A DNA stretch of 64,000 bases from Sminthopsis crassicaudata (lineage: Eukaryota): assembly GCF_048593235.1 (NCBI RefSeq), contig NC_133623.1, positions 17,910,211-17,974,210 of the forward strand. Direction: 5' to 3'. The notes under the pieces are model-generated. The model ran no database searches, was not told the DNA's origin, and saw only the letters and a program-made list of their open reading frames with translations. Positions 1 to 64,000 of the stretch are shown here, one piece after another. Every line of letters starts with the position of its first letter. Positions within the stretch are counted from its first letter, which is position 1. The position numbers and the translations under genes were made by a program.

Positions 1-379
1 CCTAGCTTAGCTGGAGGGAGTGGAACTCAGCTCCAGGAAGTCCCAGAGAAGCGGAACCTTTGAACTAGGGACCGCGGTTTCTGGCAGACACTTCCAGTTT
101 GAGCGCAGGGGCTTCTTACGTCACCTGCTGCAGACACCCACTCCCCACCCGGACACATAGGCTGAGCTTCCTGCAGTCTTCACTATTCTACGCCCTCGAA
201 GCACAGCAGTGCTAATCACCTCTGAGGCACTCCCAGGGAGAGGGTGGGGAACTCTCTCCCAGAGCTCTCTCTTAGCTCAGGCGCAGGAGCCGGTGCATCC
301 ATCCGGTCTGGGAGGAAGCTGGTAAAGAAGTAAATAATTTCCTACCCCAGAGACAGACCCCAAAAGATTTTTTTTAAGT
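1..379 (+). promoter_or_regulatory. L1 5' UTR / internal promoter region
   Basis: CpG-containing sequence richer in GC than the flanks, directly upstream of ORF1, with no ATG before position 380. Promoter role is inferred from L1 biology. Confidence 0.7.
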
Positions 380-1540
380 ATGAACAAAAAAGCTAGAAAA
401 ACCATAGATTCCTTCTATACAGAGAAAGAGCGGGTGTCCAACCCCGAGGAAGTTGACAGCAGAGAATCAGATAACAACCTAAAGGGGAACGATTCCTGCC
501 CCCCATCACATAACTCTCTCCTAGAAGAAGCTCTTAAGAAATTGAGGGAGATCGAAGAAAAATGGGGAAAGGAAAGAGAAGTTATGATAGAGAATAATAA
601 TGTCCTGAAATTGGAGTTGGAAAAAATAAAGAATTCACAGGAGATGCAGGGAAACAAAATTAGTGAATTAGAAAAGGTTAAAAAAACACAGGAAAGTAGG
701 ATTTCTGAATTGGAAAAGATAAAAAAGTCTCAAGAAAATAGAATTTCTGAATTGGAAAAAGAAAATAATTCTCAAAAAAAAAAAATTAGGGAAATGGAAA
801 AAAACTCAATAGAGCAAAATAATTCATTTAAAAACGAAATTGGGCATTTACAAAAAGAACTAAAAACTGTGAAAGAAGAAAATAACTCCTTAAAAGTCAG
901 GATGGAACAAATAGAAATGAATGATTCACAGAGAACCCAAGAATCAGTCAAACAAAACAAAAAAAATGAGAAGCTGGAGAACAACGTCAAATACTTACTG
1001 GGAAAATCTATAGACCTGGAAAATAGATCTAGGAGAGATAATCTGCGGATTATTGGACTTCCAGAAAACTATGACCAAAAAAAGAGCCTAGATTCTATTT
1101 TACAGGAAATTATCAAAGAGAACTGTCCAGAGATAATAGAAACAGAAGGGAAAGTAGATGTGGAAAGAATTAATCGAACTCCTTCTGAAATAGACCCTAA
1201 AAAAAGAACACCACGGAATATTGTGGCTAAGCTGCAGAATTACCACACAAAGGAGAAAATCCTGCAAGCAGCTAGAAAAAAACAATTTAAATACCAAGGT
1301 GCCACAATAAGGGTCACCCAAGATCTGGCTGCCTCCACATTAAAAGATAGAAGGGCCTGGAACCTGATATTCCGAAAGGCAAAAGATCAAGGACTGCAAC
1401 CAAGAATGAACTACCCAGCTAAGTTTAGCATCTTTTTCCATGGAAGAAGATGGTCATTCAATGAAACAGAGGAATTCTATATGTTTCTAAGAAAAAAACC
1501 AGACTTAAACAAAAAATTTGATCTACATCCACAAGACTGA
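380..1540 (+). CDS. L1 ORF1p (coiled coil + RRM + CTD RNA-binding chaperone), 386 aa
   Basis: Heptad-rich N-terminal half, then the canonical motifs DLENRSRRDNLRIIGLPE, TPRNIVAKL, and YPAKFS. Confidence 0.96.
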   Translation: MNKKARKTIDSFYTEKERVSNPEEVDSRESDNNLKGNDSCPPSHNSLLEEALKKLREIEEKWGKEREVMIENNNVLKLELEKIKNSQEMQGNKISELEKVKKTQESRISELEKIKKSQENRISELEKENNSQKKKIREMEKNSIEQNNSFKNEIGHLQKELKTVKEENNSLKVRMEQIEMNDSQRTQESVKQNKKNEKLENNVKYLLGKSIDLENRSRRDNLRIIGLPENYDQKKSLDSILQEIIKENCPEIIETEGKVDVERINRTPSEIDPKKRTPRNIVAKLQNYHTKEKILQAARKKQFKYQGATIRVTQDLAASTLKDRRAWNLIFRKAKDQGLQPRMNYPAKFSIFFHGRRWSFNETEEFYMFLRKKPDLNKKFDLHPQD

Positions 1541-2063
1541 AGAGAAACAGAAAAAGGTACACAGAACCCTTGAGAACTGTAACTTTGTTGTGGGTATATA
1601 AAAAATACTCAAGGATAATTTGATTTTACTGATATAAAAGAAAAAAAGGGGGGTGTGGTAAAGGGAAGGAGGTCGGTTCAGAAAAAGGGGAAGGAGTGAT
1701 AAAAAGAGGGAAACTACATCCCAGGAAGAGACATAGAAAATACACCATATCTGAGGGAACTTAGTGAGGGGGAGAATCATTGTGTGAATCTTACTCTCAT
1801 CAGAAGAGGCTCAAAGAGTAAATAATTAACATATTTGTTTTTCAGAGAATTTTCTCTCACCTCATTAAAAGGGGGGAGAGGAAAAGGGGAAAGGAAAAGG
1901 AGAATAAGTGAAGGGACTTGGAGGGAGGGGGGAGGGATCCTAAAAAAAAAAAAAAAAAAAAAAAGAGGGAGGGTTGCGCGTCACAAGGGGGGTCTGTAAA
2001 TTAAATATCGGGGAGGGGGATCAGGGGGGTCAAGGGAAAAAAGTATAATCTGGGGATAATACG
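1541..2063 (+). other. L1 inter-ORF spacer, 523 nt, purine-rich, with A23 tract (1942-1964) and G-tracts
   Basis: Lies between the ORF1 TGA (1538-1540) and the ORF2 ATG (2064). No ATG on the sense strand. Confidence 0.9.
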
Positions 2064-5000
2064 ATGGCAGGAAATACAGAATTAGTAATTTTAACTGTAA
2101 ATGTAAATGGGATGAACGATCCCATCAAACGGAGACGGATAGCAGATTGGATCAAAAAGCAGAACCCTACAATATGTTGTCTACAGGAAACACACTTAAA
2201 GCAGGGAGATACATACAGAGTAAAGGTAAAAGGTTGGAACAGAGCTTATTATGCTTCAGGTAAAGCCAAAAAAGCAGGGGTAGCTATCCTTATCTCAGAT
2301 CAAGCAAAAGCAGAAGTAGATCTCGTTAAAAAAGATAAGGAAGGAAACTATATCCTGCTGAAAGGTAGCATAAATAATGAAGCCATATCAATACTAAACA
2401 TATATGCACCAAGTGGTATAGCATCTAACTTTCTAAAGGAAAAGTTAAGAGAACTGCAAGAAGAAATAGACAGTAAAACTATAATAGTGGGAGATCTCAA
2501 CCTTGCACTCTCAGATTTAGACAAATCAAACCACAAAACAAACAAGAAAGAAATTAAAAAAGTAAATAGAACATTAGAAAAACTAGGTATGATAGACCTT
2601 TGGAGAAAACTGAATGGCAATAGGAAGGAATATACTTTCTTCTCAGCAGTTCATGGATCCTATACAAAAATTGACCATATATTAGGACATAAAGATCTCA
2701 AAATTAAATGTAGGAAGGCAGAAATAATAAATGCCTTCTTCTCAGATCACAATGCAATAAAAGCTACATTCAGTAAAAAGTTAGGGGTAAATAGACCAAA
2801 AAGTAATTGGAAACTGAATAATCTCATCTTAAAGAATGACTGGGTGAAAGAGCAAATTATAGAAACAATTAACAATTTCACCCAAGATAATGATAATGAT
2901 GAGACATCATATCAAAATCTTTGGGATGCAGCTAAAGCAGTAATAAGGGGAAATTTTATATCTTTAGAGGCTTATTTGAAGAAAATTGAGAAAGAGAAGA
3001 TTAATGAATTGGGCTTACAACTTAAAAGGCTAGAAAAAGACCAAATTATAAACCCCCAACCAAAAATTAAACTCGAAATACAAAAATTAAAAGGAGAAAT
3101 CAATAAAATTGAAAGTAAAAAAACTATTGAATTAATAAATAAAACCAAAAGTTGGTTTTATGAAAAAGCCAATAAAATAGATAAACCTTTGGTAAATTTG
3201 ATCAAAAAAAAGAAAGAGGAAAATCAAATTGATAGTCTTACAAATGAAAAGGGGGATCTTTCCACCAATGAAGAGGAAATTAGAGAAATAATAAGGAGTT
3301 ACTTTGCCCAACTTTATGCCAATAAATTTGATAACTTAAGTGAAATGGATGACTTTCTCCAAAAATATAGGCTCCCTAGATTAACAGAGGAGGAGATAAA
3401 TTGCTTAAATAGTCCCATTTCAGAAAAAGAAATAGAACAAGCTATTAATCAACTCCCCAGGAAAAAATCCCCAGGGCCAGATGGATTCACATGTGAATTC
3501 TACCAAACATTTAAAGAACAATTAGCCCCAATGTTATATAAATTATTTGAAAAAATAGGGGATGAAGGAGTCCTACCAAACTCCTTTTATGACACAGACA
3601 TGGTACTGATACCTAAACCTGGTAGATCGAAAACTGAGAAAGAAAATTATAGACCAATCTCCTTAATGAATATTGATGCTAAAATCTTAAATAAGATATT
3701 AGCAAAAAGACTTCAGAAAATCATCTCCAAGATAATACACTATGATCAAGTAGGATTTATTCCAGGAATGCAGGGCTGGTTTAATATTAGGAAAACTATT
3801 AATATAATTGACCATATTAATAATCAAATTAATAAGAACCATATGATCATCTCAATAGATGCAGAAAAAGCATTTGACAAAATCCAACATCCATTCCTAC
3901 TAAAAACTCTTGAGAGTATAGGAATAAATGGATTATTCCTTAGAATAATCAGGAGTATATATTTAAGACCGTCAGTAAGCATAATATGCAATAGAAATAA
4001 ACTGCAACCTTTCCCTGTAAGATCAGGAGTGAAACAAGGTTGCCCACTATCACCATTACTATTCAATATAGTACTAGAAACGCTAGCCTCGGCAATAAGA
4101 GCCGAGAAAGAGATTCAAGGAATTAGAGTAGGAAATGAGGAAATCAAACTATCACTTTTTGCAGATGACATGATGGTATACTTAGAGAACCCCAAAGACT
4201 CTGCTAAAAAGCTACTAGAAATAATTCAAAATTTCAGCAAAGTGGCAGGATACAAAATAAATCCACATAAATCCTCGGCATTTTTATATATCACTAACAA
4301 AATGCAACAGCAAGAGATACAAAGAGAAATTCCATTCCAAACAAATGTTGAGAGTATAAAATATTTGGGAATCCATCTACCAAAGAAAAGTCAGGAATTA
4401 TATGAGAAAAATTACAAAACACTTGCCACAAAAATAAAATCAGATTTAAATCATTGGAAAGACATTCAGTGCTCTTGGATAGGCCGAGCGAATATAATAA
4501 AGATGACAATACTCCCCAAACTAATCTATTTATTTAGTGCTATACCAATCAGACTCCCAAGAAACTATTTTAATGACCTAGAAAAAATAACAACAAAATT
4601 CATATGGAAGAATAAAAGGTCAAGAATTGCAAGGGAACTAATGAAAAAAAACTCAGAGGAAGGTGGTCTAAGTGTACCTGATCTAAAGCTATATTATATA
4701 GCAGCAGTCACCAAAACCATTTGGTATTGGCTACAAAATAGACCGGTAGATCAGTGGAACAGATTAGATACAAAGGACAAAAAAGGGTACATCTATAGCA
4801 ATCTAATCTTTGACAAACCCAAAGATTCCAACATTAGGGATAAAAATTCATTATTCGGAAAAAACTGTTGGGAAAACTGGAAATTAGTATGGCAGAAATT
4901 AGATATGGATCCACACTTAACACCATATACCAAGATAAGATCAAAATGGGTCCATGATTTAGGCATAAAGAGGGAGATAATAAATAGATTGGAGGAACAG

Positions 5001-5897
5001 AGGATAATCTACCTCTCAGACTTGTGGAGGAGGAAGGAATTTATGACCAGAGGAGAACTAGAGATCATTATTGATCACAAAATAGAAGATTTTGATTACA
5101 TCAAACTAAAAAGTTTCTGTACAAATAATACTAATGCAAACAAGATTAGAAGGGAAATAACAAATTGGGAAAATATTTTTAAAAACAAAGGTTCTGACAA
5201 AGGTCTCATTTCCAAAATATATAGAGAACTGACCCAAATTTATAAGAAACCGAACCATTCTCCAATTGATAAATGGTCAAAGGATATGAACAGACAATTC
5301 TCAGAGGAAGAAATTGAAACTATATCCACTCACATGAAAGAGTGTTCCAAATCACTACTGATCAGAGAAATGCAAATTAAGACCACTCTGAGATACCACT
5401 ACACACCTGTCAGATTGGCTAAGATGACAGGAACAAATAATGACAAATGTTGGAGGGGATGTGGGGAAACTGGGACACTAATACATTGCTGGTGGAGTTG
5501 TGAAAGAATCCAGCCATTCTGGAGAGCAATCTGGAATTATGCCCAAAAAGTTATCAAATTGTGCATACCCTTTGACCCAGCAGCGCTACTACTGGGATTA
5601 TATCCCAAAGAAATACTAAAGAGCGGAAAGAGACATATATGTGCCAAAATGTTTGTGGCAGCTCTTTTTGTTGTAGCTAGAAACTGGAGGATGAATGGAT
5701 GTCCATCAGTTGGAGAATGGTTGGGTAAATTGTGGTATATGAAGGTTATGGAATATTATTGCTCTGTAAGAAATGACCAGCAGGAGGAATACAGAGAGGG
5801 TTGGAGAGACTTAAATCAACTGATGCTGAGTGAAATGAGCAGAACCAGAAGATCACTGTACACTTCAACAACAATGCTGTATGAGGATGTATTCTGA
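2064..5897 (+). CDS. L1 ORF2p (APE endonuclease, reverse transcriptase, Cys-rich C-terminus), 1277 aa
   Basis: EN motifs NVNG, LQET, GDLN, SDH. RT motifs [32 protein letters not shown]-terminal [18 protein letters not shown] (CX3CX7HX4C). No stops or frameshifts. Confidence 0.98.
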
Positions 5898-6302
5898 TGG
5901 AAGTGGAAATCTTCAACATAAAGAAGATCCAACTCACTTCCAGTTGATCAATGATGGACAGAGGTAGCTGCACCCAGAGAAGAAACACTGGGAGGGGAAT
6001 GAAAATTGTTAGCACTAATATCTGTCTGCCCAGGTTGCATGTACCTTCGGATTCTAATGTTTATTGTGCAACAAGAAAGTGATATTCGCACACATGTATT
6101 GTACCTAGACTATATTGTAACACATGTAAAATGTATGGTATTGCCTGTCGTCGGGGGGAGGGAATAGAGGGAGGGGGGGTAAATTGGAAAAATGAATACA
6201 AGGGATAATATTATAAAATATATATATATATATATATATAATAAAAAATATAATAAAAAAAAATTAAAAAAAAAAAATAAAAGTAATAAAAAGTTATAAA
6301 AA
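5898..6302 (+). other. L1 3' UTR with G-rich polypurine tract and (TA)n / A-rich tail
   Basis: ggggggagggaatagagggagggggggt near 6153-6180, (TA)n at about 6218-6240, then interrupted A-runs. Confidence 0.88.
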
Positions 6303-8190
6303 CTCACTCAACAAAATAATTTCTTAAAAATTAAAATTGGGCAAGTGTTCACAACACAGCAAGAAACAACAAAACAAAGTCAGAAGACTGAAAAAAAAAG
6401 AGAAAACCGTGAAATATCTCATCAGAAAAATAACTGACAGATTAGAAAACAGACTGAGGAGAAAAAAATTGAAGAATTATTGAACTACCTGAATGTCATA
6501 ATAGGAAAGAATCTGAACATCATATTTCAAGAAATTATCAAGGAACACTTCTCTGATTGCCTAAGGGTGAAACAGAAATTGAAAAAGAAAAAAACAACAA
6601 CACTGAATACCTCCTGAAAGAAAACCCAAAATGAAAACTCCCAGGAATACTACAATTAAATCCCAGACCTTCCACATCAAGGAGAGCTTTTATAGTAGAG
6701 AAACATGGGAAGGAGAGAGACAAGATAACTTGAACCTCATTCTCATTGGAATTGATTCAAAGAGCAAAGAATAATACAAATATGCGCGCACACAGACACA
6801 CACACACACACACACACACACATTCACAGACTAAGTTGGGTATAGAAATGTATCTTATCCAAAAAGGATATTAGAAGAGAGGGGCAAAATAAACAGTAGG
6901 GGTAGGGAGAGATGATAAAATATAGGGGAGGAAGAAATCAGAAACAAAAACATACTTTTGAGTAAAGGCAGGAAAAAAGAAAGAGAAGGTTGGATGGAAG
7001 GAAATATAGTCATTATAATTGTGAATGTGAATGGGATGAGCTCACCTATAAAATACCAGCAACATGTTCTTTATAAACAACAAACATGAAAAAGAAAGAT
7101 ACACACAGAATTAAAATAAAGGGCTGGAGCAAAATTTATTATGCTTTAGGTAAAGTAAAAAACACAGGAGTAGCAATCATGATCTCTGACAAAGCAAAAA
7201 CAAAAATAGATCTAATTAAAAGGGATAATCAGGGAAACTATGTTTTACTAGGAAATTAAGACTATCAAAAAAATTTACAGCAAGTTTCTCTGATAAAGGC
7301 CTCCTTTCTCAAATATACAAATTCATCTTTTTAAAAAGGCACTTCTCAATTTATAAATCCTCAAAAAGACATGAACAGAAAGTTTTCAGAAGAAGAAATC
7401 AAAGTTATTTACAATTGTATAAAAAGGATCTAAATCAGTATTGATCAGAGAAATGCAAATGAAAATATCAGAAACAAATATTTAAGCAGATGAGAAAAAA
7501 TAGGTACACTAATAAACTGATGGTGGAGCTGTGAACTGGTTCAACCATTGAAAATAATATGGAACTATGTCCAAAGGACTATCAAACTGTACACACTTTC
7601 TACTACCAGATCTGTTAGCCAAAAGATCAAAGACAAAGGAAAAGAATCAATATGTAAAAATAATTTATGGCAGCTATTTTGGAGGCAAACAATGAGAAAG
7701 AAATTGAATGGAGGATCTTCATTTAGGGAATGGCTGAACAACGTGTAGCATGATTACGCTACAGAAAGTGCTTTCAGAAAAACAAAACCACGGCAAGACT
7801 ATACAAACTTAATCAAAATGAAGTGAAAACTGGGAGAGCATTGTGCACAGTAAAAGCAATGCTGTAATTATGAGCACTTGTGAAAGACTTGGCTACTTTG
7901 ATCAAAACTGTGATCCAAGACAATTCCAAATAATTCATGAGGGAGAAAAAAATGCTATCTACCTCCAAAAAGAGAAATGATAACCTCTGAGTACAAACTG
8001 AAGTATAAAATTTTCTCACTTTCTTTATACTTTTTGCTTTATGGCTAATACAGAAATACGTTTTGCATGATTTTCCATGTTTGATTAATATCATATCGCT
8101 TATTTTTCAATGGATAGGGGAGAGATGGGAAGGAGGAAGATTTGGAACTCAAAATTTTAAAAATAAAATAATGTTAAAAATAAATAATAA
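6303..8190 (+). mobile_element. Older degraded L1 (ORF1 3' half, spacer, start of ORF2, internal deletion, ORF2 3' end, 3' UTR), interrupted by the young L1
   Basis: Degenerate ORF1 (NVKYLIRK..DLENR, FQEIIKE, MKTPRN-like). EN start at about 7010 (VIIIVNVNGM-like). A jump near 7250 to SDKGL-region sequence, then a 3' UTR and A-rich end. Confidence 0.8.
6789..6822. repeat. (CA)n microsatellite within the old L1 spacer
   Basis: Direct reading. Confidence 0.9.
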
Positions 8191-8229
8191 AAAAATTTAA
8201 CAGTTCAAAATTACCAGTGGATCATTATG

Positions 8230-8560
8230 GACTCTAGAATAAAACAAATTCCTTTGGTATTTGAATCTCTTTACAACTTGGTCTCTTCATGTCTTTACCA
8301 TCTTATAACATTATCCTTCCTTCCATACATTCCATTCTACTGATCCTAGCCTTTCTATTCTTCAGATACTACACTCCAATTCCTAAGTATATAATTTTGC
8401 ATTTGTAGTCCTTCAGGCATAGAATGCTCTTCCTCTTATTCCTACCCTTAGAAACCCTGGTTACCATCAAGAATCAGATCAAAAACTACCTCTTCTAGGA
8501 GACCTTTCTCAGTTCATCCAACTCATCCTACTAAAGCCTCCCTCCTCTAAGAGTGCCCTC
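8230..8560 (+). mobile_element. Probable L2 3' remnant
   Basis: Pyrimidine-rich sequence resembling an L2 3' region (tagaatgctcttcctc..., aaaactacctcttctaggagaccttt). Confidence 0.45.
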
Positions 8561-9051
8561 CACACAAAGCAGGGCTTTCCTTTCCCATCTTCTTATTCTC
8601 TTAAAACAAATTGGTTAGTGAAATGAACCGAACCAGGAAAATATTGTACACAGTACATAATTACCTTAAAACCACAAAAATCATCACCATATCTATGTAT
8701 TACTGACAAAGCCCAGCAACAAGAGATAGAAAGGGGAAGTCCATTAAAAATAACAGAAGACAAAATAAAATATTTGGGTGTTTACCTGCCCAGACAAACC
8801 TAGGAACTATAAGAACACAATTACAAAACACTTTTCACACAATTATAGTCAGATCTAAACAATTGGAAAAATATCAATAGCTCATAGGTAGGCCGAGCTA
8901 ATATAATAAAAATGACAATTCTGCCTAAATTGGTCTACTTGTTCAGTGCCATACCAAACAAATTGCTAAAATATTATTTATTTTACAGAACTAGAAAAAA
9001 CAACAAAATTTACCCGGAAGAACAAAAGAACAAGGATATCAAGAGAATTAA

Positions 9052-9083
<32 letters not shown>

Positions 9084-9305
9084 AGGTTGGTGGCTTAGTG
9101 GTACCAAACCTAAAACTCTTATTTTCAGGGATAAGAATTAGCTATTCCACAAAAATTGCTGGGAAAACTGGAAAATGTCAGAAACAGATAAAACCTATAT
9201 CTCACACACCATACTCAAATAAGGTCAAAATGGATACATGATTTGGGCATAAAGGATGATATCATAAAGAAATTAGGAGAACAAGGTATAATTTACCTAT
9301 TAGAT

Positions 9306-9477
9306 CAGTGGTCCACAAACTTTTAAAATAGGGGGCCAGTTCACTGCCCTTCAGACTGTTGGAGGGCCAGACTATAGTAAAAACAAACTCCCACTCTGTC
9401 TCCGCCCCTCAGCCCATTTGCCATAACCCGGCAGGCCGCATAAACGTCCTTAGCAGGCCGTGATTTGAGAACCCCTG
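9306..9477. mobile_element. hAT/Charlie-type MITE, OC1 (OposCharlie1)-like non-autonomous element
   Basis: Imperfect TIRs cagtggtccacaaa / tttgagaacccctg. 8-bp TSD tattagat (9298-9305) / tattacat (9478-9485). The L1 ORF2 remnant is continuous across the insertion. The family name comes from recall of the internal sequence. Confidence 0.8.
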
Positions 9478-10358
9478 TATTACATCTTGGGAAAAAGGAG
9501 GAATTTATGACCGAAGAACTAGAAAACATTACAAAAGGCAAAATGAACAACTTTACATTAAATTAAAAAGTTTCTGCATAAACAAAATCAACAAAATAAG
9601 ATTAATAGGGAAGTACAAAGCTGGGAAAAAATTTTACAGCCAGTGTTTCTGATAAAGGTGTCATATCTAAAATAAATGAAGAATTCTGTCAAATTTATGA
9701 GTATACATGTCATTTCCCAATTGATAAATGGTCCAAAGGATATGAACAATTTTCAGATAACAAAATTCAAGCCATCTTCATATTAAAAAATGCTCTAAAT
9801 CACTATTGATTCTAAAGAAATACAAATCAAAGGAACTGTGAGGTACCCCTTTACACCTCTCACATTGGTTAAGATGCCAGGAAAAGATAGTGATAAATGT
9901 TGGAAGGGATGTGGGAAAACTGGGACACTAATGCAAACCTGGGGGACTTCTGAACTCCTATTTTGGAAGTTTTTTGGAAGGCAATCTGTAACTCTGCCAA
10001 AGGGCTAACAATTATATATTTCCTTTAACCCAGCAGTGCCATTACTGGACCTGTATCCTAAAAACAAACAAACAAAAAAAAACCATAAAGGAGGGAAAAC
10101 AATCCACATGTGAAAAATGTATGTAGCAGCTCTTTTTATGGTAGCAAAGAATTGCTACCATAAAAAGTGAGAAAGTGAGCAGATGCCCATCAATTGAGGA
10201 AGGGCAGAATAAGTTGTGGTATATGAAAGTAATGGCATATTATTGTTCTATAAAAATGATGAACAAGCTGACTTTAGAAAGGTCTGGAAAAATTTTCATG
10301 AACTGCTGCTGAGCAAAACAAGCAGAACCAGGAATACATTGTACAAAGTAACAGCAAG

Positions 10359-10434
10359 GTATGGGATTACCTGTCATGGGGGGAGGGAGTGGAGGGAGGG
10401 AGGGGATAATTTGGAAAAATGAATAAAAAAAAAC
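10359..10434 (+). mobile_element. 76-bp young L1 3'-UTR fragment with short poly(A)
   Basis: Matches the G-rich 3' UTR of the young L1s. Perfect 15-bp TSD caaagtaacagcaag (10344-10358 / 10435-10449). Confidence 0.85.
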
Positions 10435-10709
10435 CAAAGTAACAGCAAGAATGTGTGATGATCACCTATGAAAGACTTAGTTCTTCTTAGTGGTTCAAGG
10501 ATCCAAGGCAATCCCACTAAACTTTGAACAGAAAACACCATCTATATTCAGAAAAAGAACTATAGAAATTGATTATAAATCAACACATTCCATGTTCACT
10601 TCTTTTTTCTATTTTTTTCTCTTGTGGGTTTTCTTTTGTTCTAATCTCGTCTCCCAACATGATTCATAAAGCAATGTGTATTAAAAAATAAATAAAATAA
10701 AAATCAAAA

Positions 10710-11105
10710 CTATGTGATGATCAACTGTGATGGACTTAGCTCTTTTCATCAATGAGGTGATTCAAGAAAATTCCAATAGCCTTGCAATGGAAAGCACTAT
10801 CTACACTCAGAGAGAGAACAAGGGAGACTGAATGTGGATCAAAGCAAAGTATTCTCACCTTTTCTGTTGTTGTTTGCTTGCTTCCCCCCCCCCCTCGTGG
10901 TTTTTCCCTTTTTTGTCTGAATTTTTTTTTTTTTGGCAGAACATGACTAATATGGAAATATGTTTAAAAGAAATGCACGTGGTTCAACCTCTCTCAGACT
11001 ATTTGCTGTCTTGGGGAGGGAGGAACTGAGGGAGAGGAGGGAGAAAAATTTGGAACACAAAGTTTTACAAAAATGTATGTTGAAAATTATATTTATTTGG
11101 AAAAA
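10710..11105 (+). mobile_element. Old L1 3' UTR remnant (probable continuation of fragment at about 8615-8656)
   Basis: tgtgatgatcaactgtgatggacttagctc... through a G-rich tract and A-rich end, homologous to the other L1 3' UTRs in the window. Confidence 0.65.
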
Positions 11106-14100
11106 AAGTACTACTGGGAAAAATGTCTCCCCTTAACTTTCCAAGAAAAGATGACTTACCAAATGGTTATGGTATCCAAAATGAAACTAAGTACAAGCTA
11201 CATGCTCTGTGTCCTGGTTAGGACTCTATCCTCAATCCCTCCTGCCTGACAACCTCTCCCCCACACCCCAACTCTACTTACTGTCATTCCTGGGTCCATA
11301 CTGACACCACAATGTTTTTTCTCTGGTTATCTTTGGTTATCATATTTTATGATGATGGTCCAAAAATCAGCTTTACATTGAAACAGAAGCCTTCTTTACA
11401 AAGGAGAAATATTCCTGAAATAGAATAATTTGTGAATAAGATTACTTGTAAGTTCCAGGAGTGAAACTAAAGACAGAATCAAAGTTCAGAACTGGTGGGC
11501 TGGCAGCTTCATTTTCTAAGCAGCTTACGCATGTAAATGATCCCATTACTTCCTTTTCCTAAGATTATGCTCAATGAGTATAATGCATACACACATAATA
11601 TTAAGAGCATTAGCACATTGATTTTTTCAACTTGCAGGCTTCACACACTATTTTGAAGTTTCCTCTTCACTCCCTCCCCATTCTTGGGTTCAGTTTTCTC
11701 AAGTTGGACAGATGAGAAGAGAGCACCCAAAGGGTAGAAGTCAGAGACACAACTCTCTGGAGTCTCTGCACCTCATCCTATTAAAGCGAATACAATCTAG
11801 CAAAGTGAATTTCTGCTACCTCTTGGGCAACCAACAAGAATTTTTAGAGACAAAAATGTGTTTCATTGTTAATTAGAGTGACACCTCAAAGGAGTTCAAG
11901 GTGATGCATTTGCAAATGTATAAGGATGTATGTTTTCATCTGATTTATTTTTTTCTACTGTCTAGGAGCCCAATTAACATAGGCATGTTTTAAGAGCAGC
12001 TCAATAATATCACAGTAACTAAGAAAGTTAAGTCATTACTAAATCAACTATCACATGATGGGTTTTCAGGATGAGCTGAGTAACAGTGGTTTCTGCTAAT
12101 TTCTTTTGATACTGGATACTAATTTCAAAGTCTTAAAATCACATTTTTAGCTAAAAAACGCTAATCAGTGCTTAGAGAATGCCACGCCCTTGTTAGTGAT
12201 GTCCAGATGCATGATAGGTATGTGGGTACTTTTTGCGTGAGATTCTCTCCTTCCCGTCCCTGAAAATGCAGACTTCTACCACATACAGCAATTATTCATG
12301 ATGGTATTTAAGGAGTTCATGGTAAATGTCAGTTTTCTATATGATGAATATCAGTAGCTGATTGACAGCTCATGCCTTCCACAAGTATTCTCCTGATGTT
12401 AAAAGAGAAAACAAAGAAGGCTTCAAGAACATTAAGCAGAATCCTTCTGGTGAACTCACGGGAGGACATGAACAAGCATCAACAAGGATAGGCAAACTGA
12501 GACAGGCTACGATCTGCAAGGTTGGAATGAATATCCACGGAGATGCTATCGTGAACTTATTGGAATATTAAAGAGTAGCATTTTTGTCAGTTGCATTTCT
12601 TCATTTATACCTCATATATAAATTTGCAAAGATTCTGCAATTTTTTCAGCATAAAGAATTCCTTGCTCCACTGCAGACTGCCACCTTGGTGTCCAAGAAT
12701 ACAGATGCTAATGAATTTCTCAAAGCACATGAAGGGTAAACTTAAGGTAACACAGTTAATCTTTGAGGAGGGACTTGAACTCAGGTTTTCTATCAGTACT
12801 CTTCCAAATTATACACTGTATCTAATCATCTGGCTAAAGGCCTATAACAAGCTGTATAAACAGTAAAGTCACTCACCAAGCATCTAAAACATTTTCCTAA
12901 TATTTACAGGAACAATAACTCAAGTCCCTAGAAAACTTCCCTTTTCAAAATTACTTTGACTTTCTTTCTCCCTAGTCCAACACTTCATAAAAGGTATCTT
13001 TGCTGTATTTAGTATAGAACTACAGCGGGGAAAGAGGCTAATGGATTTCAACAATTTAGTGCAATTCTGGAAATCAAAAGTCTGAGGTCTGACTGTCAAA
13101 AATGCACAGATATCAAAGGATCAAAGAAACATAGCTGGAAGGGCATCTCACATGTTTGCAGTCCAATGTGCTCATTTTACAGAAGAAGAAATTATGGTGC
13201 AGGGAAAGGAAGTGACTAATATAGAATCACTCAAGAAACAAAAAGCCAGAGCCAGAACGGAGGTCCCGTGACTCTAGAATCAGCATTCTGTCTACATCCC
13301 ATGGTCCCCTTCCTCCTACTTGTATCTCTACCTTTAGAAGCCCAAATCTGACTTAGGTTATTCATGTATAAACAGGTTAAATACATTTTCATATGAGTAC
13401 AGGCAAAGAAATTTGGATAAAAGAATTTCTAACCATGCTTAACTCTAAAAGGTAATCATCTAAACAGTCTACTAGTAAAAGAGATGGTCAAGGTGGAGAT
13501 ACACTCACACTATGGGGACTCCTACTTTATTTTCCCCTCTTTCCCCCTCCTGCTGTCTGGCACTGACCGAAACCCAAGTAGTCTACTTCGCTGAGCATAT
13601 GATTTCAATGAAATTCTGTTTCTTCGAGTCAGGTGGAAACCTACTACTTCTCAACAGCTATTAATCTACCGTCTTCCAGATCTTCCAGGTATTACCTTGC
13701 CCTGCCTCTAGTCCTCTGACACTATCATTTGATCACCCATACACGGTGTCCCCTCCCATTCACAAATGAGCTCTTAAAGAATTGGAGATTCCTCATCTTT
13801 TCTATTTGTATCGCCAGCGTATAGCCAAATCCTTGGCACAGGAAAGGCATTTAATAAATGTTGTTTCATTGTACCTATTTGTTGGAATCTGAGACCCTCC
13901 AGGCCACCTAGAGCCTTCATAAAACAAATTCACAAAGAGCTGCCAAAAGCCATCTACTGATGTGCTTCTTAAAAACAGTGCAATGCTTGTTCTTAGGTTA
14001 TTACATCACATCTTTCCAAAGATGAGAATGATTGTGGCTTTATAACAACGTAATTAGCCCTAATGTGGCAGAGTAAACATTTGCTTTAACATTTAGGATT

Positions 14101-14549
14101 TGATTCATCAACTATTTATTAAGCACCTAAGCACTGTTCAAGGACAGTGCTGGAGATGGAAGGACAAAGCAGCTCATGTTCTGCTGAGAGGTCCATCGTG
14201 AACATGTCAAAAAATCTATGGTACACACAGCAGAATGCAAAGGGAGGGATGGTAAGTGAGAGGGTCAGCAGAGGCCTCCTGTGGAAGGCAGCGCTGGGGC
14301 TGTGCTGTAAAAGAAGCAGGGACTCTATGGCGCAGAGTAAGACTACACACATTCCACACATGGAGGAAAAGCAAGGAGACGGAGATCAAAGGCCACGTAC
14401 AGACAACAGCCAGCCTCCTTCCTCCTTTTCTCTGTCCATATAGGATATCATACCCTTACCTAGAGATGCTCTTAAAAGCATTTTTTCTCACCTGCACGTC
14501 TGAACCCTCCCAAGATATCTTGGGGTTTATTGGCTAAACTTCTCTCAAG

Positions 14550-15026
14550 GACCAGGCCTTAAACCAAACCCACTCTGATTCTAATTGGCCACCAACAGGT
14601 CCTAGGCCAAGCCCCATCCGGTCATTGTTTTGGTCCAGATCAACTTGGACTGTGTAAATAGCAGTCATTTCTGCTTTGGCAAGAAACCCTGAAGGTCTTC
14701 CCCTCTCAGATTCTTTTATTTATGTTGTTTTGGACTAGGTGAAGAGGAGATTCTTTGTCTCAATTGCTCCCTAGCCTTAATCACTGAGTGCCTGTCACAC
14801 TGAGACCTGGAAAAGATCTGAACTTAAAAAGGCCAAGGCTTCCCATTGCATGGGGGCCCATCTCCAGTCATCCTGATCTCCACCTGGCCAGATGGGTCTG
14901 GAGGGGAAAGTGAGGCAGGAGAGTCTGCACAGCCCTCCCCCTCACTTCAATCCAATTCATTCACAGGTCATAGCATCACCTCCCCATTGTCATGGTCCTG
15001 GTCCTCTTCAATGAAGGACAAACAAC
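14550..15026 (-). mobile_element. Marsupial RTE-related SINE (WALLSI4/MdoRep-like)
   Basis: Recognised segments gaaagtgaggc...gcacagccctccc.ctcacttcaatccaattc...gtcatagcatcacctcc...gaaggacaaacaac. Exact family name is uncertain. Confidence 0.55.
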
Positions 15027-18000
15027 AGACAATACACAACAGCAGGCCAGTTTAAGAGAACTGGAGCACATCTGAAGAGGAAATATATGAACTAATACTA
15101 GAAAGATAGGTAGGAGGCAAATTGAGTAGGGCTTTAAATGTAAGAAGAGTAAATCTTTCTTTTTTCCTTGAAGTGAGAGGGAGCCAATGACTAATTTCTT
15201 TCATGGCAGGAAAATGAGACCAGCATGATCAAATCTATATTTTTAGGAGTATTGATCTTGAAATCATGTGACAGGATGGAAGAGAGGACAGATGCAGGCA
15301 GACCAATAAGAAAGCTAGGACCTGGGTACTTATCAGAGCAATTGATTGGTCAGCTGATTCACTTATTATGATGTACACAAACATCAGTCCAACTTGCATT
15401 TCCCTGGACAACACAGTCTTATGGATGCAACACATGTACAAAACACCAAAGCACAGTGGAAAGGCAAGGCCATTATCCTGATGATTCAGGGCCCCACAAT
15501 GTTGTTTTTGAGGGAAAAAATGGGCTTCAGTACCTGAATGATCCCGATTAGCTGTCGACAGTGATTGAATTCACTGGATAATTGGTGACCTGTCTACTTT
15601 ACTCTGCCTGGGTAAATACAGCCCAAGCATACAGATCCAACCATGACAGGTGCTGTAGAATTAAATAGAACCACAGAAAGATTGGTGCCTAGATCAAATG
15701 TGTTGCCTTTCCTTGCAGTACATTCATTATATCCTTGCTTGGAGCAATATTCTCAGCATCCCATCACCCACACGGCAGTGCTGGATGCCATTTTTGAAAT
15801 GACCGTTCACCGGTGGTCTGCTTCCCAAGGAGACATTTCAGCTCTTTCTTCCAAAGGAGATTAAGAAATTGTGATGGAAGGGATTCATGGAAAACAAAGT
15901 CAATAATGGGAAGGGAGCCACACCCTTTTTGTGATTTTCCCCAGTGGCTTTAAGTTGCCAATTACTTCTGATAGAAATCTGAAGACCTATATATTGGCCA
16001 GTTATGAAAAAAACTCAGTTGGGGGGGCGGGGAGAGAATATTTTTGCTAAGGAATACCTGATATTCAAGCCAGTTTTCAGTATTACTACTACAATCTAAG
16101 TGACAGCATCAGCTTTTTACAGATCAGCTGAACTTCTATAGCTTTTGGTTGATTCCATCTATGGCTTGCCATTGCTTGTTAATGGCAGAAAATAATGTAC
16201 CAGAAGATCAATAGCTCCAGGTACAGATTCCCAAAGTTATATGAGGGATGTAGCAGACAGAAGTGATACAGGGTCTCTGCCCACAAACTTCCCCCTACCT
16301 ACACTTTATTTCTAGCAATATTTTAGAGAAAACTAGATCCTTCCTTCTTTTGTTTTGATAAATCAGTAGAAACCTCAGGATAAGTGGATGTCAGTGGCAA
16401 AAACTCATAAACATAGGCTGTTTTACGTTTCTTGGGTATTTTGAGGCAAGCCTCATCTGCCTATCTGCATCCCAGTGTCCCTTTCAGCCCCAAGATTCCA
16501 TAGTCCAACAAAGCCATAACAGGAGGAAGTGCAGTCTATTCTTTTGGTGAATAGTATGGTTTTCTCTGGTCAAACATTTACATAATAAGGAGTCCCTATG
16601 CATTCAAAACGTTTATTTCTACCTGCTAGAATTCTCCGGATGACATCATTATGAAGATAATTTAAACAAAAGTAATCCTTTTTTTTTTTCGGTTTCAATT
16701 ATTAGATATTATAGATGAAAAGTGTTAGAGACTATTGTCATAACTTTTCCTTTCCTATCAATGGGAAGACAGAGCCAATGAATGGACACCATGAAAAACT
16801 TAATTCATCCTTCTACAAGCAAACACACAAACACACAGTTAGTTAAGTACTTGTAGCAAGAAGGAGCTTATACCTTAGGGCAATCTGGTTCACAAAGGTG
16901 ATTTTATACCCATAATCTAATTAAAATATTATGGTTTGATTTAGACTATATTGTTGTCAAGTTAATTTCCAACAATAAACAAAACTGCCTGGGAAATACT
17001 CTTAGTTCCTTTAAGAATGGTCACACTTCTGCAAAAAAATTATATAGTCACAAGATGTACTGATTTTTCCAATTAATTAGTCTTATTACCACTGCTCAGA
17101 TGAGTTCATCCAGACCTTTAATCAGGACAGGAACTGGTCATAAAGGTGGGCTCAAAGATCAGAATAGTTAACTTTCCACTGGAAAACAGAATTGGCTTTC
17201 ATTACTGGTGATCTATAAAACTATATTTTTAGTGTCAAAAAGAAAAATTGTAAAGACTCTTCACTTATCGGCCACTTTAGGATTATATTGAAGAATACAG
17301 AATCAATTGGAAAGAGAATTAGGGTTGCAATTTACATTTACTCCTGAAATTATTAAAACTTATTTTCCAATGTTTAAATATATTATTTCTCATGTAGATA
17401 CCTCACCAGCAGGGCGAGGATAAAAAGTTTTTCCCTTTTTAATCATATTACTAAGCCTTAGAAAAAAATTTGTGAGGCTTTATGGGTTGATGCATGAAGG
17501 GGATACATACATTACCTTAAAATATATATTACCACGAAGTGTAGTATCAAATACCCTACCCACATTTCCCAAGTTGAAATATACCAGCTAGAATGAATTA
17601 GCCCAAGACATTGCCACTTACTGTAGAAATATTGGATTTTATCAAGCTTGAGACTGTCAACCCACGTGGATAATAAGGTGCATTTAGTCACAAGGCTAAC
17701 ATGATATTCTTTTTAATCCTTTTGGAATATTTTTTCATGTTCCAAATTCTTGCATGGTATAGGCACAGCTAGCTAGGTAGTGTCTAGGTGGGTTTACCGG
17801 TTCAAAAGTTTTAAAGTGGATATTTGATAGGTTAATTTACTCAAAAACAAAAAAACAAACAAAACGATTTCTTTCCTCTTTAAGTTGACCTTCTGGCTTT
17901 ACTAATGTGAGTTAGTTATAAAACAAAACATACAGTCCCAGAGCAAAATATTAAATTGTGATTTGCAGAAGTCCAAACTGCCTTAGAGTCAAAGGTTATG

Positions 18001-18299
18001 AAGAATTTCAGAGTCACAGAATCTCAGAACTGGCTAGAAAGCATCTACTAAGTCACCCTTTCCAATTGACATCTGAACAAAAGTCTCCTCTGTAGCATAT
18101 TCCATTAATAGCCACAAAACAAGCATTTACAATGAAAAAGAAAAACAGGAGGTGCTCCAAGAGATCAATGCAGACATACAGATGACTACCAAGTCCTAGA
18201 AGAGCTACCACTCTGGACACTAAAAGAAGTGACAGATGGGCTATTGTGGAGCCACTGCCAATAACACTGCAAAGGCCATGAAGATTAGGATCCATAGGA

Positions 18300-18746
18300 T
18301 TAAAAACAGTTAAATCTTACCCCAGTTTTTAAAAAAAGGAGAATGGAACTTGCTAATAACAGGGCAACATTTTTATTCAAACCCCAGGAAGAGCAGGAAT
18401 GAATTACTAAAGAGATTTTTAGTGAACATCTGAAAAATTAAATGATGATCACTAAGAACCAACATGGCTTCACTAATGAGTAGTCATACTAGATTTACCT
18501 TATTTCATTTTTTGACAAGGTTACTAAACTGGGTAGGTCAGGACAATACTGTCCTAACAAGGACTGATATTACCCAGAATTAAAGAATTTGATGAAAAAA
18601 AAAAATCTGCTGTTATTGTTTGGAAAATATGGACAAAAGTGAATGGATGGATTTGTAATGGATTGAATGACCTTTCAAAGAGCAGTCATTTCACCTCCAC
18701 AGTGAAAATGAACAAGGATAAAAACCAAAGTCTTACAGTTGGTCTC

Positions 18747-18777
<31 letters not shown>

Positions 18778-19325
18778 ATTTTCAGAGTACAAGATAGAAG
18801 AGGAGGGGTTTGAAAGTACTGAGTTTTGGTAAACTTTGTGACAAGATAACAGATCTGTGGGGTTTCAGGAGCTTCAAGCTTAATGATTCTCATGTATGTA
18901 TGTGGTATGGCAGACAAAAAAGCTAACTCCAGGAATTGTCTCCAAAACAAAGTGATAGTGCTCCAGAACACTGCCTTGGTTAGAACACATCTGGAGCACC
19001 GTGCTTAGCTCTGGGCACTCCAATTGAAGAAGAACAAAAATAACTGGGAAAGCACCTTAAGGAGGACAATCAGGATACCCTCAAGGCCATATCATACAAG
19101 ACTGACTAAAGAAACTACAGAGGTTGAATCTGTAGGGACAGAATAGCTTTATTCAAGTATTTGAAAGACTGGCATGTGGAAGAAGGATTAGACTTGTTCT
19201 ATTTATTCCTGGGGGATGAATCGGGAACAAGGGGTCGAAGCTGCAAGGAGGCAGAAGAGCTGTCAATCAGCCTTGGCGAAGAGGAATTCCATCACTAGGA
19301 ATTCCTTACACAAATGGAACTACAA
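18300..19325 (+). mobile_element. Ancient CR1/L3 LINE remnant (RT region to 3' end)
   Basis: Degenerate NQHGFT...LISFFDKVTKL and WICNGLND..QRAVI motifs, plus ctggagcaccgtgcttagctctgggcac and ttcaagtatttgaaagactg, typical of CR1. Confidence 0.75.
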
Positions 19326-20586
19326 TTCTGAATCATCGGAAAGTTTGCTTTTCCACAAAATCCCTTTCAGCACATCTGCCAGAAGGCTTACTGTCTTTCC
19401 CTAGTGATGACTGCCACTGAGTACATAGCACCCCATATTATGTATCACCTGTTTGGGGCTGGGTAAATGATGTCCCACCAAGTCTTTCAGCATTATGGGA
19501 GACAGGACACTTGCCTACACAGAAGTGACATAGTACATAATGAGAATTTCTAGATCTGAGTCGACTTCAGAGGCAACTGACTCAGGCCTTAATTTGGTAA
19601 GGTTCATACCACAATAAAACCCGTGTCCGCAGAGAAGATCACAACTTCTTCACTTTCATGATTACTTTGGACAGTATGCAATTCTTCTCCGAATAATGTT
19701 TTTAAACACATAACATACAGAGGATTACAAAGAAAACCAATTATATTGAAAAACAGCTACTTAAAGTTCACAGATTCCAAGCTAACATTCCCTTGCAATG
19801 GAGTTGCTTTTGGTTTGTTTGGTTTTTTTTAACCAGTTGGGAAATATGTCTTTGGTTATCTTCAGAAGTGGCTGAGGCTGAAAAATTCACTACCTTGCCA
19901 TCACCCTGGAAATAAGTCCATATCAACGTCACCATATTGGCCCTCAGACTGTTGTGAGGAAAGAGTCACTTGTTAGTGAAAGTGAAGTAAAACAAATCTA
20001 TCTTACTTGGCTTGATAATCAATGCAGAGAGTTTCCTCCAACACTGCCTTGGAATACACCAGAAATCATTTTGTTGCACGACAAAAACACCACATGAATG
20101 CTGCTCAAGAGCCCTTTTTCCCAAAGAGGAGATGAATAGCACAGCTTGGCTGGGAACATGAAATTGTTGAGCAGAATGCCATTGAAACTTCCCAACCCTG
20201 GAAGAAGCATAGTGTAGGTGGTACAAATTTTCTAATCTAATTTGGAAATTAGAGAACTCAAAAAAAAACAGCACTGGGCAACATTCCTGACATGGGCTGC
20301 TTACTTCAGGTACCCCAACCCATTCACAGCATCTACATACTGCCAGGACATCTGCAGGAAGAGCTAAAGAAAATCCAGCTCCCTGAATGACTAATCTGAA
20401 TGAAGCTCAAGTAACTGAGCAACTTTCTGATATGGGGCAGCTAGATGAGGCAGTAGATAAGAGTCTACTCTTAAATGCTTGTCTCAAAACTGAAAAATGG
20501 ATGAGGGCTTTAATAAGAAGCCCTCATTGCTGCCAACTTGATGTGTGAGAGTTATCCATCAGCCTTGCGAAACAAGAATCTACTTC

Positions 20587-20587
<1 letters not shown>

Positions 20588-20624
<37 letters not shown>
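20588..20624. repeat. (CA)n microsatellite
   Basis: Direct reading. Confidence 0.95.
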
Positions 20625-20625
<1 letters not shown>

Positions 20626-21499
20626 CAGTATTTCACATATCTTCCAAGGCCACTTTCTTTCCCTTCCAGCCATCTTCTGACTATTCTCTTAATTGTATGA
20701 TTTTTTAAAAAAGCAAGATTCTGCCAGCAACTAGTATATCTCCTACATTTATCTGAAAAGCAAAGGGAAAATGGAAGCCAAATGCTTTGGACCAAATAGA
20801 TTTCTTTAGCTGTTTATGTTGTTTAGTCTTAGAAATCTTAATATTCACTTTTGGGACTTTAGAATGAGAAGTCATATCTAAACCCAGGTCTCTCTCTAAT
20901 CACCTCAAACTAGTCATTGCAGCATCCAGATGAAAGGGAAGAGAAATTTTAAGAAGGGGAATGTCACAGCAAAACAACAAAAGAGGAATGACTCAGTGCC
21001 ACCCACTGATTTTGTCTGCCCATTTTATTCTCAAATCCAAAAGTGGTAAACAAACACATCCATACTTTCTGTGGAGGACCACTGTGACTCAGGAGCAGGG
21101 AGAGATATAAAAGAGGCACAAGCTTTTGGTGGGTTTGCATTCTTAATATACTATGCACATATAAGAACTATCTTAGAGATATCAAAGGCCTTTAAGTAGG
21201 GGACTTACTATATTTTGTAACTGAGACATCACAGAGGAAAATACTTCAAGTACAGAGATGGAAGTAGAGGCAATTTCATAAAATTCACTCTAGTCATGGA
21301 AATGGAAGGTTTTTAAAATAAAAAGAAAGGTTATATTGACAACATTATAAGACAGGCAGAGGCCAGGTTGGAATAGGAAAAGTGAAATAAGAGAATTTAG
21401 TTGGGAGGGTAAAAAAAAATGCTTAAAAGTGAAAGATCTTCCAGGTCATCTAATCTAAGCTCTTAATTTGACAATCAAATAAACTGAAACCAAGAAAAG

Positions 21500-22648
21500 T
21501 AAAGTGATTTGCAAAAGGAGGAACAATTATGAAAGGAAACAAAAAGGGCAGGATCCAAGGATTAGGACTGGGACAAGGAGGGGAGAAGGTAATGAAGAGA
21601 TTGAGATCAGATAATTAAGTAATGTAAACTACAGATGCCAAATGCAGAATTTGTCCTTTTTTTCCTTTTAAACTACAAAGTGGGGGGAGTTGAAGAGGGA
21701 GGAAAAACATCAATCAAATGGAAGGAAAGCAGAACTAAATAATCATAACCATGAATAAACACATTAAAAACCTAAAGGCACACAGGGGCTAAAATGAGGA
21801 GGGTGGAGCAAAATATATTATGCTTCACTTGAATCCCAAAGAGCCAGAATGACAATCATGGGCTCAGAGAAAGCAATGGTAAAAATAGAGTGGAGAAAGA
21901 AAAGCAAGAGAACAAAAATTACATTATCCTTAAAAGGTAAATATAGTGTTACCTAATGGCATAGCAGCAAAATATTTCAAAGAAAAGTTAAGTGAATTGT
22001 AAGCAGCAGTACGAGTGGGAGACTTAATAATTTATGTCAATCACAAAAAAAAAAAAAGGAGAAATTAAATATCTGAACAGAATCTTAGAAAAAACTCAAT
22101 ATAACAGGTGGAAAATTTTAAAATCACAAGATCATTAAGAGTTGGAAAGGACTTCAGTGGCTCTCTAGTTTAATATGCTCATTTTATAGATGAAGAATTA
22201 AGAGCCTTTCCACTGGTGACACTCTTAATAAGTGACTGAGATAGATAGGATTTGAATCTAGGTCTCCTTACTCCAAAACTAGTACTCTATCTCTGACACC
22301 ACATTTTCTTTTACTCTATGCAAAAACTGATGGTATGCATTTACAATTCATAAAACACAGAAAGATGAAAGTGCTGAATATTTTCCCCCCCCTGAGGCTG
22401 GGGTTAAGTGACTTGCCCAGGGTCACACAGCTAGGAAGTGTTAAGTGTCTGAGACCAGATTTGAACTTGGGTCCTCTTGAATTCAGGGCTAGTGCTCTAT
22501 CCACTGTGCCACCTAGCTGCCCCCTGTATTGAATATTTATAAAAGAAGGCAACAAAAATTTGAATCAGCAAGATGAATGTGAACCAGGATTATAGCTTTA
22601 AATAGAGTCCAATAATTTTATCCTAAAGAATGAGGTCAAAAAAAAAAA

Positions 22649-22686
<38 letters not shown>

Positions 22687-24900
22687 TTACATTAAAAAAA
22701 CAATGATATAACACATAAAAGTTTGTATAAGGGCCCCTTTGGGCTGCATACTAACTTAGTGTTTAAAGTATAATGTTATTTATGTTTCATTGGAAAATAT
22801 TTAACAAAATAAATAAAATACAATTACATTTTAACTCAGCTGACAGCACTATAAGACGGTGTGTTTGATACCTCTGGGCTAGAACATTGAAAGGTTGCAT
22901 GATATGCTAAGCACCAGATACCCCAGGTCTTCTGGCTTCTGGATTATCTATGTATCTAAGCCAAGCCAGAGAGATGAAGACTTTAAAAATAGGTAGGAAA
23001 CTGAAGAGATCAGCAAAAGCATTTAGACAATATCAATTATGTACACAAGTTTAAAAGGTTTTGCACAAACAAAAATGTATAGGTAGATTCAGAGGAAAAG
23101 TACAGAATGGATCAATGTAAGAGGAATAAGTTTAAAAAACAAGAAAAAGGCCTAGAAACAACTGTAAACAATAACCCAGTGTTAAGATGAAAACATGAAT
23201 CACTTAATGCAAGACTCCCACTTGACAAGGATCCTGGGAGAATGTAAAAATGGTTTGATGAAAAATAAATTTGGAGCAAAATCTAACATAATATATTTCA
23301 AAGGGTCCCAAATAGTTGTGACTAAAATGTCAAGGGTCACATACTTAAAAACTTAAAGAAGAATACAACATTCACAAAATATAAGACAAAAGAGAAAAGG
23401 TAAAAAAGACTCAAAGCAGTTTTTTTTTGTTTTTTTAAAGAATAAAATAAAACTAGCAGAATAAGAAAAACTATCAACTGGAAAAAAAAACAACTGTTTC
23501 CTCAAACAGCTTTGATAAAAGTCTGATAAAAGATATAAATATATAAAACTAAAATAAATTTTCCAAAACATGAGATCAAAAGATATGAACAAACATTTTT
23601 CAAAATAAAAATGTAAAATATCAACAAGCACAAATTAAACTTCTCCAAGTCCCTTATATGAAAAATGCAGAATAAAACAAACTCTGAAGTTTCACCTCAT
23701 ACCCAGAAAATTGACAAAAATGATAAAAGATGGAAATAGACAATGTTTGGAGCCTTGTGGAAAGTCAGAGTAGTATGCTATTGGTGGAACTAGGAATTAT
23801 TTTTCTCATTCTTTGAAAATATTTGAAATTATACCAGAAAAAGAACTCCACTGTTCACATTTTTTGACTCAACAATTTTACCATGGGACATGTACTCCAA
23901 TGATATCAATCACAGGGGTGAAAAAGGTATTTTATATATACGCAAAAATATTCACAGCAGAACATTTTACAATGGCAAAAAAAGGCACAAATGTCAATCG
24001 AGAAATCACTGAACAAATTCAGTTAAAATAAAATATTATTACACATTAAGAAAATACAAAATTCAGACAGACATGGTAAGCCTTATAGAAACAGATATAA
24101 AGTTAAAAAGAACTAAGAGAATAAAGTAAATTCTATGCAATGTAAATGAAAAAGACATGAAAAGTTTTATTAAATATAATGATTAATCTTTATCTCACAT
24201 AACCAATGATAAACACAATTCTTTCCTCAGCAGAGAGGTGGAAGACAATGGGTATATATTAACACCAGTCATTGCACTGGTTGCTGTTGCTTTATTTTTT
24301 GTTGCTTTTGTTAACAAGACAGGAAGAGTCACCAAAAGTATGAATAAAAGATGTTTTTCAAAACAAACAAATAAAAAATTAACAGAAGAGTATAAAAATA
24401 CACAGATTAAAAGAAAATATTTTCATTAAATATTTCTGACAAAAGTCTGACATCCAAAATCCATAGGGAATTGAAATATATAAATATATTGAAAACCATT
24501 CACAAGACATAAACAATCTGTAAAAGAAGAAATATAAACTATCAATAACCATCCTCAATTGTTTAAAGTCGCCAGTAATCAGAAAAATTCAAACTAAGGA
24601 ACCATCATATAACCTGTAAATTAGTAACAAAAAAATCTCTCTATTGGAAACCTTTAGGAAGATAGACATTCTAATTCACTACTGGTAGAAAAATAAACTA
24701 CTTCAAACACTCTGAAAGAAAATTTGGAATTATGTGAGAAATTTCTAAATTATCCATGCCCTTTGACCCAGAGTTTCTGCTACTAGGACCAAAACTCAAG
24801 AAGAAAAGACCTCTACATACAAAAATATACACCCAACAATTTTGAAATGGCCAGATGAACATGGTACATAAATGTAATGAAATACCATTATACTGTAAGA
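21500..24900 (+). mobile_element. Patchwork of very old L1 fragments (EN region and two ORF2 3' ends), interrupted by SINEs and a DNA transposon fragment
   Basis: Degenerate EN (ggagcaaaatatattatgcttca, aataattttatcctaaagaatgag) and repeated C-terminal blocks (tctgataaaag, ccctttgacccagag...ctactagg). Confidence 0.6.
22381..22523 (-). mobile_element. tRNA-derived CORE-SINE, WSINE1-like
   Basis: Reverse complement reads ggggcagctaggtggcacagtgg (A box) ... agttcaaatc (B box) ... gtgaccctgggcaagtcacttaacccc. Short form typical of Australian marsupials. Confidence 0.85.
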
Positions 24901-38681: not shown

Positions 38682-40119
38682 CAAATAAACTCACTACAAT
38701 ACATTTCCGATATCATCAAACACACCAGAGCTTTTTAGTAAATGCATGTGTAGGGCACCTTGCTGTTCAATGTACGTGGCCTTCAGCAGTTTGTGGAAGA
38801 GTTATACTGATGATGACTGAATGTAATTTTACAAGACATCACTAAGCAGGGAGTCACAAGTAATTTCTAATCCTAAATTGGGGTGACATTTCTGACAAAG
38901 CCTGCTCTTAGAATATAGGAAATGAAGGTGAAAAAAAAAAGAAAGAGAAAGAGAGATTTAAGTCTTTGGGTGCTAGCTAGCTATGCCTATTCTATATTCC
39001 AAAGACCTTGGTGCCTGGGATGATGAATCTTTTTTTGGGGAGGAAAGTACTTTTCATTGCCAAGGCTCTGAGAACAGATCATCCTTATAAGAGAATAAGC
39101 AGAAGACTGGTAGTATGAAGACACTTCCCTTCTCAAAGAATTATAGTTGAAAGTCTCTGTGTGTAAGGGAAAAGAGAGATAGCAGCACCCATTCTTTATT
39201 CAATGGGAATTCAGTGGGAAAGTAGAAATAAGACTCTGAAAACAGCAACTCTGAAACTTTCTTCTAGTGGCAGTGACTAGCAGCAACCATGGGACCAGCA
39301 GCATTCTGTCCAGTAGTGTAAGACCAGCAAAAAGCAATAGCCACCAATCAGACCACAAGTATTGATCATGTGCTTTTGGGATACACATAAGATCTTTTCC
39401 TCGGAGTACTCGCAGTCCAATGAAGGAGGTGACACTCAAACAATCATGTGCACAAAACAAAATTAGAGTAGATATAGAAAGTAACCTCAGGGAAGGCACT
39501 ATGAATAGAGGACTCTGGGAAAGGCCTCCTGAAGAAGATATGATTTGAACTGAGTCCTAAATGAAGAAACAGATCAGCCTTCCAGGCATGGGGAGAACTA
39601 CAAATTCTCTTCATGTGTGTATTTCTTTCTATATATACTCCTCATGTGACTGTTCTTCCTACTGATGATATAATTGTGAGAGAGTAAACGGAGATTCAGA
39701 GCAGAAATGTTTTATTATTACTTCTATTCAACTATGGTATTAATTGAAAGCCATTACTTTGAACTAATTGTGTCCTCGGGCTGACAAGAGAATCTAATCT
39801 GATCTTCAGGTTTTGAGTAGATGCACAGCAACTAAGTACCCTGAAGCTAGCCTAGTTTAGAGTCACCCACGGTGTGATCTGGGAAGTACCCCAAGGAATT
39901 ACACTTGCTGAATGAACATTATTGTCTTCTACTAAAGTGATGCCCAGTTCTTAACCAGTGGGCTACACCATGGTAAATCTAATAAATTTGTTAGTATTAG
40001 CATCAATTCACAGGCATTCCAATGATAAGAAATCCTAATGACAAAATGAGATTAATTAATTTTCCTAGGGAAGACTTCTAAGATAATCAGTTTACTAGGT
40101 TGAAAAATTGTCCTCTTTT

Positions 40120-41971
40120 ACATTTGCCACAAAAATAAAGTCAGATTTAAATAATTGGAAAGACATTCAGTGTTCTTGGATAGGCCGAGCGAATATAATA
40201 AAGATGACAATACTCCCCAAACTACTCTATTTATTTAGTGCTATACCAATCAGACTCCCAAGAAACTATTTTAATGACCTAGAAAAAGTAACAACAAAAT
40301 TCATATGGAAGAATAAAAGGTCAAGAATTGCAAGGGAACTAATGAAAAAAAAGTCCGATGAAGGTGGTCTAGGTATACCTGATCTAAAGCTATATTATAT
40401 AGCAGCAGTCACCAAAACCATTTGGTATTGGCTGAGAAATAGAACGGTAGATCAGTGGAACAGATTAGGTACAAAGGACAAAAAAGGGTACATCTATAGC
40501 AATCTAGTCTTTGACAAACCCAAAGATACCAACATTAGGGATAAAAATTCATTATTTGGAAAAAACTTGGGAAAACTGGAAATTAGTATGGCAGAAATTA
40601 GATATGGATCCACACTTAACACCATATACCAAGATAAGATCAAAATGGGTCCATGATTTAGGCATAAAGAGGGAGATAATAAATAGATTAGAGGAACAGA
40701 GGATAATCTACCTCTCAGACTTGTGGAGGAGGAAGGAATTTATGACCAGAGGAGAACTAGAGATCATTATTGATCACAAAATAGAAGATTTTGATTACAT
40801 CAAACTAAAAAGTTTCTGTACAAACAATACTAATGCAAACAAGATTAGAAGGGAAGTAACAAATTGGGAAAATATTTTTAAAAACAAAGGTTCTGACAAA
40901 GGTCTCATTTCCAAAATATATAGAGAACTGACCCTAATTTATAAGAAACCGAACCATTCTCCAATTGATAAATGGTCAAAGGATATGAACAGACAATTCT
41001 CAGAGGAAGAAATTGAAACTATATCCACTCACATGAAAGAGTGTTCCAAATCACTACTGATCAGAGAAATGCAAATTAAGACAACTCTGAGATACCACTA
41101 CACATCTGTCAGATTGGCTAAGATGACAGGAACAAATAATGATGAATGTTGGAGGGGATGTGGGAAAACTGGGACACTGATGCATTGCTGGAGGAATTGT
41201 GAAAGAATCCAGCCATTCTGGAGAGCAATCTGGAACTATGCCCAAAAAGTTATCAAAATGTGCATACCCTTTGATCCAGCATTGCTGCTACTGGGCTTAT
41301 ATCCCAAAGAAATACTAAAGAAGGGAAAGGGACCTGTATGTGCCAAAATGTTTGTGGCAGCTCTTTTTGTAGCTAGAAACTGGAAGATGAATGGATGCCC
41401 ATCCATTGGAGAATGGTTGGGTAAATTATGGTATATGAAGGTTATGGAATATTATTGCTCTGTAAGAAATGACCAGCAGGAGGAATACAGAGAGGCTTGG
41501 AGAGACTTACATCAACTGATGCTGAGTGAAATGAATAGAACCAGAAGATCGCTGTACACTTCAATGCTGTATGAAGAGGTATTCTGATGGAAGTGGAGAT
41601 CTTCAACATAAAGAAGATCCAACTCACTTCCAGTTGATCAATGATGGACAGAAAGAACTACACCCAGAGAAGGAACACTGGGAAGTGAATGTAAATTGTT
41701 AGCACTACTGTCTATCTACCCAGGTTACTTATACCTTCGGAATCTAATACTTAACGTGCAACAAGAAAATGGGATTTACACACATATATTGTATCTAGGT
41801 TATATTGTAACACATGTAAAATGTATGGGATTGCCTGTCATCAAGGGGAGGGAGTAGAGGGAGGGAGGGGATAATTTGGAAAAATGAATACAAGGGATAA
41901 TGTTATAAAAAAATTACTCATGCATATATACTGTCAAAAAATTTATAAATAAAATTTTAAAAAAAGAAGAA
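40120..41971 (+). mobile_element. Young 5'-truncated L1 (ORF2 3' third + 3' UTR), frameshifted near 40567
   Basis: Very similar to 4419-6200 of the intact element. 2-bp deletion (aaactgttggg to aaacttggg). TSD gaaaaattgtcctctttt (40102-40119) / gaaaaatgtcctctttt (41972-41988). Confidence 0.95.
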
Positions 41972-44900
41972 GAAAAATGTCCTCTTTTGACCAATGAAAA
42001 GACATGGGCTTGGCAGATCTCCTTAGCTACCTATGGCTGTTAGGCATGCCCTTTGAAATGCCTCTAAGGGTTGAGCAGAAGACAAGAAAAAGTTGAGGGA
42101 TGAGAGAGTGAGATAAATGTAAAAGAAAAAAAAAAAAAGCCAAAAAGCCAAGCCTGAGAGAAGGAAAAATACAAGAGATTATTACCAAGAGAAAGCAAGC
42201 TGCCTCAAATCACAGGCTAAAAGTTCCCTTCACAGCTACATCTAGAAAAAGAAAGGATGTAAGCAATACTTTTTTTTTTGCTGGGTGATCTGGTAAAATT
42301 CTTGTTCATGTCACAGAATCACCACGTCTGGCTGCCACCCCAAGTTCCCATTACTATGGCACCCTTCCCTTGAAGCCCACCTTACACAGAACTAGTAGAG
42401 TTGAGAACAAGGCTCGTTGGGAGTCGATTCCTTCCCAGTGCTGCGCTTATGGTTTCTCTATGCCTTGACTCAATTTAGTGTCAGTTATAGTTTGGACTAT
42501 CTAGAGCTAGGGGTCTAGTTTGAATTAAGTTGAATATCAATTACTTAAGCTTTAGATTTTTATAGATGAACACTGGGAGGCCAAAAGACAGTGAAAAGGC
42601 TTAACCAAGGCCCCATGTGGTTACTGGCAGAGAATCAATTAGAATTCATCTCATGACCCCTTATAGTTAGTGTTCTTCCCACTACTATCTTCCTCCTCCC
42701 TTTCCCTATTTTCACCTCTTCTGCCTCTCTCCCCTCCCCTGCCATTATAAATGACATACAACTTGGAATTGCTATTCTCTATTTAATATCCTTTCTAACA
42801 TTTTATACCCTCTCAAAAAAGGTCTTTTAAAAGTTAGTTAATATTATGTCATATGTAGTGTTGGAAACATCCTAATAAACATTTAATAATGAACTTAAAT
42901 CTTATTTGTTTGGGATGACTTCTAAGACACCCAGGTCACCAATGAGGTACAAATAATCATATTTCATTATGCACTAAGGAGGCAACCAAAAGGGAATAGA
43001 GCAAAACAAAGGTTGGTTTGGTGATCTCTCCAGGCACAATCAAATCAATGATTTTGATGGAATAAAACAGTTCATAAAATAACTCACTTCAGCATCACAG
43101 AATTTCAGAGTTAGGAAAGAGCTTGGCGATCTGTCCTCAAAGCCACAGCTGCCTCATTTCCAAGGGCATAATGTCTATTGTCACACCTTCAGGGTGAATC
43201 AACCCTGAAACATTACTTTCTTGGCCATTCCCACTCAAAATGTGGCATCTCTCCTTAGGAGACTATGAATTCCTCATCTTCCCTTTTGAATTTGTAGCCT
43301 TAGCACTTGGCACAATGTATGATACCAAGAAATTATCAATTAGATGATTTTTTTATTCATTTATTTATTCATTCTCAGTGGATAGAAGATAAGATTTCCA
43401 AAGAAGAAAAGGGGCTTACAGAGCTAGTACTATCTTTCCCAGTCCCTTTAATCGAGGCCTCCTTTTGTTCTTTTCTGGAACAGTTCCCAGAATTCTTTGA
43501 AGGGGCAAAAATTGAACATGGATGCATTTTTATGTTTCTTTTGTTTGTATGTGTAACAATGAAAGGGAATAATTCCATTTGGAAGAAAAATGGACATTAT
43601 CTACAGACTGCTCTTTGTTCAGAAATTATGTAGATAAAAGAGGCTAGGTATAACTTGTTTTCCAATAGGATGGATGGATGGAAGGAAAGCCTGAGACAAT
43701 AAAGGTGTGCAAATGTTGCTTGAATTATAGAAGTGGACTGATTCCACACATGTCCATGAGGCAGTGGCAAACAGGACAGGGAAATGAGGAAAACCTCTGC
43801 CAGCTGTTGTGATCCTGACAGCAGGAGTTGGAGTCCCATTCGGAAGAGCTCCCAAAACATTTTTTTTTTTTTTTTTTTTTTAATGAATAGAGCAGTGAGT
43901 CCTCTCTTCCCTTCTTTACTCACTAGAAGCCTAGCCTTGGCCATGTTCTCCCTTCAGAAGTCAACCAAGACTCTTCCTGCTCCTATGGTGGCAGTCCTCC
44001 CCCCTCCATGAATACAGACAACTGGGGTACCTTTCTCCTTGGGCCTCGCTGGAATACTCAGGCAGCATTTTGGTACTGCAGACACTTGTGCTGCTCACAT
44101 CTTAGCATATCCTTCCTTTGGTCCCTTCTTCTACTGCCCCGCTACATGACTGGAACTATTAAACTAGAAGTTAAGTTATAAATGAATAATAACAGATAAC
44201 ATTCGCATTTTAGCAATCTCTTCCTTACCACTATTCCCACTGTCCTTCAACCAAATTACAATTTTTAGGACCAAAGTTTTAAATTTAGAGTTGGAAGGCC
44301 ATTTAATTCAAACCCCCCCCCCCATCTCTCATCCCATGTACACATCTCTTTGCCATCTTTCCTGCACACTGATCTACTTTCCCCCTTTCCATCTCTCACA
44401 CTAGAAAACAGGAAACAAATCACCACTAACATGGCTTCTTGTGAGGATATGGTAACTGACTGTCCTAGGTATAGCTTTTCTGATCATTTTTGTGACTCTT
44501 CAGACCACAATTCCTTCCCTTGGACACTACTGGTCTCTATGTGTCATATCCCCCATCAGAATACAAGCTCCTTGAGGGGAGTAAGGTTTGGTTTTTATTT
44601 TCTATATTTGGCAATTACCACAGCTCTTGACCTATCAGAACTTAATAAATGTTTGTCTTCATCAAACTGAGGCAAATATTAATCTACTCAAAATAACAGA
44701 GGCTTGATTCCAGGACCTTTGATTCCAAATTATGTCCTTAGCATCAATCTGTCTTGTACAAACAGAGGTCAGGTCCTCAAGGTCAAGGGTCGCCTTGTGA
44801 AATGTGTTGTCTTGTGTGACCTACTGAGCATGTAGACCAGGTATGATATCCATGCCTCTCCCTACAAATAAACACCTGTAGAACTGAACTTAGAGGAATT

Positions 44901-45550
44901 GGCCAGTAATACTTTAACAGAATCATCTATGGAAGGGCAAAGGCAGCAGGGGAGAATTATTTGTCTAGGTGACCATTTAATAACCCTCACAGCATCCCCC
45001 TGCAAGAACAGACCCTGGCTACAGGGCAAGGGGAGAAGATTTTTCCTGTTAGCACCCTAAAATCCTCTGCCCCAATCCAGTCTTCAACTTGGAGAGCTTT
45101 TAGCAAACAGCCTCTGAGCATGTAGCCTATGGCTCATCCTGTTCTAAATAGCAGTGAAGTGGGCAAACTTTTCCAAATTGCAAGGTTTTTTAAAAAATTA
45201 TTTTTCCAAATAGAAAAAAATAATCGGTTAGGCACCCGGGGTCATAATGATTTAGAGTAATACAGAGCACTGGAACATAGACTAGCCTTGCAGTCAAGGA
45301 ACCTGGACTCTATCCCCCCACAATGCTCCTTATTACCCATGTCTGGGACATGGCCAAAGGCACCTTTTTTCTCCTCTTCAATTTCCTTGCCTCAAAAAGA
45401 TGCCTTTGGACCAAGTGGCCTTATCTTATCCCTAAGTCACTAAGACTTATCCCTAAGAGTTGTTGTTGTTATCATTGTCTGTACTTCAATAGCATTCCTT
45501 TCCTTTCAAATCTTATGTATTTGTCTTTTATGAACAAAAAAATGTAATTC

Positions 45551-45870
45551 TGAGCCGGGGTCTATAGTCCTTATTTGACTGCCTGTCAAAAGAGTCCAGA
45601 CTCCTCAAGGGTCTCCAAGGGTCCCCAAAGTTGAGGGTCCCCGAGCCAAAATTGACGCAGAGCAATAACTGGAAAGGGGACAGCAGAATATAGTAGAGAA
45701 AGCTGACCTCAGTCAGAAAGGAACGGTTCCCAAGTCCCTCTCTTTTCACATGACTGTATTTGTAAGGGATAAGGGTCCCTGATCCGTGATGAGGAGGGAG
45801 TTTTCTTCCCAGGCATTCATAAGTCTTAAAAGGAATGTAGTACATGTTGGGATGGATGCGAGGGCCCACA
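45551..45870. mobile_element. Probable solo LTR (320 bp)
   Basis: TG...CA termini (tgagccgggg...gggcccaca), near-perfect 6-bp TSD taattc / caattc, GC-richer than the flanks, internal gggtc(t/c)cc repeats. Confidence 0.55.
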
Positions 45871-48673
45871 CAATTCTAAGATTCATTTACAGCATTCTCA
45901 ACTAAGCAGACACATCATCAGAAGCTCCTGGGTCACTGTACTCCAAGTCAATGGAGACAGGTGTTTAACCTTGGGACAATAACTCCAGAGCTCTGCATTT
46001 TGCTTGTGGTTACAAAGAACACCCCCCGACTGCTCGGTTCTCTTTCTGAGTAGAGTGAGTTGACCTCATTGGCACAATTCAGTGTGGAGGGCTCTACACA
46101 AATCCTCACTGCCTCACTAATAAATGGCCCAGCACTCTACAGCCTCAAAGTGCTATTTCTACCATTTGTCCAACAAGATGTGCTTTTCATATCCAGCACT
46201 ATTTTATGGCAGCTTTTAAAATGAGAATCATCAGAATATTGGAGAAGTTTCTTTACAAATCTATTTTCTGTTGACACTTTCATAAATTTTACTGCCGAGT
46301 ATCCAACACACAACAGGTATGTCAGTCTTTGGTCATGAAGGGAATGTCCTTTCTTCCTTTATTATTATTATACACCATACTGGCTGTTATGTTAAGCTCC
46401 TAAAAGAGCGGTGGAAAGAGAAAGGAAAGTGATATACAAATCAAAGTTATGAGACTCAGGGTGTAGGCAGTTTGAAAAGCTGTATTCCTTTGACAAGTCT
46501 CTTAGTGCAATAATAAGATCCTTATTACAGAGATGAACAACAAAATCCCAACATCTCCACCGATCATTTTGAAAACCAACTGCTACCCTACCTCTGCTGT
46601 GAAATAATTAGCTAGAAGTCACCTCACAAACTGCATTGCTGACTCTACGCCAGTTTGTGAAGTCAATGTTAGCATCCAGGTGGCAAATTGAAGAAAGTTC
46701 AGGGAATTTTTAAAGCTTCCACTAGGAGGAGCCAGTGAAAGAACTTTGTCCCAGGGAGACTAGTCTTAGAGGGCTTCTACAGAATCATCTAGGGGCATAG
46801 TCTTCTCCAGCTGACCATTTCTGTGGCAGCAAAGGTGGCTTCTCCCACCCAGTCACATTCCCAGAGTAGCAGCTAAGCCCACAACAGGCTTCTCTGTAGC
46901 CCCTTTAAAAGTTTAGAAAGCTTAGGAATCTAAGGTACACTCTCTCTCTCCATCGGCAAGAACTCTGATGTAGAACCAGAGTGGGACAGAAGCAGAAGCT
47001 TATATGAGTCTTCTCCACTGGCCAGAATTTTAAGTTCAACGGGCATGATTTGGACATCTTCCCAGGGATGATTATTTCCTCCCTATCAAGTCCATATTTT
47101 GTGACTTGGAATCTAAACATGAGCTTCATGGGGCACTCATGTAAATATGACAGAATATCAGAGGGAAAGATTGTCTATATTATCAAGAGCCAGATCCAAT
47201 CTTTCTTTGAAAACATTGGGTCAGGGGGATTTCCCAAGGCAGTACACTACACAGGTGGACAGCACCAATTGTTAAATCAACTCCACAAATATTTGCTACA
47301 TGGCAAGCACGGTTCCAGCAATTGAGGGCACAAAGACAGAAACAAAACCATCCCTTGCTCTTAAAGAGATCATATTCTCACATTCTCCTGGAAGAAAACA
47401 GACACAAATAAAGTATGTTTGCCTGCCAGTCTGTCCATCCATTCACCCACCCATCCATCTACCTTCTACCTATCTATCCATCCATTCATTTACTCTTGCA
47501 GCTGATCCATCCAGTAAATTCCAAGTAATTGGGGGAGGGAGGATAGTAACAAGCTAGGAGGATAGTAACAAGCTAGGGCGAGAGGACAGCCCTCCCAAAG
47601 GATAGGATACATTAGTGGAGGCTTAAAAGGAGCCAGAGACACCCTAGGCACACTAATGAGGAGGGGGAACCTTGAAAGTATTGGGAAGTCTTTGCTGCCA
47701 TCCAGCCGCATTTTGTCTCCCTAGGGTTTCTCATTGGCCCTCAGGGGCCAAGCAGAACATCTGATTCCTCTTCCACATGACAGCCCTTCTGAAGCGTTCA
47801 AGACATTAATATGGCATTTTAATTCACATACAACACATCCATCAATTATGAAAGCTGTTTTTAAAAACAAAAACACTAAACTGAACCAGATGGCAGTCTC
47901 CCTGAATCAGGCATGGGAGTTGGAGGGAGCACAAACTCAATAGGTGCAAGAAAATTTCTGAAGAATTTTACTTTGCTGTTTGGAGTTTTCGTGAGAAGGG
48001 GACCTTCAAAGGAGAGGAGCTACAGAGCTCTTTCATTCCCATCTCTCCATAAATGTCACCAATCAGCTTACACTGGCTATCAGAAAATAGAATTCAACAA
48101 ACTCTCATAAATGTTTCATGCTCATCTCAGGCCCAAAAAAGTGAGATGCAAATATCACCTGCTCCTTTCCATCAATCAACAATCACTTATTCAGTAATCC
48201 CTATGAGCTGGGACCCATGCTGGAAACTGGGCATACAAAAGCTGAAGGGAAACAAACAGTAGCTGTAGTTGTAGAGGTTACAACTGAGGGGGGCAAGGGT
48301 GGGGGGGCTAATCTTGCCACATGTAAAAGAGCAGCTGTGAGGGACATACTCAGCAAAGGCTCAGAGGAGCAGAGAGGAGTACTTGGGTCTACTCTTGAAC
48401 TTAACTGGGAATCTGAAGTGAGAAGTGAGGAAGGAGGGCACTCCAGGTATGGAGGGACAGCCAGTTGCAAAGGCCACCAAGCTGGGGGTAGAGTGCTGTG
48501 GCAGAAGGGAAAAGCCACTTAGACTAGACAAGCACACACATGAAGAGGAATGATGTGTAAAAGAAGGCGGAGACCAGACTGTGAAGGGCTTGAAAGACCT
48601 ACAGAGAGAAGCAACAGCAGCATGGAGCAGAGGAGGCAGCAATCACGATGGGAGCTAGAATGGACTGGGCACC

Positions 48674-49176
48674 AAGGCCAGTATTACCATCACTGAGTTG
48701 ATAAAGGGCAAGATTCAGGCTCTACAGGAGAGGGTCAAGCATCTCCAGCAGGGGAAGCACAAGGACCAACCAGCAAAAAGATGGGGAAGCTTAGGTGGCT
48801 TCTATGAACCATCAGACTCAGGTGACTGAGGAGGAACTGTACCATATTCAGAAGCACCTGGCTACAGCAGAAGCTGACCAGAGCAAGAGGTATGAAGGAA
48901 TGAAAGAAAATTAAGCCCTGAAGAATGAAATGAATATGGAACTGCACGAGATCCAGATGAAAAAGGCCAAGCACAACTGCAAAAGAAGCAGATAGAAAGT
49001 ATGAGGAAAAGGCCTCCAAACTGGTGAACACTAAGGGGTACTTTGAGTTGGCTCCGTTCAGTTGCTGGGAAATGTGTGAGTAGATAAGTCTGTTAGACCA
49101 GAATATCAAGTATCTGAATGCTGCTGAAGAGAAGATTCTCAAAAAGAAGACCAATATGAGGAACAGATTTAAACTC
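48674..49176 (+). pseudogene. TPM3: Processed tropomyosin pseudogene, TPM3 short cytoskeletal isoform-like, degraded and 3'-truncated
   Basis: Degenerate translation ASITITELIKGKIQALQ...VASMNHQTQVTEEELYHIQKHLATA...KAKH..EADRKYEE..KLV...LDQNIKYLNAAEEK.SQKEDQYEEQI aligns with MAGITTIEAVKRKIQVLQ...[25 protein letters not shown]...MDQNLKCLSAAEEKYSQKEDKYEEEI. No introns; contains stops, frameshifts and a lost ATG (aag). Confidence 0.85.
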
Positions 49177-50538
49177 TTTTATTCCTTCTGGATAGGAAAG
49201 TTTTTACTTAAATAGAGGCTCTTCCTCATAGAAGAGTGAAAGAGAGATTAGCCTGCATTATCAAGTGCTAACCATAGTCAAGAAGTGATTTCACCACGGA
49301 AAACCTCAGATGTCCCAGATGAAGTGTCAGCCAAACCAGAAGAGTCACTACAGGAGGAGTTTGCCAAAAGAAAACCAAAACCAAAACCAAAACCAAAAAC
49401 GGTATGATTCAGGTTTTCACCTTTAAAACATTTGGGTTGAGTTTTTTGTTTCTTTTTTACATTTGGATCATTAGCAACCAAATGAATTACCCAGGCAAGA
49501 CCTCTCTGAGACCAAACTGTCTTCATTCTCATTTTCCAATCACAGAATGTATGTGACTCAGAAGTTGGAGTATCTACTCCTAATTCCACTCTGCCTTCTT
49601 TGGAAAAAAATTTTTTGCCACTGATCAGCCAAGCAAAATTCATCTCATTACCCCTCCTTTGTACCCAGGGTACGAAGTTGCCAGCTCAAAAAGTACCATC
49701 TCACTGTGCTTTGTAATCCTTAGTGCTGGAGAAATCTTCAACAGCTTGTGTGCCAAACTTACTTTTAATTTATATGTATTATGTTTAGAGCTTTGTTTCT
49801 CTAGGGGAGGGAGCACCAGCAGAATTCTTTATGTGCAGTCTCTGGGCTGGCAGGAAACGAATCTTTTTTAATTCCTTTTTAGTTTTTTGGTGAGGTTTCT
49901 GAGAGGTCTGTGTTAGGTTTGTACTGGGTAACTTAATGGTTTGAAATATCATCTTTGGTGTGGTTTACTTGGGAGCCAATCTGGAGAAAAAGAAACCAAC
50001 ACTACAAGTATTTTGATACTGAAAAATTAATGAAGTATCTTTTGAAAGGAAGAACAAAACTCTTCAGAAATCAAACCAAAGCATTTGTATTTGAATCTAA
50101 AGGTGTTGGGAAGCAAAAGGATAAAATACTGAAGACACATGAAACAGGAGCTGTACAGAAGGGGGAATGACGAAGTGGACAAATTGAGGAAAGAAGATAA
50201 AGTACAAAGTTCTCACAGAAGACAGACTAGGTGAGGAACAGAGATGGAGAGAGTGCTGAAGGCAATCCAAAATGAGGACTATGGCAGCTGTGTGGATAGA
50301 GATGCACATGTGACGCAGCACAGATGGCACAGGGGGCATGGCTGCCCGTGCACAAGGAGTGTGGGTGATAAGGCTAGCCATGTGTAGGTGAGCATGTGTG
50401 GGTCTTTGTCTGGATCAGAGTCTGAGTGGGTGTGGGGTGTGTTAGTCTTTAACAAGGAAGGTGCATGCAGTGGGCTTGGGATGATGGCAAGGTATTAAAG
50501 GGGAAATAACTTACATAACAAAATATACACATATATAT

Positions 50539-50667
50539 NNNNNNNNNNNNNNNNNNNNNNNNNNNNNNNNNNNNNNNNNNNNNNNNNNNNNNNNNNNNNN
50601 NNNNNNNNNNNNNNNNNNNNNNNNNNNNNNNNNNNNNNNNNNNNNNNNNNNNNNNNNNNNNNNNNNN
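50539..50667. other. Assembly gap (129 N)
   Basis: Run of N following a (TA) repeat. Confidence 1.
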
Positions 50668-50744
50668 GCCAAGAAAATCCTAACGACAGGATATTCCACA
50701 GGGTCAAGAAAAATCATACATGACTGAATAACAAGGTACATATA

Positions 50745-50970
50745 TGGATCATCTTTCCCCCTTTTGATCTGATTTTCCTTCTTCAGCATGATAATTGTGG
50801 AAATACATATAGAAGAATTGCACATGTTTAAGATATATTGGATTACTTGCTATCGAAGGGATGGAGTAGGGGGAAGGGAGAGAAGAAAATTTGGAAGACA
50901 AGCTTTTAGCAAGGGTGAATGCTGAAAACTGTGTGTTTTGAAAATGAAAAAAAAATTAAAAATAAAATAT
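50745..50970 (+). mobile_element. Older L1 3' end fragment
   Basis: cagcatgataattgtggaaat...ggattacttgc...G-rich tract...gtgaatgctgaaaac followed by an A-rich tail. Confidence 0.7.
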
Positions 50971-53900
50971 TCTGATAACCACATTTCAGCATAATTGGTT
51001 TCCTTTATAATGTCATATATCTGACTATATATTTAAATACATGATTCTGAGAAAAAGTCTACCCACATACCTTAATGCCAAAGGCTTCCAAGACATAAAA
51101 AAGGTAAAGAATCCCAGCAATAGATTGATGAACAAATTCCTAATGACAAGTGGGTCTTCAAATGTATCCTGCAAAGAGATAAGAAAGTGAAAGAGAAAGA
51201 AAGAAATGCAGTTCTATAGGTGTTGTCTTCTAAGAAAGAGACTAAATATACTTCATCTGGCCTTAGCTGGAGTGCACATGATTGATCATGGACTGAATGC
51301 CTGGGAGTGATATAGCAATACCAGTCCCAAGCTCATCTGGCTAAATTCCAGGGATTGCCCCTTCCAAGAGTAACGGATGCTCACCCACTATGGACATCTG
51401 AGCTTTAACAGAACTACTCAGCGATTTGTCCTTCATCCTAGGTTTTCATGTTAACAACTCTAGGAATGGTTCTGGCCTCTTGTCATTTATGTCGCATTGA
51501 GATTTCGGGAGGTTGATAAAGGGCCTGGTTTAATGCTGCACAGACAACTCTTCATAAGAGTTACTTAAATATCAACCAGATTCTCATGGACATCTGGACA
51601 ATGGCATTTCCCAATGAAGTAGAGGTAAGGTTTCAGGTAGAAAAGAACAGAATAGCCTGTATGAGCTGTCTGCGTGTATACATTTTACTCTAGTACTTTC
51701 TTAGAGCAAAGTTTAGTTTAACATTTTGTACTTTTAAGAAACTGCCAAAGGCATTTGGGTCAAGGTTGTCTGTGATGTTAGATATGACTGAAACACTTGA
51801 TGGAGCATTTATGCTGCCCTTCCTTTGGTTTTGCTCAGTGTGAAAGAATTAGAAAGGCTAAGGGCTGCTGATGCCCACACACCACACCTCCTTTGCAAGA
51901 GCACAGTGCCACCGGCAAGATAGCCTTTGAGAGTTCAGTTCCTTTCAGTCTTTACCTTTTATCCTGCTGCTACGAACTTTTCAGCACTGTGCTGGGGAGC
52001 ACACTGCCCACTCATCCCCGTAAGATGTGAGAATCTCCCGCAAGGCTCAGCCAGAACTGATAGCAAGGAAATGAGGAAATCACCTTCAAGTGCTTCTCTT
52101 TGAGGCCTTCAGCAATGGTTCCGACCTTTAGTGGGAAGATGAGATTGCTAAAAGCAAGAGAAGGAAAGAGGAGAGTATAAGTTCTGAGGTTAGAAGGAAA
52201 AATGGAGTTGCAAAGGAAGGGGAAGGATATTAGCCCAGCTTTATTAAATCCAAGATTCTTCACTGTTTGTCTTTGAATTTCTTGTGTCGGAAAATATTAA
52301 TGCTTACTAGATAGATGGAGACTAATTGGAATACTTTGGTATAGCTTTTCTATATGTGGCTCAAATGGGTTGATAATTTATAGATATATTTTCCTATTGA
52401 GGTTAAGAAAATAAATGGTGGGTCCCTTAGTCACCATTTCATCAGTCCTCCTCTGTATCTCTTTCTCACAAAATTTAGACTATGCCTGCAAGAGCCAAGA
52501 ATTTCTGAGTCTACAATATTCTTCATCCTTAACCATTGGTTTGTTTGCCTTATTTAATTCTGTCCAACATGGAGGAAATCCCGGCAAAACAGGAAAGTTG
52601 TAGAGGCCCAATAGGATCATAGAATTAAAGCTGGAAGGGACCATAGACACCATCTTTTACTGACCCCCTTGTTTTATAAAAAAGAAAACATTTAAAGAGA
52701 TTAAGAAATTTGCCCAGAATCACCAGGGTCACAATAACTCTGATCGCTATTCTGTAAGAGATGCCCCTTTCCAAGAAAGACACAGAGTCAAATCAATGAA
52801 GCTTTAGAAAGTTTGTCTCTTCTGATATCCAACAACCTCTGTGCTCACAAAGTCTGGACAGAAAGGGGAAGTTTCAACCAAATATCTATTTCACTGGATT
52901 CACATGTTGGGGTGCTTGCTTGCCACCATAGAGATCTAGGTTGCCATTCCTAATCTAAATACCCCCTTGGTCCCGCTATCCTGGAAAGAAGACTTGTAAA
53001 GAAAGATTCCTTATGTTTCTATAGGCCAAAATACCCCATCGAGTAGGAGAATCTGATCCTCTGTTTTTCTAAAAGAGTATACTGTTTATTAATTAACACT
53101 TGATAACACTAAATATTTTCATAATTGAAATTAGTAATGCAGTTACACTCATGCTAATTTTATGGATTTAAAACAGGCACATAGAATAAAAAAAAATAGG
53201 AATGATCATTTTTAAAAAACCACTGGCCAAACTTTGGTTTATCTCTCCTCCCATGTTGATTGGTAACAGATTCCCCTTTTTATGTGCTGAATTCACATCA
53301 ATGTACCATTATTCTGAAATGTCTTAGATAAAAATAAATAAATAAATAAAATAAAATTCCAAATATTTTTCTTAAAAAAAGTATGCTATAGAAAAAAGTT
53401 CTAGTTTGTGCCTGCACATATTTCATATCCATCAAAAATATTCTTTTATCTGATGTGAGATTGTGCTGGGTACCCCTCTCCTCAATAAACATTGTGTTTG
53501 CTTGTTGTCAACTTCTAATTGTGTACTTTTCTCAGTCATAAGATAATAGAGTTTAGCTATTTCAAATTTTATAGTTTCCTAGAACCATAAGAAATTCCAA
53601 AAATTAACCAGGTTTTTACTCAAACAATACATAAGAAGGGTATATGTTGGGGTAGCCATAGGCTTATCTACACCAACTCAAAATAATTGGTGCATATTTG
53701 CTTTAAAGCAGAAATCTTATTTCTTAAAAAGAAGAAACATGGATGAATCACAGAAGGGGAGAGATGGAACGGGCCTTAGATATCACAATAACATGATATT
53801 TAGAAAGACAGGAAACACTACAAAGTTAATTTAACCATATTACAGAGACTATAGCAAAGATATGATAGAGAACCATATGGGTTTGCTAAGCATAAGAAAG

Positions 53901-56900
53901 GCTATCACCTGAGGGGAAAAAACGTCTGTCAATTAACACTGAGCCATGAGGTCAGTGCCTAAGGATTGAGATGTGATCATAGGAGGGGAAAAAAATGGTT
54001 CTAATCTAAGCTGGAGTTTAAACTCCCATATTTATGAACATCAAGTATAGATACTGCCAAGTAACACTGGGACTTTGCCAGCAACCCTGGGTCTGCTTGG
54101 AGCCGTTTCCCTTTTTTCTCTGACATCTCCAGAGAATACTATTCCAATAATAGGAAATTGTTCTATATCACATAGAATTGATATTTATTTCTCCAGAATC
54201 GCAACTCACTCAAAACACTAATTTTCATGTGAATTGGAAAAATGGGTTGGACAACGATGGTGACAATAGAGGGTGTAGGTAATGACTGAAGCACAGAGGA
54301 CCCAGAGATTAATTGACTAAAGTTAGAATTAGAAGGAGGGTTCTCTCTGTGTGATGGTTAAATTTAATTTTTCTCATGGGATGTCTTTCTGGTGATGGTA
54401 GTGGTGTTTGGGGTCACTAAGTATTAGGAACAGGTTGTTTCCACTGAAATTATAGTGAAGTTTTTGGTCCTTAGACAGTCAGACTTATTAACGTCAGAGA
54501 GCAGCTAGATAATATTGACATTCCCCAGTTCTGGATTACCTATTCCCACCCACATACTGGATATGACTGAAAGAACTAATTTGAAAAGCCACAAAGGTAA
54601 ATCAATCTCCATACTTTATAATCATGCCTCATGTGTTACTAGTAAGGCCCCAGAACTGTTCTCTGTCCTAATTAGCGTGCTCCCTGCTTTGAGTTCTGAG
54701 CCTAAAAGGGTCAAAAGCTTTATGTCTAACAACATTCCAAAAAGTTGCAACTAAGCCTTATTGATTTCATTTTGAAATACAAAACACACCCCCACACAAA
54801 CACACCCCCACACATTTTTTTAAGGAAAAACAACAAACTCTATCAAAGGAAAACAATAAAGAGAGGGCAAGGACTACTCAAAATTTATATCTTTCTATCC
54901 CAGCTCTTAACCAAAATGTCATTAATAGAGGAGGCACTAAATAAATGCCTGTTGGACTGGATTGGATTGAAAGAGGTAACAAACAACTGAATGGTTTGAA
55001 TACTAATAAGCAATAATCAACAGTGAACAAAAGGACCTGGCGACTTCTGTGAAGAGCCATGCTTTAGAAAGGCAAATATCCCTAAACATACCTGGCAAGA
55101 TAGATAACAGTCTCTCCCCCCATTCTACCTCATAATATGGACGTGCACATGGGATAGACCGTAAGGGTCAGAACTAGAACCCCTATGACTGTCCATTGAC
55201 AGACATCCATTTCCTGACTATGCAGGAGAATCAAAAGACTGGCTACTATTATGGTAAGGACACATGGGACACGGCGAAGAGGCTCGATCTGCTTGGCTTG
55301 AAAGGGAAAAAGAACTAAGATCCATGCTCAGAAGATACAGACACACAGATTCGGGATGGATACAAATAAAACTGTCTGAACATCTCAAGCTGCTCCCAAA
55401 GTCCTGCAAGTGTTCAAAGCAAGGATTGCAGAACCCCTTGGGCTGCAATAGTTTCTTGCTTAGATTCAGGTTGAAATATATGGTCTTTAAAGTCCCATCC
55501 AGTTCACAGATTTTGGGATCCAATAACATGAATTGGCCCTGTTGTTATAGTTCTTACCAAGAGATGACTAGCAGAAACACTTGCAAGAGGTCTAGAGTCT
55601 GAGAGCAAGATCAAAGAGATTCAAGACCTAGAGGTCAGTGGAAGACAACAACTTCATTAACTAATACATTCAAATAGGTTTTCCCGTGGCCCAAAACCAC
55701 CTCCACCCCCTGTATTTCATTAGGGCTCCCTTGATGACTGATATTAAAGCTTTGCCACTGTCATAATAATAGGGATTTTTAATACTGAAACCCCAACTAT
55801 GCCAAATGTCCAAAAGTGATTTAGGTCTGTCAGTAACTAAAGGGACTTCCTTTAGCCAGATATGGTAAGTAAAAGAGCTTATTTTTCAGGGGTAAAAAGA
55901 AAAAAAATTATTTCTCAAGGCAAGAGACTGTCTTTTACGGGCAGTACAAATCATTGAAACTTAAGCTTATCATATCTTTTGGCTTCTCAACAAGGTATCA
56001 ATGGTTATGTCCACATTTCACAAAAAAAAGAGATGTGTTTAATTGAAAGTTTCCCACCAAGGCTCTTCTCTCTGTAAGCTCATCAGATTGATGAGGGGGA
56101 AGGAATTAAACTCTCCTGTGATGATTCAAATCTTCTTTTATATTCCAATTGTTTTTTGGGGGGAAATAAACTAGAATAAAGCCAAATTACACATTTCTTT
56201 TTTTTTCTAAAAACAAAACAAAAACCCACCAAACAAACATTAAGCATGTCTTAGTCAGTGGTGTTTATTCTTTAATTGAGAAAATATCATTTTCCTACAA
56301 TGAGGTTCTTGATTGGAATTTAAGCAAATTGAGTTTTGGAGTCAGGAAATGTGCTAGCAGAGACTTAACAAAAGAAAGATTAATGTGTCTCCGAACTGCA
56401 TGTGTACAATGAATACCAAAATGAGAGATGCTGCCTGCCACCAAGTGAGCCGAGGAGACTGAGATATTAACATCTTCCAAGGAATTTGATTGTAAAATAA
56501 CTCTGGAGACCATCTAGTACAAAGTCCTGCTGGATAATACTTAGAAAATATTAGGCCTTCACTAAAGTTATGTTTATATTAATGTGTGGTTATTTTCCTG
56601 TTCTGTTATTATTTCCATATTCATTTATATACCTAAAATTTCATGTAAGGATAATTTCTTCCTTCAAGCCACTGAAAACAATAGACATTTTCTCTTCAAA
56701 TCACATCTAAGGGCAAATGTCAAAGTCTGAACCAGGAATCATTTCTGTTCAACATAAGCCTTTCTTTATTCTTTTATTTAAACAACATGGGTTAAATTCG
56801 TGTAGGTTAGGCTCCTGTTTATAACTGTTTGCTGCAGGCACACGATGATGGCTGGTTCCTTATTCAGGGTGACTGCCTTGTACCCTCTATCTCAATATGC

Positions 56901-56908
56901 ACAGAAGC

Positions 56909-57053
56909 NNNNNNNNNNNNNNNNNNNNNNNNNNNNNNNNNNNNNNNNNNNNNNNNNNNNNNNNNNNNNNNNNNNNNNNNNNNNNNNNNNNNNNNNNNNN
57001 NNNNNNNNNNNNNNNNNNNNNNNNNNNNNNNNNNNNNNNNNNNNNNNNNNNNN
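56909..57053. other. Assembly gap (145 N)
   Basis: Run of N. Confidence 1.
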
Positions 57054-57891
57054 CAAAGACAAAAGAAAGAAGGGAGGGAGAAAAAGAAGAGGAGAGGGGG
57101 GAAGAAGGCTATATTTAAGTCTGGGAAGGAGAATCCCAACTAGCCAGAGAAAGACCTGCATTTGCTGCGGACCTGTAGGGATGGGAAGTGCCTAAATCCA
57201 TACATGTACTCATTTCATTCCCACCCCAGTGGCAACACAGCCACTGTCTTCTTTGAGAGAATACAGGAGTTCAATGGGCATTCCAAGTCCTTGTAGATCA
57301 TATCCTAACTCCCTTACCTCTCCCTTCTGAATGCTGCAGCTCCCAGAGGAGGCCTTTACTGATTCAGTCCATAATGGTCTCATGACCACCTGCTCAGAAA
57401 TCATTTGGGACATAGTTTTATTTACTCATCTGTGCACATGTTGCTTCCCCACACAATAGAATGTAAATTCCCTGAGGGTAAGGACATGTTCTTTTCTTTA
57501 TAACTCTTCAACAACTTATGTCTGTCACAAAGTATGCACTTAAGAAGCATTTGATTGCGTCAGTGAGGTAATGTCCTCTAGAAAATGGAGATACTGACAT
57601 GGGCATTGATGCCTGCTGCTATATCTACCCCGCTGGGAAGATGTGAGATCCACATTAAATAATATCTCTCAAACACTTTGCAAACTAAAAATTGCTGTAC
57701 AAATATATGTCAGCTAATATTACTGTTGCTGTTACTCAGATACTCCAATGGATCAGCGCTGTCTTAGTATGGATGCTCCTGCAAACAAAGCAGATCATGT
57801 ACTACCCATGCCTGCCCATTCTATGGGATTCTTGCCTATATCTTCACCAAAATGAATATGGGAGACCACCAACCTCATTATCTTATCCTAT

Positions 57892-58209
57892 TTACACACA
57901 TATATATCATATCTAGGTTATACTGTAACACATGTAAATGTATGGGATTGCCTGTCATGTAGGGGAAGGAGTAGAGGGAGGGAGGGGAAAATATGGAAAA
58001 ATGAATACAAGGGATAATGTTATAAAAAAAATTACTCATGCATATATACTGTCAAAAAATGTATAATTATAAAATTAATTAAAAAAAAAAACCACACCAC
58101 CAACAACAACCCTGGGGAGTATGTGCTATTATTACCCCCACTTTATAGTTGAAGAAATGGAAGCAAATAGTCACCTAACTAATAAATGTCTAAGACTGGG
58201 AAAAAAAAA
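57892..58209 (+). mobile_element. 5'-truncated young L1 3' end carrying a ~110-bp 3' transduction
   Basis: L1 3' UTR end + A-tract + MIR-like segment with aataaa + second A-tract, all inside a perfect 15-bp TSD attatcttatcctat (57877-57891 / 58210-58224). Confidence 0.85.
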
Positions 58210-59214
58210 ATTATCTTATCCTATCCAAAATTGCTTGATAACATTCCTTATTCCACTTGATCTTTCCTGTGGAGATGTCCAGGCCTGAAGTATCATCAAG
58301 GAGGAAGCGCTAAAATATGTTGAGGCTTGATGCAATTCACATAATACAAACTACAAAGAGAAACAACTGGAGAACTCACCCACATATGAGGACTCGCTTC
58401 TTCCCCTGAATTCTGTACTGGATCTCCTCCACCACAGTGGAAAATAATTTTGCCAAGCAGACATACATCTCCTTGTCTTATGCTTCATCAGATGTTTCTT
58501 ATTGGCTGGGTCACTGAAATGAATAATTTCTGTCGTTAGATCTTTTAAGGAATTCAGAACATCTTTGACAAATGGATGAGAGACAACTTCCTATTTAAAA
58601 AAGCTGATAAAAAATTTTTAAAATTAAAAAAAAAAGGCTGATAAAAAAGTATTTTATTCTACCAAATCAAATGCTGTATCACAATTAGCTGGAAATATGA
58701 TGGGATTTTAAGTTTTCTACATCTTCTAGGACATGGTGAGATGGCAATAATATGGTCTATCAGGAACTCTAGCTTCTTTCCTACCCTATATCAAGGATAT
58801 TCTTGCTTAGCGTAGACAATAAGAAATTTGGGTAAATGATAATAGGCAAATTAATCAGCATTAACTGATGTCCCCTCAGTATTAACAAAATCTGAGACTT
58901 TTTTCCATTACCTGCTATCTTCCCTTCCTTCAAATACCAAATAGTCCAACAATGTCCTCACAACTGTGCTGCTTCTAGCAAGGGACTCCTTTACATACAA
59001 ACGTCTAATCCATCTGTTTTTCCCATTTCTGTTCTCTAGTGCCCCTTCTACCTAAAAAGCACATTCAGGCCTGGGGTGCTGTGATCTAAGCATGGTAGAT
59101 GTACTCTTCTTGACTGAAAAAATAATTGACAAAAAGTGTCTTTTGCCAATCTTTTCCACTTTTCTACTGCTTTTAGCTCTCTTTCCTTTTTCATCCCTGA
59201 AAATCCGTGGGAAG

Positions 59215-60540
59215 ACTAACTTTCTCTCTCTTTAAATTTTTATTATTTTATTCTGAATCTAAGTACCAAAAAAAAGACCATTTTCATATACAAAGAAGAG
59301 CTCAAATTGTACATAAAACTATAAATCAACATCTTATACTGCTTGATCTCTTTAAAAAGTATATAATAAATTCCACATATTACTTTCAAAACTCTGCTCA
59401 CCCACATTTCCTTCTAAACTTGTTTCTAGTCTCTTCTGTATATTTTTGTATCCCCAATGGCCCTCGCTGAAGTGAGGGCAAGGGGAGACCATCACTAATA
59501 TTCTTTCCTCAACTCCTTTCCCAGTTAAAGGAAGAAAAAAAAAATTAAGGATAATCAAGGAAAAACTACACCACTACCACCACCACAATGACCATGTCTA
59601 AAAATGTAGATCATGTTTTCATGCTTCCAAAAAGCATGTCCTTCAGAGATATGGTTAGTCATTGTACTGGCAGAATTCTTAAAGTCTTTCAATGTTCTTA
59701 CATAAATTGTCCTTCCACTGTTCACTTCACTCTTCATCAATTCAAGCTTCATTAATTCAAATCATCTCATCATTCCTCAGGGTACAATATTATTTCATAT
59801 ACAACACTTTTTTCAATCATTTTCCAACTGATGGACATATTCAGAGATCCTAGTTATCGCCTTTATTCCCACTTTTAATTCAGGATCAGGAAGTTTGTTT
59901 TACTAGTAAGCTATTCTCCCTTGGTGGTACCCTCCCTCTTAATACCTACCCTCCCTCATGATCAATTTCTGCTTATCTCCAGGTTGTGTTTGATGTATTT
60001 TTATACCAAACTGTATGTGTTCAACTCTCTTTTGTCCATTTCACATAAAATTAAGTTTGGATAAAGACCTCTCCTCCTTTCTCTGTATATGTATACTATT
60101 CTCAGATAATCCAATTACCAGAAATCACTTCACTTCCTTCTTCCTTTCTAAACTGTTATCTTCCATCTACCCTCCCTTTTCTTTCTCCTCTTAAAACCTT
60201 AATAACAGAACCAATGGACGTTCAGATTTATTTTTTGTCATTTAGCTCTCTCCAAGACTTTTTGAAAACAAAGAGGCTCTAGAGAGTATTATTATTATTA
60301 GAGTATTAGCACAGCATCATACAAACCCTCCCATTTGTTTTAGGAAATTTACCTGTTTTTCTTGACTCTGCATGTCTGCATTTCAAAGTTCCTACTTGGC
60401 TCTGTTTATATGTTTTTATGGTAAGCAAGTGGTATGATAAAGATTCTCAGTTTTATATACAGTTTTTTTTCTTTTGGTATATACAGATTCAAATGTTCTT
60501 CTGTAGGGTGTTTTAAGTTCAGAATTTAAAAATTAAAAAG
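59215..60540 (-). mobile_element. Old L1/HAL1-like remnant (3' end, with spacer/ORF1-like sequence)
   Basis: T-rich start and antisense L1-type 3' end (caatcattttccaactgatggaca), followed by pyrimidine-rich spacer-like and ORF1-like antisense sequence. Highly degraded. Confidence 0.5.
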
Positions 60541-63500
60541 GAAACAAAATACTAACATCTGGCAACTGTCAAAGAACTATGATCTCAAAATAGGGATTGT
60601 GTGTATGCTCTACGGCCTTCCCTGCCACTCTTTCACAAGCACTGCAGAGACAGAAAACAGTGGTATTTGTAAAAACCGTTCTTTGTTTCATGTATTTGCC
60701 ACAGTAGAACAATTTCCATCACTGTGTGACCAGACTATTAGTGATGTGCCTTTCCATAATGAACTAGGTCGGTTTTCAGAAAACAATCAATTAGTTATCA
60801 AGGCTTCGCTGGAAGACTTTTTTGCAAAGACAGACCCTGTCTCAGTTAGCCCTGCACTGGAGAAGCTTTCCAAAACACAGAATCACCCATCTCTATGTCA
60901 TAATGAGGGAGCAGAGTCCAAACTGGCTGCTCTCATTCTCACAGTTAACAACAGCAGCACTAATGATCTCTCAAGAAGCGCAGATGGAAAAACCTTCCAT
61001 TGCTGCTCAGCCGATAATTCTCATCCACGCCTTTACACAAATCCTCTATGAACTATTGACCTGAAACAACAAAAGCCATTGGAAAACTCTTTTGAGAAGT
61101 ACCACAGCAAATGATACCACAAAGGGGAGGGGATAATATGTGATCATCCTATATCAATCAATTAGTATTTATTAAGCACCTAGTATGTGTTTGATACTGT
61201 GGGGGATACAGGAGACACAGAAAATATAAAGCATAAAATCTGATTGTACATGGAAAGCACACATCCATGAAGAGCAAACAATACATATATGACCTCATAT
61301 ACCTAATGACTAAACTGTCTGGGGTAGGCAAAGAGAAGTCAAGACCTTGGTATGACCTTGGGCAAATGATTTTATTCTATTCCATGTTGGAAGGAGGAGA
61401 GACAGGAAATTGTTCCACTAGGATATAGCTGCTGTCAAGGAAAGGAAGTAGGCACCCTGCTATCTTCTTACTTCAACTAATTTTTCTTCCTAACCAGATG
61501 CTACCTTGGGATGGTTTCCATGTTGCTGAAAAACTTCAAGTGTTTTCAGGATATACTAAATTCAGTGCTGGGGGACAAAAGCCAGATCAGCCAGCTCTAA
61601 TTAGAGCTCTTCCAATATTATCTCCATCTGAGGAGAGAAAAATTAACCTCTATCGAGCCTAGCAGATCAACACAAGAAAGCCCGATGCTTATTTTCTTTT
61701 ATTCAATTGGAATTAGAAAGAATATTTGTTTCAAGTTGTAAACAAAAATCTATATTTGACAAACTGTCCCCATCTATAAACCACACAAGTCAACCTATAG
61801 ATTTTTATGCCAATACATACCCTGCAAGTTAAATAAATCCTAACTATTATCAGCTTGTTTAATATTGCCACTGGCCTCTTTCTTTTAAAATCCTAAGAGA
61901 GAAAATACACATTATGTTTAACTGAAGATTCTGGTCACTTGGACTCTAGCTCATCAAGATATAACTGTATTAAGGCAAGTACATACCATGAAATGTCAAT
62001 AAGAAAGAAGTATTCCATAGTAGCTGATATCATATAACCTAAGCAAGCTTTCATAAAGTTTAATTTGGCACAGAGCTCAACTCCATTGAAATCAACTGAA
62101 TTGAACGAAAAGTATCTAAATATTAACTATACACACAACACTGTCGGGTGCTCAGGTGGCTAGAAAGGTAGCCCTCAATAAGTTTAAAATATTGTTGGAC
62201 AGAAACATAACTTGCAATTTTTCACTTACGGCAGGCAGTGAAATTGCCGCTTTGGGCGAGTAGCATAAAAGGTACTAACAATAAGTATGATCAACAATCT
62301 TGATTCTGAAGAAGAGATGAGGGTAGGGGACTACACGTACAAGTTGCACATAAAGTTGGATGCCATTAACATATCAGGTGATTTTCCTTAAGCATTACAA
62401 CAGAGAAGGTATCTGGTCAATGTCATAAAAAGAGAAGGCATTAATAGAACTTTTTTGCTTTTTGAAAGTATCCTCAAATCCAGGTAGGAAGAACTACCTG
62501 GTGTGGCCAAACAGGACACAACAACATCTGGTAGCCTCCTATTTTAATTAATCCTTCTAACTGGATGCTGAAAGACTGCAAGCCTTATCAGTATCGTGTA
62601 AATGGCATAGTCATCATTGGCCCAGTTTCAGTATGATAGAGGCCTTCCAGATCACCTGGCCCCAAATATTCAACAGGCAGGAAATGAGTACTAACTACCA
62701 AAAGGAGGACAGAAGCAATCTGACTGCCAAAGAAAGATTACTGAGGAGAAAAACCAGACAAATTCCGAGGAAGGGGAGATCGTTTGAGGCTGGAGCACCC
62801 AGAGAAAGGAGACAACAAAGAAAAAGTGGGACTGGAATCAAAGCCCCAAAGGACGAGTATGGCTTCAGAAAGGCTGCTTCTACATCTTCACAGTAGGAGG
62901 CTTATGTCTTTACCCTATGGCGACAATTTCCCCTATAATCTCAAGGAACATTAACAGATGTACTCTGGAGTTGCCATCCAGAGAACACATATATTTTTAG
63001 TAGGTAATTTGAATGAGCTCCCAGCTGGGGATTTTGTTTTTCGAAGCATTCAAAGATGCTTAAACATGACAGCGATAAAATGCTACTTTCATAAACACAA
63101 GGCTAAAGGCTGTTGGGGTCAAGGGAAATGGAATCAATCCATTTAATAAGGAGACTTGGGTACTTGGCCCCCATTGGTGCTAATGAGAGCCATGTGGCTA
63201 AATCCCTACCCATCAAGATGGTCCTGGAGGTTTTCTTGGCTACTTAAAGAGAAGGCAAACTGTGCAAACAGGGGAGGAAAAAAATACCCAAGCTGCCCAT
63301 TTTCATCATTATTGCTGATTGGCAAGGAGAACAAAGGTCTTTGGGCTCCCATATATACAATTTTTCAGTCTTAGAATTAACCTTAGAAAGAATCATCCCA
63401 TCAGGCAAAATCCGCTGCTTTGGAAAGGCTGAAGTTTTTGTTGTTGGAGGTTTTTTCCTTGTCTGCTCTTGTCCATGCTGATCATGTAAACAACTCCTTC

Positions 63501-64000
63501 CTCCCCGGGTGGGCTGTTGCTCAGGCTTGCTTTGCCTTTAACAACCATCTAACTGAACGATAATAATCAATACTGCCAGCCAAGTATAATGGGGGGAAAG
63601 GGTATTTAGGTCATTAAACATCAATAGACAGAAATGGAAAAGCAGCACCTCACATCATTAAGATGATTAGGAGCATACCATGCTTCCTGGTACAACATCT
63701 CAAATGAACACCCAAGGAGCTTCTCTTGCTAGGGAGCTGAAACACGAGAAAAGGAGCTGAGGACACAGATTTGGGCAGTAATTTTCCACTGAGCCCACAA
63801 AGGCAGGAACATCTTTTCCCCAAAGGACTTAAGAAAACTTTGATCCAAAGCATAACTCCTTCTCTTTATCAAGTGGTCACACCAGAATTCACAATCAAGA
63901 AGGACGTTATCCAGCTCTGCCTGCTGTGTCAGTGTCAAATGCAGAGGTGAGGCAATTAGGTATCTGAATTGGAGGGTGTTGCCAGTCCATCTAAACTTCA

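What the first reader, a model, noticed from the sequence alone, without database searches (positions are those of the whole stretch)
1541..2063. 523-nt inter-ORF spacer completely devoid of AUG
Reading the spacer base by base, I find no ATG between the ORF1 stop and the ORF2 start. My hand count gives about 33 AT dinucleotides, none followed by G, in a G-rich sequence where roughly 8-9 would be expected. The ORF2 start has a strong Kozak context (acgATGG). The homologous decayed spacer of the dead L1 at about 6700-7010 does contain ATGs. Human L1 ORF2 is translated by termination-reinitiation over a short spacer. This pattern suggests selection for long-range scanning reinitiation (or a spliced/internal ORF2 message) in marsupial L1.
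Basis: partly seen in the sequence, partly recalled or inferred. Interest (0 to 1): 0.7.

Follow-up and report, generated by a model that had tools for sequence, protein, structure and literature searches.

The report
AUG-free spacer in dunnart L1
A coding-intact L1 retrotransposon of the fat-tailed dunnart has no AUG in the 523 bases between its two genes, which fits ribosomes scanning that gap to reach the second gene, but a sister L1 family in the same genome carries several AUGs there, so this is a family-specific refinement and not a marsupial rule.

Summary
Window 1541-2063 (523 nt, ORF1 stop to ORF2 start) holds 34 AT dinucleotides and no ATG. Dinucleotide shuffles expect 6.9 (P about 5e-5 to 5e-4), and shuffling within small blocks gives the same result. 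ATG is the most depleted of the 64 trinucleotides.

The element is a young L1 of Sminthopsis crassicaudata with both ORFs intact. A second copy (L001, about 97.7% identical, 16-bp TSD) also has no spacer ATG. Its complete 873-nt 5'UTR has one ATG against 8.1 expected. The 3'UTR and both ORFs sit at expectation.

The generalisation to marsupial L1 fails. A second recently active dunnart L1 family (four copies) carries 4-5 shared spacer ATGs, at compositional expectation. Each opens a mini-uORF of 1-20 codons. The long marsupial spacer itself is already published.

Best reading (about 0.45): in this family the spacer acts as a second AUG-free leader that 40S subunits scan, most simply after ORF1 termination. 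The rivals are chance, a monocistronic ORF2 mRNA and an IRES.

This scan had not noted the feature before. Interest is moderate.

The parts
1..379 (+). 3' part of the L1 5'UTR. The element is cut by the window edge. By comparison with L001:5128-5619, 492 nt are missing.
   Evidence: Window 1 aligns to L001:5620. The L001 5' end is defined by a 16-bp TSD. This part has 0 ATG against 1.45 expected.
380..1540 (+). ORF1, 386 aa, intact
   Evidence: ORF list. Pfam Transposase_22 and Tnp_22_dsRBD. 96% identical to a Sminthopsis crassicaudata protein. 17 ATG against 21 expected.
1541..2063 (+). Inter-ORF spacer (IGR), 523 nt, 70% purine, no ATG, stop codons in all three frames (11, 8 and 7)
   Evidence: Homologous to the spacers of other dunnart L1 families.
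1484..2063 (+). Full ATG-free run, from just after the last ORF1 ATG (1481-1483) to the ORF2 ATG
1942..1964 (+). A23 tract inside the spacer. L001 has 21 A. Other families have 3-5 A at this site.
   Evidence: TRF and alignments
2061..2067 (+). ORF2 start codon in a strong context (A at -3, G at +4). It is the first AUG after the ORF1 stop. An in-frame stop lies at 2046-2048.
   Evidence: The same context is kept in families A and C.
2064..5897 (+). ORF2, 1277 aa, intact, with endonuclease and reverse transcriptase domains
   Evidence: 80 ATG against 85 expected.
5898..6290 (+). 3'UTR with a G-rich tract and an A/AT-rich tail. It serves as an internal control.
   Evidence: Sequence. In 5898-6200 there are 10 ATG against 9.8-9.9 expected, z +0.1. 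The end of homology to L001 is near 6290.
6690..6993 (+). Decayed spacer of an older, rearranged L1 fragment (about 6300-7460), with 4 ATGs. The ORF2-start homologue is at 6994.

Best explanation
The stretch is the long inter-ORF spacer typical of marsupial L1, here in the youngest L1 family seen in the fat-tailed dunnart loci sampled here. In this family the spacer behaves as a second AUG-free leader. The strongly contexted ORF2 AUG is the first AUG that a 40S subunit meets after the ORF1 stop codon.

The most likely mechanism is that ORF2 is reached by linear 5'-to-3' scanning across the spacer. The simplest version has 40S subunits stay on the RNA after terminating ORF1 and reinitiate at ORF2. 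Loss of every spacer AUG prevents wasteful starts on the way.

The AUG-free state is a derived optimisation of this family and not a requirement. A sister family works, or worked, with 4-5 mini-uORFs in the same spacer.

Shown: the depletion, its family specificity and the matching 5'UTR. Inferred: selection, scanning and reinitiation.
For: The spacer has 0 ATG against 6.9 expected, and this is robust to block-wise shuffles. The 5' 320 nt alone has 0 against 4.9 expected (P about 0.0015), so the depletion starts at the ORF1 stop and not only near ORF2. The ATG desert (1484-2063) is co-extensive with the spacer, while the last 140 nt of ORF1 (1401-1540) hold five ATGs.

The second same-family copy, L001, has 0 ATG in 522 nt. 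The complete 5'UTR of that copy (873 nt), which must be scanned, has 1 ATG against 8.1 expected. That single ATG lies in the YY1-like box 13 nt from the 5' end.

ATG ranks first of 64 for depletion in both the 5'UTR and the spacer, which differ in base composition. The 3'UTR (10 against 9.9), ORF1 and ORF2 are at expectation, so there is no general ATG-avoiding mutation bias.

A strong Kozak context at the ORF2 AUG is conserved across families. Old dead copies regain ATGs: D has 12, F has 7 and the window's dead copy has 4. Scanning or reinitiation has been proposed for L1 in the literature; the objection raised for long spacers was spurious reinitiation (PMC5381506), and an AUG-free spacer removes that objection.
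Against: Family A (four copies, 93-95.5% pairwise, short terminal branches) has 4-5 shared spacer ATGs, at expectation in the 5' part (4-5 against 5.2-5.5). AUG avoidance is therefore not needed for a successful dunnart L1.

In a megabat L1, removing the spacer AUGs reduced retrotransposition 3.3-fold (PMC4072516).

Reinitiation after a 386-codon ORF and 523 nt of scanning is not an established mechanism. The spacer folds better than shuffles (z -3.7) and has 21 runs of three or more G, which could hinder scanning.

The shuffle null is over-confident, since z-scores have an sd of about 1.6. Only two copies of the young family were available. There is no RNA, ribosome or reporter evidence.
Confidence: 0.45

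Rival explanations
1. Chance or hitch-hiking. The master lineage of this family happens to have lost its few spacer ATGs with no effect on ORF2 translation.
For: Sister family A and the C-type copy carry spacer ATGs at or near expectation. Inter-family relationships are unresolved, so no directional purge can be shown. The trinucleotide z-scores are overdispersed, and other trinucleotides show gaps of 500-780 nt in the window. The last 200 nt are purine-rich and expect only about 2 ATG. AUG depletion in the 5'UTR is expected under any model, so it does not by itself prove spacer selection.
Against: Zero against about 7 expected. ATG is the single most depleted trinucleotide and the only absent one with an expectation above 2. 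The desert coincides exactly with the spacer. The element's 3'UTR shows no depletion.
Confidence: 0.27
2. ORF2 is made from a monocistronic RNA. This RNA would either be spliced from a 5'UTR donor to an acceptor inside the spacer, or started near the ORF1 end. The spacer, or its 3' part, would then be a cap-proximal leader that must be AUG-free.
For: The sequence has a donor-like site ctg|GTAAAG at 322. It also has an acceptor-like site with a pyrimidine tract and a ttaac branch-point-like motif, tttgtttttcag|AG, at 1844-1845. The C-type copy has a similar acceptor and family A has none.

Both the 5'UTR and the spacer are AUG-free, so a joined leader would be too. Unchecked notes from this scan report a TSD-flanked L1 with ORF2 but no ORF1, and a candidate spliced L1, in the same genome. 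Spliced and monocistronic ORF2 RNAs are described for human L1 (PMC12179785 abstract).
Against: The splice-site scores are only moderate (crude scoring). A splice into position 1845 would not explain the depletion in 1541-1844. No RNA data could be obtained. The earlier notes were not checked.
Confidence: 0.15
3. An IRES in the purine/A-rich 3' half of the spacer places ribosomes at or near the ORF2 AUG. The absence of AUG further upstream would then be irrelevant.
For: IRES predictors flagged long L1 spacers, including the opossum's, next to ORF2 (PMC5381506). IRESs upstream of both ORFs of mouse L1 were defined experimentally (PMC3592465 abstract). The spacer is 70% purine, has GA-rich repeats and an A23 tract, and folds better than shuffles. 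In the family-A copies A and H the last 200 nt have no ATG.
Against: No Rfam IRES family, cripavirus type included, matches even at E <= 10. The hairpin I tested is not supported by covariation. The conserved strong Kozak context points to AUG recognition by scanning. The depletion in the 5' 320 nt is unexplained under this model. Absence of ATG in the last 200 nt is near compositional expectation.
Confidence: 0.1

Closest known systems
Long inter-genic region (IGR) of marsupial, afrotherian, pig and megabat L1 (Yang et al. 2014, PMC4072516; Boissinot and Sookdeo 2016, PMC5381506)
   Same: A spacer of several hundred nt lies between ORF1 and ORF2. It is AT/A-rich with short imperfect repeats, as described for the opossum. 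The dunnart spacer is 523 nt.
   Different: Neither paper, in the passages my term searches returned, reports a naturally AUG-free IGR. The megabat IGR contains AUGs and small ORFs whose removal lowered activity. Here the youngest family has none.
Human L1 unconventional termination/reinitiation of ORF2 (Alisch et al. 2006, as summarised in PMC4072516 and PMC5381506)
   Same: The RNA is bicistronic, and ORF2 translation depends on ribosomes that have translated an upstream ORF.
   Different: The human spacer is short (given as ~40 bp in PMC5381506, and PMC4072516 gives a median of 63 bp across surveyed species), and the model calls for termination close to the ORF2 start. Here the nearest upstream stop of a translated ORF is 523 nt away, with no intervening small ORF.
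uAUG-depleted 5' leaders of cap-dependent mRNAs
   Same: The AUG depletion is selective for the sense strand upstream of a start codon in good context. The element's own 5'UTR shows the same signature (1 against 8.1).
   Different: This 'leader' lies downstream of a 386-codon ORF, inside the mRNA.
Dunnart L1 family A (copies in L002, L003, L004, L005)
   Same: It has a homologous spacer of 455-467 nt, the same ORF2 start context, and a YY1-like box at the 5' end.
   Different: It has 4-5 master-level spacer ATGs opening uORFs of 1, 5, 5, 8 and 20 codons, all ending at least 196 nt before ORF2. It also has 3 shared ATGs in its 626-nt 5'UTR.

Membership tests
LINE-1 (L1) retrotransposon | ORF1 protein with the L1 RRM-type and C-terminal domains | tested here: met
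   Pfam PF02994 (1.3e-14) and PF17490 (5.6e-07)
LINE-1 (L1) retrotransposon | ORF2 with an APE-type endonuclease and a reverse transcriptase | tested here: met
   Pfam PF03372 (4.6e-22) and PF00078 (4.9e-50)
LINE-1 (L1) retrotransposon | A-rich 3' tail and target-site duplication | tested here: met
   Sibling copy L001 has a 16-bp TSD at 5112 and 12901 flanking the element and its A-rich tail. The window copy's 5' end lies outside the window.
Long-IGR L1 (marsupial/afrotherian type) | ORF1-ORF2 spacer of several hundred bp | tested here: met
   523 nt. The published range for opossum, elephant, hyrax and pig is 423-719 bp (PMC5381506).
Termination-reinitiation of the calicivirus TURBS type | Stop and restart codons overlap or lie within a few nt of each other | tested here: not met
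   523 nt separate the ORF1 stop from the ORF2 AUG
Termination-reinitiation of the calicivirus TURBS type | An upstream motif that pairs with 18S rRNA | not tested
   No dunnart 18S sequence was at hand. G-rich motifs are too frequent here for a match to be meaningful.
Delayed reinitiation of the GCN4/ATF4 type | The upstream ORF is short (a few codons) | tested here: not met
   ORF1 is 386 codons. The family-A mini-uORFs (1-20 codons) would fit this feature, but the young family has none.
Dicistrovirus (cripavirus) IGR IRES | Match to the structured IRES covariance model | tested here: not met
   cmscan of 1300-2300 against Rfam 15 at E <= 10 found no IRES family
Mouse-L1-type A/purine-rich ORF2 IRES | A/purine-rich tract just upstream of ORF2 (a feature recalled from my own knowledge of Li et al. 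2006; that paper was not read here) | tested here: met
   The spacer is 40% A and 30% G, with GA-rich repeats and A23. This is a compositional resemblance only.
Mouse-L1-type A/purine-rich ORF2 IRES | Cap-independent second-cistron expression | not testable with these tools
   Needs reporter assays

The most novel reading that the evidence does not exclude
A mammalian retrotransposon family has evolved a 523-nt AUG-free inter-cistronic leader because post-termination 40S subunits scan that whole distance after translating a 386-codon ORF. That would be long-range reinitiation after a long ORF, a mode not established for cellular or L1 mRNAs. The two dunnart families, one AUG-free and one with a mini-uORF relay, would be two natural solutions to the same problem.
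Probability: 0.25. Interest if true: 0.7.

Novelty: new variant of a known kind. Interest (0 to 1): 0.42.

Why it matters
How L1 translates ORF2 from a bicistronic RNA is a long-standing open question. For L1s with long spacers, the literature dismissed reinitiation because of the risk of spurious starts. A natural, apparently coding-competent L1 has a spacer with no AUG at all. A sister family in the same genome has mini-uORFs in the homologous spacer. Together they give a ready-made pair for testing scanning and reinitiation against an IRES and against a separate ORF2 message.

Separately, a full-length L1 with both ORFs intact in the fat-tailed dunnart bears on the published suggestion that dasyuromorph genomes are depleted of functional L1 (PMC5010896).

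Tried and rejected
- **Other marsupials.** Wallaby loci returned no DNA. The devil protein was not on record. Opossum, devil and wombat proteins come from UniRef only and have no contigs. The supplement of PMC5381506 is not held.
- **Metagenome scan with the ORF2 endonuclease domain.** It gave only a 48%-identity L1 of an unknown mammal (L007) and a 26% hit (L008). I could not tell the host, so I left both alone and did not compare them.
- **L006.** This is a MAG contaminant contig that ends 25 nt after ORF1, so it has no spacer.
- **Compositional patchiness as the cause of ATG absence.** Rejected by block-wise shuffles and a local T-to-G expectation.
- **A conserved hairpin (pyrimidine run pairing with a purine run at about 1850-1890).** The alignment fold is weak, at -1.5 kcal/mol with broken pairs, and one row was mis-extracted. 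Dropped.
- **Copy E (L002, ORF2 start at 55121, minus strand) as a possible ORF1-less spliced copy.** It is simply 5'-truncated about 50 nt before ORF2.
- **Copy H (L005) as a half-L1.** It is interrupted about 95 nt into ORF2 by a tandem repeat.
- **Polarising ATG gains and losses on a tree.** Inter-family branching is unresolved.

Full report
**What is there**

Window 1-6290 is one L1 element on the + strand. ORF1 is at 380-1540 (386 aa) and ORF2 at 2064-5897 (1277 aa). These are the only ORFs of at least 100 aa in the first 9 kb. Pfam finds the L1 ORF1 domains in ORF1, and the endonuclease and reverse transcriptase in ORF2.

ORF1p is 96% identical to a protein annotated in Sminthopsis crassicaudata. 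The next best hits are Tasmanian devil proteins at 68%. The window is therefore from the fat-tailed dunnart.

The two ORFs are in different frames, and the spacer carries 26 stop codons spread over all three frames. A fusion by readthrough or frameshift is excluded.

**The observation**

The spacer 1541-2063 is 523 nt and 70% purine. It has 34 AT and 21 TG dinucleotides but no ATG.

| Test | Expected ATG | P(0) |
|---|---|---|
| 20,000 dinucleotide-preserving shuffles | 6.9 | 5e-5 |
| 2,000-shuffle rerun | 6.9 | 5e-4 |
| Shuffles within blocks of 25-150 nt | 6.1-6.9 | <= 4e-4 |
| Local T-to-G expectation | about 7 | not computed |

The spacer alternates A/T-rich and G-rich patches, which is why I ran the block-wise and local tests.

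ATG is the most depleted of the 64 trinucleotides, and the only absent one with an expectation above 2. Two caveats apply:
- z-scores over all trinucleotides have an sd of about 1.6, so the shuffle P is optimistic. A rank P of 1/64 is the safe figure.
- The ATG-free run 1484-2063 is the longest on this strand of the window. Trinucleotides of similar frequency have longest gaps of 350-780 nt somewhere in the window. What is notable is that the run coincides exactly with the spacer.

**Internal controls**

| Region | ATG observed | ATG expected |
|---|---|---|
| 3'UTR (5898-6200) | 10 | 9.9 |
| ORF1 | 17 | 21 |
| ORF2 | 80 | 85 |

The element has no general ATG-avoiding bias. The depletion already holds in the 5' 320 nt of the spacer (0 against 4.9 expected, P about 0.0015). 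In the last 200 nt the expectation is only about 2.

**Other copies**

*Same family.* L001 is about 97.7% identical to the window copy. It is flanked by a 16-bp target-site duplication, and an unrelated L1 fragment is inserted in its ORF2. Its 522-nt spacer has seven substitutions and two indels relative to the window, and also no ATG.

L001 also shows the true 5' end of the family, which lies outside the window. It has a YY1-like box (CCAAGATGGCGG) and an 873-nt 5'UTR. That 5'UTR has a single ATG, inside the box at nt 13, against 8.1 expected. ATG is again the most depleted trinucleotide there (z -3.2), in a region of quite different base composition.

In this family both non-coding stretches that precede an ORF are therefore almost AUG-free: 1 ATG in 1,395 nt against about 15 expected.

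*A second family.* Four independent copies (A, B, G and H, in L002, L003, L004 and L005) form a second family.
- They are 93-95.5% identical to each other.
- They are 85% identical to the window element in ORF2 and 74% in ORF1.
- Their terminal branches are short.
- Their ORF1 is intact, which is how they were found. Their ORF2 has a few breaks.

Their spacer (455-467 nt) is clearly homologous to the window's. It carries four ATGs shared by all copies that retain the site, plus a fifth shared by B, H and an old copy. The family's master therefore had 4-5 spacer AUGs. This is at compositional expectation for the 5' part (4-5 against 5.2-5.5).

Each of these ATGs opens a tiny ORF of 1, 5, 5, 8 or 20 codons, ending at least 196 nt before the ORF2 AUG. 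The family's 626-nt 5'UTR has three shared ATGs.

*Older copies.* An intermediate, decayed copy (C) has five ATGs, one or two of them at columns shared with other families. Old copies D and F have 12 and 7.

The tree does not resolve the order of the families, so I cannot say which ATGs were lost and which were gained.

**Literature**

The long spacer of marsupial L1 is known (PMC4072516, PMC5381506).
- PMC5381506 argues that reinitiation across a long spacer would be risky because of spurious starts, and it predicts IRESs.
- PMC4072516 shows that a megabat spacer contains AUGs and small ORFs, and that mutating them lowers retrotransposition 3.3-fold in human cells.
- In my term searches of these two papers (AUG, ATG, start codon, uORF) and in the titles and abstracts returned by the library searches I found no mention of a naturally AUG-free spacer.
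- This scan had not noted one before.

**Interpretation**

The young family's spacer looks like a scanned leader. It is AUG-free from the ORF1 stop onward and ends in a conserved strong start context. It is paired with an equally clean 5'UTR, while the 3'UTR is ordinary.

The simplest mechanism is that 40S subunits remain on the RNA after ORF1 termination, scan the spacer and start at the first AUG, which is ORF2. I give this family of explanations about 0.45.

It cannot be a rule for marsupial L1, because family A shows no avoidance at all. At most, the two families are two workable solutions: a clean leader and a relay of mini-uORFs as in the megabat.

The rivals are:
- **Chance (about 0.27).** The family-A counterexample and the overdispersed null keep this alive.
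- **A monocistronic ORF2 RNA (about 0.15).** Donor-like and acceptor-like sites exist at 322 and 1844-1845. Unchecked notes from this scan mention ORF1-less and spliced-looking L1 copies in this genome.
- **An IRES in the purine-rich 3' half (about 0.1).** No Rfam IRES model matches, and the one hairpin I tested lacks covariation support. However, the spacer folds better than shuffles (z -3.7).

**What was not done**

- No reads were laid on the sequence.
- No other marsupial genome could be reached.
- Metagenome contig L007, an L1 of an unknown mammal, was left unexamined.

**Verdict**

The finding is a family-specific variant of a known structure and is of moderate interest.

Noticed in passing
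window 380-5897; L001:5128-12900: A full-length L1 with both ORFs intact in Sminthopsis crassicaudata, plus a sibling about 97.7% identical with a perfect 16-bp TSD. A PCR survey had found only 2 of 100 intact ORF2 fragments in this species and suggested that dasyuromorph genomes are depleted of functional L1 (PMC5010896). This copy is a candidate remaining coding-competent element.
   Followed up: partly
L001:5128-5150; L002 about 7378-7400 (also L003, L004): Both dunnart L1 families begin with a YY1-like box (CCAAGATGGCGG) at the extreme 5' end, although their 5'UTRs are otherwise unalignable. From my own knowledge, the human L1 promoter has a similar box. Its ATG is the only one in the young family's 5'UTR.
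   Followed up: partly
window 1942-1964: An A23 tract inside the spacer is specific to the young family (21 A in L001, 3-5 A in other families). An internal poly(A) could bind PABP. It could also serve as an internal priming site that yields ORF2-less 'half-L1' copies, as an unchecked note from this scan (s1-153719) describes elsewhere in this genome.
   Followed up: no
L002:9165-9631, L003:9123-9577, L005:11123-11589: The family-A spacer carries a conserved start-stop (ATGTAA) and four further mini-uORFs of 5, 5, 8 and 20 codons. This resembles the small-ORF relay reported for the megabat L1 spacer.
   Followed up: partly
L004:11114-11337: The family-A copy G has a spacer cut to 224 nt by an internal deletion of about 240 nt.
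   Followed up: no
L001:8350-9274: A 925-bp fragment of the 3' end of another L1 (80% identical) is inserted in ORF2 of the young copy in L001.
   Followed up: no
L005:11685-11900: The family-A copy H stops about 95 nt into ORF2 and is followed by a tandem repeat of about 75 nt (unit containing ctcccacttcttgttctaac).
   Followed up: no
L006 (JAJPYO010000209.1, 2533 bp): A contig filed under a Bacteroidales metagenome-assembled genome encodes an L1 ORF1 protein 57% identical to the dunnart's. This is almost certainly host contamination in the bin.
   Followed up: no
window 1974-1985: The only CpG cluster of the spacer (ttgcgcgtcac) is intact in both young copies and decayed to TG/CA in older families. 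GCG and CGC are the most enriched trinucleotides in the spacer.
   Followed up: no
window 6750-6815: A (CA)n microsatellite sits inside the decayed spacer of the older L1 fragment.
   Followed up: no
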